A stretch of DNA of 64,000 bases from an uncultured virus (IMG/VR IMGVR_UViG_3300046832_002586) (Duplodnaviria; Heunggongvirae; Uroviricota; Caudoviricetes), in IMG/VR virus record IMGVR_UViG_3300046832_002586, positions 1 through 64,000 of that record, one strand, 5' to 3'. This document shows, piece after piece, positions 1-64,000 of this stretch; the stretch's first letter is position 1, and every line of letters begins with the position of its first letter. The translations under genes were made by a program, and so were the position numbers. The notes beneath the pieces are model-generated. The model had not been told where the DNA came from, ran no database searches, and saw nothing but the letters and a program-made list of their open reading frames with translations.

Positions 1-41
1 AAGTAGTTCCTTTTGATTATAAGGAAGAAGGTTGGAGAGGA

Positions 42-296
42 ATGAGTTTTGTTTGTGAGTTTGATGAAAAGACTGTTCAGAAAAACGTTGAGATGATTCT
101 CAAGGTGATTAAGTTGAACCGAGAAAGGGAAGAAAAAGAAAGACTATTTCATAATGTAGTTGCAGAGTTAAAAAAGACGTTTGAAAAAACTGATTTAAAA
201 CATTTACAAAATCTTTCAATTGGTTTTGATGAAACTGCGAATTTAAATGTTGAGACAGATGAACCACAGGGAGAGACTATTGGACTGGCTGAATAA
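42..296 (+). CDS. hypothetical protein (probably 5'-truncated by the window edge)
   Basis: ORF track; frame appears open upstream of the annotated ATG. Confidence 0.6.
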   Translation: MSFVCEFDEKTVQKNVEMILKVIKLNREREEKERLFHNVVAELKKTFEKTDLKHLQNLSIGFDETANLNVETDEPQGETIGLAE

Positions 297-441
297 GGAA
301 AAACAAAAAGACCAAGCTGAGTTGATGAGGGAAAAGGAAAGATTTACTCAACAACTCATTCAAATGAAAAAAACTGATTTATTTCAAAAACCGAAAAATT
401 CAATATGGAAAAGAATACAGAAGCTCCTTTGGGGGAATTAG
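259..441 (+). CDS. small hypothetical protein
   Basis: ORF overlapping neighbours in an operon-like arrangement; ATG at 259. Confidence 0.55.
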   Translation: MNHRERLLDWLNKEKQKDQAELMREKERFTQQLIQMKKTDLFQKPKNSIWKRIQKLLWGN

Positions 442-692
442 AAAAATTAGCGTTGTTATCTGACGCAATCAATGACCTATTCCCAAATTATGATAGGATG
501 ATGGTTTTTGAATTAGATAAACCTGAATACGACAAAATCATAGGTCATTTCAGGGAGATTGATAGACATCACAAACAGTTCTTGATTGATATCTCAGGTG
601 TTGAGTTTTACTTCATGTTGAAAAAAGAGGTTGAGGAAACTCCTAAGGAAGTTTCTGAAGAAGCTCCTGAGGAACCTACCGAGGAAAAGTAG
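405..692 (+). CDS. hypothetical protein
   Basis: 95 aa ORF with acidic C-terminal tail. Confidence 0.65.
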   Translation: MEKNTEAPLGELEKLALLSDAINDLFPNYDRMMVFELDKPEYDKIIGHFREIDRHHKQFLIDISGVEFYFMLKKEVEETPKEVSEEAPEEPTEEK

Positions 693-1323
693 TGTATTGT
701 CTGTAAAGTAGTTTTTTATCAAACCCATTACTATTTAAAAAATCTATTAAGTATTTTTTCTGAGCCGTTGATGTGTCTTTTACAATAAGACAGTCTTTCT
801 TTTGCGAATTTATAAAGTGTTCGGTAAGACAATCAAGTAATCTTGATGTCTCAGATGGTGACTTAGTTGTGAATACTGAAAAATTATCATCTTTTTGTAT
901 GATAACTTTATTGTGTAGTGAGTTAATCATTTTTAGACCGTCACCATTTAGATGTTTTGAAATTAATTGAGCTACTGTAACCTTCTTTTTGTTTTTAATG
1001 TCGTAAATCGTTTCTTCTTGATTGTATACGGACACCTTAATTAGTCCCCATTTATTATCAATCAATTGTATTTTAACATTTCTACCAAATTCATCGGTGG
1101 TGTATTGTGGAATATCAGACTTGTAACCATCTTGTAGGATACCCAATTCAAATTTACATTCAACAGTACCTTCAATTTGTTTTGGGAAGATAACTTTGTC
1201 AGATTCTTCCATTAATAAATTAAAAAAGTTTTCACAATTTTTGAAATTGTTAAACTTCTTTATTATCTTTTTTTTAACCTTATCTTTGAAAAGAACTATT
1301 TGATACTTTGGATTTACTAACAT
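676..1323 (-). CDS. hypothetical protein
   Basis: 215 aa ORF; start codon uncertain. Confidence 0.65.
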
Positions 1324-2248
1324 GAAAGATTACTATGAAATATTAGGCGTACAGGAAAATGCCACTGATGAAGAACTTAAACGTGCTTATAGAAAATTGT
1401 CTAAACAATACCATCCTGATGTTAATCCTGAGGGTGGTGAAAAATTTCGTGAAATAGCCGAAGCCTACGACGTTCTTTCAGACCCCACTAAAAAGAATAA
1501 CTACTTAAGCCAAAAAAACAACCCATTTAATGGAACTGAATTTGAGGATTTCTTTAAAAACATGTTTAGTGGGGGTCAAAGACCACAAGGTCCGAGAAAA
1601 AATGCCGATAAGATTGTCAAACTAAACGTCACACCGATAGATTCATATAAGGGTATGGATAAAGACTTAAACTTCCAACGAAACCATCCGTGTGGTGATT
1701 GTGGGGGTAATGGTGGTGATAGAGTCACTTGTCATCACTGTCAAGGTCAAGGATTCACTACTCAAGTCATGGGTTCAGGATTCTTACAACAAGTTGTTAG
1801 ACGTGGATGTGGACACTGTGGCGCAACAGGTTCAATTCTAACAAAATATTGTAATTCATGTAGTGGTGTAGGTACCAAACCAAAATTTGAAACCATAAAA
1901 ATTACTATCCCAAAGAATGTTGATGATGGGCAGTTCCTACGCATTTCTCAAAAGGGTGATTTCTCATATGGTTTCTATGGTGATTTGATAATTCAAGTGG
2001 TTATGGACAATACAAAAGAGTTTCAAAAGATGGGTAATGATTTGATTTATAATTTAGAGTTCAATTATGATGAGCTTAAAAATGATGTATATCATATCCC
2101 ACACCCTGATGGTGATATTAAAATTCCGTCACCAAATGAATTTGATACAAACAAACCTTTAAGACTTAAAGGGAAAGGTTATCCAACAGGGGATATGTAT
2201 GTTAAATTAAGAGTTAAGTTCAACAAATCTGATTTGAAATCTAATTGA
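1322..2248 (+). CDS. dnaJ: DnaJ chaperone (J domain, zinc finger, C-terminal domain)
   Basis: DYYEILGV...YHPD J-domain motif, four CxxCxGxG repeats, C-terminal LRLKGKG/GDMYV. Confidence 0.95.
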
Positions 2249-2264
2249 GGGTATTTATGATTGT

Positions 2265-3152
2265 ATGAAAACAATCAACGAGGGTTCCAAAAGAGTTAAG
2301 TTAAATCAAAGAACCATATCCGACATCAAAAATGTTATTGATGTTATTTGGAAAGACTATGAAGACTTGGATGATGAAAATCCGTTGAAAGGTACGATTT
2401 ATGTCAATGACCCATCAGGTGCTGAGTTTGATATACCGGTATATTATTTAAGTGACTTTAGTGAACAGGGTGCTGTTTTCCAACAAGACCAAACCAAACC
2501 ACGTTCTTTGGATAATCTTTTTATGATTGTCAATCCTGATAAAGTTTTAATACCAAATAAGAAGTCCCTATACAATGTAATCTATCACGAAATTCAACAC
2601 ATGATTGATTTGAACACAACTCTTTATTTAAACCCTAAACAAATAGAGAAATATAAAAGTGCTGGTAGTGATGAATATTGGGGGCACGACTTTGAATTCA
2701 GGGCATACACCAACGAAATTTTAGAAGGGATTGTCAATGAGTATAAAAGTCTTTTAGGTGTTAAAACAAAGGAAGAAATATTGAACAGTTTAAAATCTTT
2801 AGTGAAATATTTTGCTGTTGAAGGTGAAGCTGACGAGACTGCTAAAAATGTTCTGTTAGATATTTCATCAGAATCTTTAGGTGAGGAGTTACCACATGTA
2901 ATTCAAGTTTTAATGCTTCTCAAGGCAAATAACCCTGAAATGTGGGGGGAATTCCTTAAGATGTTATATTCAACCGTAATTGAAATTGCTACAGATATTA
3001 AAAATTATAAGTCTGGTGATGAACTTAAAGAAGAAAGTAAGTTCAAGAAACCAAGAAAGTATGATAAGTCATATTGTGAAAAAACCCCATGTGGTTCCAT
3101 GGGGTTTAGTCAAAAAGCTTCTTGTAGACCCTACAAGAATTGCTACAAGTAA
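2265..3152 (+). CDS. putative zincin-like metallopeptidase with Cys-rich C-terminal tail
   Basis: HEIQH (HExxH) plus downstream EFRAY; TATTTAT upstream. Confidence 0.55.
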   Translation: MKTINEGSKRVKLNQRTISDIKNVIDVIWKDYEDLDDENPLKGTIYVNDPSGAEFDIPVYYLSDFSEQGAVFQQDQTKPRSLDNLFMIVNPDKVLIPNKKSLYNVIYHEIQHMIDLNTTLYLNPKQIEKYKSAGSDEYWGHDFEFRAYTNEILEGIVNEYKSLLGVKTKEEILNSLKSLVKYFAVEGEADETAKNVLLDISSESLGEELPHVIQVLMLLKANNPEMWGEFLKMLYSTVIEIATDIKNYKSGDELKEESKFKKPRKYDKSYCEKTPCGSMGFSQKASCRPYKNCYK

Positions 3153-3386
3153 TTACCTTGGAGCGTTTCTTATCTTTAAATAATCCGATTTAGTAATGGT
3201 TGTTCGTGAAACTATCACGTAATTATCACCATCTTTTTCAACCCAACGTTCTCTGTGAATTGGTCGCACTTCTGATACAACTTCTGTATTGTTGTTTCTT
3301 CTGTGTTTCTTCTTTCCTTTCCCGTCCTGAGCGAATGATGGTAACATAATTAATCCCATCATCAAAACCAAAAATAACTTTTTCAT
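3153..3386 (-). CDS. small secreted protein
   Basis: likely start MKKLFLVLMMGLIMLPSFAQ = signal peptide followed by Gln. Confidence 0.65.
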   Translation of the reverse strand: MKKLFLVLMMGLIMLPSFAQDGKGKKKHRRNNNTEVVSEVRPIHRERWVEKDGDNYVIVSRTTITKSDYLKIRNAPR

Positions 3387-3556
3387 ATGTAAATATTGTT
3401 TGTGGTTTATGGAAAGTGTTAACACTCTCTTAACATAAATATAACATTTACCACACATAAGACAAGTCAGATGAAAAATTTAACATTGGAAACTTGCTTT
3501 GTTGTGATTATGACCTACATTTGTATTAAAGTAATAAATCTCTTATATTTTAAAAT

Positions 3557-4396
3557 ATGTTATCATATATTGGTGGAAAAAGTAAGATAGGTAAATGGAT
3601 TGTTGGGGAGTACCCACAGGACATGGAAACCTATGTAGAAACATTCGGAGGAATGTTTTGGTGTTTTTATAATATGGATTTGAGTAAGTTTCCAAATCTT
3701 AAGACAGTGGTGTATAATGATTTTAATCCACTAAATCATAATCTATTTAACTGTCTTCAAAACCCAACAGAACTACTCAAGGCAATAAACTCAATACCCT
3801 GTCAGGAATTTGGTATTGAAAAAACACCTGAATTATACCCAATTTTATTCAAGAACTACCAACAAACACTTTTTAGTAGTGATTTAAAATTGAAGACACC
3901 TGATTATATGATAGCGGCACAGTATGCATATATTCTAACTCAGGTCTTTAGTGGTTCCAAACCTGAATCAAGTTCTTATATTGACCTAAAGGGTAAATAC
4001 AAGTCCAAATATCTTACCTTCCGTGACAAACTAATCAACCCAAAATGGTTGGATAAGTTTATTAGAATAACTAACTTTGAAAACATGGACTTTGCAGATG
4101 TGATTACTAAGTATGATTCACCAACTACCTACATTTATTTGGACCCACCATATTGGAAGACTGAGAACTATTATTCAAATCATGACTTTGACCGTGAGGA
4201 CCATGAACGACTTGCAAACGTATTACATAATGTGACGGGTAAGTTTTCGTTATCGTATTATGATTTTGAATTACTACATCAGTGGTTTCCTGAAGACCAA
4301 TATAGATGGGTTAAAAAAGAGTTTGTTAAAGCAGCTGCCGCTAAGAAAGGTAAGACCCAAAACATGGGGGAAGAGTTATTGATAATGAATTATTAA
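3557..4396 (+). CDS. D12-class (Dam-like) DNA adenine methyltransferase
   Basis: N-terminal YIGGKS, ETFGG, VYNDFN and catalytic YLDPPY. Confidence 0.9.
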   Translation: MLSYIGGKSKIGKWIVGEYPQDMETYVETFGGMFWCFYNMDLSKFPNLKTVVYNDFNPLNHNLFNCLQNPTELLKAINSIPCQEFGIEKTPELYPILFKNYQQTLFSSDLKLKTPDYMIAAQYAYILTQVFSGSKPESSSYIDLKGKYKSKYLTFRDKLINPKWLDKFIRITNFENMDFADVITKYDSPTTYIYLDPPYWKTENYYSNHDFDREDHERLANVLHNVTGKFSLSYYDFELLHQWFPEDQYRWVKKEFVKAAAAKKGKTQNMGEELLIMNY

Positions 4397-4438
4397 TATT
4401 TCTTGAGTTATTGTGTATTTATAGATAAACATATAAAG

Positions 4439-5770
4439 ATGAAATTCACGTCTGTATTAAAGGAGATTATTTTAGAACAATCAAGATTTGAAGTCTTGAT
4501 GGACAAATTTGTAAAACCAAAGAAAAAAGGGGAAAAGGTTATTGCTCCAAAAATGAAAAAAGAGGAGCTTTACAAACTTATTAATGCCGACCCAACATCA
4601 AGGTTGAATAATGTTGATTTGGACAATGCAACTAAAGAAGACTTGGAAAAGGTTAAAGTTGGTGAATACACACCATGGTTAATCAAACAATATTTAAATC
4701 CAACAACAGAACGTGCATTTGGTGATTATGGATATGACCAAGAAGTGAAGGTCATGAAAGACCGTTTCATGGAAGACCTTTATAAGGTTACGGATGACTT
4801 GAAAAAGTTTAATAGATTCAAGGGTAGACTTCCTGTTGAACAGAGAGATATTAATAAATTAAGTACAGATGCATTATATGATGCAGTTAAGGACTTTGAT
4901 TTAACGTTGGCGACAACAACAAAGGCTGAGAGAAAGAGTCTTCCTGTTCACCCTGGTGCTGACTCAAGTTATGATGGTGAGACATGGAAAGTCGTAAAAA
5001 TTGAAGATAAAGGTGAAAGAGGTAAAGAAGCTGCATGTTTCTATGGTGGTAATCAACAAGAGACAAGATGGTGTACTTCCGCACCTGGTTTGAGTTGGTT
5101 TAACAACTACATCAAGGATGGACCTTTATATGTTGTGTATAATCCAAACGACCCTAAGATATCACCACAAACAGGATTACCTATTGAAAGGTATCAATTC
5201 CACTTCCCTTCTAATCAATTCATGGATAAAGATGATAGAAGTGTTAATTTGGTGGACTTATTGAACGGTCCTATGGCGGAACTTAAACAATACTTCAAAC
5301 CTGAATTTGCAAAAGGTTTGACGGCAGGTTCTGGTAAAGATTTGAAGATTGATGGTTTTGGTTCAGGTTCTGTTGGTAAATTTGTTGGTCTTTATGGGTT
5401 AGAAGAATTGTTTAATTCATTACCTGATAGTTTGGAACAAATCAAAATTAAAAATAGAGACAACGCTGGTACAATCATTAATATTCCACCTTCAATTACA
5501 AGGTTCAAAAATCTTAAACACTTGGTGTTGGTAAATTGTATTAATAATGTACCTGATTATATTTGTCAGTTGAACAACTTGAATATTTTAGGTGTTATGA
5601 GTAACCCTCAACTAACAAGTTTACCTGAATGTTTAGGAACAATGGAAAACTTGGAATTCATTAACTTCAAGGACACAGGAGCATCCGCACCAAAGTCATT
5701 AGAATCTAATGGTTGGTCTGAAATGGAAACTGGTATGTGGGATAAGTTCTCACAAGATGATGAAGTATAA
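4439..5770 (+). CDS. leucine-rich-repeat protein, paralog 1
   Basis: likely ATG at 4439 (MKFTSVLKEIILEQ); WCTS motif; C-terminal LRRs (LTSLPECLGTMENLEFI). Confidence 0.8.
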   Translation: MKFTSVLKEIILEQSRFEVLMDKFVKPKKKGEKVIAPKMKKEELYKLINADPTSRLNNVDLDNATKEDLEKVKVGEYTPWLIKQYLNPTTERAFGDYGYDQEVKVMKDRFMEDLYKVTDDLKKFNRFKGRLPVEQRDINKLSTDALYDAVKDFDLTLATTTKAERKSLPVHPGADSSYDGETWKVVKIEDKGERGKEAACFYGGNQQETRWCTSAPGLSWFNNYIKDGPLYVVYNPNDPKISPQTGLPIERYQFHFPSNQFMDKDDRSVNLVDLLNGPMAELKQYFKPEFAKGLTAGSGKDLKIDGFGSGSVGKFVGLYGLEELFNSLPDSLEQIKIKNRDNAGTIINIPPSITRFKNLKHLVLVNCINNVPDYICQLNNLNILGVMSNPQLTSLPECLGTMENLEFINFKDTGASAPKSLESNGWSEMETGMWDKFSQDDEV

Positions 5771-5820
5771 TAATTAGATTAGTTTTATCTGACTATTTAT
5801 TAATGTAAACTTTCAATTTT

Positions 5821-7209
5821 ATGAAATTCTATGAAATTTTAAAAAACGTTATTCTTGAAGATGCAAGAATAGACGTTTTATCTAATAAATTTTTGAAACC
5901 CATAAAAGGAAAGGAATCTTTATTAACAGCGGAAGAACTTTTTGCACTTGCCGTGGCAGACCCCTTGACTAAAGTTGAAGAAGGTGTTGACATTGACAAT
6001 TTTGATGGTGATTGGTCAAGTTTTAAAAAAACGGGTCCGTATGTTCAATGGATTATTAAACAATATCTTAACCTTAAACCTACAGATGAAGATGGTCAAA
6101 TTATTGAACCAAATAGTAAATTGTATAAAGAACAATTAAAAAAGACTAAACGATTATTTTGGGAGGACTTAATAAAGGTTACACAAAATTTGAGGAAGTT
6201 TGATAGGTTCAAAAATAGATTAGATGTTGAATTTAGGAATATTGATAAGTTATCTATAGATACATTAGAAAACTTAGTCTCAAGTTTTTCTTTAGAGAAA
6301 GAAAAAGCCACAAGAGATGAAAAGAAAGTCGCCTCAAGAACATATGAACATCCTGGTGCTGATGTTGTTTATAGAGGACCGAAGTGGACTATCGTTAAAA
6401 TTTCACGTGGTGATGAATTAGGTCGAGATGCCGCATGTTATTATGGCGGAAATATGTTAGGACCTGGTCAGGGTGAAACAGATTGGTGCACATCATCTCC
6501 GGGTTATGATAGAAATTTTAAATATTATATTAGTAAAGGTCCACTTTTTGTTATTATTCCTAACCAACCAAGAATTTTTGGTGGTTTCGGAGATGAAGTT
6601 GGTAGAGTAAGTGGACTTTCAGGGGAAAGATACCAATTCCATTTTCCTGACCAACAATTTATGGATGCTGATGATGACCAAATTAATTTACATTCTTTCT
6701 TCAAAGAAAATCCTGAACTTAAAGAATTTTTTAAGCCTGAATTTGCAAAATCTTTAGTTGTTGGTTCGGGTAGGGACCTAAAGATTGACGGTTTTAATTC
6801 CGGTATAGTTGGTAAATTTGTGAGTATTTTTGGATTAGAAGAACTATTTAATTCTTTACCTGAAACTTTGGAACAAATTAAAATTAAAAATAGAGACAGT
6901 GACGCTATCATTAACATTCCATCTTCAATTACAAGATTTCAAAACCTTAAACATTTAGTGTTAGTAAATTGTGTTGATTCTATACCCGATTATGTTTGTC
7001 AGTTAAGTAAGTTAAACATTTTGGGTGTTATGGATAACCCTAAATTGACAAGTTTACCTGAATGTTTGGCGACTATGGAAAGTTTGGAATTTATCAACTT
7101 TAAGAATACTGGGGTATCATCGGCTCCTAAGTCATTGGAAGCTAATGGTTGGTCTGAAATGGAAACGGGTATGTGGGACAAGTTCTCACAAGATGATGAA
7201 ACTTTATAA
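5821..7209 (+). CDS. leucine-rich-repeat protein, paralog 2
   Basis: same architecture as upstream gene; near-identical C-terminus (NGWSEMETGMWDKFSQDDE). Confidence 0.8.
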   Translation: MKFYEILKNVILEDARIDVLSNKFLKPIKGKESLLTAEELFALAVADPLTKVEEGVDIDNFDGDWSSFKKTGPYVQWIIKQYLNLKPTDEDGQIIEPNSKLYKEQLKKTKRLFWEDLIKVTQNLRKFDRFKNRLDVEFRNIDKLSIDTLENLVSSFSLEKEKATRDEKKVASRTYEHPGADVVYRGPKWTIVKISRGDELGRDAACYYGGNMLGPGQGETDWCTSSPGYDRNFKYYISKGPLFVIIPNQPRIFGGFGDEVGRVSGLSGERYQFHFPDQQFMDADDDQINLHSFFKENPELKEFFKPEFAKSLVVGSGRDLKIDGFNSGIVGKFVSIFGLEELFNSLPETLEQIKIKNRDSDAIINIPSSITRFQNLKHLVLVNCVDSIPDYVCQLSKLNILGVMDNPKLTSLPECLATMESLEFINFKNTGVSSAPKSLEANGWSEMETGMWDKFSQDDETL

Positions 7210-7222
7210 TTGATTTTTTACT

Positions 7223-7501
7223 ATGAACGTCGATGTTCAAATCTATTTATCAGAATTCAAAAGGTTCTTCAATCAGAACCCTGATGACTTGGCAAATCTT
7301 ATTCCTTTGAATCTAAAGGATGATTTTTATGAAAAGGTTAGGGAGGTTGCAGATTCCAACGCTGAAGAAGGTAAAGAAATATCCCTTACTCAAAAACAAC
7401 TTATTGACATTTGTGTGATGATTAATGGTGGTTCTAAGAAGAAATCAAAAATTGAGTCATTCATACTTGAAACAAAATTCGGAAATATTTTTCTAAACTA
7501 A
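7223..7501 (+). CDS. hypothetical protein
   Basis: 92 aa ORF. Confidence 0.7.
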   Translation: MNVDVQIYLSEFKRFFNQNPDDLANLIPLNLKDDFYEKVREVADSNAEEGKEISLTQKQLIDICVMINGGSKKKSKIESFILETKFGNIFLN

Positions 7502-7561
7502 GTTTTTCATTTAATTTTTTTCATTATCTTTGTTAGGTGTTGGATATGGCACTTTTTTAAG

Positions 7562-9205
7562 ATGGATAGAAAAGTTATTTTTTCAGATTTACGTAAAACA
7601 TATTGGGTTGGGTTACACCAAGAATCCAATACATATCCGATATCGTCAAAACGTTATGGTAAGGATGGAAAGCTGTTATTCAGAACGGCTCAAGAATATA
7701 ATGACGACGAGGAGATGTATGTAAAACACTTTGCCGACCCTATGGCGAGTGTGAGTTGTCATACGAAGACTTTTTATATTGAAAGAGTGGGTGATAAGTT
7801 ATCCATTAAGATGTATGAAAAATTCAAAACCCGAACAAGGGGTACATCTTATTTTAAGGAAAAGAAACACATGTGGTTTATTACTGTAAATTTGGTTACA
7901 GGTGATTTCTACCAAGGAAAGTTATTGAACTACCAAAACAAAATAAAACGAACTAAACATATAAGAAGAAATTGTTTTTACGATGCAACAGTCTCTTTTT
8001 TACCTGGTATTCTTTCGGATTTCTTTTTTCCTTATATTAAAGATAAAGATGAAAGAAATGAATATATTGATTACTTGTTAAACATATTCAAGTATGAAAT
8101 GATTACCCATATGGAAAGTAGAACTTTCTTACCATCCAGTCCCATTCATTTGTTGTATATTTTTTATCTGACAAAAAAGGGTATAAAATACCCTAACAAT
8201 GTAAATTTGTTTACCTCGGGTCACGGAAAACTTGATTTCCTACCAACGATGAAGGAGTTTAAGAAAACAAAGATGAAGTATGTGGATGCCTTTATGCTCC
8301 GTAATAATCTTAAAGGTGATAAAGTTAAAAAAGTTCTACATAAAATATCATTTGTAAATTTGGGTTGGTATAGAATTGCTATAAATTTATTTGGTACCGA
8401 ATGGATTCATCAGGACGATGAATTATTAACGGAATTATTTAATAATCAACACCAGATTAGCAGTAGTGAAACAAATATCAGTATTTCTAACTGGTCAATT
8501 GGTGAAAAGAAAAGGTGTTTTGATATGTTTAAAAAATTTATATGGAGTAAGACATCTTTCAGTACCTTTGTTGACCATATCAAATTATTGAACTACCTCA
8601 AAGAAGTTGGTGAAGATGTAAAATGGGAAAGTAAAAACATTGTTGACTTTTCACAAGAACATCAATTTTTGTCTGAACTGAAACAATCTTATGTTATTGG
8701 TAAATTCACACGAATCTATTCTGATGGATTTTTAAATGAATTCAAATCGTTTGAAATTAACGGTGAGAAGTATCACCCTAAAGTATTATTAACTACTGAC
8801 GATTTCAATGAGGAGAGTTCTCATCAATATAACTGCGTCAGAGGGTATGTTGATAAAACATCTTCTTTTGTATTATCATTAAGAAAAGGTGATGAAAGGG
8901 CTACGGTAGAATACGAAGTTTCAATAACTCATGGAAAATATCTTATGAAAAGAGTTCAATACTTGGCAAAATACAATAAGAACTTGGATGAGTGTTGGAA
9001 CGAAGCCTTAAACTTTGTGGATGACATGGTAAACAAAAACCTCCGTAAATTTGTTTTTATTATGGGTTTGAAAAAAGAAACCAAATCAAAAACATATCAG
9101 TATAAATTAAAACCAAATGAGAATGGTTTTGGGTTTAAGTGGGTAGATGATAATGGTTTTGAAATGGATAGAAATTCATCTTCATTTTTTGATTTTTTAA
9201 TTTAA
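7562..9205 (+). CDS. PcfJ-like domain protein
   Basis: C-terminal FNEESSHQYNCVRGY...ATVEY...VQYLAKYN pattern; TATCTTTG promoter at 7525. Confidence 0.7.
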   Translation: MDRKVIFSDLRKTYWVGLHQESNTYPISSKRYGKDGKLLFRTAQEYNDDEEMYVKHFADPMASVSCHTKTFYIERVGDKLSIKMYEKFKTRTRGTSYFKEKKHMWFITVNLVTGDFYQGKLLNYQNKIKRTKHIRRNCFYDATVSFLPGILSDFFFPYIKDKDERNEYIDYLLNIFKYEMITHMESRTFLPSSPIHLLYIFYLTKKGIKYPNNVNLFTSGHGKLDFLPTMKEFKKTKMKYVDAFMLRNNLKGDKVKKVLHKISFVNLGWYRIAINLFGTEWIHQDDELLTELFNNQHQISSSETNISISNWSIGEKKRCFDMFKKFIWSKTSFSTFVDHIKLLNYLKEVGEDVKWESKNIVDFSQEHQFLSELKQSYVIGKFTRIYSDGFLNEFKSFEINGEKYHPKVLLTTDDFNEESSHQYNCVRGYVDKTSSFVLSLRKGDERATVEYEVSITHGKYLMKRVQYLAKYNKNLDECWNEALNFVDDMVNKNLRKFVFIMGLKKETKSKTYQYKLKPNENGFGFKWVDDNGFEMDRNSSSFFDFLI

Positions 9206-9215
9206 CTTTAAAACT

Positions 9216-9530
9216 ATGTTTCCAAAACACCATTTCGTTGTACGAAAAATTGAAGAGTCTACCGGTAAAATATTTTCGGTAATAAGAAGTATAGATTGTG
9301 GTTTACCAAATACAGACAGTGGTAAAATTACCTGTCTTTATTTTGATAAGGTTCACACTTCAGAGGAATATCGTGAGATTGTTTACAAGACCATCAACGG
9401 ATTTATATTACATTACGAAAGAGGTGGGGGTCCAACATATACTATGGATATTTATTTTTATCCTGAACAAACAACAGACGTAAACTTCTTTATTAAAAGT
9501 CTAACAACTAAAAAAAATACAAATATTTAA
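9216..9530 (+). CDS. hypothetical protein
   Basis: 104 aa ORF in operon. Confidence 0.65.
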   Translation: MFPKHHFVVRKIEESTGKIFSVIRSIDCGLPNTDSGKITCLYFDKVHTSEEYREIVYKTINGFILHYERGGGPTYTMDIYFYPEQTTDVNFFIKSLTTKKNTNI

Positions 9531-9534
9531 AATT

Positions 9535-9846
9535 ATGAAACAACTTACAGCAGAAGAGATTAGAGAAAAGATTTCAAACAAAGAGACTTTCTTTTTGGAC
9601 ATGTATGCCACTTGGTGTGGGCCGTGTAAAGTATTAATGGGAAATATGCAAAAACTTGCAGACAGTGGTCAAGAACTCCCAATGGAGATGTTCAAATATG
9701 ATGTGGATTCAGACCGTGAACTAACATCAGAGATGGGAATCCGTTCTGTACCTACAGTAAAAATTTTCAAAGATGGTGAAGTAGTTAAAACCAATTCAGG
9801 AGTTTTGACACAACAACAGATAATGGAACTTATGGAACAGTATTAA
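9535..9846 (+). CDS. thioredoxin
   Basis: WCGPC active site, SVPT cis-Pro motif. Confidence 0.95.
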   Translation: MKQLTAEEIREKISNKETFFLDMYATWCGPCKVLMGNMQKLADSGQELPMEMFKYDVDSDRELTSEMGIRSVPTVKIFKDGEVVKTNSGVLTQQQIMELMEQY

Positions 9847-10127
9847 TGACCACGGTTGTTGTTTATACTATGAAGGGATGTCCTTTCTGCACGGAGTTTA
9901 AGGACATGCTCAAAGAAAACAAAATTAGATTCATTGACCGAGACATTGACAAATACTCTGATGAATATAATTTGTTTGTTGAAGCGACTGAAAATGATTA
10001 CATACCCGCACTTATGATTATTAAAGATGGTGGTGAAAAACGTAAATCATTTTTATATGCTCCCGAAAGAGATTATAATGAGCTCACCGAGGCATTAGAC
10101 ATAGTAAAAAAACATTTAATAAAATAA
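9846..10127 (+). CDS. glutaredoxin-like protein
   Basis: VYTMKGCPFC motif. Confidence 0.9.
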   Translation: MTTVVVYTMKGCPFCTEFKDMLKENKIRFIDRDIDKYSDEYNLFVEATENDYIPALMIIKDGGEKRKSFLYAPERDYNELTEALDIVKKHLIK

Positions 10128-10130
10128 TTG

Positions 10131-10154
10131 AAGGATGGGTGACCATCCTTTTTT
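10131..10154 (+). terminator. intrinsic terminator
   Basis: AAGGATGG-GTGA-CCATCCTT hairpin followed by T-tract. Confidence 0.8.
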
Positions 10155-10221
10155 ATTTTAATGGTTTTTTCTTGATTTGTTTTAAAACTCCTTGTATTTA
10201 TAGAGAGTATAAAATCCAAAT

Positions 10222-13200
10222 ATGCCTAAAAATATTACTATTTATCCCGAGGGGGATGGTTCAAGTATAACAGTTCCTTATTTTTATTTTGATGGTGGAA
10301 CAGCATCAATGACAGGTCGTGTGGTTGCCACAGGTGGTTCAACAACAAGTTTCCAATGGATTGTCGGAGTTAACACAATATTCAAATTATCTGATACCGA
10401 ATTTACTATTAGAAATCTTAACGTTACGGATAATTTATCTGTTAATGGTGTTCAAGTTTTAAATGGTACTAAAGGATGGGTAGGTCCAACTACAAATATT
10501 GTTGGAGCTCAAGGCGCTACGGGTAATACTGGTGCTCAGGGTAATACAGGTAATATTGGTGCTCAGGGTAATGTGGGTAATACAGGTGCTCAAGGAAACG
10601 TTGGTGCTCAAGGTGCTCAAGGCAATACAGGACACACAGGTGCTCAAGGAGCTACGGGTAATACAGGTGCTCAAGGTAACATTGGTAATACAGGTGCTCA
10701 AGGAGCCGTAGGAAATACAGGTGCTCAAGGTAATACCGGAGCACAGGGTGCAACAGGTAATATTGGGCCAACAGGTGCGGTAGGACCAACGGGTGCACAG
10801 GGTAATATCGGGGCTCAAGGAGCTCAAGGACTTACAGGAGCTCAAGGACCAACGGGTGCACAGGGTAACATAGGTGCTCAAGGTAACACAGGTGCTCAAG
10901 GAGCTGCAGGTAATACAGGTGCTCAAGGAGCTATAGGTGCTCAAGGTAAAATTGGTAACCAAGGTGCTCAAGGAGACCAAGGGGCTCAAGGTAAACAAGG
11001 TTCTACGGGCAATACAGGAGCTCAAGGTTCTACGGGTAATACGGGTGCACAAGGTAATACAGGTGCACAAGGACCTATTGGTCCTCCAGGTGCTCAGGGT
11101 AATACAGGTGCTCAGGGTAATACAGGTGCTCAGGGTAATACAGGTGCTCAAGGAGCCACGGGTAATACCGGTGCTCAAGGGGCTCAAGGTAATACAGGAC
11201 ATACAGGTGCTCAGGGAGCTACGGGTAATACTGGTGCACAAGGGGCTCAAGGTAACACGGGACATACAGGAGCACAAGGAGCCACGGGTAATACGGGTGC
11301 ACAAGGTAATATAGGTGCACAAGGTGCTGTAGGACCAACAGGTGCTACAGGACCAACGGGTTCACAAGGTAATACAGGTGCTCAAGGTGCTTTAGGACCA
11401 CAAGGAAATACGGGGCCACAAGGTGCTCAAGGACCACAAGGGGCTCAAGGTAATACAGGAGCTCAAGGAGCGACTGGTAACACCGGTGTATTTGGTAATG
11501 AAGGTGCTCAAGGAGCGGTGGGACTTCAAGGTAATGTAGGTAACGTTGGTGCTCAAGGTAATATAGGTGCTCAAGGTAATCTTGGACCCACAGGGAATAT
11601 AGGGCCAACAGGTTCTCAAGGTTCAACGGGTGCTCAAGGTAATACAGGTGCACAAGGTAATATAGGACCACAAGGTGCTCAAGGTAATACCGGTGCTCAA
11701 GGTAACCTTGGACCGACAGGAAATATAGGGCCAACAGGTTCTCAAGGTAATACAGGAAGCCAAGGGTCAATTGGCCCACAAGGACCTAAAGGTCCACAAG
11801 GAGCTCAAGGACCAACGGGTGCTCAAGGTAATATCGGACCACAAGGTGCCATCGGACCACAAGGTTCTCAAGGTTCAACGGGTGCTCAAGGTAATATTGG
11901 ACCACAAGGTGCAACAGGACCAACAGGTTCTCAAGGTTCAACAGGTGCTCAAGGTAATATTGGACCACAAGGTGCTACGGGACCACAAGGTGCAACAGGA
12001 AACACGGGTGCAACAGGAAACACGGGTGCTCAAGGTGCAACAGGAAACACAGGTGCACAAGGTGCTCAGGGTGGTACGGGGTCTATTGGACCTCAAGGAG
12101 CCACGGGACCACAAGGTTCTCAAGGTTCAACAGGTGCTCAAGGACCAATAGGACCACAAGGTGCTACAGGACCTACAGGTGTATTTGGTAATGAAGGAGC
12201 TCAAGGAGCGGTAGGACCACAAGGTGCAACAGGACTTCAAGGTTCCACGGGTGCTCAAGGTAATACAGGTGCCATAGGACCACAGGGTTCTACAGGAGCT
12301 CAAGGTTCTCAAGGTGGTGCCGGTGCAACAGGACATACAGGTGCTCAAGGTGCCACAGGAAATACGGGAGCTCAAGGTAATACGGGAGCTCAAGGTAATA
12401 TAGGTCCGACAGGTGCTACAGGACCTGTAGGTTCACAAGGTAACACAGGTGCTCAAGGACACACCGGTGCACAAGGTGCTATTGGTGGAGGAGGTTCCAC
12501 AGGAGCTCAGGGTGCTACAGGTCATTCAGGTGCACAAGGTGCTATTGGTGGAGGAGGTTCCACAGGAGCTCAGGGCGCTACAGGTCATTCAGGAGCTCAA
12601 GGTAATACAGGTAATACCGGGGCACAAGGACCTCAAGGTGCTACGGGTAATATAGGACCTCAAGGTAATACAGGTAATACCGGAGCACAAGGTAATGCAG
12701 GTGCTACGGGTAATATAGGACCTCAAGGTTCCACGGGTGCTCAGGGTTCTCAAGGTGGTGTAGGTTCTGTAGGTGCGGTTGGTCCCACAGGTGGTGGAGG
12801 TGACACAGGTTCACAAGGTGCTCAAGGTGGTAAAGGACCTACAGGTAATACTGGTAATCTTGGACCTCAAGGTAGTACAGGTGCTCAAGGTGCTCAAGGA
12901 GGTTTTGGACCAACAGGAGGACAAGGTTCTCAAGGAGGTACAGGAATTAGTCCTGGTGCTCAAGGTGCTACCGGAGGACAAGGCGCTCAAGGTCCTGACG
13001 GATTGCCGTCGCAAGGTTCTCAAGGGGCTCAAGGTGTGAATGGTAGTGTTGGTAATACAGGAGCTCAAGGGGCTCAAGGTGGTACGGGTATTCCTGGTTC
13101 ACCTGGTGCACAAGGGGCTCAAGGACAAACAGGAGGTCAAGGTCTTCAAGGAGCCCAAGGTGCAACAGGTACACAAGGTCCTCAAGGAGCTCAAGGTGCT

Positions 13201-13785
13201 CAAGGAGCGACAGGGCCTCCAGCAGCACCTGCGTGTTATGATGTTGGTTTTGTTGGATTATTTCCAGATTGTGATTTTCTAGCGCCGATGGGAATGCCAA
13301 ATGTTTACTCGAATGTGATGATGCCTAACTGTACCTCAAATGATAAAGTTTATGATATAGATGACTGTTCTGGTTGTGATAGTCTTATTAATTTGGTAAT
13401 AGCGGAGTATCAAGCCACTGTAGATGTAACTTGTACGTTGGTATGTTGTTTCTCAGATTTAAGACTTAAAAATGAAGTTATAACTTTAGAGGGCTCATTA
13501 ACAAAATTGATGATGTTACAACCTGTTGAGTTTGATTGGACAGAAAATACTCCTGAATATGATTATTACCTTCAAAATAACAAAACACACTCTTTAGGAT
13601 TTGTTGCTCAACAAGTTAGAGAACACATCCCTGAAGTGGTAAGAATGAGAGAAAATGGATATTACTATATCCTTTATCCGCAACTTAATGCATATTTAGT
13701 GGAAGGTATTAAAGAACATCAAAATAACATTGCATCTGTTGATGAAAGATTAACTATGTTAGAGGAATATATTGAGAATTACTAA
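10222..13785 (+). CDS. collagen-like fibre protein 1 with C-terminal intramolecular chaperone (peptidase S74-like)
   Basis: roughly 900 residues of G-X-Y repeats (GAQ/GNT/GPQ), Cys-rich segment, then SDLRLK...GFVAQ. Confidence 0.9.
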
Positions 13786-16700
13786 TGGCTAATGATATTA
13801 TAATATACCCTTCAGGTAACACCTTTTCAGGTGGTGTACCTTTTATTATTTATGAGGATGCCACTGGTAATCAGTTGGTTCAAAAAGTTAATGCTAATGG
13901 TGATTTAACATTTTCATCATCCACAGATTCTTCTGTAGGTAGTATTGGTACTCAAGCAGTCACTTCTAAAGGTTTTTCTGTTAATGACCTAAGTAGTGGT
14001 GAAGGTATTTACGCGTGGGATGGTAGTTCTACATATGTTCAGATTATTAACTACCTTGGAGAATGGATAGGTTCACAAGCCAATATTAAAGGAGCTCAAG
14101 GAGCTCAAGGTACACAAGGACCAACAGGAGCTCAAGGTACACAAGGACCCCAAGGAGCACAAGGGGCTCAAGGTTCTCAGGGAGGACAAGGTGCTCAAGG
14201 TACACAAGGTGGACAGGGAGCCCAAGGGGCTAACACAGGTGCTCAAGGAGCTCAGGGTACACAAGGTGCTCAAGGTGCACAGGGCGCTAGTACGGGAGCT
14301 CAAGGTAATACAGGTGCTCAGGGAGCTCAAGGTGCACAAGGTACTCAAGGTGCTCAAAGTTCAGTCCAAGGTGCTCAAGGAAAAACGGGTGCCCAAGGTG
14401 CTCAAGGAACTCAAGGTGCTAACAGTTCCACACAAGGTGCTCAAGGTAATACAGGTGCCCAAGGTGCTCAGGGTGCCCAAGGTGCTCAAGGTGCTAGCAC
14501 GGGTGCTCAAGGTAATACAGGTGCCCAAGGTGCCCAAGGTAGTCAAGGAACTGCGAGTATTGTAATCGGACCAACAGGTGCACAAGGTTCTCAAGGACCA
14601 ACAGGTGCTCAGGGAGCTCAAGGTGCGAGTACAGGAGCTCAAGGTAGTACAGGTGCACAAGGAGCCCAAGGTACTCAGGGTAGTACGGATGATACTCCTG
14701 GTGCTCAAGGTGGGCAAGGTTCACAAGGTGGACAAGGAGCTCAAGGAGCTCAAGGTGCTAGTACGGGAGCTCAAGGAGCTCAGGGAGCTCAAGGACCAAC
14801 AGGTTCCCAAGGTGCTCAGGGTGCTAATACAGGTGCTCAAGGTGCTCAAGGTGCTCAAGGACCTAAAGGAGCTCAAGGTGCTCAGGGAGCTAACACAGGA
14901 GCTCAAGGGGCTCAAGGAGCCCAAGGTGCTCAAGGTTCTGTGGGTGCTCAAAGTAGTGTCACAGGTGCTCAAGGTGCTACAGGAAACACGGGTGCTCAAG
15001 GTGCTCAAGGAGCTCAAGGTGGTGTTACAGGTGCTCAAGGTAGTACGGGTGCTCAAGGTGCTCAAGGATTCCAAGGAGCTCAAGGTGCTAGTACAGGTGC
15101 TCAAGGAGCTATAGGTAAACAAGGTGCCCAAGGTGCTCAAGGAGCTCAAGGTGGTGTTACAGGTGCTCAAGGTAGTACGGGTGCTCAAGGAGCTCAAGGA
15201 GCTCAAGGAGCTCAAAGTTCCGTCCAAGGTGCTCAAGGTGCTACAGGTAATACAGGTGCTCAAGGAGCTCAAGGAGCTCAAGGAGCTTCTCAAGGTGCTC
15301 AAGGTAATACAGGTTCACAAGGAGCTCAAGGAGCTCAAGGTGCACAAAGTTCTGTACAGGGTGCCCAAGGTGCGACAGGTAATACAGGTGCCCAAGGTAA
15401 TATAGGTGCTCAAGGAGGTACTGCGGGTGCTACGGGAGTTACAGGTGCTCAAGGAGGACAAGGAGCTCAAGGAGCTCAAGGTGGAACCACGGGAGCTCAA
15501 GGTGCCACAGGTAATACGGGAGCTCAAGGTGCTCAAGGAGCTCAAGGTGGAACCACGGGAGCTCAAGGTGCCACAGGTAATACGGGAGCTCAAGGTGCTC
15601 AAGGAGCTCAAGGTGGTGTTACAGGAGCTCAAGGTAGTACAGGAGCTCAAGGAGCTCAAGGAGCACAAGGGGCACAAGGAGCTAACACAGGAGCCCAAGG
15701 TGCTCAAGGAGCCCAAGGTACTCAAGGTAGTACAGGTGCTCAAGGAGGTAATACGGGCGCTCAAGGAGCTACAGGTAATACAGGTGCTCAAGGTACTCAA
15801 GGTCCTCAAGGAGGAGTTACAGGTGCTCAAGGTGCTGTTGGTAAACAAGGTTCTCAAGGAGCACAAGGTGCTCAAGGAGGACCTACAGGTGCTCAAGGAA
15901 GTACAGGTGCTCAGGGTTCACAAGGAAGTACTGGTGCTCAAAGTAGTGTGACAGGTGCTCAGGGTTCCCAAGGTGGTGGAGGTTCAACAGGTGCACAAGG
16001 AGCTCAAGGTGCTAATACAGGTGCTCAAGGTGGTCAAGGTGCTCAAGGTGGACAAGGTGCTCAGGGTGCTCAAAGTTCGGTTCAAGGTGACCAAGGAGCT
16101 ACGGGTAAACAAGGTGCTCAGGGTTCACAAGGAGCTCAAGGGGCTAGTACAGGAGCTCAAGGTGCTACAGGTGCCCAAGGTGCTCAGGGAGCTCAAGGTG
16201 CTCAAGGGGCTAGTACAGGAGCTCAAGGTGCTACAGGTGCCCAAGGTGCTCAGGGTTCACAAGGAGCTCAAGGGGCTAGTACAGGTGCACAAGGAGGTCA
16301 AGGTTCTCAAGGAGGACAAGGTGCTCAAGGAGCTCAAAGTTCTGTACAAGGTGCACAAGGAGGTCAAGGTTCTCAAGGAGGACAAGGTGCTCAAGGAGCT
16401 CAAAGTAGTGTTACAGGTGCTCAGGGTTCACAAGGTGGTGGAGGTTCCACAGGAGCTCAAGGAGCTCAAGGTTCTACTCAAGGTGCAACAGGTGCTCAAG
16501 GTAATACAGGTGCTCAGGGAGCTAATAGTACAACTCAAGGAGCACAAGGTGCTCAGGGTGCTAATACAGGAGCTCAAGGAGCCCAAGGTGCTCAAGGTAG
16601 CGCGAGTTCTACTCAGGGTGCTCAAGGTGCTGCGGGAAATACAGGTTCCACGGGAAATACAGGAGCTCAAGGAACTATAGGTGCTGCAGGGTCAATTGGT

Positions 16701-17258
16701 CCACCAACGCCAGGCCCACAAGGTGCTCAAGGACCAAAAGGACCTGGAGGAGGACAAGGTTCACAAGGTGCTCAAGGTACAAAAGGACCGAGTGGTAACG
16801 GAGCTCAAGGTGCTGAGGGTTCTCAAGGTGCAAAAGGACCGAGTGGAGGTACAGGTGCTCAAGGTGGTAAAGGACCACAAGGTGCTCAAGGTGCCACAGG
16901 TGCTCAAGGACCACCGTCAGATGCCAGATATAAAACAAATATTAAACCTCTCACAAACGTTAGACAAAACATTGTTAGCATGAGAGGTGTTAAATTTGAT
17001 TGGGTTGAGGACATTCCTCAATTATCAGATTATTTACCAGAGTACAGATATCTAATTACAGGTACGAATCTTGGATTTATTGCTCAAGAAATTGAAGAAA
17101 AATATCCAGATTTAGTTTGGACAGATAAATATGGTTATAAGAATTTACAATATGAACTATTGGTTTCGGTTGGTGTATCAGCATTAATTGAAAACCAAAA
17201 AAGAGTTGAAGTGTTGAATAATTTTCTTAAAGATTTAAGTACAAAAATAGGTGGCTAA
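13785..17258 (+). CDS. collagen-like fibre protein 2 with S74-like chaperone
   Basis: GAQ repeats with periodic interruptions; SDARYKTNI...GFIAQE. Confidence 0.9.
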
Positions 17259-20200
17259 GGATATCATTATATTACCAGGTAGTGCAACTGTTGAGTTGTA
17301 TGATACAAATAATACTAAGGCAACTTGGGTTTACTCCAGTGCTGTACTTGATTGGAAAGTCAGTACTACTGTTTATTTTAAAGTTATTAATACCTCACCT
17401 AAATTTAGGTTGTTTTTTAACAATCTTTATGTTTTTAGTACTATTGCAACAACTGCAGGTACGGTAGTTAATAATGCTCTTTGGACGGGTACAGCAAATA
17501 CCGGACCAACAGGAGCTCAGGGTGCTGCGGGAGCTCAGGGTTCTCAAGGTGCTGCGGGAGCTCAGGGTTCTCAAGGTGGTAAAGGTGCTCAAGGTAATGT
17601 TGGTTCACAAGGTGCAACAGGTAATGTTGGTTCTCAAGGAGGACAAGGTGCTCAAGGTGGAAAAGGACCTCAAGGTTCACAAGGTACTCAAGGAGGACAG
17701 GGTTCTCAAGGGGGACAAGGTTCACAAGGTGCTGTTGGTAGTGTAGGTTCACAAGGTACTCAGGGAGGACAGGGTTCACAAGGTACTCAAGGAGCACAAG
17801 GTACTCAGGGAGGACAGGGTTCACAAGGGGGACAAGGAGCTCAGGGTGCTCAAGGTTCTCAGGGTAATATAGGTTCACAAGGTTCTCAAGGAGGACAAGG
17901 AGCTCAGGGTGCTCAAGGTTCTCAAGGTAGTATAGGTGCTCAAGGTTCGGTAGGTGCGGATGGCGCTCAAGGTTCTCAAGGATTTTTAGGTCCTGTAGGT
18001 TCGCAAGGTGCTCAAGGAGGTCAAGGTGCTCAAGGAGGTCAAGGAAGCCAAGGAAGTCAAGGTAATGTAGGAGCTAAAGGCGCTCAGGGTGTTCAAGGTC
18101 CTATTGGAGCTCAAGGTAATACAGGTTCACAAGGTACTCAGGGAGGACAAGGTTCACAAGGTGCGGTTGGTTCACAAGGAGCAACAGGTAATCAAGGTGC
18201 TCAAGGGGGACAAGGTGCTCAAGGTGCGGTTGGTTCACAAGGAGCAACAGGTAATCAAGGTGCTCAAGGGGGACAAGGTTCGCAAGGTGCTATTGGAGCT
18301 CAAGGTTCTATTGGAGCTCAAGGTGCTCAAGGAGGACAAGGTGCTCAAGGTACTCAAGGAGGTCAAGGTTCACAAGGAGCTGTTGGCGCTCAAGGAGGAC
18401 AGGGTACTCAAGGAGGTCAAGGTTCACAAGGTAGTCTTGGTTCACTTGGGGCTCAAGGAGGTCAAGGGGCTCAAGGTTCACAAGGTACTCAAGGAGGACA
18501 AGGAGGACAAGGTTCTCAAGGAGGACAGGGTGCTCAAGGAGGACAGGGTGCTCAAGGTAATATAGGTTCACAAGGTTCTCAAGGAGGTCAAGGTGTTCAG
18601 GGAACTCAGGGAGGACAAGGTGCTCAAGGTCCTGTAGGTTCTCAAGGAGGACAAGGAGCTCAAGGAACTCAAGGAACTCAAGGTAATATAGGTTCACAAG
18701 GAGCTCAAGGGGGTCAAGGAGTTCAAGGTTCTCAAGGAGGTCAAGGTGCTCAAGGAGGTCAAGGTGCTCAAGGAGGTCAAGGAGTACAGGGAGCTCAAGG
18801 TTCACAAGGTGCGGTTGGTTCACAAGGTTCTCAAGGAGGACAAGGTGCTCAGGGTACTCAAGGAGGACAGGGTTCTCAAGGTGCTACAGGTTCTCAAGGA
18901 GGACAAGGTGCTCAGGGTGTTCAAGGAGGGCAAGGTTCGCAAGGAGCGGTCGGTTCACAAGGAGGACAAGGTTCTCAAGGAGGACAAGGTTCTCAAGGTG
19001 CGGTTGGTTCCCAAGGAGCTCAGGGTGGACAAGGTTTCCAAGGAGCGACCGGTTCACAAGGAGCAACAGGTAATCAAGGGGCTCAAGGAGGACAAGGTTT
19101 CCAAGGTACTCAAGGTGGTCAGGGAGCTCAAGGTTCGATAGGTGGTGTTGGTAGTCAGGGTGCTCAAGGTTCACAAGGTACTCAAGGAGGACAAGGAGGA
19201 CAAGGTTCTCAAGGAGGACAAGGAACTCAAGGAGGTCAAGGTTCTCAAGGTGGAGGTGGTGCTCAAGGTTCACAAGGAGGTCAAGGTTCTCAAGGTGGAG
19301 GTGGTTCCACAGGTGCTCAAGGTTCACAAGGTTCACAAGGAGGTCAAGGTTCTCAAGGTGGGACTGGTGGTGGAGGTGCTACAGGTTCTCAAGGTTCTCA
19401 AGGTGGTAAAGGTGCTCAAGGTTCACAAGGAGGACAAGGTGCTCAAGGTGCTCAGGGGTCTACAGGAGGACAAGGTTCACAAGGAGGACAAGGTTCACAA
19501 GGAGGTAAAGGTGACACAGGACCAACAGGAGGACAAGGTTCACAAGGAGGACAAGGTTCACAAGGAGGTAAAGGTGCCACAGGACCAACAGGAGGACAAG
19601 GTGCTCAAGGAGGAACTGGCGGTGGAGGTGCAACAGGTTCACAAGGAGCTCAAGGAGGACAAGGTTCGCAAGGTGGTGCTGGTGGTGGAGGTGCTACAGG
19701 TTCACAAGGAGCTCAGGGAGGACAAGGTTCGCAAGGTGGAGGTGGCTCTACAGGTGCTCAAGGTTCACAAGGTTCTCAAGGAGGTCAAGGTGCTCAAGGT
19801 ACTCAAGGAGGACAAGGTTCACAAGGAGCTCAGGGAGGACAAGGTGCTCAGGGTACTCAAGGAGGACAAGGTTCTCAGGGTGGAGGTGGCTCAACAGGTG
19901 CTGCGGGTGGACAAGGAACTCAAGGACCACAAGGTGCTCAAGGACCACAAGGAGGACAAGGTGCTCAAGGTGCGGTTGGTACACAAGGTGCTCAAGGTTT
20001 TCCTTCTGAAGGTGCGGGTGCTCAAGGTGCTCAAGGTTTTCCAGGTACCGCACCTACAGGTTCCCAAGGTGCAACAGGTGCTCAAGGACCTGGTGCAGGT
20101 GGTGCTCAAGGACCTACAGGTGCTCAAGGAAAGGCAGGTTCTACTTTTGGTGCTCAAGGTGCTACAGGAGCACAAGGAGCCACGGGTAATACGGGTGCAC

Positions 20201-20550
20201 AAGGTGCTACAGGACCTACAGGACCATCCGACATTAGATTAAAGACAAACATTGAACCTATTGAATCTGCACTTGAAAATTTAATTAAAATTCGTGGTGT
20301 TGAATTCTATTATAATTGGGATGATAAAGAAAAACTTGGACATAAAAACATTGGTTTTATTGCTCAAGAAGTTTTACCATATTTCCCTGAACTTGTATCT
20401 GGTAGTGAAGAAAAACACTACACCATGAAATACAAAGAGATGATTGCCGTGTGTATTGAAGCTTTAAAAGAGCAAGAAGTTATTATTAACTCAATTGAAG
20501 ACAGAGCTCAAAAACTTGTAGTAAAGGCGAAAGAAAAAAGATTACTTTAA
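17251..20550 (+). CDS. collagen-like fibre protein 3 with S74-like chaperone
   Basis: GTG start; GAQ/GSQ/GGQ repeats; SDIRLKTNI...GFIAQE. Confidence 0.9.
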
Positions 20551-21536
20551 GAAATGTAATCGTTGTAAAGAGAATTAATATTTTCTTTAGTATCAGTCCA
20601 ATCTGCATATTCAGGGACTCTAACTCTTAAACACTCATGAGTATCATCTATTATATCAATGATGTTACCCCAATACTCCAAGGTTCTATCTCTATATCTA
20701 AGATTATCCTCAAGATAATCTTTTACAATTGATTCCAAATTAATAAAAGGTATTTTAAATGCTTGGATAAATTTATTTTTATCAAAAGGGGATGGTGTTT
20801 GAGTCCATTCACCATTACCTTCAAATATAGAATCAAGTTCACCCCAAATAGATTTGTAGAGTTCATCTTCATATGCGGCATTATATGCACTCCAATATAA
20901 ACTTATTAACTCACTGTCTAAATCATCGGGTAGGATTTCTTTTATAGAATCTTTATCATCTATTATTCTATTTAATGTTTCAGTATCTAAAGATACATAT
21001 TCATCATGACCTTGTGACGATGCAATTTCTTCTAATAAATCTGTTGACGGTGTAATTCTTTCATCTTTCAATTCCTCTAATAATTTTTCAATTAAAGTTT
21101 GTTTGTTTTGGTCATTTAAATCATCAATTACGTTGTCATAGACATCTATTCCTGAATCCCAATAATCAGAACTATCATATTCTCCTGACAATATAGATTC
21201 TATTGTTTCACGACTAATATCTCTACTGTCACAATAAAGTTTGGATAAATCTCCCCTATCAGATGTTATAAAATACCATTTACCATCAATGTATTTCACA
21301 TCGGATAATTTGTCTTCAATAAGTTTACGGAAAATTTCTGGTTTGTTATTAGAAACCCACAGAGTGTAATCGTTTTCATAATCGTTGTGATTATAATCAT
21401 CGGCAATAATTTCATCAAATTTACCTCTTTTATCAGCATAATTAAAGAATGAGAATATATCGCCATTAAATGCTGTTTCAATTAGGTCGTAATCACCCTC
21501 GTTGAAATCTTTAATTGCTAAATCAATAAGTGCCAT
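20547..21536 (-). CDS. highly acidic hypothetical protein
   Basis: likely start MALIDL at 21536 just downstream of a TATTTAT motif; D/E-rich. Confidence 0.75.
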   Translation of the reverse strand: MALIDLAIKDFNEGDYDLIETAFNGDIFSFFNYADKRGKFDEIIADDYNHNDYENDYTLWVSNNKPEIFRKLIEDKLSDVKYIDGKWYFITSDRGDLSKLYCDSRDISRETIESILSGEYDSSDYWDSGIDVYDNVIDDLNDQNKQTLIEKLLEELKDERITPSTDLLEEIASSQGHDEYVSLDTETLNRIIDDKDSIKEILPDDLDSELISLYWSAYNAAYEDELYKSIWGELDSIFEGNGEWTQTPSPFDKNKFIQAFKIPFINLESIVKDYLEDNLRYRDRTLEYWGNIIDIIDDTHECLRVRVPEYADWTDTKENINSLYNDYIS

Positions 21537-21601
21537 ATTTTTATAAATACAAAAAAAGGGTAGATTTCTCCACCCTTCACTAAAAAACATCTCAGATTAG
21601 T

Positions 21602-21745
21602 TTATTTCTTTACGTAATACTTTTCTACTGTTCTTTTAATGGCATCTTTGATGTTTTCATTAACAGGTTGAGCCTGGGGTTTAACCACTGGCGCTTGAAT
21701 CTGATTTGTGTTAGTGTTGTTTTTGTTTTTACAACCGCATCCCAT
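21602..21745 (-). CDS. small protein MGCGCK... (47 aa, not in ORF track)
   Basis: manual translation MGCGCKNKNNTNTNQIQAPVVKPQAQPVNENIKDAIKRTVEKYYVKK; TATTTATA upstream on the minus strand. Confidence 0.65.
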   Translation of the reverse strand: MGCGCKNKNNTNTNQIQAPVVKPQAQPVNENIKDAIKRTVEKYYVKK

Positions 21746-21811
21746 GACTTTATTTAAATTAAAGGTTTATTGATTATAAATATAAACATATCCTAATATT
21801 TATCAATTGTA

Positions 21812-22840
21812 ATGAGTTCAGAAGTAAATAATATCAGTGCAGAATTAAGAAGAGAGAAGGACCTGTGGAAATTAGGACCTGATTGTCCCAAAGAAGGATT
21901 AATGGCACATGCTTTATTTGACCATTTGGTGTATAGTAATGAGATAAATGCATTGGATGAAGAAGGTAAAGAAAGAAAAAAACAACTTGAGTTAAGAAAA
22001 AGTCAAATTGAGGATGAAATACAGAATGACACTCAAGGGTTAAAGACTAGTTTACAACAACAGTTAGAACAAATTGATGAAGAGTTATCTGAGTTTGATG
22101 ATTATTACGATGTGTACGATATTACCCCAAAAAATGAAGAATTCTATAGTAATATGGAAATTTTTGAAACTTCATGGGACAATAGCCAATATGCAATAGG
22201 TAATGAAAGAGAATTAAAGTGGTCTGCTGAGGAATACGCCAAACAAATTATTGAAAGTGAGGGTATAAATTTTTTCTCAAAAAGTTTTCTTGAAAATTAT
22301 ATTGATGATGATAGTGTTCAAAGATATGCTGAGGACATGTACAATGATTTGATTTACCAAGACCCTGAAAGTTGGTTGGACGAGTCACAGAGAGAAACTT
22401 CATATGTTCAAGATAATGAAATAAAGTATTTAAATTATCAGATTGAAAAAGTTAAGGGTGAGATTGTTAATTTGCAACAATTAATGGAAAAGTCGCCAAG
22501 AGAATTACGTGGGGTATTTGAAAATAAAATATCCCAATTGGAAGATAATGCCATCTATGAGTTTGAGCAAAAGATAGAAGAAATAGAAGAAAGTCCTGAA
22601 GGTGATTTTCCTGATGATTTAATTAACCAAATAATTGAGGAGAGGGTAAATGATGTTATGGACGATAGTTTAAGTTTTATTAGGGAATGGGATTTAGAAC
22701 TTTCAAACTTTATTAATGAAGATGAGTTAATTGAAGGGTGGATTGATAGTGATGGTTATGAGATAATGTCTCATTATGATGGCAAAGTTGATGAACAAAA
22801 AGTAGAGGGTGTTCTTTATTTTATCATAAGAGTTGAATAA
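21812..22840 (+). CDS. acidic coiled-coil hypothetical protein
   Basis: 342 aa, D/E-rich; TATTTAT at 21797. Confidence 0.75.
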   Translation: MSSEVNNISAELRREKDLWKLGPDCPKEGLMAHALFDHLVYSNEINALDEEGKERKKQLELRKSQIEDEIQNDTQGLKTSLQQQLEQIDEELSEFDDYYDVYDITPKNEEFYSNMEIFETSWDNSQYAIGNERELKWSAEEYAKQIIESEGINFFSKSFLENYIDDDSVQRYAEDMYNDLIYQDPESWLDESQRETSYVQDNEIKYLNYQIEKVKGEIVNLQQLMEKSPRELRGVFENKISQLEDNAIYEFEQKIEEIEESPEGDFPDDLINQIIEERVNDVMDDSLSFIREWDLELSNFINEDELIEGWIDSDGYEIMSHYDGKVDEQKVEGVLYFIIRVE

Positions 22841-22867
22841 ATAAAATGGTGTTTTATTCTTATGTAA

Positions 22868-23653
22868 ATGGCGAGGAAGAAAAAATCATTTAAATTAAAT
22901 CCTGATTGGATGCTCTCGCAACCAATAGATTTTGAGTATAACAAATATACCTTACTTAATTACATTCAAAAATGTGAGGAAAATTTTGACGAGTTTAAAA
23001 TTTATCCTGATTTTGTTGAGTTGGCACTTCACTTAGCGAATGTTCAATCTTTAGTTAAAGAAAAAAGGTTACTACAAACAAAAAAGAAATTTGAATCTTG
23101 TGATGATGAGATTCTCTTGAAAGAACTTCAACCACTTAAGTTACCCGAACTACAAGACAGTGATTTCAGTGAGTTAGAAAAGACATTGGTTTTTTCTGGT
23201 AACAGATTGATGGACACTTTTAATATTGGAAAGTCCATTTGGTCCATAGTATATGAATCAACAGCAATCAATCTAAAGAAAAACAAAGACAATATGGGGT
23301 TTGGTCACGGATACATCTATTACCCCAACAAAAGTAAGAAACAAGTATTTTTGTGGGAGTATTCAATTAGAAAGATGAAGAGAACCAAATCAGACGCCAA
23401 GATTTATTTTGATATGGTATGGAGTGGTGACCCCCAAGGTCAACGAGTTACCACGTTAGTAAAAGATGCGACATCGTGGAAGGACTTGGTAGATTTCACC
23501 AAGTTACCGATATTTGAGGTAGAGACCAATGAAAACTTCCCATTTGAACAGACTTTGGTTCCGATGTTAAAGAGAAAACTATTGGCATATATCCTTCAAA
23601 GTGTTCCAAAAGAAGATTGGGAATCGTTTGACAGTCTAAAAATTATTTCCTAA
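22868..23653 (+). CDS. hypothetical phage protein
   Basis: 261 aa ORF. Confidence 0.75.
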   Translation: MARKKKSFKLNPDWMLSQPIDFEYNKYTLLNYIQKCEENFDEFKIYPDFVELALHLANVQSLVKEKRLLQTKKKFESCDDEILLKELQPLKLPELQDSDFSELEKTLVFSGNRLMDTFNIGKSIWSIVYESTAINLKKNKDNMGFGHGYIYYPNKSKKQVFLWEYSIRKMKRTKSDAKIYFDMVWSGDPQGQRVTTLVKDATSWKDLVDFTKLPIFEVETNENFPFEQTLVPMLKRKLLAYILQSVPKEDWESFDSLKIIS

Positions 23654-23662
23654 TATTGTCTC

Positions 23663-23872
23663 ATGGGATTCACAAAACGATTCGTAGACCAAAAGACGGT
23701 AAAAGTTCATTTGGAAAATTCCGATTTAAAGACTCTGTTCTCTCCGAGGGTGGATGCTTTTATTTTTATGGATACCATATCATCTGATGTTTTTAATTTA
23801 TTTCAACAGGGTCACGATGAATCTCAAATCTTTTCCACACTTAAAAAACAAAACCAAAATTTATTTTTATGA
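23663..23872 (+). CDS. hypothetical protein
   Basis: tightly packed operon ORF. Confidence 0.6.
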   Translation: MGFTKRFVDQKTVKVHLENSDLKTLFSPRVDAFIFMDTISSDVFNLFQQGHDESQIFSTLKKQNQNLFL

Positions 23873-24099
23873 AATGTATTAAAGCGATAAAATCAACAGG
23901 ACCTTACAAAGAGGGTCACATGCTGCGTGTTGTAGACAAAGACGCTGAGCGTAGAGTATCAACAGGATATTGGAATTACATCTCCAAGTCTGAGTTTAAA
24001 GGTTCAACAGGTGAGAAAGAGGTTGTGATGGAGGAGCCAAAGAAAAAGAAATCAAAAGAAGTAGAGAAGAAATCTTATGGACGAAAAAAAACTAAATAG
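23869..24099 (+). CDS. hypothetical Lys-rich protein
   Basis: ATGA overlap with upstream ORF. Confidence 0.6.
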   Translation: MKCIKAIKSTGPYKEGHMLRVVDKDAERRVSTGYWNYISKSEFKGSTGEKEVVMEEPKKKKSKEVEKKSYGRKKTK

Positions 24100-24277
24100 T
24101 CTCCTTTTAAAACTACGGAGACCCCTTCACATATCGTACATCTCACGATATATTTTGAAGGAGGACTTGGAGACTACAGAAAAGTATTTGGAAGACCTTG
24201 TATCACAGGGTCTAATAATTGAAACTCCATTAGCTTCAAAATATTATGTCATTAAAACTATATCGACTCAAGAATAA
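24077..24277 (+). CDS. small winged-helix-like hypothetical protein
   Basis: 66 aa; ...YLEDLVSQGLI... pattern resembles wHTH. Confidence 0.5.
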   Translation: MDEKKLNSLLLKLRRPLHISYISRYILKEDLETTEKYLEDLVSQGLIIETPLASKYYVIKTISTQE

Positions 24278-24464
24278 ATTTATCAATGAGATTCATTTGA
24301 CTTGGGGAAAGAAATATATCTTTTCTTTGGTTAGGTCAGAAGAAAATGGGTGGATAGGAATCTTTTCATACAAAATATGTTGGACTAAAAACCCTTTGTT
24401 TTCTGTTAGGAACGGATACAAAAAATCAATTAAACTAAAAAATTATTACATTACTTTAAGATAA
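24246..24464 (+). CDS. hypothetical protein
   Basis: operon ORF. Confidence 0.55.
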   Translation: MSLKLYRLKNKFINEIHLTWGKKYIFSLVRSEENGWIGIFSYKICWTKNPLFSVRNGYKKSIKLKNYYITLR

Positions 24465-24465
24465 T

Positions 24466-24693
24466 ATGTCATTAAATGAAATGGTAAACCACCCGGTTCA
24501 TTATGGGGGTGAGGATAATATGTATGAGGCCATCAAAGTAATTGAGGCTTGGGAACTTGACTTCCATCTTGGGAATACGGTGAAGTATATCTCAAGGGCT
24601 GGTAAGAAAGGTAGTGATAAAGAATTACAAGACTTAAAAAAAGCTCTTTGGTATCTTCAAAGGAAGATTGATAATTTAGAAAATGTTGGTTGA
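24466..24693 (+). CDS. DUF3310 (SaV-like) family protein
   Basis: VNHPVHY...GNTVKYISRAGKK...DLKKALWYL. Confidence 0.85.
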   Translation: MSLNEMVNHPVHYGGEDNMYEAIKVIEAWELDFHLGNTVKYISRAGKKGSDKELQDLKKALWYLQRKIDNLENVG

Positions 24694-24898
24694 GGTACGA
24701 TATAATTCAAACCACAAAAACGGAGACAGACCATGGAAAGTGTTTATTGATAAACAACTTTTAAAAGTTGATTCAATAGAATTTCTGTGTCAGATAAACT
24801 CTTCTAGCGGGTATAGAGATGATGGTAGAGAAACAGGTCATATTACTTGTAATGCTAAAAAAATTACCATTGAAGATTGTTGTTTGGTTATTGAGTGA
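24683..24898 (+). CDS. hypothetical protein
   Basis: operon ORF. Confidence 0.6.
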   Translation: MLVEVRYNSNHKNGDRPWKVFIDKQLLKVDSIEFLCQINSSSGYRDDGRETGHITCNAKKITIEDCCLVIE

Positions 24899-25098
24899 TG
24901 AAGTACAGATTGGCTGCGACAGGTTCCATGGAAGTCGGTTGGGTAATACAATCCGAGGATAAAAAACTTACAATCAGGTGTCTTGAATTTCAGGTATCGG
25001 TTAAAACAAAAACATTCTTAGACGGTGGTCAAGCATGGTTGGAATTTGAAACAGAAAATCCTATTATTGTAAGAGACCACAAAGTAACAATATATTAA
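24895..25098 (+). CDS. hypothetical protein
   Basis: operon ORF. Confidence 0.6.
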   Translation: MMKYRLAATGSMEVGWVIQSEDKKLTIRCLEFQVSVKTKTFLDGGQAWLEFETENPIIVRDHKVTIY

Positions 25099-25099
25099 A

Positions 25100-25978
25100 A
25101 TGACAGAAAATTATTTAGGAAAAATAGTAAACGGAGATTGTATTGAAGTGATGAAGACCATGGAAGAAGGGTCTGTAGATTTGATTGTGACATCACCACC
25201 ATATGGTGTCGGGATTGAATATGATGTTCACGATGATGATATGGTTTGGGAGGAATATGTTAAATTTACATATTCCTGGATGGAACAAGCATACCGTGTG
25301 TTGAAAGATGACGGCAGGATTGCTTTGAATATCCCGTATGAGATTAACCGACAAGCCAAGGGTGGAAGAATCTTCATGTTGAGTGAGGTATGGCAAATTA
25401 TGAAACAGATTGGTTACAAGTTCTTCGGAGTTGTGGACCTTGAAGAAGAATCACCACACAGAAGTCGTACCACAGCTTGGGGGTCATGGATGAGTCCCTC
25501 GGCACCTTACATCTACAATCCAAAGGAATGTGTTATCTTGGCGTATAAGAAGAAACATATTAAGATTGTTAAAGGACAACCTGAATGGGTTGGTGAGATG
25601 GGTGAGGTTGAAGGTAAAGACGGTAACATGAGACCCAAGATGATGTATACCGAACAACAGAAACGTGAGTTTATTGATTTGGTATTTGGACAGTGGAATT
25701 ATTTTGCCGATACTCGTTCATTGACAAAGGCGACCTTCTCAATGGATATCCCAACCAAGGCAATTAAGATTCTCACATATAAGAATGATATTGTCCTTGA
25801 CCCGTTTGCTGGTTCAGGTACAAGTATGGTTGCTGCCGAGACTTTAGACCGTCGTTGGATTGGTATTGAAATCAGTTCTAACTACTCCAAAGTGGCTAAT
25901 GAAAGGGTTGGGTTTTTTGTTCAACAAAAAAGACAACAGGTTATAGAATTTCCTGAAAAACCAATTGAGGTGGTTTAA
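25100..25978 (+). CDS. beta-class N4/N6 DNA methyltransferase
   Basis: TSPPY catalytic motif before VLDPFAGSGT SAM-binding motif. Confidence 0.92.
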   Translation: MTENYLGKIVNGDCIEVMKTMEEGSVDLIVTSPPYGVGIEYDVHDDDMVWEEYVKFTYSWMEQAYRVLKDDGRIALNIPYEINRQAKGGRIFMLSEVWQIMKQIGYKFFGVVDLEEESPHRSRTTAWGSWMSPSAPYIYNPKECVILAYKKKHIKIVKGQPEWVGEMGEVEGKDGNMRPKMMYTEQQKREFIDLVFGQWNYFADTRSLTKATFSMDIPTKAIKILTYKNDIVLDPFAGSGTSMVAAETLDRRWIGIEISSNYSKVANERVGFFVQQKRQQVIEFPEKPIEVV

Positions 25979-25988
25979 TCCAACTGTT

Positions 25989-26141
25989 CTACTCTTTTGA
26001 GTAACGAAAATTACAAATTGGTTTTCCGTTTACCAATGGTAAACCATGTTGGTCAAGGGTGATAGTTTTTACTATCACCTTTTTATTTTTGAATCTACCT
26101 ATCAAAATTGTGTCACCAACCTTTATATTAAGTTGTATCAT
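25989..26141 (-). CDS. small hypothetical protein (50 aa, not in ORF track)
   Basis: manual translation MIQLNIKVGDTILIGRFKNKKVIVKTITLDQHGLPLVNGKPICNFRYSKE. Confidence 0.55.
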   Translation of the reverse strand: MIQLNIKVGDTILIGRFKNKKVIVKTITLDQHGLPLVNGKPICNFRYSKE

Positions 26142-26176
26142 AGTATTTATAAGTAGATATTTTTATTTAAAAAATC

Positions 26177-27169
26177 ATGAGTCAAATTTTGATAACTGAA
26201 AATCAACTTGAAGGGTTGAAACAAAACCTTAATGAAGCTTATTGGTTGAATACTGTTTTGGATGTTGTTGGTATTGTTGACCCAACAGGAATTACTGACT
26301 TTGTAAATGCCATTTCTTATTATAAACAAGGTGACACCCTATTTGCGTTTTTGTCTTTAATATCCGCAGTACCATATATTGGTGATGTGGTTGGTAAAAC
26401 TGCTATAGGAACCATGAAAGCCGGAAGTCAAGGGACTAAGTACCTTAGAAATGCTGAAAAAGCCATTAATGCTGGTAATACTGAATTGGCTCTCAAGAAT
26501 CTTAAGATGTTAGAAAAAGTTGAAGGACCTGCAAACATATTATTTAAAACCGCTCAAAATTGGACTTCAAGAGTTGACACAGTAATTGATAAAATTCCAA
26601 ATATGGGAGGATTATTATCAGGGTTTAAAAAGACTCTACAAAGTTGGGTAAACTTATTCAGTAGTGCGTCAAGAAGGTCCATGGGTGTTAGACGTTTAAT
26701 GGTAAATAAAACACCACAAGAACAAATGAAATTGGTTCAAGGTTTGGAAACAGCTTTGAAAAGAGAAAAGTTTATGGACCCAGCAATATTAGGTAAACCA
26801 AATATCCTCCAAAGATTCCTTTATGGGGGTGGTCTTGGTTTAGGTAGATTTTCTGACCTGTTTGGGAAAAGTTCTTTAAGAACAAGAGTACTAATGGGTC
26901 AAACAAAATTCTATCTTGGGTTTTTAGATAAATTGGGTGTTGGAAATTTTGTTGGACCTGAAGAACTTTCAGGTATGATGGGTGAGGAACAGATGTTAGC
27001 GGCAATGAAACAGTATGAATCAACTCCTGAGGGTCAAGAAGCCTTAAAAACTGAGTTGGGTGGAACTACAACAACTCAAGTATCACCACAGAGTTTAGTT
27101 GCTGTGGGTGAAAAAATATCCATGTCGCCGATTACGTCAGCATTAACAAAATTAATGAGTCCAGTATAA
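26177..27169 (+). CDS. leader-bearing protein with pre-toxin-like hydrophobic hairpin
   Basis: N-terminal ILITENQ...LNE leader then LDVVGIVDPTGITDFVNAISY...LSLISAVPYIGD. Confidence 0.65.
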   Translation: MSQILITENQLEGLKQNLNEAYWLNTVLDVVGIVDPTGITDFVNAISYYKQGDTLFAFLSLISAVPYIGDVVGKTAIGTMKAGSQGTKYLRNAEKAINAGNTELALKNLKMLEKVEGPANILFKTAQNWTSRVDTVIDKIPNMGGLLSGFKKTLQSWVNLFSSASRRSMGVRRLMVNKTPQEQMKLVQGLETALKREKFMDPAILGKPNILQRFLYGGGLGLGRFSDLFGKSSLRTRVLMGQTKFYLGFLDKLGVGNFVGPEELSGMMGEEQMLAAMKQYESTPEGQEALKTELGGTTTTQVSPQSLVAVGEKISMSPITSALTKLMSPV

Positions 27170-27540
27170 TGAAAGAAGAATATATTTTAAAATTAGTCCA
27201 AGTTCAAAATCAATTTAGATTTTTACATTGGCAAACTACGTTTGACGCTAAACATAAAGCATATGGTAAGGTATATGATAGATTAGGTGATTTAATTGAC
27301 GACTTCGTTGAAGGTATGATGGGAAAGTACGGAAGACCAAAATTCCCTGAAGAATTTTCTATCATGTTTCAAGACATTGATAAACTATCAATGCAAAATT
27401 TCATTGATGGTATCTGTGAATTTTTATTATCTATGACTGAAGGTTTAGATTCAAAAGTGGATACTGATTTATTGAATATTAGAGATGAAATGTTGTTATC
27501 AATTAACAAATTAAAATATTTATTAACTCTCAAATATTAA
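27169..27540 (+). CDS. ferritin/Dps-like (DUF5856-type) protein
   Basis: LHWQT...HKAYG...DDFVE...YGR...LLNIRDEML...YLLTL. Confidence 0.75.
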   Translation: MKEEYILKLVQVQNQFRFLHWQTTFDAKHKAYGKVYDRLGDLIDDFVEGMMGKYGRPKFPEEFSIMFQDIDKLSMQNFIDGICEFLLSMTEGLDSKVDTDLLNIRDEMLLSINKLKYLLTLKY

Positions 27541-27541
27541 T

Positions 27542-27949
27542 ATGAAAAAGTTTGTAATAACTGAAGAAGAAAAAAATAGAATTCTTGGAATGCACATTGG
27601 TGCGACTTCAAGACAGTATTTAAAAGAAGATTTGAATAGTGGTATGACTACTATTGACAGATACAACTACAATAGTGCAATCCAATGTTTCTTAAATAAA
27701 AAAGGTGTTAAAGATGATGCCGGTCAACCATTAAAAATTGACGGTTCAATCGGTAACTATCCAAAATCAAAAAGTGCTCAGGCAGTTGCCAAATACCAAT
27801 CAATGATTAATGTTTATCCTGTTGATGGTGTTTGGGGAGAAGATACCATGGATGCGATGCCTGATAAGGATAAATTAATATTTAAACAATGTGTTTCTGA
27901 TTATGGCGATTTATTTGATAAAATTGTACATTACTTTGGTTGGGACTAA
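27542..27949 (+). CDS. peptidoglycan-binding-like domain protein
   Basis: leader VITEEEK...LKE; IDGSIG and VDGVWGEDT motifs. Confidence 0.65.
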   Translation: MKKFVITEEEKNRILGMHIGATSRQYLKEDLNSGMTTIDRYNYNSAIQCFLNKKGVKDDAGQPLKIDGSIGNYPKSKSAQAVAKYQSMINVYPVDGVWGEDTMDAMPDKDKLIFKQCVSDYGDLFDKIVHYFGWD

Positions 27950-29361
27950 TGAAAAAGATTATCAAAGAATCAGGTTTACGTGATATTAAAGCTTTGGCGA
28001 AAAGATACCCAAAGGCTAAAATATATTTTCACCAAGATTTAGATGGTGTTACCACAGCAATTGCGATGAAGAAATACCTTGAAGACAATGGTATTGATGT
28101 TGTGGATTCTGAGGTTATCCAATATGGTGAGAAAGAGTTTGCGGTAAAGAAACCTGATGCTAGTGGTGATGTGATGCCTGTGTTAGTAGACTTTGCTCAC
28201 GGTAAACCGATGTTTGTCATTCACACAGACCACCACGATACTCAAGTTGGTGCTGAAAAGGATGCTTCAAAATCATTCAGACAAGCTCGTTCAAATGTTG
28301 AAACAATTTCTCAGATTATCTCACCAAAAGAATTGTTCCCAAGTTCAGACATTCTTTTGATTTCTACAGTTGACTCGGCTGACTTTGCAAAACATGATTT
28401 AACAACAAAAGAAGTTGTTAATTTTCTTTTTAGATTAGATAAAGAGAAAGGTCTGGCAAAAAATAAAATGTTATTAGGTTTAGTAACTAACAAATTACTC
28501 TTGGCGTTTAAAAACAAAAAAGGTTTCTTAGAGAGTTTGGTGATGGACTCTGAGCCGTCACTTTATTCAATCCTTAATAATATTAAAACTTGGATGAGTG
28601 AAAACACTCGTGAGACTCCTGAAAGACTCCAAAGAAATGCCAAAGATTATATGGACTCAATGGCGAATCACCGAAATGTGAAAGTTGAAGATGGAATCAT
28701 TCTTCAGTATGGTATGGGAACTTTGAAAGGTACTGGTTCTTACGATAGATATACGCCTTTTAGAAACAATCCTGATGCGGACTTTTTAATTATCATGTGG
28801 CCTTTAGGTTTGGTACAAGCGTCTTGTAATCCATTTAAAAAAGATAGAGAGCTCAAAGGTGTAAATCTTGGAGAAGTTAAAGACGAGGTTTTGAATAAGT
28901 GGAAAGCACAACTTCAAGATAGAACAATTCCATTATCAACAATCAAGTATATTGCAGAATCAGGTATGGGTGCGGAATCGGTTGGATTCACATTCAAAGA
29001 TTTTGACGCCATTTATGGTGGTAATATTATGATGATGGATAATGGAGAACAAATATTAGATAATTTAAAAACAATCATTGACAAACCATTCTCAGAGTTA
29101 AGTGAACCTGAAATGGAATTGTTGGATAAGATTGGTGTAAATGCTTGGGATTTGATTCAAGCCAATTCAGGTGGACACAAATGTATTACCAACATTTCAG
29201 GACTTAATTATTTGGGTAGGGCCAAAAGACCACCATCAGGACCATATAGATATGACCCTGAAAGAGATGATGCACCGTACATCAAATTTGTCAAGATGAT
29301 TGGACAAGAGTTCTTTAAAGTCTTAAAGGAAAAAATTCAGGAAAGTAAAAAGGAAGGTTAA
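27949..29361 (+). CDS. DHH-family phosphoesterase
   Basis: HQDLDG, LVDFAH, HTDHH and GGHK motifs; likely ATG at 27949. Confidence 0.8.
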   Translation: MKKIIKESGLRDIKALAKRYPKAKIYFHQDLDGVTTAIAMKKYLEDNGIDVVDSEVIQYGEKEFAVKKPDASGDVMPVLVDFAHGKPMFVIHTDHHDTQVGAEKDASKSFRQARSNVETISQIISPKELFPSSDILLISTVDSADFAKHDLTTKEVVNFLFRLDKEKGLAKNKMLLGLVTNKLLLAFKNKKGFLESLVMDSEPSLYSILNNIKTWMSENTRETPERLQRNAKDYMDSMANHRNVKVEDGIILQYGMGTLKGTGSYDRYTPFRNNPDADFLIIMWPLGLVQASCNPFKKDRELKGVNLGEVKDEVLNKWKAQLQDRTIPLSTIKYIAESGMGAESVGFTFKDFDAIYGGNIMMMDNGEQILDNLKTIIDKPFSELSEPEMELLDKIGVNAWDLIQANSGGHKCITNISGLNYLGRAKRPPSGPYRYDPERDDAPYIKFVKMIGQEFFKVLKEKIQESKKEG

Positions 29362-29708
29362 TTAATAAGAAACTTAACAGAGTCCCCTTTTTTGATACCA
29401 AGATTCTTACAAGTACCCCCTTCAACTTCTAATATAAGATAACCTCTACCACAGTAGTTCTCACAGTCTTCATCAACACATGGTGGGCAATTGTGGTGAA
29501 CCTTTGATATGATTTGGTTGTCAATGTAGATAATATCTAAAGGTATTATACAATTTTTCATCCAAAAACAATTGGTGTGGTCGGTCATCAGAAACAACAT
29601 ACCGTTAAAATATTCGTTAAAAGTTTTGTTCATCATACCTTCAGCACGTTTACGGTAATCGTCCATAACCTTTACAGTAAAGGTGTTATCGCCTATTTTA
29701 ACTTTCAT
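29358..29708 (-). CDS. DUF192 family protein
   Basis: GMLF...FWMKNCIIPLDIIY...ILEVEGG...GIKKGD. Confidence 0.9.
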   Translation of the reverse strand: MKVKIGDNTFTVKVMDDYRKRAEGMMNKTFNEYFNGMLFLMTDHTNCFWMKNCIIPLDIIYIDNQIISKVHHNCPPCVDEDCENYCGRGYLILEVEGGTCKNLGIKKGDSVKFLIN

Positions 29709-29722
29709 GATTATTTATAAAT

Positions 29723-30151
29723 ATGGAAAAGTATAAAAGGTTGAGTGGTGTGGTCGTTAAAGTTAACGGTGAATGCTTATTGTGTAAAAGAAACGGTAAG
29801 TCATCTTACCCTAATATGTGGTCTATTCCTTCAGGACACGTTGAAAAAGATGAATCAACTAAAGAAGCTGCGTACAGAGAGTTTTACGAAGAGACCGATA
29901 TTAACATAGATAACTACGATTTAGATTTTGTGGGTATACTACCAAAAAAGAAAAAGACTGACGGTAGTATAAAAGGTATGATGTATGTTTATTTGTTGAA
30001 TACCCATGAGTATATGTACCCTAACCTTGAAACCGCTCAAGATGGACATGAACACACTGAATGTGGGTATTTTGGTTTGGATAAAGTCAATAATATGGAT
30101 ACAGGAGTATATTTGAAAACAATTTTACAAAATATTTTTGAAAAAGATTGA
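29723..30151 (+). CDS. NUDIX hydrolase
   Basis: Nudix box GHVEKDESTKEAAYREFYEET. Confidence 0.9.
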   Translation: MEKYKRLSGVVVKVNGECLLCKRNGKSSYPNMWSIPSGHVEKDESTKEAAYREFYEETDINIDNYDLDFVGILPKKKKTDGSIKGMMYVYLLNTHEYMYPNLETAQDGHEHTECGYFGLDKVNNMDTGVYLKTILQNIFEKD

Positions 30152-30230
30152 ACTTTTCAATAGTATGTCTATATTTATAATCTCCACCGAAAGGTAGAAA
30201 CACCCCACAAAAAAGTTTCACTTAGCCCTT

Positions 30231-30261
30231 TTGACAATTTGAAAAAATTGTTTTATCTTTG
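30231..30261 (+). promoter_or_regulatory. host-type (Bacteroidota) promoter for the tRNA
   Basis: TTGACA at 30231 and TATCTTTG (TAnnTTTG) at 30254. Confidence 0.7.
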
Positions 30262-30376
30262 TGAGACACTCGGAAGAAGAGGAGTTAAATCCTCAATTCA
30301 CAGTCCTACAACGAGTGTTCGAGAGAATACAATAAGTTGTGGGACTTTTTTTCGGGGAACGTTCTTAAAAATAAAT

Positions 30377-30449
30377 CGCGGGATAGTAGCAGCGGTAGCT
30401 CGCAAGGCTCATAACCTTGAGGTCGGGGGTTCGATTCCCTCTCCCGCTA
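30377..30449 (+). tRNA. tRNA-Met (CAT), initiator-like
   Basis: acceptor CGCGGGA/TCCCGCT with 1:72 mismatch, anticodon arm CAAGG-CTCATAA-CCTTG, GGTTCGATT T-loop; CCA not encoded. Confidence 0.92.
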
Positions 30450-30469
30450 CAAAAAAAACACGAAGGTGC

Positions 30470-30533
30470 TTGACAGAATGAAAAACTGTTGTATCTTTGT
30501 ATAACAAATCAGGAAACTGAAACGTTCTTTAAA
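30470..30533 (+). promoter_or_regulatory. promoter plus boxB/boxA-like antitermination leader
   Basis: TTGACA 30470, TATCTTTG 30492, hairpin TCAG-GAAA-CTGA 30509-30520, AACGTTCTTTAAA 30521-30533. Confidence 0.6.
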
Positions 30534-30534
30534 T

Positions 30535-31425
30535 TATTGATTATTCCATCAGTATGTTGATGATGAGACCCTTGGGTTGATTTTGAGAAAATACTGAGAA
30601 AAGATAATCGGCCGCCTATGGTCGATAAATAAACCACGAAAGTGGGATAAAGTGGTCTCTCAAGTTTAAAAGAGATTGCGGTTTTTAAAACTTCGGTTTT
30701 ATTAACTCGAGTAGGCAAGCGGGATATCATAAGTCCTAAGTAATCGAGGGTGACACTGTAGATGAAATGGAAATATGACTCAGCGATGTGGGTCGTTGGG
30801 TTGAGTTCGGAAGAACAATAAGAATAACTCGTAGAATTGTTGTGGGAAATAGGGTAATCCAACCTTATAACTGCGGGATTCAATATCAAAGGATACTTAA
30901 AACCGAAAGGTATGATGACAAACGGGTGGTGCCGAAATCATCCTTGACCATTGTCTACCAAGACATAAGTCACGAAGTAGTCTTGAAGTGTTGAGGTAGG
31001 GATATCTCAGAGAGTAGTATAGTATCGAGTCGTTCAAAAGATGGCTTGGCTGGTCGGCGGACCACTACTTTCATCCATCCACAAACAACAAACTTTGCAT
31101 TTTATAGGTATGCAAATACTAAAAGACAAAGGAAAAGTGTCCGTCAGTTGTAGGTGAAAGGTGACTACATAGTAATGAGATGTTCATTGCCGTTGTGGGT
31201 TTCCAAGACCCACACGATTCTTGAGAACGTTCTCTAATCCCGCAAGGATTCACTGGGGTGGCAACCTCGGAGAGTAATAAGTAAAAAGAGAGTAAGCTAC
31301 AACTCAAGGAGTGGTACCCCTAAGGAACCGTCACTGAGAATTACTATTCAAAAGATAGTGGAAACGGAAAGAAACAATAATGTTCCTAAAGATTCTCAAT
31401 CAAAGGTGTATTCTCAACCTAAGTG
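30535..31425 (+). ncRNA. large structured ncRNA, GOLLD-like candidate (~890 nt; ends approximate)
   Basis: no credible ORF, GC-richer than flanks, many GNRA/UUCG hairpins, own promoter and terminator, adjacent to a tRNA. Confidence 0.7.
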
Positions 31426-31427
31426 CC

Positions 31428-31460
31428 AAAACCCGAAGAAAAAAATCTTCGGGTTTTTTT
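31428..31460 (+). terminator. intrinsic terminator of the large ncRNA
   Basis: AAAACCCGAAGA...TCTTCGGGTTTT hairpin with T-tract. Confidence 0.85.
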
Positions 31461-31507
31461 GTTTATATGGAAAGTTCTTTTTATATTTGTAGTGTTAAAC
31501 AACAGAT

Positions 31508-31801
31508 ATGAAAATAAATTTTACATACAATATTCGGATTGAGAACGAGAAGTTCGGAACCCTCTTGAATGAAACCTTTGTTGATGGTGTTCAGTTTAAG
31601 TTGTTTTTGAAGATGGTTCACGGTTGTTTGGAACTCAAAGGAGATTTAGATTTCTTCAATGGTACCGACTTCTTGGTTCACATTCCTTACAAGTATTTGG
31701 TTGATTCTATTGTTTTGACTTCCTTGGTTACACCAACAGTTGGTGAACTTAGTTTGTCAGAACATATGAAATCTAAGGTGGAAGCTTTAGTTACCAAATA
31801 A
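31508..31801 (+). CDS. hypothetical protein
   Basis: 97 aa ORF after TATATTTG promoter (31482). Confidence 0.7.
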   Translation: MKINFTYNIRIENEKFGTLLNETFVDGVQFKLFLKMVHGCLELKGDLDFFNGTDFLVHIPYKYLVDSIVLTSLVTPTVGELSLSEHMKSKVEALVTK

Positions 31802-31860
31802 TTTCCTGACATAATGTCAGGTGGTGGAGTGATTGACTGTCATTCGGTCAGTCCCAAAAG

Positions 31861-31888
31861 AAAAGGTCAGTTTCGGCTGACCTTTTTT
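31861..31888. terminator. bidirectional intrinsic terminator
   Basis: AAAAGGTCAG-TTTCGG-CTGACCTTTT between convergent genes. Confidence 0.8.
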
Positions 31889-32426
31889 ATTCTTTTGCTC
31901 TATTTGCTCTATCAGCCAATCCTATTGGGGTTCCCATATATGAACTAATTTGTTTTGCAATAAATGATACCCATTCATTTAATGCGTCGGAGTAGTCGTA
32001 CGGGTTTTCATCCCATAAAAAATCTAATAAACCATCAATGTCAAAATATTTCATCTCTTCTTCACCATCGTCATTTATATGTAAGTAAATTATACTTGAA
32101 TTTGGTATGTCCCAATTTTCTATTAATACTGTGGCATATCTTTCATCATTAATTTCTTCAACATAAACAGATGAATTTTTAAAATCTAACTCAACGTATG
32201 ACCCAACCTCTAAACTGTCTATTTCAATTTTAAATGGTCCATCTTTAGTTAATTTTTTGATTGATTTAGTTAATAATGTTTTGGTACCTTCTTCACCTAA
32301 AGATTTGTGCATGGACATGAGAAACTCTGATTGAGTCATGTCAAACATCTCCAAATATAAATTCATATTTGGGTTAGGGTATCCACCTCGGGATTTTAAA
32401 AATTTTACTATACCGTTAAAGTCCAT
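31887..32426 (-). CDS. hypothetical acidic protein
   Basis: 179 aa ORF. Confidence 0.7.
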   Translation of the reverse strand: MDFNGIVKFLKSRGGYPNPNMNLYLEMFDMTQSEFLMSMHKSLGEEGTKTLLTKSIKKLTKDGPFKIEIDSLEVGSYVELDFKNSSVYVEEINDERYATVLIENWDIPNSSIIYLHINDDGEEEMKYFDIDGLLDFLWDENPYDYSDALNEWVSFIAKQISSYMGTPIGLADRANRAKE

Positions 32427-33184
32427 AAGTAGTTATTTTCAATTTGGTTTTTTGCGTCCGAAATAAATTCAATTAATTCCTCAGGGTCTGAAGTTACCTC
32501 AATAACATAATTGGACACCCTTTTATAATTACTTTGTAATTCAACTTCAAAATCACTTTCATCCAATTTATGTAATTTATCAAAAGTTGAGTTTGAAATT
32601 TCGGGAACGCTACCATTTAAATTTTCTCTAAAATAATTGGCAACCACAGGATTAAAGGTTAGATAAGTAACTGTTGTAAATTTAGTTTTGTCGGGGTTTT
32701 CGACATCACCACCACCCTCACATTCACGACATTCAATATAACCGTCTCCATCACATTCGTCACAATCAAATTCACCTCCGCCTTGACACGAGTCGCAAGG
32801 CTCACCCGACACTTCTCCTGTTCCATCACAATCATTACATTCAACTGTTCCACTACCACCACAAATTGTACATTCTTCACGACCACTTCCCTCACAATCA
32901 CCACACGTTTCTAAAACACGTTCTTCGTTGTCGTAACCAAGAACTATTGCGGTACTGTTTTTAATTTTATTTATAATTTGGTCATAGGAATATCCTTTTC
33001 TATGTAGATATAACATAATTGCAAATATGGAATCATCATCATTTGTAAATCTCCTAAATCTTCCGCCATACTCCCAATCCCACAATTTATTAATTTGTAC
33101 GGTAATAAGGTCAAGTATGTTTGGCGTTTGGTCAAACAAGTAAGAGTATTTTAAAACTAATTGATAAATTTTCTCGTTGGTCAC
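32408..33184 (-). CDS. protein with DnaJ-type CxxCxGxG zinc-finger repeats, no J domain
   Basis: six CxxCxGxG repeats; TATTTAT upstream on the minus strand. Confidence 0.75.
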   Translation of the reverse strand: MTNEKIYQLVLKYSYLFDQTPNILDLITVQINKLWDWEYGGRFRRFTNDDDSIFAIMLYLHRKGYSYDQIINKIKNSTAIVLGYDNEERVLETCGDCEGSGREECTICGGSGTVECNDCDGTGEVSGEPCDSCQGGGEFDCDECDGDGYIECRECEGGGDVENPDKTKFTTVTYLTFNPVVANYFRENLNGSVPEISNSTFDKLHKLDESDFEVELQSNYKRVSNYVIEVTSDPEELIEFISDAKNQIENNYLWTLTV

Positions 33185-33266
33185 AGTATGACTTTTAATA
33201 TAAATACCGTAAAATTGAATTGATAGTATTTTTTTTCAACATTTGGTATGTATTATTAAAATAAAA

Positions 33267-33572
33267 ATGGAAATAAAAATCGCAACCCGTGAAATTTTGG
33301 AAAGACCAAATGATTTGGAACTCGGAAAATACGTTAGAGAAAAGTATTGGAATGAGATTAATAACCTTGTAAAAAATTCTGATGAACATGTCAAGTTAGT
33401 TGTTGACGATTACGGACATGTCGTTGGTATTGAAGAACGTTCTGACGATGAGTATGATAGTTGTGTTATTTGTGGTGGAAAAACAAGTTATACCAAAAAC
33501 ACACACGTTGATATAAGAAGAGGTTATGTTGATGGTGTTGGACAAACTTGTGACGGTTCTTGTAGAATTTAA
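33267..33572 (+). CDS. hypothetical zinc-binding protein
   Basis: CVICG...CDGSC; likely ATG at 33267. Confidence 0.6.
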   Translation: MEIKIATREILERPNDLELGKYVREKYWNEINNLVKNSDEHVKLVVDDYGHVVGIEERSDDEYDSCVICGGKTSYTKNTHVDIRRGYVDGVGQTCDGSCRI

Positions 33573-33577
33573 AAAAT

Positions 33578-34306
33578 ATGATTGATTATAGTTTATCTAA
33601 AAAATTAAGTTGTGTGTATCAAAATGCGCACCCATTCCCCTATACGGTAATTGATAATTTTTTACCTGATTATCTTTTGAAGAGAGTTCTTTCGGAATTA
33701 AAACAACACGATTATTGGTATCACAATAATCAAGAATGGGTTGAAAAGTATGAGGTAAATAAATTCTACACACCAAATCATGATACTGATATAATACAAT
33801 TAAAAAAACAAATACCACACACTTCTTTAGTTATTGATTATTTAAACACGCCTGAATTTTTAAATTTTCTTAAAGAATTGACAGGTCACTCAAATTTATA
33901 TTGTGATGATATTTTAATGGGTGGTGGTGTTCATAAAATCAATAGAGGTGGTAAGTTATCAATTCATACTGATTATAATAGACATCCTGAAACCAATCAT
34001 CGTAGAAAACTCAATTTGTTAATATACTTAAATAAAAATTGGGAAAAAGAATGGGGGGGAGATTTAGAATTGTGGGAAAAAGACTTTTCAAGGGAGTGTG
34101 TTAAGATTTCACCAATTTTTAATAGAGCGGTTATATTTGATATTGAAAATGCTCCTCACGGGCACCCTGTTCCTTTGAACACACCCGATAACATCTCAAG
34201 ATATTCTTTGGCGTTATATTATTTTACTGATGAGATACCTGAAAATCCAAAGACCGTACATTTTATTGATGACGATTACATTTTTAAGATGTCAAGATTA
34301 AAATAA
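33578..34306 (+). CDS. 2OG-Fe(II) oxygenase (prolyl-hydroxylase-like family)
   Basis: HTD facial-triad motif, GGDLELW, FNRAVIF, HGH, RYSLA. Confidence 0.88.
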   Translation: MIDYSLSKKLSCVYQNAHPFPYTVIDNFLPDYLLKRVLSELKQHDYWYHNNQEWVEKYEVNKFYTPNHDTDIIQLKKQIPHTSLVIDYLNTPEFLNFLKELTGHSNLYCDDILMGGGVHKINRGGKLSIHTDYNRHPETNHRRKLNLLIYLNKNWEKEWGGDLELWEKDFSRECVKISPIFNRAVIFDIENAPHGHPVPLNTPDNISRYSLALYYFTDEIPENPKTVHFIDDDYIFKMSRLK

Positions 34307-34367
34307 AAAAAAGTTTGGCAGTTCGGATTTTGCGCGTATCTTTGTAGTGTTAAAAAAAACCACTACT

Positions 34368-34847
34368 ATGACAAACACAATCTCTACCCCGACCCAATCA
34401 ATCATCAAAGTTACTGAAGGAACAATGGCAGGAGACGTATTCTACGGCTCCTTTGACACCACCACCAACGGCAAACGTCTGTCTGTTACTGTCTCTAACC
34501 ATATCAAAGACGTGAACGCTGAATATGAATTCCGTATCGTTGTTAAGTGTAGAGCGGGTTTCCTCGTCATCCACGACACCAAAGGTACCGCTCAGTCTGT
34601 TATCGCAGGGTACAAGAAAAACTCTTTGGTAAACGTTCAAGTTAAGGTGACTTACGACAATGGAATGGAATTATGGCACAATGTTTTCACAACTAAAGGA
34701 AACAAGTGGCACGGAATCGATAAAGGTTTCTTGGATGTGTTGACCGTTGGTGACATGAGAAGTAGTTTCCCCAACATGTGTGACATGAATATTTGGGACT
34801 TCATGGGAGCTAAAACTTGGGCTGACAAAGCCTTCACTCAAAACTAA
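34368..34847 (+). CDS. hypothetical early protein
   Basis: own TATCTTTG promoter (34337) and downstream terminator. Confidence 0.7.
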   Translation: MTNTISTPTQSIIKVTEGTMAGDVFYGSFDTTTNGKRLSVTVSNHIKDVNAEYEFRIVVKCRAGFLVIHDTKGTAQSVIAGYKKNSLVNVQVKVTYDNGMELWHNVFTTKGNKWHGIDKGFLDVLTVGDMRSSFPNMCDMNIWDFMGAKTWADKAFTQN

Positions 34848-34855
34848 GAGTGAGA

Positions 34856-34887
34856 ATCCCCTCTGAAAAAAAGAGGGGATTTTTTTT
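34856..34887 (+). terminator. intrinsic terminator
   Basis: ATCCCCTCT...AGAGGGGAT plus T-tract. Confidence 0.8.
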
Positions 34888-34933
34888 CTTTTTGCTTGTG
34901 GGAATGAAGTTTATTTGTATCTTTGTATAACAA

Positions 34934-35689
34934 ATGACAACAACCATGACTGACACCATCAAAATCACCGAGAAAGTTCGTAACTACCAAGGAAACAACA
35001 GTTTTATCAACAAAATGAAAGATTCCCTTAATCAGTGGGGACGTTTAACACCAAAACAAATGGAAACCGCAGAGAAATGTCTTAACAGTCAACCAACCAA
35101 GGTAACTGTAGATGAGCGTCCCGAGCTCAAACGTATCGTAGAATACACAGGGGAGAGTAAGTTCGTAAAGGACATCGCCGAGAAGTTCCAAAAGTGGGGA
35201 ACTTTGACTGACAAACAAATCACAGTGGCAATCGCTCAGATTGACAAGGAGGAATACAAAGACAAGGTTCTTAAACTACGTATTCCGACTCCTGGCGAGA
35301 CTGTCTTGATTGGTCGTAAGATTGGCCAACAACTCAAAGAAACTTACGGTCTTGAGTTTAATCCAACCTTAATTGACATCACCAAGATGTTGGGTATATC
35401 ACCAAAGGCTGTGAAGTTCCAAGGTAAGATGACGGTAAAACGTAGTAAGGTTTGTATGTGTTGTGCCAAGACCTTGACTGATGAGTTCTCAATGTTGACT
35501 GGTATGGGTAAGATTTGTTCTAAACACATGAGGGTCCCATACATCACCGACAGGTCTCAGGCGACCCAATACCGTGAGGACTACCTCAAACGAGTGGAAG
35601 AGATTGGTTTGATGGAGTTTTGGATTCCAAGGTCACAAATCAAAAAGTGGGATGGTGACAGGAGTATCATGTTGGAAATGTTGTCCTAA
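34934..35689 (+). CDS. protein with duplicated N-terminal module and DUF6011-like zinc finger
   Basis: repeated WGRLTPKQ / WGTLTDKQ; CMCCAKTLTD...GMGKIC. Confidence 0.65.
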   Translation: MTTTMTDTIKITEKVRNYQGNNSFINKMKDSLNQWGRLTPKQMETAEKCLNSQPTKVTVDERPELKRIVEYTGESKFVKDIAEKFQKWGTLTDKQITVAIAQIDKEEYKDKVLKLRIPTPGETVLIGRKIGQQLKETYGLEFNPTLIDITKMLGISPKAVKFQGKMTVKRSKVCMCCAKTLTDEFSMLTGMGKICSKHMRVPYITDRSQATQYREDYLKRVEEIGLMEFWIPRSQIKKWDGDRSIMLEMLS

Positions 35690-35754
35690 AGTGTGAGGGT
35701 CTCTGTAAAAGGAGACCCTTGACACATAGAGTTATTTACCTATAATTTGTTTGT

Positions 35755-37002
35755 ATGCAGACAAAAAAACCATCGGCAATCGTTTACGGTTGGCACACTT
35801 TGGGGGAGATTATATTACATTCAGACATTTATTGGGAGGAACACCTTCATGATGAGGTTGTGATTTATTCTTTACCCTATGAGAATAGAGTCATTGAAGA
35901 TTACACACAGTATAAGCCCGACCTAATCATTTCTTTTGATGAGAACATTGAAATACCACATTTCCATTTAACGAGATTTCATATTCACTATGATGAACCG
36001 TTACCTGATATGGTCTTGGCAAACGTAATTGTATGTCAGTCTGTTTTCAGAAACACCGACTACATACGTCCACGGTTCTCAGTATTCACTCCAACGTATA
36101 AGACAAACGAAAGGATTTACAGAACCTATGAGAGTCTGAAAAAACAAACATTTACCAATTGGGAATGGATTGTGTTGGATGATTCACCTGATGAGATTAC
36201 GTGGAATATCCTCAAGAAAATCGCTGAGAATGACTATAGAGTAAAACCACATAAATTGTATCCAATTACAGGTGGTAACGTTGGTTTGGCAAAACACAGA
36301 GCAGCAACACTTGGTGATGGGGATTGGTTGGTTGAGTTGGACCATGATGATGCATTAACTTCAGAGTGTTTACAAATCTCTCACGATGCAATCCTTCAAT
36401 ATCCCGATGCTGGTTTCCTATACACAGACGTTACCGAGTGTTACGAGGATGGTGAGTTCAAATACTATGACCACGATTGGTCAGGTGATTGGTATGCAAG
36501 ACACGACAATTACTTTGACTTTGGATATGCTGGTCATACCAAAGTTATGGTTGATGGTGTTGAGAGACTGGCACATTGGTACCCTGATATCAACCCATTG
36601 TCTATACGGTTTAACATATCAATGCCAAACCACGTTAGAATGTGGGAAAGAAAACTATATCATGAGATTGGTGGACACAATAAGTTGACACCTGTTGCTG
36701 ATGACTTTGAACTTATTGTTCATACATTTCTACATACACGAATGATTCACGTCAAAAAAATGTTATACATCCAATATAACAACAAAAACTCAACGGTTGA
36801 TAACAACGCGACAGACATCAATCGTAGAGCAAGATTAATCCGAGACCATTACGACAAACGAATTCATGAGAGAATCATTGAGTTAGGTTTTGAAGATTGG
36901 AATTGGGATGAAGAACTGGGTCACTCTCAGAAGTTTCAAAACCGTGGGGGAGTGAGAAAGTATCATAATGAAGAACAAATAATGAATTACATCTATGAAT
37001 AA
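35755..37002 (+). CDS. glycosyltransferase family 2
   Basis: SVFTPTY...WIVLDDS...ELDHDD...ADD. Confidence 0.88.
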   Translation: MQTKKPSAIVYGWHTLGEIILHSDIYWEEHLHDEVVIYSLPYENRVIEDYTQYKPDLIISFDENIEIPHFHLTRFHIHYDEPLPDMVLANVIVCQSVFRNTDYIRPRFSVFTPTYKTNERIYRTYESLKKQTFTNWEWIVLDDSPDEITWNILKKIAENDYRVKPHKLYPITGGNVGLAKHRAATLGDGDWLVELDHDDALTSECLQISHDAILQYPDAGFLYTDVTECYEDGEFKYYDHDWSGDWYARHDNYFDFGYAGHTKVMVDGVERLAHWYPDINPLSIRFNISMPNHVRMWERKLYHEIGGHNKLTPVADDFELIVHTFLHTRMIHVKKMLYIQYNNKNSTVDNNATDINRRARLIRDHYDKRIHERIIELGFEDWNWDEELGHSQKFQNRGGVRKYHNEEQIMNYIYE

Positions 37003-38158
37003 TAACAAGAAAATTAAATTGTGTTTAAACGCAATGGTTGCCAACGAGGCGCCAACAATAACCCGAATGTTAGAAACAGTGTGGAAACACATTGACTATT
37101 GGGTTATCCAAGATAACGGTTCAAAAGACGGAACTCAGGACATTATCCGTGACTTCTTTGCGGAAAAAGGAATCCCTGGTTTACTCTATGAGATTGAATG
37201 GCAATATCCAGGTTGGAACCGAGACCATACCTTGAAGACATGTCTCCAAACAGACCACGGATGTCAATGGATTTTGAGGATGGATGCTGATGAGATTCTT
37301 GAGGTTGATGAAGATTTTGATTGGTCCGTATTGGATGACTTGAGTGTGGATTCTTATAATGTAATTGCACATGCAAACGGTATGAGATACTACCGAACTT
37401 GGTTGTGGAATGCTGACCGACCATGGTTCTTCCAACACGATAAAAGACACGAAACAATCCACTTACCTGAAATCGGTGAAGGGTTTGTTAGAGTTACTCT
37501 CCCTGAAGGATTTAGACACGTGGTTCACAGTGACGGACAGACTTGGCATGTTCCAAGGAAGTTCTTGAAAGACGCTTTGGAACTTGAAATTGACAAAGTG
37601 GTTGGTAATACCGTTAGAGAAGATTTATATCACCTTTGGTACGTTGCAAAATCATACTCTGACTGTTGGGGTAAGTCTGATGAACTTCCATTTGGATTAG
37701 ACCACTCAAAAGAATTTGCTAGAAGATGTATTTTCTACTATGAAAAGTTCATGGAGTATTCTCATAACTATTATGTAACTGGTAGACCTGCAAGAATTGA
37801 TGAGATGGCTTACTTCGCATTTATCTTGATGGGTCAGGCTTGGGAAGTAATTGGTGACTTGGAGAAGGCTGAAAAGTGTTTTCATCAGGCAGAGGCGTTC
37901 GCACCAACAAGAAACGAACACTTACTCTACCTGTGTTTCTTCTTGGAGACTCAAAGAAGATACGATGAAATCTATGGACACTTACAAATTATGATGGGAC
38001 AAGAAAGAGTGAATCCATTCCCTCAGATGTGTTTCTTGATTGAAGACCGTTGTTACCATAACACATCAAATTTCTTACAAGAGTGGTCAGATAAACTCAA
38101 ACGTAGAATTGAGGAACCTGTATTAAGTTCTGACGGTGTTGAATTTGATTTCGAATAA
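36995..38158 (+). CDS. glycosyltransferase (GT2-like) with TPR tail
   Basis: DNGSKDGT, MDADE, HE motif, C-terminal TPR-like helices. Confidence 0.82.
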   Translation: MNNNKKIKLCLNAMVANEAPTITRMLETVWKHIDYWVIQDNGSKDGTQDIIRDFFAEKGIPGLLYEIEWQYPGWNRDHTLKTCLQTDHGCQWILRMDADEILEVDEDFDWSVLDDLSVDSYNVIAHANGMRYYRTWLWNADRPWFFQHDKRHETIHLPEIGEGFVRVTLPEGFRHVVHSDGQTWHVPRKFLKDALELEIDKVVGNTVREDLYHLWYVAKSYSDCWGKSDELPFGLDHSKEFARRCIFYYEKFMEYSHNYYVTGRPARIDEMAYFAFILMGQAWEVIGDLEKAEKCFHQAEAFAPTRNEHLLYLCFFLETQRRYDEIYGHLQIMMGQERVNPFPQMCFLIEDRCYHNTSNFLQEWSDKLKRRIEEPVLSSDGVEFDFE

Positions 38159-39248
38159 GAAATATGATTATCTAATCGTAGGTGCAGGACTCTTTGGAGC
38201 AACCTGTGCCTACGAGTTGGGTAAAAATCATAGAGTACTTGTAATAGATAAAAGAAGTCACATTGGGGGTAACTGTTACACCGAAGATGTTGACGGAATT
38301 CATGTTCACCGATACGGTGCTCACATCTTTCATACAGATAGTAAAAAGATATGGGATTGGGTAAACCAATTTGCAGATTTTAAACAGTTTGTTAATTCAC
38401 CCATAGCAAACTACAAAGAAGAACTATACACCCTTCCATTTAATATGTGGACGTTTTACCAACTGTGGGGTGTGAAGACAGAAGAACAGGCAAGAGCGAA
38501 GATAGAGGAACAAAGATACAAGGGTCCTGTAACTAACTTAGAGCAACAAGCCTTGTCTATGGTCGGTACCGACATATATGAAAAGTTTATTAAGGGATAT
38601 ACTGAGAAACAGTGGGGGAAGAAATGTACGGAACTACCTGCGTCAATCATTAAGAGAATACCTGTAAGGTTTACGTGGGACAATAATTACTTCAACGATA
38701 GATACCAAGGTATTCCTGTTGGTGGGTATACACAAATATTTGAAAAGTTATTGGATAATGTTGATGTGTTCTTGAACCAAGACTTCTTTGAAAACAAAGG
38801 AATGTGGGAAGAAGTTGCTGATAAGATAATCTACACAGGTCCGATTGATAAATTTTTTAATTACGAACATGGTAGATTGGAATACCGTAGTTTGACATGG
38901 GAGAACGTCCACATTACCTCTCACAGTTTCCAAGGACATCCTGTGGTTAATTACACAGACAGTGATACACCATTTACAAGGATTTTAGAACATAAGTTCT
39001 TTGACTATCAAAATCAAAAAACAAGTTATGTTAGTAAAGAATATCCCTGTGACTACACAGGTGATAACGAGCCTTATTATCCAATCAAGGATGATACAAA
39101 TAGTGAGATTTACACCAAATACAAAATACAAGGTGATAAACTTGAGAAGTATATGTTTGGTGGTAGGTTAGGAACCTATCAATACTATGATATGCACCAA
39201 GTGATTGCTCAGGCACTTCATCTTTATCAGAAAATAAAAATGGGTTAG
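38136..39248 (+). CDS. glf: UDP-galactopyranose mutase
   Basis: GAGLFG FAD motif, HIGGNCY, YGAHIFHT, EPYYP, GRLGTYQYYDM. Confidence 0.95.
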   Translation: MLNLISNKKYDYLIVGAGLFGATCAYELGKNHRVLVIDKRSHIGGNCYTEDVDGIHVHRYGAHIFHTDSKKIWDWVNQFADFKQFVNSPIANYKEELYTLPFNMWTFYQLWGVKTEEQARAKIEEQRYKGPVTNLEQQALSMVGTDIYEKFIKGYTEKQWGKKCTELPASIIKRIPVRFTWDNNYFNDRYQGIPVGGYTQIFEKLLDNVDVFLNQDFFENKGMWEEVADKIIYTGPIDKFFNYEHGRLEYRSLTWENVHITSHSFQGHPVVNYTDSDTPFTRILEHKFFDYQNQKTSYVSKEYPCDYTGDNEPYYPIKDDTNSEIYTKYKIQGDKLEKYMFGGRLGTYQYYDMHQVIAQALHLYQKIKMG

Positions 39249-39251
39249 GTT

Positions 39252-39539
39252 TTACTCAAATGAAACATCTGTACAACAGAATGAATCGTTAGATATTTGT
39301 GAAATGATGTTGGTGATTTTTGACTTGAGTCTATTAGCGATGGCGATTCTATCAACAAACTCAGAATCTGTATAGATTTTTAATCCATAAACCCAATCAC
39401 ACATGGCTGACATGACAGGTGACTTAAATAAAAATGTTATATCAACACGGTATACATCAGATAAAATAGGGTCTTTCTTGATTGCCGACTTGACAATCTT
39501 TTGTAGAGACCTTTTTAATATGAGATTTTTATCTGGCAT
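39252..39539 (-). CDS. hypothetical protein
   Basis: 95 aa; TATTTAT upstream on the minus strand. Confidence 0.6.
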   Translation of the reverse strand: MPDKNLILKRSLQKIVKSAIKKDPILSDVYRVDITFLFKSPVMSAMCDWVYGLKIYTDSEFVDRIAIANRLKSKITNIISQISNDSFCCTDVSFE

Positions 39540-39641
39540 GTTTTGGTTAGTATAAACATAAATACTTAAATGTCCTCATTTATGTTTTAATAAACGAGGT
39601 ATTTCTTATATTATAGGTATTTATTTTTTAAAGGTCATTCA

Positions 39642-40352
39642 ATGAAAAGACGATTAGTAGAAGATATTAAGAGACAACAGAAATTAATGAATATTGAAGA
39701 ACAATCATTTTTTGATGTTGCGAAATTCATGCAAGGTAGTTCTACACCACAAGATGCGACATTTGTTAGTGTAGATACCAAAATTCCTCAAGTATCTCCA
39801 GGTTCTTTTGAAGAAATTACAAATAAAGTTATTAGTGCTTTAGAGGGTGGTTATTACCATCCTAATATGAATAAAGGTGCGATGGGCAACTCAGGTGAAA
39901 CTATGATGGGTATTGATAGAAGACATGGTGGTGATATTAACACTTCACCTGATGGAATAGAATTTTGGAAAATTATTGATAATGCCGAAGCTAGCTCAAA
40001 TTGGAAACACAATTACATGGGTGGTAATTTAGAACCAAAATTGAGAAGTTTGGTTGCTAAGATGATGAAACCATTCTTTTTGAAGAATATGAATAATTAT
40101 CTTTCACCTGAAGCGAGAAAGATAGTTGAGTCAAATCCTAATTTAATGTTTCACTTTGTCTACAGTACATGGAACGGACCAGGTTGGTTTAGAAAGTTTG
40201 CAACAAAGATAAATGATGCAGTTAAGAAAGGTATTACCGACCCAAACAAGCTAATTGAAATTGCAATACGTTCAAGAATAGATTCGGGTAATAGTATTAT
40301 TGCTCAAGGTGGTAAAAAGATTGACAATATATTAGGTACCAACGTAGCCTAA
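39642..40352 (+). CDS. putative lysozyme-fold (GH108-like) peptidoglycan hydrolase
   Basis: LEGGY...GETMMGI motif after an N-terminal leader. Confidence 0.6.
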   Translation: MKRRLVEDIKRQQKLMNIEEQSFFDVAKFMQGSSTPQDATFVSVDTKIPQVSPGSFEEITNKVISALEGGYYHPNMNKGAMGNSGETMMGIDRRHGGDINTSPDGIEFWKIIDNAEASSNWKHNYMGGNLEPKLRSLVAKMMKPFFLKNMNNYLSPEARKIVESNPNLMFHFVYSTWNGPGWFRKFATKINDAVKKGITDPNKLIEIAIRSRIDSGNSIIAQGGKKIDNILGTNVA

Positions 40353-40509
40353 AAAAAGGAGGAGAACAAGTCCCCTCCTAAAAGTCTGGTCTAACACTAA
40401 TCAACACTCTTGGACAACCAGCCAACCCTCAAGTTATTATACAATCATAAGGGTAGAAATATTTTTATCAAGTCTTTGTAATGTGAAATATTGAAGTTAC
40501 TTTTGTGGT

Positions 40510-40599
40510 ATGAAAATTCGCAAAAAGTATTGGGGTCTCATCGGATGGTGTGTCTTATTTTTCTTTGTACTCATCGTATCATTAATAGTTCACTCATGA
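40510..40599 (+). CDS. 29 aa membrane peptide (not in ORF track)
   Basis: MKIRKKYWGLIGWCVLFFFVLIVSLIVHS right after TACTTTTG promoter; ATGA-coupled to the next gene. Confidence 0.5.
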   Translation: MKIRKKYWGLIGWCVLFFFVLIVSLIVHS

Positions 40600-41249
40600 A
40601 AATAATATTAGAAAAAGGTCAAGGGTTGTTTTTTACTTCAGACACTCACTACAACCACGCAAATATCTGTCGTGCAACCACAAATTGGGGTGGGCAGGAT
40701 AATTTAACAAGAGATTATAAATCACTTGAACATATGAACAGTACGTTGGTTAATAGAATCAATGAACTTGTTGGTGAGAATGATATTCTAATTCACTTGG
40801 GTGATTGGTCTTTTGGTGGATTTGAATCCATTCAAGACTTCAGGGACCGAATTGTTTGTAAGAACGTTCACTTGGTATATGGTAACCACGACCAACACAT
40901 CCGTAGGAATAAAGGTGGAATCCAAGATATATTCTCTTCTTGTCATGATTACTTGCACTTGGATGTGAGGAAACCCAATGGTAAAGAAGTTGATAAGTTT
41001 TCTTTGGTGTGTATGCACTACCCGATTGCTTCATGGAACGGTATGAACGACGGTGTGATTCACTTACACGGTCACGTTCACTTACCACAACAACTGAGGT
41101 TACATGAGGGTAAGGCTATGGACGTTGGTGTTGATGGTAATGAGTTATATCCAATTTCTTTGGAGGAAATCAGAAGTATTATGAAAGGGAGACCACACGT
41201 TAAGTTGTCACTACCTCAAGACCATCACGAGAAACGAATCAATAGTTAG
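40596..41249 (+). CDS. calcineurin-like metallophosphoesterase
   Basis: SDTH, HLGD, GNHD, HYP, HGHVH motifs; likely ATG at 40596. Confidence 0.9.
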   Translation: MKIILEKGQGLFFTSDTHYNHANICRATTNWGGQDNLTRDYKSLEHMNSTLVNRINELVGENDILIHLGDWSFGGFESIQDFRDRIVCKNVHLVYGNHDQHIRRNKGGIQDIFSSCHDYLHLDVRKPNGKEVDKFSLVCMHYPIASWNGMNDGVIHLHGHVHLPQQLRLHEGKAMDVGVDGNELYPISLEEIRSIMKGRPHVKLSLPQDHHEKRINS

Positions 41250-41427
41250 TATACTTTTGTTTTCTTGAGAATGGAGATTGGAAAAATGACTTCAAGTATT
41301 GTTTGAAAATTTTCCATCTCCATTTTCTACTATTGAAATCAATAATTTCTTTTTCTATCTTTATGTTCTGTTTCTTTTTAATTAAGTCCCAAAGTTCAGG
41401 ATTAATAATTGACTTATCTTGTTTCAT
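41239..41427 (-). CDS. hypothetical protein
   Basis: 62 aa ORF filling an intergenic gap. Confidence 0.45.
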   Translation of the reverse strand: MKQDKSIINPELWDLIKKKQNIKIEKEIIDFNSRKWRWKIFKQYLKSFFQSPFSRKQKYTNY

Positions 41428-41453
41428 ATCAATAAATAATATATCTTTACAAA

Positions 41454-41858
41454 ATGAAAAATCTATACCTTCTTCGTGGATTACCTGGTTCGGGTAAGTC
41501 TACATTAGCCCGTGAGATTGGGGATGCCTTTGTTGAAGCCGATATGTTCTTCAACTCAGACGGTGAATATAAATTTGATGGTTCCAAAATCAAAGACGCT
41601 CATGCGTGGTGTAAGGCAACTGTTCGTGAGTGGATGGAAATCAACTTTAACACTTACGGTTTGGAATATGAAAACATTGTGGTTTCAAACACCTTCACTC
41701 AAGAGTGGGAGATGGAGGATTATTATGAGTTGGCTAAAGAATATGGTTACAAAGTGTTCTCAATTATTGTTGAAAACCGACATGGGGGTATTAACATACA
41801 CGAATGTCCTGAAGAGAAAATTGAACAAATGAGAAATCGTTTTGAAATCAAACTATGA
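41454..41858 (+). CDS. P-loop kinase (AAA_33-like)
   Basis: LLRGLPGSGKST Walker A; VVSNTF. Confidence 0.85.
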   Translation: MKNLYLLRGLPGSGKSTLAREIGDAFVEADMFFNSDGEYKFDGSKIKDAHAWCKATVREWMEINFNTYGLEYENIVVSNTFTQEWEMEDYYELAKEYGYKVFSIIVENRHGGINIHECPEEKIEQMRNRFEIKL

Positions 41859-42298
41859 CTTGGAAGGAATATTTTCTCAACATAGCGGAGGCTGTAAAAC
41901 TCAAGAGTAAAGACCAACGAACTCAAATCGGTGCGGTTATTGTTGGTCAGGATAAGGAAATCGTAAGCACTGGGTTTAATTCATTTCCAAGGGGTATCAA
42001 TGACTTTGTTGAGGAAAGGCAACAAAGACCTGAGAAATACTTTTGGATGGAACATGCGGAAAGAAATGCTCTTTACAATGCTGCACGTATTGGAGTATCT
42101 ACAAAGGGAACATCAATGTATCTCACCTGTGGTATTCCTTGTACGGATTGTGCCAAGGGCATTATTTCTGCTGGTGTAAAGGAAATTTATTGTAAGACAG
42201 AAGACACAACCAAAAACCGTGAATATTGGGATGAACATGCTAAACGAAGTTTGGTTATGTTTAAAGAGGCGGGAGTTGAGATTTTTTTCTACGAATAA
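41855..42298 (+). CDS. dCMP deaminase
   Basis: HAERNA and PCTDC zinc motifs. Confidence 0.9.
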   Translation: MTWKEYFLNIAEAVKLKSKDQRTQIGAVIVGQDKEIVSTGFNSFPRGINDFVEERQQRPEKYFWMEHAERNALYNAARIGVSTKGTSMYLTCGIPCTDCAKGIISAGVKEIYCKTEDTTKNREYWDEHAKRSLVMFKEAGVEIFFYE

Positions 42299-42341
42299 TT
42301 TGACTTCACCATTTTAACCAACTAAATTTTAAAAAAAACAA

Positions 42342-42635
42342 ATGACCGTATACACAATTTTAGTACCACTTGGATGGATATGTCTATTACTCTCTTGGAT
42401 AGTTGGATATGTTATGTCAAACAAAGAACAAAAAGAAATTAATAACGCGATTTCAAATTTTCAAGAAACCGCCAAAACGGGTGATAATGATTTAATGAAC
42501 AATATGATGGAAGAATATAACAAGGCAATAAAGAAAAGAATTTCTTTAGGTGGCTCACATTCAGTCAGAATTGCACTTTCAATAATTGGACTTGGATTTT
42601 TTATTGCAAACATTTTACTATACTTAACAAAATAA
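42342..42635 (+). CDS. two-TM membrane protein
   Basis: hydrophobic N- and C-terminal segments. Confidence 0.65.
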   Translation: MTVYTILVPLGWICLLLSWIVGYVMSNKEQKEINNAISNFQETAKTGDNDLMNNMMEEYNKAIKKRISLGGSHSVRIALSIIGLGFFIANILLYLTK

Positions 42636-42640
42636 CGATT

Positions 42641-43078
42641 ATGAATATTAAACAAGCTCTTAAACAAAAAAATAAGTTGGTGAAGAAAACATCAGACTTA
42701 TACCACCGTCTAAATGAGAATAACTCAGTTGAAGAAGGTGCGGTCCGTCACTATGACGTTGAAGAAACTCTTACCGAATTGTTGAACAATGTTGACGATT
42801 TGGTTGAACTAAAAACAAAAATCCACATGGCAAACATGGGGGTTTACAATAAGATTTTTGAGATGTCAGAACTCAAAAGTTTGTTAAAACACCTTCGTGG
42901 TTTAGATTGTGGTGAAGGTACTGTAAGAAAAATGCATCGTTACAGTGATGAAACTCCGATGGTGAAAACTACCATTATTGATGTTGTTCGTCGTAATAAC
43001 TTGATTGAACTTCTTGAAGTTAAGATTGAAAAACTTCAAGATGAATTGGATGTCCACAACGCAACCAAAACAATCTAA
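42641..43078 (+). CDS. DIP1984/DUF6847-like coiled-coil protein
   Basis: MNIKQALKQKNKL...LKTKIHMAN...IEKLQDELDVHN pattern (recalled family resemblance). Confidence 0.55.
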   Translation: MNIKQALKQKNKLVKKTSDLYHRLNENNSVEEGAVRHYDVEETLTELLNNVDDLVELKTKIHMANMGVYNKIFEMSELKSLLKHLRGLDCGEGTVRKMHRYSDETPMVKTTIIDVVRRNNLIELLEVKIEKLQDELDVHNATKTI

Positions 43079-43081
43079 AGA

Positions 43082-43250
43082 TAGTTGAGTCCGTCAGAGA
43101 TTGAATTTTCATCCAGGCTTCGGCTTTACCTAAAAACCATGATAACAGAATTTGATTTTGCTTTTAAAATTCAACCGTCAAGAGATTCAACAAGCAAACT
43201 TTAACATTTAAAACTCTTTCTGATATTCTTTTTCTGTACGAGACTCACTA
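43082..43250 (+). ncRNA. candidate structured RNA downstream of the DIP1984-like gene
   Basis: 5' arm TAGTTGAGTCCGTCAGA pairs with 3' arm TCTGTACGAGACTCACTA; internal short YCAA/TTAA repeats. Confidence 0.45.
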
Positions 43251-43279
43251 CCCTCACTCTTTACGAGTGGGGGTTTTTT
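43250..43279 (+). terminator. conserved CCCTCAC...GTGGGGG hairpin (copy 1)
   Basis: ACCCTCACTC-TTTAC-GAGTGGGGGT plus T-tract. Confidence 0.8.
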
Positions 43280-43293
43280 ATTAGTATTAAAAT

Positions 43294-43449
43294 ATGAAGT
43301 ATATTTTTTATTCGTTACTAATATCACTCCTACTATTAGGTGTTATTATTATAGGTGAATTTTTTACCATAAAATTCCCAAAAACTAAATTTGCCAAATT
43401 TTGGAGAAAATGTATTGTGATGGATGCCAATTCTCAGGATTGGGACTAA
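43294..43449 (+). CDS. 51 aa membrane protein (not in ORF track)
   Basis: MKYIFYSLLISLLLLGVIIIGEFF... Confidence 0.5.
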   Translation: MKYIFYSLLISLLLLGVIIIGEFFTIKFPKTKFAKFWRKCIVMDANSQDWD

Positions 43450-43967
43450 ATGAATTTGATGACAATATCTTCAAGCTCAGGTATATCTGACAATTGTCTC
43501 TGTGCGGTATTTTTAACTAAATTCACAATACTTTTAGGGTTTTCAATCACTACCTCGTAACCAGGACGGTAGTCTTGTAACTTTAATGATTTAATTTTAA
43601 ATTTGTCATAAGAAGAATAACCTCCAAGACGTTTAAGTGTTGAATCTAATTTATCTTGAATAATTCTTTTCATTAATATACCTACTTCTCGGTTTTCGTG
43701 ATGAAAAGTGATTTGATTAAAATCCTCTTCAAGACCAACCATTTCAAGTGATTCTGCAATTTCATCTTCCAAAAAGTTATCAAAGAAATCACGATATGAT
43801 TCGTCAAAATTCTCACCCAATCTATGATATTTTGACAAATCAACATAAATGTCAAAATCTAAATCCCCGATAAATTCTCTATCGGTTTCAGAAATTTTGT
43901 ACTTTACGTTATGTTTAACAAATAAGTCTTTAATAACTTTATTGGCTAATCTTAATTTACTGCTCAT
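43446..43967 (-). CDS. hypothetical protein
   Basis: 173 aa ORF. Confidence 0.7.
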   Translation of the reverse strand: MSSKLRLANKVIKDLFVKHNVKYKISETDREFIGDLDFDIYVDLSKYHRLGENFDESYRDFFDNFLEDEIAESLEMVGLEEDFNQITFHHENREVGILMKRIIQDKLDSTLKRLGGYSSYDKFKIKSLKLQDYRPGYEVVIENPKSIVNLVKNTAQRQLSDIPELEDIVIKFI

Positions 43968-44425
43968 TACTTTAAATAGTTTTCACAATTGTATTTATTC
44001 AGGTTAACTTGGATATTGTCTATCAAAAATAAGTCAATGTTTTTCATTTTCAAAATGAATTCAAGTTCATAAAAATAACAAATACATTCTTCCTGTGACT
44101 CTGATAAGTTTCTATTTGAAAGTTCTATGTGTTTAGACTCATGAACAATTGCACATGCAATATTATTAATATTACCATTTCTGACTTCGGTAGTTGTTAA
44201 AAAAATACTTTTACCTTCGGTAGTTGAATAATTACCATTCCAAAATCCTATGTGATTACAATTACTTGTGACAAATTTATAAGTTGTTGAATCTGTTTCT
44301 TTTATTAATGTGAGAGCATTGTGAACAACCTGTTCCCAATTATCACCAACGACATCAATTTTAACTTGTGCGTTAATTGATAACGAAAAAGTTGATAGTA
44401 GTAAGAAAACTAAGTGTTTTATCAT
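43967..44425 (-). CDS. secreted zincin-like metalloprotease
   Basis: signal peptide MIKHLVFLLLSTFSLSINAQ; HESKH (HExxH) plus downstream EE. Confidence 0.65.
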   Translation of the reverse strand: MIKHLVFLLLSTFSLSINAQVKIDVVGDNWEQVVHNALTLIKETDSTTYKFVTSNCNHIGFWNGNYSTTEGKSIFLTTTEVRNGNINNIACAIVHESKHIELSNRNLSESQEECICYFYELEFILKMKNIDLFLIDNIQVNLNKYNCENYLK

Positions 44426-44453
44426 ATTTATAAGTACACTAATCAACACTCTT

Positions 44454-46349
44454 ATGAAAAAAATAATTGCTGCAATTTTTGCACTAACCACGTGGGTCAC
44501 GTTACAAGCACAGACGTGCCCCACACCAACCACCTCAGGAGTTCACGTTACTTTAGATTCCACGTATCAACTTGGAAAATATAGTGCGGGTTACACTGAC
44601 GTAGGATTGTGCTTTTACAACAGTTCTTCCGAGAACATAACCGCTGTTCAGTTCAGGTTGTTTTATGACAATCAGGCTTTCAGTGGAGTTGACACAGTAA
44701 CCTCAACTAACACATCTTTTTCACAGAGTCTTCAGTATGTTGATGCACCTGCTTCAGGATATGTGACGATTACTTTGGTTTACACAGGAACCAACTCATC
44801 GTTTACAATTCCTGCAGGTTCTTTGTTCAATGTAAAGATGAATCACACATCTTCACTGGCAACAACTTACTTTACTGTGACTGACATGAAATTTGTTGGT
44901 TCAAGTAGTTTTTCACAGACAGCAACAAAACAAGCAGGTGATGACTACAGTTTGAATCTTACAAACTTTGGTGGTGTTTTGAAATCACAGAAGATGTCAT
45001 TTAAAGGTAAGTTTGTAAACGTTACAGGAACGGTATCCAAAAATTTGGCGGTTGCTTTAGACAAAAAACTTAAGACATCGTCTACTTGGACACAAGTTAC
45101 ATCACAGAAAACAAACGTAAACGGTCGTTTTGCTTTTACCGATGTTGAAATTGATACAAGTGCATGGAACGTAAGAATCAGAGTTCAGGGTGACACGATG
45201 AGTGTTGGTAATGTGGTAACAACCGCAGACGCTCAAAGAATTAACCAATACGTTTTGGGTACACAAACGATGACAGGTTTTGATTTTTATTCATCAGATG
45301 TTAATGGTGATAAGAATGTAACCGTGTCTGACGTTTACGGTGTTTATGCAAGAGTTGCGGGTAGATTTACAACATGGGCTAACTCAGTTCCTGATGTTAA
45401 GTTCTTTACAGAATCACAATATAATTCAATTGTTGGTTCAACAACAACTCAACAGAACACACATCCTGGTGTAACCAACTTCACATTTGATATTGTTGCA
45501 GGTCAACCTGACTCAGTAACATACTATGTGTTGGTACCGGGTGATGCTAACGGAACAGGATTCAAGAGAGCTCGTTTGATTCCAATTGAAATTGTTAACC
45601 CAAACAACGCTAATAAACGTATCATTGACGTTACAACTCAATACGACAATAATCTAAGAACCATTGAAGTAAACTTCCCAACCCTTGGTGTTGATGAAGG
45701 TAACTTGGTGAGAGTTCCTGTAAAATTAAAAACATCAGGGATTAACTTAGGAGCGTTACAACTTTCAATGAAATATGATTCTGATTTGTTAGAGTTTGTA
45801 TCACTTCAAAATGAATTGAAATCTTCTTATTGGATTTCTTTTATTAATGTAAATGATAACGAAGTTGAATGGGGTGGATACGACCCAACAAACAATCAAA
45901 ATTTGGTTAAAGACGGTGAGACTTTATTTACATTAGAATTTCGTTCTAAAATGACTCAGAGTGAGTGGAACAAAAGTCCTTTGTATGTTACAAGAAAATT
46001 TGCTGGTGACAATGTTGCAACTGATTTAATTATCACACCAACAGACGGTATCTTACAAGTCTTCAAAAGAGACCCTACGGAGTTATCAGGTTTTGAAAAG
46101 ATGAGAGTTTACCCAAACCCAACTATGGGTGAAACCATGATTACATTCAAGATATACGAGAAAGGTTTTGTTACCTTAGGTGTTTACGATATGGGTGGTA
46201 AAAAATGTGTGGAAGTGTTAAACGGAACATATTCTGTTGGTCAATACTCTACAACTGTAAACTTAGGAATGTTAAGTGCTGGTGAATACATTGCTATTCT
46301 CAGAAAAGACGATGAGTTGTACTCAGATAGAACTTCAGTAGTTAAGTAA
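44454..46349 (+). CDS. secreted cohesin/dockerin-like protein with T9SS C-terminal sorting domain
   Basis: signal peptide ...LQAQ; two cohesin-like segments (AVQFRLFYD, ALQLSMKYD); dockerin-like DVNGDKNVTVSD; VYPNPT...GVYDMGG...GEY CTD. Confidence 0.75.
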   Translation: MKKIIAAIFALTTWVTLQAQTCPTPTTSGVHVTLDSTYQLGKYSAGYTDVGLCFYNSSSENITAVQFRLFYDNQAFSGVDTVTSTNTSFSQSLQYVDAPASGYVTITLVYTGTNSSFTIPAGSLFNVKMNHTSSLATTYFTVTDMKFVGSSSFSQTATKQAGDDYSLNLTNFGGVLKSQKMSFKGKFVNVTGTVSKNLAVALDKKLKTSSTWTQVTSQKTNVNGRFAFTDVEIDTSAWNVRIRVQGDTMSVGNVVTTADAQRINQYVLGTQTMTGFDFYSSDVNGDKNVTVSDVYGVYARVAGRFTTWANSVPDVKFFTESQYNSIVGSTTTQQNTHPGVTNFTFDIVAGQPDSVTYYVLVPGDANGTGFKRARLIPIEIVNPNNANKRIIDVTTQYDNNLRTIEVNFPTLGVDEGNLVRVPVKLKTSGINLGALQLSMKYDSDLLEFVSLQNELKSSYWISFINVNDNEVEWGGYDPTNNQNLVKDGETLFTLEFRSKMTQSEWNKSPLYVTRKFAGDNVATDLIITPTDGILQVFKRDPTELSGFEKMRVYPNPTMGETMITFKIYEKGFVTLGVYDMGGKKCVEVLNGTYSVGQYSTTVNLGMLSAGEYIAILRKDDELYSDRTSVVK

Positions 46350-46352
46350 AAT

Positions 46353-46379
46353 CTTGAGGTCTCAAATTGAGACCTCAAG
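46353..46379. repeat. perfect 13-bp inverted repeat inside the operon
   Basis: CTTGAGGTCTCAA-A-TTGAGACCTCAAG, no T-tract. Confidence 0.85.
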
Positions 46380-46423
46380 TTAGCCCAATAAAAACAATAA
46401 ACCCTAAATTAAATTCAAATAAA

Positions 46424-46738
46424 ATGTCAGAAGAACAAGAAAATGACGGAACCTGGAGTGGTCTTAAGAAGACTATTATCGGGGCGATTGCAACAGCAGT
46501 CACAGCTGGTGGAGCTTATTTCACCACAACACTTTTTGGTGGTGATGAAGAAGAGTCACCAAAAACAGAGCAAGTTGCACCTGCGGCACCTGTAATTAAT
46601 TTGAATGTTGACAATTCATCTAAGAACACAAATTCTGGCGGTGGAACGACAACAGTTATCAAAGAAAAGACAGTTGAAAAACCTGCAGCACCTGCTCCTA
46701 AACAAGAGAAAAGTGAATCTGAAGATGCACCTTGGTAA
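46424..46738 (+). CDS. single-TM protein with low-complexity tail
   Basis: likely ATG at 46424; TM IIGAIATAVTAGGAYF. Confidence 0.7.
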   Translation: MSEEQENDGTWSGLKKTIIGAIATAVTAGGAYFTTTLFGGDEEESPKTEQVAPAAPVINLNVDNSSKNTNSGGGTTTVIKEKTVEKPAAPAPKQEKSESEDAPW

Positions 46739-47453
46739 ACTAATTGTTTTGGGATTAGTGTTGGTTGGGTGTGGTACTCCAAAAGAGTGTCATGGTCAAC
46801 CAATCGGTTCTATTAAAACTGAGGAGTATACCGCCAACTTTGAAAAAAAGAAGTCTTTGGAATCACTTCCACCTTACACCGATACAATCCAAATCCCTAT
46901 TCAAATCCTAAAAATTGGTATCAACGATGAAGTTTATGAAATGTATCCTGAGTTGAAAGATGCTCGTGTTGGAATGGGTGTTACAAACATTGTATTGGAA
47001 TACTTGGAGGAAACAGGAAGATTTGTATTCACAGAAGACAAATTGGAAATCAAAGAAAGAATGGTTCAACAATTCAAAGCGTCCAATAAAGGTTTTACCG
47101 AAAACAAAATTGATGGGAAAGGTAAAATCAAATTAGCAAAATACTTTGTTTACATTGAAGTCTATGATTTTTCTGTCGGTGAAGATGAAGTTGTTGAAAC
47201 AAGTGGCGTTACAATAAAACAAGTAACTCAGTTAGGATTACAGGTTAGATTTGTGGATGCTGAAACAGGAGAAATTATTACAGGGTCAGGTCAAGGTAGA
47301 GCAATCACAACCAAGACTTCAACGACTTTAGGTGATATTGAAGGACCAACATTTAACAAATCAACTGTGGGTGTATCTACAAAAAAGGCTCTCGAGACTT
47401 CAACTGTAAGAGTAGTTGAAAAACTCATTAAAAAAGGAATGTTAAAAAGTTAA
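46725..47453 (+). CDS. CsgG/HfaB-like lipoprotein
   Basis: lipobox LVGC after ATG at 46725; TGRFVFTE and VRFVDAETGEII motifs. Confidence 0.7.
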   Translation: MHLGKLIVLGLVLVGCGTPKECHGQPIGSIKTEEYTANFEKKKSLESLPPYTDTIQIPIQILKIGINDEVYEMYPELKDARVGMGVTNIVLEYLEETGRFVFTEDKLEIKERMVQQFKASNKGFTENKIDGKGKIKLAKYFVYIEVYDFSVGEDEVVETSGVTIKQVTQLGLQVRFVDAETGEIITGSGQGRAITTKTSTTLGDIEGPTFNKSTVGVSTKKALETSTVRVVEKLIKKGMLKS

Positions 47454-47454
47454 A

Positions 47455-47796
47455 ATGAAAAAATTATTTAGTACAAGTGATTACGTTAAGGTAGATGATA
47501 AAAACAGATTCTATTACATGTTACAACAAATGCAATCAAATAGATGGAGAATTACTATCGTTGTGTTGTTTTTGTTTTTCTTTATTATTTTAGGTATCAA
47601 CGTTGCAACATTTGTTGGTATCCCAATTCAAGAGAGTTGGAAGGAAATGTTATTAATCTTATTGGGTGCTTTCGTTGGTAATCTAAATAAGGTTGTTGAC
47701 TATTGGTTCAACTCTGAAGATAGAGATAAGATGTTAATTCAGAAAGTAGATGAGGAAGATGGTCAAGTATTATCGGATGTGACGAATGGTGATTAA
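47455..47796 (+). CDS. two-TM membrane protein
   Basis: two hydrophobic helices, ...LLGAFVGNLNKVVDYWF. Confidence 0.7.
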   Translation: MKKLFSTSDYVKVDDKNRFYYMLQQMQSNRWRITIVVLFLFFFIILGINVATFVGIPIQESWKEMLLILLGAFVGNLNKVVDYWFNSEDRDKMLIQKVDEEDGQVLSDVTNGD

Positions 47797-49307
47797 TGAA
47801 AAAAATATTAATCATATTATCACTATTATTTTCTTCTAATTTATTTGGGCAGGGGTTCACGTATTCGTATGTGGACCCTTGTTCCAAAAAACAAAAAGTA
47901 ATTAATATTACAGGTAACCAAAATGTTACCGTGAACTACCTCGGTTTTATCGGTAGTTTCAGCCAAACAGATTTTGCAAATGGTACTTTTGATAATTGGA
48001 TGACTAACATTCAAGTTCAAGGTGCGAATCAACCATGTGATGAGATGATGACACAAACTCAGACAACTCAAAATATGATTATTACACAAAACATAATATC
48101 AACATTGACTTCTATTACTGCGGCTTCTACTATGAGTGTATCATCAGTTGGTAACTCAATTAGTAATAGTGTAGATAATGCCTCGTCAAATAACTCTCCG
48201 TCCTCAAGGAAAGGTTCTTCAAACAGACAAAACAATGGAACAAATCAATCAAATAACACATCTTCAGGAACTGTATCGAATGGTTCTACAACTCAAAACG
48301 GAACACCTAACACAACAGGAAACTCAGGAGGTGGTTCAACTAATGGTGGTGGAAATTCACAACAAGGAGAAACAACTAACCAAAATGGAGGAAACACATC
48401 AAGTTCAGGTAACTCAACTCAAGGTGGAAGTGGACAGACTCAGCCATCTGTAAACAATCCTTCAAATAATAATTCAAGTCAAGGTAATACCCAATCGGGT
48501 ACGAATACGGGTCAAGGTGGTGGTGGTAATACCCAATCGGGTACAAATACCCCTCAAGGACAAAATGTTCCTGAGAATAATAAACAAACCGAATCAGGCG
48601 GTGGTAATGGTGGGATAACAAACTCAGTTGCAAATGCTGCAGAAGCATCGTCATCAGGTAATGGTGGTGGTTCCAAAGTTAGAGTTGGTTCAATAATTGG
48701 TACGGGTGACATCGTTGCGTTAAGAAGTAATGAAGACGGTTCTAATCAATTTAAGGGAACCATGTCAGTTACTAAGTCAAATACAAACAATACAAAGGCG
48801 AAAGGATTTCTTTTAAACTTCACAACAACAATTAATAATACAAACCTTACATTCTACGGTGCGTTTTCTAATAAGAAAAAAACAAACACTTTGATTGTTG
48901 CAAACTCATCTATGATTGATTTTGAAAGAAACTTATTCAACACATCAACAGCGATGAATTCAAAGAGATTTGGTAAATTAACTATGATGGGTGGTTTAAA
49001 CATGACTGTTGGTGTTTTAGCGGGTGAAGGGTTTTCAAACTTGTCGGCAATTGGTGGTGGGTTTATGCCATTTAAAGCATCTAAAAAACTTTCAGGGAAT
49101 ATACTAATGTTGGGGGTTTATTCACCCTTTACAAAGTTCTATGATGGTAAGTGGTGGGATTCAGGAATCTTATTAGTACCGTTCAGTTCTTGGGATTACA
49201 CTATATCAAAATCATTCAAGTATAACGTGAGTATATCTAGTACTTACCAAATAAAAGGTAGTGTGTTAAACTATCAAATATTAACAGGTGCAAAAATTTT
49301 ATTATGA
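47796..49307 (+). CDS. secreted protein with N/S/G/Q/T-rich linker and beta-rich C-terminal domain
   Basis: signal peptide ...LFGQ; ~200 aa low-complexity segment; alternating beta pattern at the C-terminus. Confidence 0.7.
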   Translation: MKKILIILSLLFSSNLFGQGFTYSYVDPCSKKQKVINITGNQNVTVNYLGFIGSFSQTDFANGTFDNWMTNIQVQGANQPCDEMMTQTQTTQNMIITQNIISTLTSITAASTMSVSSVGNSISNSVDNASSNNSPSSRKGSSNRQNNGTNQSNNTSSGTVSNGSTTQNGTPNTTGNSGGGSTNGGGNSQQGETTNQNGGNTSSSGNSTQGGSGQTQPSVNNPSNNNSSQGNTQSGTNTGQGGGGNTQSGTNTPQGQNVPENNKQTESGGGNGGITNSVANAAEASSSGNGGGSKVRVGSIIGTGDIVALRSNEDGSNQFKGTMSVTKSNTNNTKAKGFLLNFTTTINNTNLTFYGAFSNKKKTNTLIVANSSMIDFERNLFNTSTAMNSKRFGKLTMMGGLNMTVGVLAGEGFSNLSAIGGGFMPFKASKKLSGNILMLGVYSPFTKFYDGKWWDSGILLVPFSSWDYTISKSFKYNVSISSTYQIKGSVLNYQILTGAKILL

Positions 49308-49759
49308 GAAAAATAATTTTAATAATCGGTCTTATACTTTCAGGTATAAACCTTCAGGCTCAGGATTGTTACACAGTAAAATCCGTTGAAAATAAAACAG
49401 AGAATCCCGACTTATCCTCAAAAAGATTCACCTTTGGTGTTAAACAAATTACTGAAGAATTGGCGAGTCAGAAATACTCATTATGTGAAGATGGTGCACC
49501 AATAACTGTTGAAATAGTTTCTATTGAAGCTCCTTCAATTGGTATTAACATCGGACCATTCATGATTAAAAAGAAAATAACTATTGTAAAAACTAAGATG
49601 ATTATTGATTCTGTGGTTTACGAGGGTGAGGGTGAAGCTAAATTATCCGTTAAAGCTGGATTTGCGGAACTTAAAGATGAGAATTTACCATTTGAAAAAA
49701 GTGTATTTGCATCTGCGGTTAAAAAATCATTAGAGAACGCGATTTCTAAAGTAGAATGA
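49304..49759 (+). CDS. secreted hypothetical protein
   Basis: signal peptide ...LQAQ. Confidence 0.7.
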   Translation: MRKIILIIGLILSGINLQAQDCYTVKSVENKTENPDLSSKRFTFGVKQITEELASQKYSLCEDGAPITVEIVSIEAPSIGINIGPFMIKKKITIVKTKMIIDSVVYEGEGEAKLSVKAGFAELKDENLPFEKSVFASAVKKSLENAISKVE

Positions 49760-50955
49760 GGTTTGTATTCTCAATATGTTTACTCTTTGTTTCTGTCCTT
49801 AATCTAAAGGGACAAGAGTTTGCGTATTCGGGATATATCTATGACGGTAATGAGGTTGGGGTTGTTAATGTACCCGTAGAACTTCACACAAAAAGTATTT
49901 CAAACTATACTATAACCACACCAACATACGGTAACTACAACTATGGTGGGGGAACATCTGTATCAGGTTGTGATGACTGTGTTCAGGGACCTTTCAATAT
50001 TGGTTTCACGTTCACTTATTTTGGTAACAACTACACACAGGTTTATGCCAGTTCAAACGGTTGGGTAGGTTTCTCTGCCAATCAAACAAACGGATATACC
50101 GCACAATTTTTACCAAACAGTGGAGCACCAAAAAATGCGATATTAGCGGATTGGGAAGATTTATTTCCAAACACGGGTAACATGAACTATTATACGACAG
50201 GTACCTCACCAAATAGAGTATTTGTTTTTAACTTCAATAACACACCACACTATAGTTGTAGAACAACATACTTCACTTTTCAAATTGTGTTGTATGAATC
50301 ATCAAATAACATAGATATAAATGTCTTATCAAAACCTAATTGTAGTAACAACGCATCTACGATGGGTTTAACCAACAGTGATGGTACTAAAGTTGTTCCT
50401 GTCGGTGGTAAAAACGCAACTGTATGGTCAATATCAAGTGGAACCAAATATAGATTCACACCTTCATCTGTTCAGACTTCATTCTCACTTAACAGAACTG
50501 TTTATACCAATTCAAATGGACAGTATAATTTTACTTCAACAGGATTGGATATTAACAACTATGAGTTTCAAATTAAAATACCAACACCGTCAACAAAATC
50601 ATCTCTATCAAACACTGATGCCAATCATGCAACAGATATTGTGTTAGGTAAAACAAATCTAACGAGTAGAGAATATTACCGTATGGATGTGAATAATGAT
50701 GGTAGAGTGAATGTATCGGATGCATTTGTTATTTACGGTAGAAAATCAGGATTAATATCAACTTGGGGGTCATTACCTTCAGTCAGGTTTTTTATTCCAT
50801 CTGAATGGAACACCATTAAAACGGGAACCACAAATTTAAAATCAACAATTACAGGTTCCCAATCAATAACAATTTCTTCACCTGTTAGAAATGGTTCATC
50901 TAATTACTATTTAATAACAACAGGTTTCTCAAATAAAAACAAATTAACATATTAA
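49756..50955 (+). CDS. secreted protein with dockerin-like motif
   Basis: signal peptide ...LKGQ; IGFTFTYFG...SSNGWVGF domain; DVNNDGRVNVSD. Confidence 0.7.
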   Translation: MRFVFSICLLFVSVLNLKGQEFAYSGYIYDGNEVGVVNVPVELHTKSISNYTITTPTYGNYNYGGGTSVSGCDDCVQGPFNIGFTFTYFGNNYTQVYASSNGWVGFSANQTNGYTAQFLPNSGAPKNAILADWEDLFPNTGNMNYYTTGTSPNRVFVFNFNNTPHYSCRTTYFTFQIVLYESSNNIDINVLSKPNCSNNASTMGLTNSDGTKVVPVGGKNATVWSISSGTKYRFTPSSVQTSFSLNRTVYTNSNGQYNFTSTGLDINNYEFQIKIPTPSTKSSLSNTDANHATDIVLGKTNLTSREYYRMDVNNDGRVNVSDAFVIYGRKSGLISTWGSLPSVRFFIPSEWNTIKTGTTNLKSTITGSQSITISSPVRNGSSNYYLITTGFSNKNKLTY

Positions 50956-50956
50956 A

Positions 50957-51544
50957 ATGAAAAAGTTTATTATCTTATTACCATTATTCTTTCTATCATC
51001 AAGTAACTCTTTACCTGATGTTAAAGTTGATAAAACAATCTACACGGTTAGTTATTCTCAAAAGTTAGAACAACCATTAGAATTAACTTACGAGTCCTCA
51101 AATCGTCCCACAAACGTTAACAGGGGGTCTATGGACTTTTATATTGAGCCAGGCATCAAAACATCTGACGGTGCTGATTATGTAAGTAATATTTATGATA
51201 AGGGTCACTTGGCACCTGCGGCAACATTCTCTGACAACATGGTAAACCTAAAGACCACCTTCTCATATTTGAATTCAGCTCTTCAAAATCAATACCTCAA
51301 CAGAGGGGAATGGAGATTACTTGAAGAACAAGAAAGAAAATGGGATGATGCTGAGAAGTTAACTATCAAGATAAGTGTTGAATTCAAAAATAAAAATAAT
51401 GTCTTACCAACAGGTGCCACGGTACCAACAGGATTTACCAAACACATATACTTTAACAATCAAAGAGTTTGGAAGTGTTATTACTTCCCAAATGTAAAAC
51501 CAACTAAAAAGTGGGGTGAACATCAAATTTCTTGTAATCACTAA
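50957..51544 (+). CDS. secreted DNA/RNA non-specific endonuclease
   Basis: YDKGHLAPAA, TFSYLN, LNRGEWRLLE, VPTGF. Confidence 0.9.
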   Translation: MKKFIILLPLFFLSSSNSLPDVKVDKTIYTVSYSQKLEQPLELTYESSNRPTNVNRGSMDFYIEPGIKTSDGADYVSNIYDKGHLAPAATFSDNMVNLKTTFSYLNSALQNQYLNRGEWRLLEEQERKWDDAEKLTIKISVEFKNKNNVLPTGATVPTGFTKHIYFNNQRVWKCYYFPNVKPTKKWGEHQISCNH

Positions 51545-51555
51545 TATTTAATAGT

Positions 51556-51816
51556 ATGAAAGTTCGGTTAACGGAATCACAACTTATTGATTTAATTAAG
51601 GAGATTGCGGTAAAATACCCTGAACTCCCACAATCATTTGATTTTAATATGGATATTGACAAAAAACCAAACAAACAAAACAAAGTAAATTACATCTCAG
51701 ATAGAATGATTTCTAAGTTCAGAGAGATTAATGGTGTGTACGGTGAGGACTTTACCTTAGAAGTTCTTGACAGAGTATATGAAATTTTGAGTTCAGAGTT
51801 GGGCGGAGAGGAATAG
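51556..51816 (+). CDS. leader-bearing hypothetical protein
   Basis: MKVRLTESQLIDLIKE. Confidence 0.7.
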   Translation: MKVRLTESQLIDLIKEIAVKYPELPQSFDFNMDIDKKPNKQNKVNYISDRMISKFREINGVYGEDFTLEVLDRVYEILSSELGGEE

Positions 51817-51844
51817 TTTACTATATTTTTTAAAAATATAACAA

Positions 51845-52072
51845 ATGAAAGTTCTCCGAAAAAAAATTAAAGTATTTGATGGTAAACCAACAAAAAGTGG
51901 TGGACACTCACAATGGTTATCCAAATTTACAAAATTAGATTATCTTACATTTGAATTTGGTTTGTGGAGGTTTCATTACGACCATTTTTATTATGATGGG
52001 CAACATCATGCTCTCTCTTTGGGATTGATTAGAATCCTTTGGGGTGGGTTTCCATTTAAAGATGAAGAATAA
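51845..52072 (+). CDS. hypothetical protein
   Basis: 75 aa ORF. Confidence 0.55.
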   Translation: MKVLRKKIKVFDGKPTKSGGHSQWLSKFTKLDYLTFEFGLWRFHYDHFYYDGQHHALSLGLIRILWGGFPFKDEE

Positions 52073-52120
52073 TTTAACACCCTAACTTGTGAGTGAAGTT
52101 TTTTATATTATATTTGCTCT

Positions 52121-52339
52121 ATGAGTAAAAACGAAGTTCACTACGGAGACCTGATTAAATGGGTCCATAAAGTAATTGATAGTTGTCAGACATCTGAGCA
52201 AATTAGAACTGCCGAACGATTGATTGATAACTTTTCTGAACAACCACAAATCAAACAATTAGATACACATTTGTATTTTGAAATCATTTGTGATATGAGA
52301 CACAAATGTAAAATGATTGGGAAACAATTAAATTCATAA
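52121..52339 (+). CDS. hypothetical protein
   Basis: follows TATATTTG promoter at 52109. Confidence 0.65.
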   Translation: MSKNEVHYGDLIKWVHKVIDSCQTSEQIRTAERLIDNFSEQPQIKQLDTHLYFEIICDMRHKCKMIGKQLNS

Positions 52340-52341
52340 TT

Positions 52342-52596
52342 ATGTTTGTCGCAAAATATGTTGTTATCAATGGTAGTGTGATTGTTTTTAGTGCTGCGAT
52401 AAATCACTCTGACATAGTTGGTGGGCAAGATGCAACAAGTGCTGGGTTTGTCTCATTCCGAGTAATCAAAGATGTGGATGACTTTGATGTTGTTGAACCA
52501 CATTGTTATGGTGAGTCTATAAGTTTGGGGGGATTAAAATCAAATCCTGAGGAAGACCAAAAAAAGATTAGGTTACAAATCCTTAATAGATATTAA
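52342..52596 (+). CDS. hypothetical protein
   Basis: 84 aa ORF. Confidence 0.65.
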   Translation: MFVAKYVVINGSVIVFSAAINHSDIVGGQDATSAGFVSFRVIKDVDDFDVVEPHCYGESISLGGLKSNPEEDQKKIRLQILNRY

Positions 52597-53138
52597 AGGT
52601 ATTTCGCTAAAACGTTTCTTAAACTTATTTTTGCCTTACTGAGTTGTGAACGAGAGGTTCCTGGGTCAATACCCAAGACCTCCGCAATCTCATTGTGTTT
52701 TAGGTTACCAAAATAATATAACATCAATATTGTTTTGTAACCTTCGGCTAAACCATCAACCGCTTTTCTTAACTGTTCTTTGGTTATTCTACCACCCATG
52801 AAATCGGTTTCCGTAGGTTCTACTCCAACATCCATTTTTGAGATATCTAAATCAGTTGTGGTATCCAACTGTTTTTTTCTAAACTCATTGATAATTTCGT
52901 TGGTGACAACTCTTCTTACCCATCCTTGTAAACTACCTTGACCTGAGTATTTGTCTAAGTTTTTATGAACTTTAAGAAATCCAATCTGACAAAACTCTTT
53001 GGCTAAATCAATATCACCTTTGGCGTACTTCATACAAACCTGAGAAAATATTGGATTGTAATTTTTTTTATAAACTTCCGTAAAATCTAACCCTTCGGTT
53101 AAAATCTTACGTTGAGACTCCGTGATAATAATTTTCAT
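52593..53138 (-). CDS. ECF-type RNA polymerase sigma-70 factor with N-terminal leader
   Basis: region 2 GFLKVH...SLQGWVRRVVTNEIIN; region 4 HNEIAEVLGIDPGTSRSQLSKAK. Confidence 0.9.
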   Translation of the reverse strand: MKIIITESQRKILTEGLDFTEVYKKNYNPIFSQVCMKYAKGDIDLAKEFCQIGFLKVHKNLDKYSGQGSLQGWVRRVVTNEIINEFRKKQLDTTTDLDISKMDVGVEPTETDFMGGRITKEQLRKAVDGLAEGYKTILMLYYFGNLKHNEIAEVLGIDPGTSRSQLSKAKISLRNVLAKYL

Positions 53139-53155
53139 ATTCTAATAAATATCTG

Positions 53156-53542
53156 TTAGATGGGTTCCCCTTCAATTGCCCAATAAAACATGGAATAATT
53201 ACCTGCGAGTTGTTTCACATAATCAATGACTTCACTTAATTGTTCGGGATTAATGGTATCATCTTCAACCCATTCAACGTTAATCCAAATGTCACCTTTA
53301 CTTGGGTAGACAATAAAGATTAAGAATTCATCATCAAAGAATTTGAAATCTTTTCCTTCAAATCCAAAGACTTGAATTGCTTGGTCTTCAATTAACATTC
53401 TTCCTGGCTCAACAATATCGTAACGATTCAGAAAATCGGCAACGGTTAAAACTTCCTCTGTTGGCTGGCCAATAATATTAGATTCAATATCAATATTTTC
53501 ATTGAATCTTTTATATTGTGATTCTGAGATAATATACTTCAT
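53156..53542 (-). CDS. leader-bearing acidic hypothetical protein
   Basis: likely start MKYIISESQ at 53542 after TATTTAT. Confidence 0.7.
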   Translation of the reverse strand: MKYIISESQYKRFNENIDIESNIIGQPTEEVLTVADFLNRYDIVEPGRMLIEDQAIQVFGFEGKDFKFFDDEFLIFIVYPSKGDIWINVEWVEDDTINPEQLSEVIDYVKQLAGNYSMFYWAIEGEPI

Positions 53543-53627
53543 GATTATAAATACTTTCCTATAGTTAATATTAAAGTTTTGATAATACATAAAACCATCA
53601 TAACAACATAATTTAACCTAATTATAG

Positions 53628-54317
53628 GTGATGAAAATAGAAGCATTATTTATTTCGGACGTTCACTTAGGTGCCCGTGGGGTTGAGTCCGAAAAACTGT
53701 TAGAAGTATTGAAGATGTACAACCCTGAGCATTTGTTTTTAGTTGGTGATATAATAGATGGTTGGTTACTCAAGAAAAGATTTTATTGGACACAATCATA
53801 CACCAATGTAATTAGAAAGATTCTATCTTACTCAAAGAACGGTACCAAGGTAATTTACATTACGGGAAACCATGATGAGTTTTTGAGGGAGTTCCCATTC
53901 TTGGAGTTGGGTAACATTGAAATTCATAATGAATATGAATATAAAGGTACTTGGATTACACACGGTGACTTATATGACGGTGTGGTTAAATTAAAGTGGT
54001 TGGCTATGTTAGGTTCAATTGGATATGACTCGGCGATTTACATTGACAGAAAACTAAAGTCTTTGGGGGTTAAAAGGTCTTTGTCCAAATTCTTAAAAGA
54101 CAGAGTTAAAGAGGCGGTAAAGTTTATCACATCATTTGAGAATCAACTTGTGTTCCAAGCTAAAAGAAGATACTGTCATACGGTTATATGTGGGCACATC
54201 CACACACCTGAAGACAAGATGGTTGATGGGGTTAGATATTTAAATTGTGGTGATTGGATTGAGAACAAATCATATATTACATTAAAAGATGGGCAATATG
54301 AAGTACACAAATATTAG
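53628..54317 (+). CDS. LpxH-like (UDP-2,3-diacylglucosamine hydrolase family) metallophosphoesterase
   Basis: FISDVHLG, VGDIIDGW, GNHD, HGD, CGHIH, NCGDW. Confidence 0.85.
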   Translation: MMKIEALFISDVHLGARGVESEKLLEVLKMYNPEHLFLVGDIIDGWLLKKRFYWTQSYTNVIRKILSYSKNGTKVIYITGNHDEFLREFPFLELGNIEIHNEYEYKGTWITHGDLYDGVVKLKWLAMLGSIGYDSAIYIDRKLKSLGVKRSLSKFLKDRVKEAVKFITSFENQLVFQAKRRYCHTVICGHIHTPEDKMVDGVRYLNCGDWIENKSYITLKDGQYEVHKY

Positions 54318-55026
54318 TGATGAATTGACAATTGTAATTCCGTGTTACAACGAGGTGAATTACATAGGAAAAACTTTGATGAACATTGGTAAACAAGTGG
54401 GTATCAAAGGAACAAGAGTTATTGTCAGTGATGGTAAATCAACTGACGGAACACAAGAGGTTATCAAAAGATGTAAAGAGGAGTTAAAGGATGTGTTAAA
54501 GATTGAGATACAAAATGGGGGGAAGGTTGCTCTTGGTAGGAACGTAGGTGCCAATCTGAGTAAAACACCTTACATTTTATTCTTGGATGCTGACTCAATA
54601 CTTTTAAGTGATACTCAAATATCTGATGCACTTTTAACACTGAAAGACAGTAAGGTACAACTTGTAACTTGTAAGGTAAAATCGGTTAGTAAATCACTTA
54701 GAAGCAAACTTGCATTTAAACTCTTCAATGTGGTAAATCACTTTGTGAGTAAGAAGACACCATTCGCGGTTGGTACATTCTTTTTAACTACAAAGAAATC
54801 ATTTATGCATTACGGACAATTTGATGAAACCCTTCAACACTCTGAAGATTATTGTTTGTCAAAAAAATACAGAGTAAGAGAATTTAAAATTTTAAATCAC
54901 TACGTTGGTCAGGACGATAGAAGATTCAGGAAGATGGGTTATACAGGTATGATTCGGTTGTTAATCAAATCATATGTTAACAGACGGAATCCAAACTTTT
55001 TTAGACAAGACGTGGGTTATTGGTAA
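54289..55026 (+). CDS. glycosyltransferase family 2
   Basis: IVIPCYNE, STDGT, GRNVGA, FLDAD, SED. Confidence 0.88.
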   Translation: MGNMKYTNISDELTIVIPCYNEVNYIGKTLMNIGKQVGIKGTRVIVSDGKSTDGTQEVIKRCKEELKDVLKIEIQNGGKVALGRNVGANLSKTPYILFLDADSILLSDTQISDALLTLKDSKVQLVTCKVKSVSKSLRSKLAFKLFNVVNHFVSKKTPFAVGTFFLTTKKSFMHYGQFDETLQHSEDYCLSKKYRVREFKILNHYVGQDDRRFRKMGYTGMIRLLIKSYVNRRNPNFFRQDVGYW

Positions 55027-55030
55027 AAAT

Positions 55031-55061
55031 AAAAGGGGAGTAGCGAATTCCCCTTTTTTTT
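55031..55061. terminator. bidirectional terminator
   Basis: AAAAGGGGA...TCCCCTTTT hairpin with A- and T-tracts. Confidence 0.75.
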
Positions 55062-55162
55062 GTTACCGAAACGGTAACGGTCCTAAATGCCCTGAAACAG
55101 GGGGCTTGTTTTATTTATAAATATCTTCAAATTATTATTTGTGATGATAGTATTTACCTTTT

Positions 55163-55339
55163 ATGAGAGATGCATTCCCAATCATAGGTAAAGAGATTAC
55201 TTACAACAACAAAATGTGGACTATAAAAAAGTTTTATTATGTTCCAAATAATCCAAACATCTATGTTGCTTTATTTGATGGTATTTCACAAATGAACGTT
55301 GTGTTAAAGGAGATATCTGAACTAATTACAAAAGATTAA
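55163..55339 (+). CDS. 58 aa hypothetical protein (not in ORF track)
   Basis: manual translation MRDAFPIIGKEITYNNKMWTIKK...ELITKD. Confidence 0.55.
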   Translation: MRDAFPIIGKEITYNNKMWTIKKFYYVPNNPNIYVALFDGISQMNVVLKEISELITKD

Positions 55340-55353
55340 AATATTTATTGTTT

Positions 55354-55875
55354 ATGAATTTGTTTGAAAACATAAATAGGATTAAGGAGGTGATGGGATT
55401 AAACGAAGTGTTTGATGACATCAAAGGAGTTCCGTTATATCACAAGACTTCAACAAACAGGGGATTAGATATAATCAATAGTGATGCGTTAAGGGCGGGT
55501 TCAATACCATCAGGAGATTACCTTCAATATGATAAAAGAATGGCCAAAACAAAACATCAAAACGCCATTTCATTTACAAGAGATAAGAATTGGGACCCAG
55601 GTCACACAATAGGTATAGGATTGGAATCACCATTGGAAGATTCAAATATGACATTTGTTGTAGATAGAAACAAATTAAGAACAAAATATAAAGTTGAATC
55701 GTTCAACTATGCAGGGATTGAACCTGACTACGAATATCATAAAAAGAATAATGAATTGGAAGAACGTGTGATGACTAATGAAATATATCCATTACATCGT
55801 TATCTTATAGACATCATTTACACGGGTGATGACCCTGAAGTTCAAGATAAAATCAACAATTATTTGAGACGATGA
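55354..55875 (+). CDS. leader-bearing protein, possible ADP-ribosyltransferase fold
   Basis: LYHKT...ISFTR...ELEERV spacing resembles ART cores. Confidence 0.5.
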   Translation: MNLFENINRIKEVMGLNEVFDDIKGVPLYHKTSTNRGLDIINSDALRAGSIPSGDYLQYDKRMAKTKHQNAISFTRDKNWDPGHTIGIGLESPLEDSNMTFVVDRNKLRTKYKVESFNYAGIEPDYEYHKKNNELEERVMTNEIYPLHRYLIDIIYTGDDPEVQDKINNYLRR

Positions 55876-56393
55876 ACTTACAAGAAAATATACATAGAAT
55901 CAAAGAAATGATGGGAGTTATCAATGAAGAGGTAATCACCAATCAACCTGTAGAAATATTCTCTGATGGTGGGGGAAGTGAATATGCAGACAAATATGTT
56001 GGAGCAATTCAGAAGATACGAGTAAGTGACACATTACCAAACGAGCCATTCAAAGATATATCATACATGGAAACAAGTGATAATATTAAAAATATGGTTA
56101 AATCCATCAATGATGGTGAAGAGTTACCACCAATCAAAGTAATACAACATCCATATGACAGGACTAAGTATATTGTGGTTGATGGAAATCACAGAAGATA
56201 CGCATTTCTTAAGTCAGATATGGATGATGTTGGTGCAATTGTTATACCCCACTCAGATGTGGTTTTAATGAAAACAACATGGGGTGATAAAAATAAAGAC
56301 TATGTAAGTTTATCCGATGTCTTAGATAATAAAAAGGTGATAGATAAATATTTTGTTAAACCTGATGGGACAAACAATTTTGAAATAAATTAA
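55872..56393 (+). CDS. leader-bearing ParB/Srx-like domain protein
   Basis: LPPIKV...YIVVDGNHRRYA. Confidence 0.75.
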   Translation: MNLQENIHRIKEMMGVINEEVITNQPVEIFSDGGGSEYADKYVGAIQKIRVSDTLPNEPFKDISYMETSDNIKNMVKSINDGEELPPIKVIQHPYDRTKYIVVDGNHRRYAFLKSDMDDVGAIVIPHSDVVLMKTTWGDKNKDYVSLSDVLDNKKVIDKYFVKPDGTNNFEIN

Positions 56394-56458
56394 TATATTT
56401 ATCCATTATGAAAAGTTCAAAGAACACATATTTAGAATGTAATCAATGATGGGATTTT

Positions 56459-57019
56459 TTATTGTACAATTAATATGTTGGGTTTGGTTGTAAATAATTT
56501 TGAACCTGTTTTTAATAAATCACTTGATAGTCTTGGTGTAACAGTAACAATAAATTTATTTATTTTACCTGGTTTGGTAAATTGTTTTAGTTTTTGAATC
56601 ATATCAGAATTTTCATCAACTATAGAATATACAACATATGAATTATCAATAACCTCATAGTTTGCTTTAAATGTTGAGGCGTTAAAAAGTTGACCATTAT
56701 CTGTACCAAAACGATAAACAAGTTTACCATCTTCAGTTGTTACATCCAATCTTTCAATGAGATTAATAACTTGTGATTGATTTGGATTTCTTAAATCCAT
56801 TGAAGATATGGTTTCTCCATCATTACCTTTGATTTGAACACCAAGTTTTAAATCCCCATTACTATATGGGTTTGGTGCTATAAATGGCATTACTGTAGCA
56901 TTTTTAGCCCAATCAAGAAATTCTTGGTTATCTTCAGGAGATTGTGTTTGTTCATTAACCAACCCATACATTCTTCTGATTTGTTCTTTTTCGGATTCTT
57001 GTAATATAAATTTACCCAT
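56459..57019 (-). CDS. leader-bearing hypothetical protein
   Basis: likely start MGKFILQESEKEQIRRMYGLVNEQ at 57019 after TATTTAT. Confidence 0.7.
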   Translation of the reverse strand: MGKFILQESEKEQIRRMYGLVNEQTQSPEDNQEFLDWAKNATVMPFIAPNPYSNGDLKLGVQIKGNDGETISSMDLRNPNQSQVINLIERLDVTTEDGKLVYRFGTDNGQLFNASTFKANYEVIDNSYVVYSIVDENSDMIQKLKQFTKPGKINKFIVTVTPRLSSDLLKTGSKLFTTKPNILIVQ

Positions 57020-57119
57020 GTAAATAAATACCGTAAAAATCACAATTTGTTTGACATACCCATTAATAATGTGTTGATACATCACCACAGATTGTTTATG
57101 TTTATCAAAAATATAACAC

Positions 57120-57551
57120 ATGAGTAGAGTAAAAATTTCAACAAGCAAGGGTGATATGATTGCAGAATTGTATGACGATGAAACGCCAATTACCACAGGT
57201 AACTTCAAAAGTTTAATTGAGAAGAAGTTTTATGATGGATTAAACTTCCACAGAGTAATTCCAAACTTTGTTGTTCAGGGTGGATGTCCTAACGGTATGG
57301 GTAACGGTGGTCCTGGCTACACCATTCAGTGTGAGGTAACCGCACCAAAACAATACCACGACAGAGGTGTATTGTCTATGGCACATGCGGGACGTAACAC
57401 AGGTGGTTCACAGTTCTTTATCTGTCACAACCGACAAGGTACACAGCATTTGGATAATAACCACACTTGTTTTGGTAAAGTGGTGGAAGGTCTTGATGTC
57501 CTTGACCAAATCAGACAGGGAGATGTGATTAACTCAATCGGGATGATGTAA
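57120..57551 (+). CDS. cyclophilin-type peptidyl-prolyl isomerase
   Basis: FHRVIPNFVVQGG, LSMAHAGRNTGGSQFFI. Confidence 0.95.
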   Translation: MSRVKISTSKGDMIAELYDDETPITTGNFKSLIEKKFYDGLNFHRVIPNFVVQGGCPNGMGNGGPGYTIQCEVTAPKQYHDRGVLSMAHAGRNTGGSQFFICHNRQGTQHLDNNHTCFGKVVEGLDVLDQIRQGDVINSIGMM

Positions 57552-57576
57552 TTCCCATTTAAATCAAAATCATAAA

Positions 57577-57603
57577 GCCCTCCACCAAAAGTGGGGGTTT
57601 TTT
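57577..57603 (+). terminator. conserved hairpin (copy 2)
   Basis: GCCCTCCAC-CAAAA-GTGGGGGT plus T-tract. Confidence 0.75.
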
Positions 57604-57640
57604 ATTTGGTAGTGTCAAATTTTTTGTTTTACTTTGCATT

Positions 57641-58114
57641 ATGAGTAATATGGAACACCAAATTAACCTTGAAAAAATTGCTGAAGGTTTCAACATCAGT
57701 GTTGATGCGGTAAAAAAATTTTTAAATGATGGTAGAATCATTGGTAGACTTTCGGAATTTATTCGAGAAGAAGTAAGAGGTTCCACTCGAGCGTCATCTG
57801 AGTCGAGTCCATATGATGTTAGTGATGTTATGAATGGTAGAGAAGAAGTTAGGTCCATAAGTAAAAATGGTATTTCTTTTGCATCATCTAAGGAGGTTGG
57901 ATATGGTAGGGTGGTTACTGAAGAAGGGTTTAAAGAAAAATTAAATAGTTTAGACATTTATGTTGCTGTCGATTTTAGAGATATTGAAAACCTAATTTTT
58001 CATGAAATAACTAAAGATGAAATTGTCTTGTTAGAAAAAAATGGAAAATTAGGTAAGAATAAAAAAATGAGTGCGGAAAAAATTTATGAATTTTTAAACA
58101 GGCGTAATAAATAA
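57641..58114 (+). CDS. putative restriction-endonuclease-like protein
   Basis: YDV...EEVRS resembles a PD-(D/E)xK core; adjacent to an MTase. Confidence 0.4.
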   Translation: MSNMEHQINLEKIAEGFNISVDAVKKFLNDGRIIGRLSEFIREEVRGSTRASSESSPYDVSDVMNGREEVRSISKNGISFASSKEVGYGRVVTEEGFKEKLNSLDIYVAVDFRDIENLIFHEITKDEIVLLEKNGKLGKNKKMSAEKIYEFLNRRNK

Positions 58115-58149
58115 TATACTTTGTATTTAAAAAATCTTATATTTACTGT

Positions 58150-58977
58150 ATGGAAGTTAATAGAATTTATTTGGAAGATTGTTTGGACACGATGAAAAGA
58201 ATGCCAGACAATTTTGTTTCTCTGACTGTCACATCACCTCCGTATGATGACCTTAGAACGTATAACAATAAGATAAAAGGTTTAACCACTGATTACAATG
58301 GATACTCATTTGACTTTGAGAACATTGCTCGTGAGTTATACAGAGTAACCAAAAAAGGTGGGGTTGTTGTATGGGTTGTAGGAGATGCAACACACAATGG
58401 TTCTGAAACAGGAACATCATTCAGACAGGCGTTATTCTTTAAAGAAATTGGGTTCAATATTCACGACACAATGATTTATATGAAGAACAACTTTGCCAAT
58501 CCATCAAACACAAGATATCATCAGATATTTGAGTATATGTTTGTTTTATCTAAAGGTAAACCTGAGGTATTCAATCCAATCAAAGACAGGAAGAATGTAT
58601 ATGGTGGACAGGTAGGTTCGTGGGGTAAAAACACTGTCAGACAAAAAGATGGTTCCATGAAGGAGAATACCAAGAAGATGATTGAGGAGTATGGACAAAG
58701 ATATAATGTTTGGACGTATAAAACTTCTAAGAATGGACAAGAAGATGAGGTTGCATATGAACACCCCGCTATCTTCCCGATTGATTTGGTTAAGGACCAT
58801 ATTACATCTTGGACAAACGAGGGGGATATTATTTACGACCCATTTATGGGAAGTGGAACCACCGCAAAAGGTGCGATGTTGTTGAATAGACTATGGATTG
58901 GTTCTGAGATAAATGAAGAGTATGTAGATATTTGTGACCGAAGGTTAGGAACGATTCAAACGGAAATGAATCTGTAA
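58150..58977 (+). CDS. beta-class N4/N6 DNA methyltransferase
   Basis: TSPPY, HPAIFP, YDPFMGSGTT. Confidence 0.92.
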   Translation: MEVNRIYLEDCLDTMKRMPDNFVSLTVTSPPYDDLRTYNNKIKGLTTDYNGYSFDFENIARELYRVTKKGGVVVWVVGDATHNGSETGTSFRQALFFKEIGFNIHDTMIYMKNNFANPSNTRYHQIFEYMFVLSKGKPEVFNPIKDRKNVYGGQVGSWGKNTVRQKDGSMKENTKKMIEEYGQRYNVWTYKTSKNGQEDEVAYEHPAIFPIDLVKDHITSWTNEGDIIYDPFMGSGTTAKGAMLLNRLWIGSEINEEYVDICDRRLGTIQTEMNL

Positions 58978-58980
58978 AAT

Positions 58981-59010
58981 AGACCCTCACTAATTAAGTG
59001 GGGGTTTTTT
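58981..59010 (+). terminator. conserved hairpin (copy 3)
   Basis: AGACCCTCACT-AATTA-AGTGGGGGTTTTTT. Confidence 0.8.
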
Positions 59011-59146
59011 ATTTTAAAAAAAGTTTTAAAATCGTTTGGTAATTCAAAAATCTGTTTTATATTTGTAGTGTCGATGTGGGAGTAAATGTCCGAGCTTCTA
59101 TCACAGACACTCTATTAATCACAATTCGGACGACACTTTTTTTACA

Positions 59147-60709
59147 ATGAACCAAAATTCATTACATGAAACCGATATGGTATCATCGGGAGCACCCACC
59201 CTCACAGGAAGTGAAGGTCACGGTCAAAAGAACCAAGACAACCAATTAGTCGCTGACGCTAAAAGACGTTTAGTCGACTCTACTACTCAACCTTTGTTTA
59301 AAGGTGAGGTGACTGGTAAACACTATCTTGTGTATATCAAAGAAGATGCTGGTAAAGAAGTATCAGTGACTACTATCATTGATGACTATAAGTCAGATGG
59401 TCTTGTAAATCCGAAACCTGCATATCAACGTCCTGCGGGCCAACACTCGCCTAAAGTTCAAAAAGGAATTCTTCTTGACTTTTTGTGTGGAGAACGAGTT
59501 GGAACTATCGTACTTTATCAACCTGAAAACCGTTATCAACAAGAGCTTGTAGATGGTGGTCAACGAGTTGATATTATCCGTAAGTTTATAAATAGTAAAT
59601 TGACACTTTCTGGTCAACAAGCGGCTAAATTTTGGGCTTACTATCTTCCCGAAATTATCCGAGGGCACCAACAAAAAGTCGATGAGAGTTTACAACTTGA
59701 ATGTAATAAACTCTTGAAAGCGATTGGAACCAACAAAAACGTACCGGTGGTAAAATTTGAAAACTTACCGCATAATGTAAGAAAAGAGATAAAAAAACTA
59801 ACCTTTGACCTCAAAGTAATTAGTAAGATAGTGTTCAAGTGTATCGAAGACGATATTACGTTGACTTACAACTCTGAAGACTACGATGAGACTAAAGTTA
59901 TTGAGATGGTTAGGAGTAAATTTAACAAGTTGAACTTACAACAAAAACCTGTACAACCCATCCATCAGATTTGGGGTTCTCGAGATGAGTATAACATCAA
60001 GTCCCGTGGATATGTTGAGACTTACCCAGCTATCATGAGTGCATTTGGATACAACTTGGAAGAGGATGGTTCAACCAATGACGAAGAAGTGACACGAACC
60101 TTTAACGACCTGTTGGTACGTTCCATGTTAGGTTTTGATGAAAAAGTTAAGTGGGGTCTTGGTATCCAAAAAGTGGCTGAAAACTTACTCGATGCTGTTT
60201 ATGATGATGAGATTCCTGTTCAACCAAATGCTTTCGGTTTCATCGACTTTATGAGAACCCGTTTGGGTAAGGTTTTTAGTGGTAAGTTTGGTGATAAAAA
60301 CAATAATGTTCGTAAAGTGGAACTGGCTCGTGAGATGGTTGGTGTAGGTCAAAAAGCTGTGATGCAACGTTTGTTTATTCTTTCACTTATGGAATTTTGG
60401 ATGTATCTTAAAGAAAACAACAAATCGTCCAAGTACATGAGTGGCGAGACTATTTACGATAGTATGTATAATTACATGGAGTTGTTGTCTAAAGTTATCT
60501 CAACAGTAACTATGAGAACTATGGAGAAAGAAGATTACGGTAATGTTGATAAACCCCTCAAGAAGTATGGTTTGATGGGTATGTATGAGACTAACCAAAA
60601 ACTTTTTGACAACCTGATTCGTTTAGGTGGTCACTCTCAAAAAGACCATGTTTTGGTTAAACCAACCTTACGTTCTATTGTTGAGTTAGTTGATGAATAC
60701 ACCATCTAA
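59147..60709 (+). CDS. DUF262 (GmrSD N-terminal, ParB-like) domain protein
   Basis: PAYQR...ELVDGGQR...FNKLN motifs. Confidence 0.7.
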   Translation: MNQNSLHETDMVSSGAPTLTGSEGHGQKNQDNQLVADAKRRLVDSTTQPLFKGEVTGKHYLVYIKEDAGKEVSVTTIIDDYKSDGLVNPKPAYQRPAGQHSPKVQKGILLDFLCGERVGTIVLYQPENRYQQELVDGGQRVDIIRKFINSKLTLSGQQAAKFWAYYLPEIIRGHQQKVDESLQLECNKLLKAIGTNKNVPVVKFENLPHNVRKEIKKLTFDLKVISKIVFKCIEDDITLTYNSEDYDETKVIEMVRSKFNKLNLQQKPVQPIHQIWGSRDEYNIKSRGYVETYPAIMSAFGYNLEEDGSTNDEEVTRTFNDLLVRSMLGFDEKVKWGLGIQKVAENLLDAVYDDEIPVQPNAFGFIDFMRTRLGKVFSGKFGDKNNNVRKVELAREMVGVGQKAVMQRLFILSLMEFWMYLKENNKSSKYMSGETIYDSMYNYMELLSKVISTVTMRTMEKEDYGNVDKPLKKYGLMGMYETNQKLFDNLIRLGGHSQKDHVLVKPTLRSIVELVDEYTI

Positions 60710-60713
60710 AAAA

Positions 60714-60741
60714 AGACCCTCACATAAAGTGGGGGTTTTTT
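60714..60741 (+). terminator. conserved hairpin (copy 4)
   Basis: AGACCCTCAC-ATAAA-GTGGGGGTTTTTT. Confidence 0.8.
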
Positions 60742-60777
60742 ATTTACAGAATTTTTTATTTTGTTATTTTTTATTGA

Positions 60778-61746
60778 ATGAAAGATTTGATTTTTATAAC
60801 GGCTCATTGTCCATCGGAAGAACAAGAAAGAGCTCTTGAGAGGTGTATTGATTCTGTTTCAAAAAGTGGATATCACATTGCCTTATTATCTCACACTCAT
60901 ATTCCTTTTCATATTCAAAAAAAATGTAATTTTTATTTCTACGACTATTTGAATGATACTTCTGAGGACGTAGATTTATTACCTCCTGGTTTCTTTTTTT
61001 CTTTTGGTGACAAAATCATAAAATCCATTTTTTTCATAAAAAACTTTTATGGGTTTGCAATCTACAGAATGTTTTCAATCGCATCACAAATTGCAATCAA
61101 TTTTGGATATAAAAATATACATCACATTGAGTATGATTGTGAGGTCCTTGATTTAGAAATTTTAAAACAACACAATGAGTTATTAGAAAATTATGACTCA
61201 ATTCTTTACACAACAACTGGTGACAGTGATGGGTTTATGTTTGGGTCTTTAAAGTCTGTAAGGGTTGACAAATTACCACGATTGTTCACCGATTATAATC
61301 GTGATGAGATTGAAAAAAGGATGAGAGATTTTGGACAGAATGTAAATTTGGAATATATTACCAAAACAGAGTTCAAAAATCACACAAATGTTTTGTTTAG
61401 AAAAGAATCTGAACTCAATGGTTTTTTCAAAAAGGGAGAACATTTTTACGAGAGAAATTTACATTATACTCTTTTTTATGATAAAAAAGACAACAAAATC
61501 AAACTTTTCTACAATTCACAAAAAATTGAAGAGGAAACTGTAATTGTTATTATAAATAATTCCGAAGTGCATACCTTGAATGTAAAACCTAACCATTGGT
61601 ATATTGAAAATTTGTATCCTATGGATGAGGTAAAAACCATCAGAATTGATAATTCAGAAAAAATAATATACGAAAAACATTTTGATGATACTTTCAAAGA
61701 GATTTTTAAATTAAAATCTCACCTAATTTATGAAGAAAATAATTAA
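60778..61746 (+). CDS. hypothetical protein, possibly glycosyltransferase-like
   Basis: HIEYD (DxD-like) motif; operon with a sugar acetyltransferase. Confidence 0.5.
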   Translation: MKDLIFITAHCPSEEQERALERCIDSVSKSGYHIALLSHTHIPFHIQKKCNFYFYDYLNDTSEDVDLLPPGFFFSFGDKIIKSIFFIKNFYGFAIYRMFSIASQIAINFGYKNIHHIEYDCEVLDLEILKQHNELLENYDSILYTTTGDSDGFMFGSLKSVRVDKLPRLFTDYNRDEIEKRMRDFGQNVNLEYITKTEFKNHTNVLFRKESELNGFFKKGEHFYERNLHYTLFYDKKDNKIKLFYNSQKIEEETVIVIINNSEVHTLNVKPNHWYIENLYPMDEVKTIRIDNSEKIIYEKHFDDTFKEIFKLKSHLIYEENN

Positions 61747-62557
61747 TTTTACTCCAACAGGTACTCAGACAACGAGGATTAATTCGTTTGCTCCATTGAC
61801 TCCAAGTGAAATTGTGGATGAGGTAATAGGTGCGAATGAAATTGGTATATCTATTGTTCATCTTCATGCAAGGGATGAGGTTACGTTAGAAAATACATAC
61901 AAGAAGGAAGTATATCAGAAGATAATAGAGGGGATAAAGAAGTATTGTCCTGAGTTATTGATTTGTGTTTCATTAACAGGTAGGAATTTCCCTGAACTAT
62001 CACAAAGAGCGGAGGTTCTACAGTTATATCCTGACATGGGTTCATTAACAATGTCATCATTAAACTTCCAATCAGGAACATCGGTTAACCAACCTGAGAT
62101 GATATTGTCTTTAATTAATGAGATGGACAAATACGGGGTACAACCTGAGATAGAATGTTTTGACACAGGTATGTTAAATTATACAAACTATCTTATTTCA
62201 AAGAACATATTAAAATCTCCACACCACATCAATATGATTTTGGGGAATATCTATAATGGTCAATGTGAATTTGGTACGTTATCAACAATTAAAAATAACA
62301 TACCAACGAACTCATTTACATGTTTGGGTGGGATAGGTTCACAACAGTTAAAGAGTATAACATATGGGTTATTGGATTTTGATGGAATCAGAATAGGTTT
62401 GGAAGATAATTTATATTATAGGGGTAAGGAAAAAACTACCAACATGATGTTATTAAAAAGAGCTCACAGATTGATGGATGAATTTGACATGGAACATTAT
62501 GCATCTACGGAATTAAGAAAAATGGGTTATGGAAACAAAATTATTAATAGTAGGTAA
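61730..62557 (+). CDS. beta-keto acid cleavage enzyme family (3-keto-5-aminohexanoate cleavage, DUF849)
   Basis: PLTPSEI, VHLHARD, PDMGSL, PEIECFD, IRIGLEDN. Confidence 0.9.
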   Translation: MKKIINFTPTGTQTTRINSFAPLTPSEIVDEVIGANEIGISIVHLHARDEVTLENTYKKEVYQKIIEGIKKYCPELLICVSLTGRNFPELSQRAEVLQLYPDMGSLTMSSLNFQSGTSVNQPEMILSLINEMDKYGVQPEIECFDTGMLNYTNYLISKNILKSPHHINMILGNIYNGQCEFGTLSTIKNNIPTNSFTCLGGIGSQQLKSITYGLLDFDGIRIGLEDNLYYRGKEKTTNMMLLKRAHRLMDEFDMEHYASTELRKMGYGNKIINSR

Positions 62558-63167
62558 GGGTGATAATGTCATCACGATGATAGTTGACAATTTATATTCC
62601 AACCATGATTTACTCACAATAGATGTCTACAACAATCTGAATTTAGAAGTTGTTAATAATATTTCTCATCCTGAATATAAAATCTCATTACTTCCCGATG
62701 TGGATTTTAACGATTACGAACACATTTGTTTGGGAGTGTATCAGCCAAAATTAAAAAGAATTTTGGTTGAGAAGTATAATATAAACGAAAATAAATTAGT
62801 TAATATTATTCACCATGGTCTTATTAAATCTGAGACGGTAGAATTAGGTAAGGGGTTACTTATTAATTCTTTAGTAACCATTGCGGCACACACTTGTATA
62901 AAAGATTATGTTTCAATAAACCGTAGTGTTTCTATAGGTCATCACGTTACAATTGGTAAATACTCTTCAATTAATCCTGGCACAAACATTGCGGGAAATG
63001 TAACGGTGGGTGAAGGAACAACGATAGGGATGGGGAGTAATATTATTAATGGGGTTAAAATAGGTAACAATACTATAATAGGTGCAGGTTCAGTTGTCAC
63101 TAAAGATATTCCTGACAATGTGGTAGCTTATGGTAATCCATGTAAAATAATTAGGGATAATCTGTAA
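62529..63167 (+). CDS. NeuD/PglD-like sugar O/N-acetyltransferase
   Basis: hexapeptide repeats, IGAGSVVTKDIP...GNPCK. Confidence 0.9.
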   Translation: METKLLIVGKGDNVITMIVDNLYSNHDLLTIDVYNNLNLEVVNNISHPEYKISLLPDVDFNDYEHICLGVYQPKLKRILVEKYNINENKLVNIIHHGLIKSETVELGKGLLINSLVTIAAHTCIKDYVSINRSVSIGHHVTIGKYSSINPGTNIAGNVTVGEGTTIGMGSNIINGVKIGNNTIIGAGSVVTKDIPDNVVAYGNPCKIIRDNL

Positions 63168-63168
63168 A

Positions 63169-63194
63169 TCCACTCACATAAAAGTGGGGGGTTA
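63169..63194 (+). repeat. conserved hairpin (copy 5, degenerate)
   Basis: CCACTCAC-ATAAAA-GTGGGGGG. Confidence 0.65.
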
Positions 63195-63233
63195 TTATTT
63201 GGTAATATCAATTATTTATTGTTACTTTGTAAT

Positions 63234-63413
63234 ATGATGAATACAACTACTGAAATTTTGGAAAACGCTATAAATGAAATTAAACTTTTGACTCCTGAAG
63301 AAAGACGGGAGATAGAGTTGGAAGCATCTGAGAGCATGAATAGATATATTATGGGGGATGGTGATTCCCGAGACCTATACAATTACTATGATTGTATGGA
63401 GAAATTAAAGTAA
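63234..63413 (+). CDS. hypothetical protein
   Basis: ORF between two hairpin repeats. Confidence 0.55.
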   Translation: MMNTTTEILENAINEIKLLTPEERREIELEASESMNRYIMGDGDSRDLYNYYDCMEKLK

Positions 63414-63418
63414 TTAAG

Positions 63419-63446
63419 AGACCCTCACTAATAAGTGGGGGTTTTT
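63419..63446 (+). terminator. conserved hairpin (copy 6)
   Basis: AGACCCTCACT-AATA-AGTGGGGGTTTTT. Confidence 0.8.
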
Positions 63447-63471
63447 CATATTTATTAATAAACAAATTCAT

Positions 63472-63846
63472 ATGTGGCAAGCAAACATTACAATCAATAA
63501 TAACACCGAATACAATTTAACTATTAATGGTGTTGGACCTGGCAATCAAACAATAGGACCGAACTCACAAGTATCATGGTCATCAACTGAGGTACACAAC
63601 ACCAAGAGTCTTTTATTTTGGGTTCAGGAGAATGTATGGTATATGCAAGGTAACCTTTCATTCGGTCCTGAGGCGGGAGTATATGTGGACCGTGGATGGA
63701 TGGCGGACGGTGACCAATCTATAGAGATGGTGGCTGACGCAAACGGTAAGACATGGAATCAGACATCAAACGGGGGAGAAACTCTCTTACAGTGGAACGA
63801 ATTTGAAAGTGGAGGTGATATAACACTAACCTTTAACAAACAATAA
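63472..63846 (+). CDS. beta-rich hypothetical protein
   Basis: 124 aa, N/W/G-rich; TATTTAT at 63449. Confidence 0.7.
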   Translation: MWQANITINNNTEYNLTINGVGPGNQTIGPNSQVSWSSTEVHNTKSLLFWVQENVWYMQGNLSFGPEAGVYVDRGWMADGDQSIEMVADANGKTWNQTSNGGETLLQWNEFESGGDITLTFNKQ

Positions 63847-63849
63847 AAT

Positions 63850-63876
63850 AGACCCTCACATAAAAGTGGGGGTTTT
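63850..63876 (+). terminator. conserved hairpin (copy 7)
   Basis: AGACCCTCAC-ATAAAA-GTGGGGGTTTT. Confidence 0.8.
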
Positions 63877-63893
63877 GTTGTATTTATACTATT

Positions 63894-64000
63894 ATGAGGG
63901 ATTTAATTAGGCGTATTTTGCGTGAACAAACATTGATTAATGAATTTGCTAGAGGGTCTAAGAGTAATACTGATGAGTTCATCGAAAAGGCTCGCCAAGT
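63894..64000 (+). CDS. partial leader-bearing protein (runs off the window)
   Basis: MRDLIRRILREQTLINE then ...TDEFIEKARQ (resembles DUF723-type repeats); TATTTAT at 63881. Confidence 0.6.
   Translation, partial: MRDLIRRILREQTLINEFARGSKSNTDEFIEKARQ

What the first reader, a model, noticed from the sequence alone, without database searches (positions are those of the whole stretch)
30535..31425. ~890 nt ornate non-coding RNA next to tRNA-Met (GOLLD-like candidate)
Seen: a long stretch with no credible ORF, bounded by a TTGACA/TATCTTTG promoter and a strong terminator (31428-31460). It is packed with hairpins: ATCGGCC..GGTCGAT (30607-30626), CCAC-GAAA-GTGG (30634), AAAAC-TTCG-GTTTT (30687), GACTCAGCGAT..GTCGTTGGGTT (30778), ACC-GAAA-GGT (30902), GTGGGT..ACCCAC (31195), AATCC-CGCAA-GGATT (31236). 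The loop TTCAAAAG recurs (31033, 31347), and an A-rich linker (~31080-31135) splits two GC-richer halves. Known: GOLLD RNAs are ~800 nt, two-domain, phage-associated and often next to tRNAs; their function is unknown. Inference: this is a GOLLD relative or a new giant RNA class in a probable Bacteroidota phage.
Basis: partly seen in the sequence, partly recalled or inferred. Interest (0 to 1): 0.8.

Follow-up and report, generated by a model that had tools for sequence, protein, structure and literature searches.

The report
Phage GOLLD RNA with rRNA-like leader
This is an ordinary full-length copy of GOLLD, a known giant phage RNA whose solved relative builds a hollow RNA cage, and it sits behind a short leader like the one its likely host bacteria put before ribosomal RNA, which hints that the phage borrows the host's rRNA transcription machinery to make it.

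Summary
The stretch is a genuine GOLLD RNA, not a new class. Rfam RF02032 matches 31010-31420 end to end (318.8 bits, cut-off 150). The 5' half is the long, env-38-type 5' domain. The core is 30607-31420 (814 nt), so the first 70 nt of the finding are leader. In 74 related RNAs, 32 column pairs beat a tree-based null; 28 are canonical, 11 of them in the 5' domain. The loops that bridge chains in the solved 14-mer cage are kept. Contigs from four lake RNA libraries cover it. The phage is a fragment with Bacteroidota marks, and 5 of 5 complete relatives carry bS21.

Extra feature: a Bacteroidota promoter, a 5' hairpin and GTTCTTTRA precede 100 of 105 related GOLLDs (background 31 of 2644 windows). 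The same word lies in host-phylum rRNA leaders (18 of 22) and spacers (17 of 17), so it is probably boxA. This scan already reported GOLLD, and GOLLD behind such a leader, on other genomes. Cellular role unproven. New member of a known kind.

The parts
30231..30261 (+). Promoter of the tRNA unit: TTGACA and Bacteroidota-type TAnnTTTG (TATCTTTG 30254-30261)
   Evidence: TAnnTTTG as sigma-A box from passages of PMC9723704
30262..30376 (+). Folded leader of the tRNA, ending in a boxA-like variant GTTCTTAAA (30361-30369)
   Evidence: Motif; predicted fold -38.9 kcal/mol, no shuffle control
30377..30450 (+). tRNA-Met(CAT); first base pair is a C-U mismatch, as in initiator tRNAs (that criterion is recalled)
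30470..30499 (+). GOLLD promoter: TTGACA (30470-30475) and TATCTTTG (30492-30499); start inferred near 30504
   Evidence: TAnnTTTG lies within 130 nt upstream of the boxA-like word in 56 of 62 clusters
30509..30520 (+). 5'-terminal hairpin TCAG-GAAA-CTGA (boxB-like position); size varies widely among homologs
   Evidence: Hairpin of -2 kcal/mol or better between promoter and boxA-like word in 55 of 56 clusters, against 724 of 2800 shuffles
30524..30532 (+). boxA-like word GTTCTTTAA (family consensus GTTCTTTGAAA)
   Evidence: 62 of 65 and 38 of 40 clusters; same word in host-phylum rRNA leaders and spacers
30540..30606 (+). Optional spacer stem between boxA-like word and GOLLD core; absent in some homologs and not part of the solved env-38 construct
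   Evidence: Fold; word lies within 25 nt of the core in 13 of 102 clusters; TATC...GATA arms in 63 of 105; env-38 start
30607..31009 (+). GOLLD 5' domain, long env-38 type, with the three-hairpin P11 branch, the GAAA loop at 30905 and a pseudoknot 30614-30618:30712-30716
31010..31420 (+). GOLLD 3' region, full Rfam RF02032 match
   Evidence: 318.8 bits, E 1.8e-90, model 1-416 of 416
31073..31130 (+). Variable A-rich linker (43-69 nt in homologs, 58 here); no tRNA inside
   Evidence: tRNA inside the core in 0 of 99 clusters
31428..31462 (+). Intrinsic-terminator-like hairpin and T run

Best explanation
The locus is a stand-alone gene for a long-type GOLLD RNA in a large freshwater phage of Bacteroidota. 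Step 1 (inferred from conserved motifs): host sigma-A polymerase starts near 30504 and stops at the terminator near 31460. Step 2 (inferred, about 0.6): the first 30 nt form a hairpin plus boxA, which loads host NusB-S10 and the rRNA-type antitermination complex, so the 0.9 kb untranslated RNA escapes Rho and folds as it is made; the phage puts the same signal before its tRNA and tmRNA genes. Step 3 (shown by covariation): 30607-31420 folds into the two-domain GOLLD structure. Step 4 (inferred from kept bridge loops, about 0.85): copies assemble into a hollow cage like the env-38 14-mer, with the A-rich linker inside. Step 5 (weakest, about 0.35): the cage serves the phage's takeover of translation, holding or shielding ribosomal subunits or tRNAs, in line with its place among tRNA, tmRNA and bS21 genes. 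The confidence given is for steps 1, 3 and 4 together; GOLLD membership alone is about 0.98.
For: Rfam full-length match. 168 full-length homologous cores of 790-839 nt in 74 clusters. 32 pairs above the largest of 20 tree-based null maxima, 28 canonical, 11 in the 5' domain. Bridge residues listed for env-38 are kept in 114 clusters: B7 kissing pair 31131:31204 and 31132:31203 canonical in 114 of 114, the second as GC 63, CG 48, AT 3; B4 two pairs 114 of 114 and a third 106 of 114; B2 G30748/C30754 114 of 114; B5 pairs 114 of 114; B8 GC in 100 of 113; B9 GC in 109 of 114; GAAA loop of B1 114 of 114; AAAA loops of B6 and B10. Leader. Host-phylum rRNA motif. B. subtilis rrn leaders have a 5' hairpin and a similar word that binds NusB (PMC13753749 passages). 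Of 14 promoter-plus-word sites in 5 complete phage records, 11 lie before GOLLD (4), tRNA (5) or tmRNA (2), against 4 control matches. RNA-library contigs of four studies cover 30626-31408 or more. Host: T9SS sorting domain at 44454-46349, bS21 in 5 of 5 relatives (4 over the cut-off).
Against: No experiment on this RNA. Contigs cannot give strand, ends or level, the runs were picked with this stretch, and one contig of a close relative runs across the terminator (31243-32038). NusB binding of the word has not been shown in Bacteroidota in anything I read. Six GOLLD loci of another type, inside tRNA arrays (L266, L305, L319, L315, L333, L342; two sequence groups by eye), lack the word in the DNA held, so it is not a universal GOLLD feature. 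The outer B4 pairs of env-38 are not kept (25 of 105 and 9 of 114), and stoichiometry varies in the family (10-, 12- and 14-mers; PMC12990946 passages). A tRNA lies next to the RNA in only 34 of 99 clusters and inside it in none. bS21 was not found in the window's own record, which is 24% complete. In E. coli, boxA mutations cost 30S activity only 2- to 3-fold (PMC10250234 abstract).
Confidence: 0.85

Rival explanations
1. The GTTCTTTRA word is not a Nus loading site but a processing or stability signal of stable-RNA precursors (a nuclease site, or the 5' arm of a processing stem), shared with rRNA for that reason.
For: It stands before rRNAs, phage tRNAs and tmRNAs, all of which are processed, and before 6 of 30 host-phylum tmRNA loci (two of the 30 rows were mis-registered). 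The published GOLLD core starts 83 nt downstream, so the leader may be cut off.
Against: No leader-trailer helix: cognate leader and 3' flank pair no better than non-cognate ones (-10.9 against -11.2 kcal/mol, 100 clusters). Distance to the core varies from 14 to 129 nt. Hairpin-then-word at the transcript start is the layout of the NusB-binding site in B. subtilis.
Confidence: 0.25
2. The cage or its leader is a decoy: made in bulk, it soaks up host anti-phage nucleases or RNA-binding proteins, or titrates Nus factors away from host rRNA operons.
For: Large, stable, protein-free RNA; expression rises during lysis according to Kretsch et al. citing earlier work; the leader copies a host rRNA signal.
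Against: Nothing tested here points to a bound protein. The word is also before phage tRNA and tmRNA genes, which fits plain use of the machinery. Conserved loops are accounted for by RNA-RNA bridges.
Confidence: 0.2
3. A new class of giant RNA, or a GOLLD 3' domain joined to an undescribed 5' domain.
For: Rfam has no model for 30607-31009, so the 5' half looks unassigned in a scan.
Against: The Rfam model only covers the 3' region. The 5' half follows env-38 motif by motif from its first hairpin (by eye) and its bridge residues map onto the window.
Confidence: 0.02
4. The stretch is conserved because it encodes a protein (126 aa minus-strand ORF, 68 aa plus-strand ORF, or a 15-codon ORF starting at 31110 in the linker).
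For: The ORFs exist in the window.
Against: Stops in 109 of 114 and 82 of 114 equivalents; linker ORF in 14 of 114; no family match; changes follow base pairs.
Confidence: 0.01

Closest known systems
GOLLD RNA, Rfam RF02032; closest described member env-38 (833 nt, 14-mer cage; Kretsch et al., bioRxiv 10.1101/2024.12.08.627333 and PMC12286853)
   Same: Two domains and variable linker; same first hairpin and last hairpin; lies downstream of tRNA-Met; three-hairpin P11 branch and both P21 hairpins; donor loops of all ten bridges kept.
   Different: 814 nt; P11a is a short GAAA hairpin; B7 uses G:C where env-38 has A:U; outer B4 pairs missing; an optional TTCG extension at 30687; a 100-nt leader that the solved construct does not include.
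Streptococcus agalactiae GOLLD (700 nt, 12-mer; as reviewed in PMC12990946)
   Same: Shared 3' domain and cage principle.
   Different: The review says it lacks P9, P11a-c and P21b; the window has the P11 branch and P21b.
Leader of bacterial rRNA operons (5' hairpin or boxB, boxA; Nus antitermination complex)
   Same: Promoter, terminal hairpin, then a GTTCTTTGA-type word that matches the host phylum's rRNA leaders and spacers and resembles the B. subtilis NusB site (PMC13753749).
   Different: No leader-trailer helix; boxC not looked for; the RNA downstream is not ribosomal; NusB binding untested.
bS21-encoding freshwater phages of Bacteroidetes (PMC9723584)
   Same: Five complete relatives by GOLLD are 257-321 kb, carry bS21 and 20-29 tRNA matches.
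   Different: The paper's main text does not mention GOLLD (0 occurrences). The window's own fragment shows no bS21, so its clade is inferred.

Membership tests
GOLLD RNA (RF02032) | Covariance-model match of the conserved 3' region above the gathering score | tested here: met
   318.8 bits against 150, model 1-416
GOLLD RNA (RF02032) | Structured 5' domain of about 400 nt, env-38 type | tested here: met
   11 significant canonical pairs; stems and pseudoknot 113-114 of 114 canonical; by-eye match to env-38
GOLLD RNA (RF02032) | Variable linker between conserved parts | tested here: met
   43-69 nt, poorly conserved
GOLLD RNA (RF02032) | Length near 800 nt, non-coding | tested here: met
   Cores 790-839 nt; ORFs not conserved
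GOLLD RNA (RF02032) | Phage or prophage location, often near tRNA genes | tested here: met
   Virus record; tRNA-Met at 30377-30450; adjacent tRNA in 34 of 99 clusters
GOLLD RNA (RF02032) | Residues of the inter-chain bridges B1-B10 | tested here: met
   Donor loops and kissing pairs kept. The B10 receptor was not tested; outer B4 pairs are not kept
GOLLD RNA (RF02032) | Assembly into a homo-oligomeric cage | not testable with these tools
   Needs mass photometry or cryo-EM
GOLLD RNA (RF02032) | Expressed as a discrete RNA | tested here: inconclusive
   Contigs of four RNA libraries cover it, but contigs give no strand, ends or level
rRNA-type antitermination leader (boxA) | boxA word of the host lineage near the transcript start | tested here: met
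   100 of 105 clusters; host-phylum 16S leaders 18 of 22, spacers 17 of 17, background 9 of 120
rRNA-type antitermination leader (boxA) | Hairpin just upstream of boxA | tested here: met
   55 of 56 against 724 of 2800 shuffles; 17 of 40 second-sample leaders not folded, none scored
rRNA-type antitermination leader (boxA) | Leader-trailer helix closing the RNA | tested here: not met
   Cognate -10.9 against non-cognate -11.2 kcal/mol
rRNA-type antitermination leader (boxA) | NusB-S10 binding and resistance to Rho | not testable with these tools
   Needs binding and transcription assays
ROOL, group I/II intron, RNase P, tmRNA | Rfam match | tested here: not met
   Only GOLLD and tRNA reach gathering scores in the window; none of these among matches up to E 10 in 30100-31100

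The most novel reading that the evidence does not exclude
Bacteroidota phages transcribe GOLLD as a mock ribosomal RNA: a hairpin-boxA leader loads the host Nus antitermination complex, which protects and chaperones folding of the 0.8 kb RNA into its cage, so cage biogenesis in the cell runs on, and may compete for, the host's ribosome-building machinery.
Probability: 0.55. Interest if true: 0.5.

Novelty: new member of a known kind. Interest (0 to 1): 0.3.

Why it matters
As one more GOLLD it adds little. Two points are of use to people working on these RNA cages. First, the set gathered here ties the env-38-type GOLLD to bS21 lake phages of Bacteroidota (5 of 5 complete records tested), which names a host group for functional work. 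Second, the conserved rRNA-style leader gives a direct, testable handle on how GOLLD is made in the cell, which the structural papers I read do not address. Neither point tells what the cage is for. This scan has already noted the leader on other genomes.

Tried and rejected
GOLLD in cellular genomes: the pattern scan of genome contigs gave 7 loci, none a GOLLD. The Rfam search of 151 genomes of one Bacillota class and of 2 single genomes found none, and its controls rang nowhere, so this shows nothing. The same search in the host phylum gave no answer, so no prophage copy names the host. Plasmids: no match. Annotated phages: 2 unannotated huge-phage records only. Leader-trailer helix: not found. 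Coding roles: rejected. The SD-like AAGGAG at 31306 is not a free Shine-Dalgarno lure: its AGG pairs with the L22 loop (106, 112 and 114 of 114), and the word is exact in only 75 of 114. RNAalifold's long-range pairs between columns 283-285 and 1085-1087 never vary and conflict with the covarying first hairpin; dropped. Some of my pair tests were in the wrong register (two B5 pairs and the L22 pseudoknot, redone; the B1 receptor, for which the right register is columns 926:942 and 927:941). The pair-count tool gave no result for the 5' domain, so the covariation figures rest. Depth differences were not used to rank genes or to place RNA ends; contig starts at 30626-30630 in three runs may be assembly breaks.

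Full report
Observation. The two halves fold better than dinucleotide shuffles (z -3.24 and -2.62). The ORFs that overlap the stretch are not conserved: internal stops in 109 of 114 and 82 of 114 homolog clusters, and a linker micro-ORF in 14 of 114.

Identity. Rfam's GOLLD model matches 31010-31420 over all 416 positions at 318.8 bits (cut-off 150). The model covers only the 3' region, and nothing else scores in 30100-31100. With the 7 loci and the window that made 230 sequences, of which 223 hit a profile of the core and 168 were full length, in 74 clusters at 93%. The patterns came from the window, so this set leans to its subtype. Across all 114 clusters identity to the window is 59-87%, median 70%, the same in both halves.

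Boundaries. The solved GOLLD env-38 begins with the hairpin that starts at 30607 here and ends like the window at 31420 (PMC12286853 supplement 1, compared by eye). Homology in the collected loci also starts near 30600. So the core is 30607-31420, 814 nt, and 30504-30606 is leader.

Structure. RNAalifold on 39 sequences predicts 199 pairs, 118 with a compensatory change. My own G-test with average-product correction on 74 sequences, against 20 null alignments that keep the tree and the per-branch substitutions, leaves 32 pairs above the largest null maximum; 28 are at least 90% canonical and 11 of these lie in the 5' domain. This null is a rough stand-in for R-scape. Three pseudoknots hold: 30614-30618 with 30712-30716, 31056-31060 with 31141-31145, and 31307-31309 with 31319-31321.

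Cage contacts. Kretsch et al. list the residues of ten inter-chain bridges. Mapped by eye onto the window and counted in 114 clusters: the B7 kissing pairs 31131:31204 and 31132:31203 are canonical in 114 of 114, the second switching among GC (63), CG (48) and AT (3), and it is also one of the significant long-range pairs. B2, B5 and the core of B4 are kept in 106-114 of 114. The self-pairing GC of B8 is in 100 of 113 and that of B9 in 109 of 114. The outer B4 pairs are not kept, and the B10 receptor was not tested. A cage like the 14-mer is therefore likely but is inferred; family members form 10-, 12- and 14-mers (PMC12990946 passages).

Phage and host. The window is the first 64 kb of a 71 kb virus record estimated at 24% complete. 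It encodes three collagen-repeat proteins with S74 chaperone domains and a protein with the T9SS sorting domain (that this domain marks Bacteroidota is recalled). Its promoters carry TAnnTTTG, the flavobacterial sigma-A box (PMC9723704 passages). Five complete records with related GOLLDs all carry bS21 (4 over the cut-off), as do the lake phages of Bacteroidetes in PMC9723584 (abstract and passages). The window's fragment has no bS21 match.

Expression. Of 23 runs listed, 18 are RNA runs holding 0.35-0.49 of the sampled words of a 1.5 kb query. I laid 4 of them, from 4 studies. Their contigs cover the core with few differences, for example 30567-31260 with 7 and 30800-31423 with 3. Contigs show presence in RNA libraries, not strand, ends or level.

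The leader. Upstream of the core the homologs share an order of parts, not a length: promoter, hairpin, GTTCTTTRA, optional stem, core. The word lies within 140 nt of the core in 62 of the 65 first-sample clusters that had that much flank, against 31 of 2644 flanking windows, and in 38 of 40 second-sample clusters; the other two carry a one-letter variant. Its distance to the core ranges from 14 to 129 nt. A hairpin lies between promoter and word in 55 of 56 first-sample cases; several second-sample leaders look too short for one and were not scored. The word is also present before the GOLLD of a 634 kb phage and before a GOLLD with an unrelated 5' domain (L329). In genomes of the phylum of a Flammeovirgaceae bin, a slightly looser form is in 18 of 22 16S leaders and 17 of 17 spacers, against 9 of 120 background windows (31 loci examined, the rest lacked flank). 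B. subtilis rrn leaders have a 5' hairpin followed by a similar word that binds NusB (PMC13753749 passages), and the E. coli consensus is GYTCTTTAANA (PMC5725501 passages). In five complete phage records, 14 promoter-plus-word sites were found against 4 control matches: 4 lead GOLLD, 5 tRNAs, 2 tmRNA, 2 lie 200-300 nt ahead of the GOLLD promoter and 1 is unrelated. Against a general rule: six GOLLD loci of another type lack the word, only 6 of 30 host tmRNA loci have it, and there is no leader-trailer helix.

Mechanism. Shown: family, fold, kept bridge residues, the leader's conservation and its match to host rRNA leaders. Inferred: transcription from about 30504, Nus loading at the boxA-like word (about 0.6; the complex shields against Rho and is described as an RNA chaperone in PMC8632103 passages), cage assembly (about 0.85), and a role in the phage's control of translation (about 0.35), for which the only support is genomic company and a ribosome pull-down cited by Kretsch et al..

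What is in print. GOLLD and its cages are published. I found no paper linking GOLLD to boxA or antitermination, and boxA and leader do not occur in the main text of PMC12286853. This is weak: the 2009 discovery paper was not held, subscription papers are missing, and I did not open the GOLLD alignment or other files of PMC12286853 (read: file 1 part 2 and a search of file 1, file 3 part 1 only). Of bioRxiv 10.1101/2024.12.08.627333 I read parts 1-3 and 5 of 7 and passages; of PMC10250234 the abstract; of PMC6582537 passages. This scan's own notes already hold an ordinary GOLLD call and two GOLLD-plus-leader reports on other genomes; I had reached the leader reading before seeing them, and they are not independent evidence.

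Verdict. Observation confirmed, first reading supported, new member of a known kind. Interest 0.3, carried by the leader and the tie to bS21 phages.

Noticed in passing
window 10222-20550: Three tandem genes of 1100-1190 aa with collagen repeats and a C-terminal S74 chaperone domain, likely tail fibres; they explain the G+C rise at 11-20 kb.
   Followed up: no
window 44454-46349: A 631-aa phage protein with a T9SS C-terminal sorting domain, next to a weak CsgG-like gene at 46605-47453.
   Followed up: no
window 30262-30376: The tRNA-Met has its own promoter and a 115-nt folded leader that ends in a boxA-like variant; the same variant precedes GOLLD in L274.
   Followed up: partly
window 31421-31462: This GOLLD has a separate terminator, whereas in 78 of 101 clusters a T run follows the last GOLLD hairpin directly, which may itself end transcription.
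   Followed up: partly
window 31243-32038: One RNA-library contig of a close relative (19 differences) runs from the GOLLD 3' end across the terminator and the 97-aa gene at 31508-31801.
   Followed up: no
L329 (minus strand, upstream of 1698): A GOLLD 3' region (304.9 bits) joined to a 5' domain that does not match the env-38-type profile, yet with promoter and boxA-like word.
   Followed up: partly
L266, L305, L319, L315, L333, L342: GOLLDs of another type (172-194 bits) inside tRNA arrays, with a different 5' domain and no boxA-like word in the DNA held.
   Followed up: partly
L262 about 1160-1258 and 2356-2450: In the 634 kb phage record LR745206 the GOLLD unit is flanked by two near-identical copies of a tRNA-like sequence of about 95 nt (seen by eye).
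   Followed up: no
L422 1269-1461: A phage tRNA gene interrupted by a group I intron directly behind a promoter and boxA-like word.
   Followed up: no
L007, L016, L029: tmRNA genes lie within 2 kb of GOLLD in these relatives.
   Followed up: no
window 52593-53138 and 27169-27540: A sigma-70-family gene (regions 2 and 4) and a DUF5856 gene that PHROGs calls a starvation-inducible regulator.
   Followed up: no
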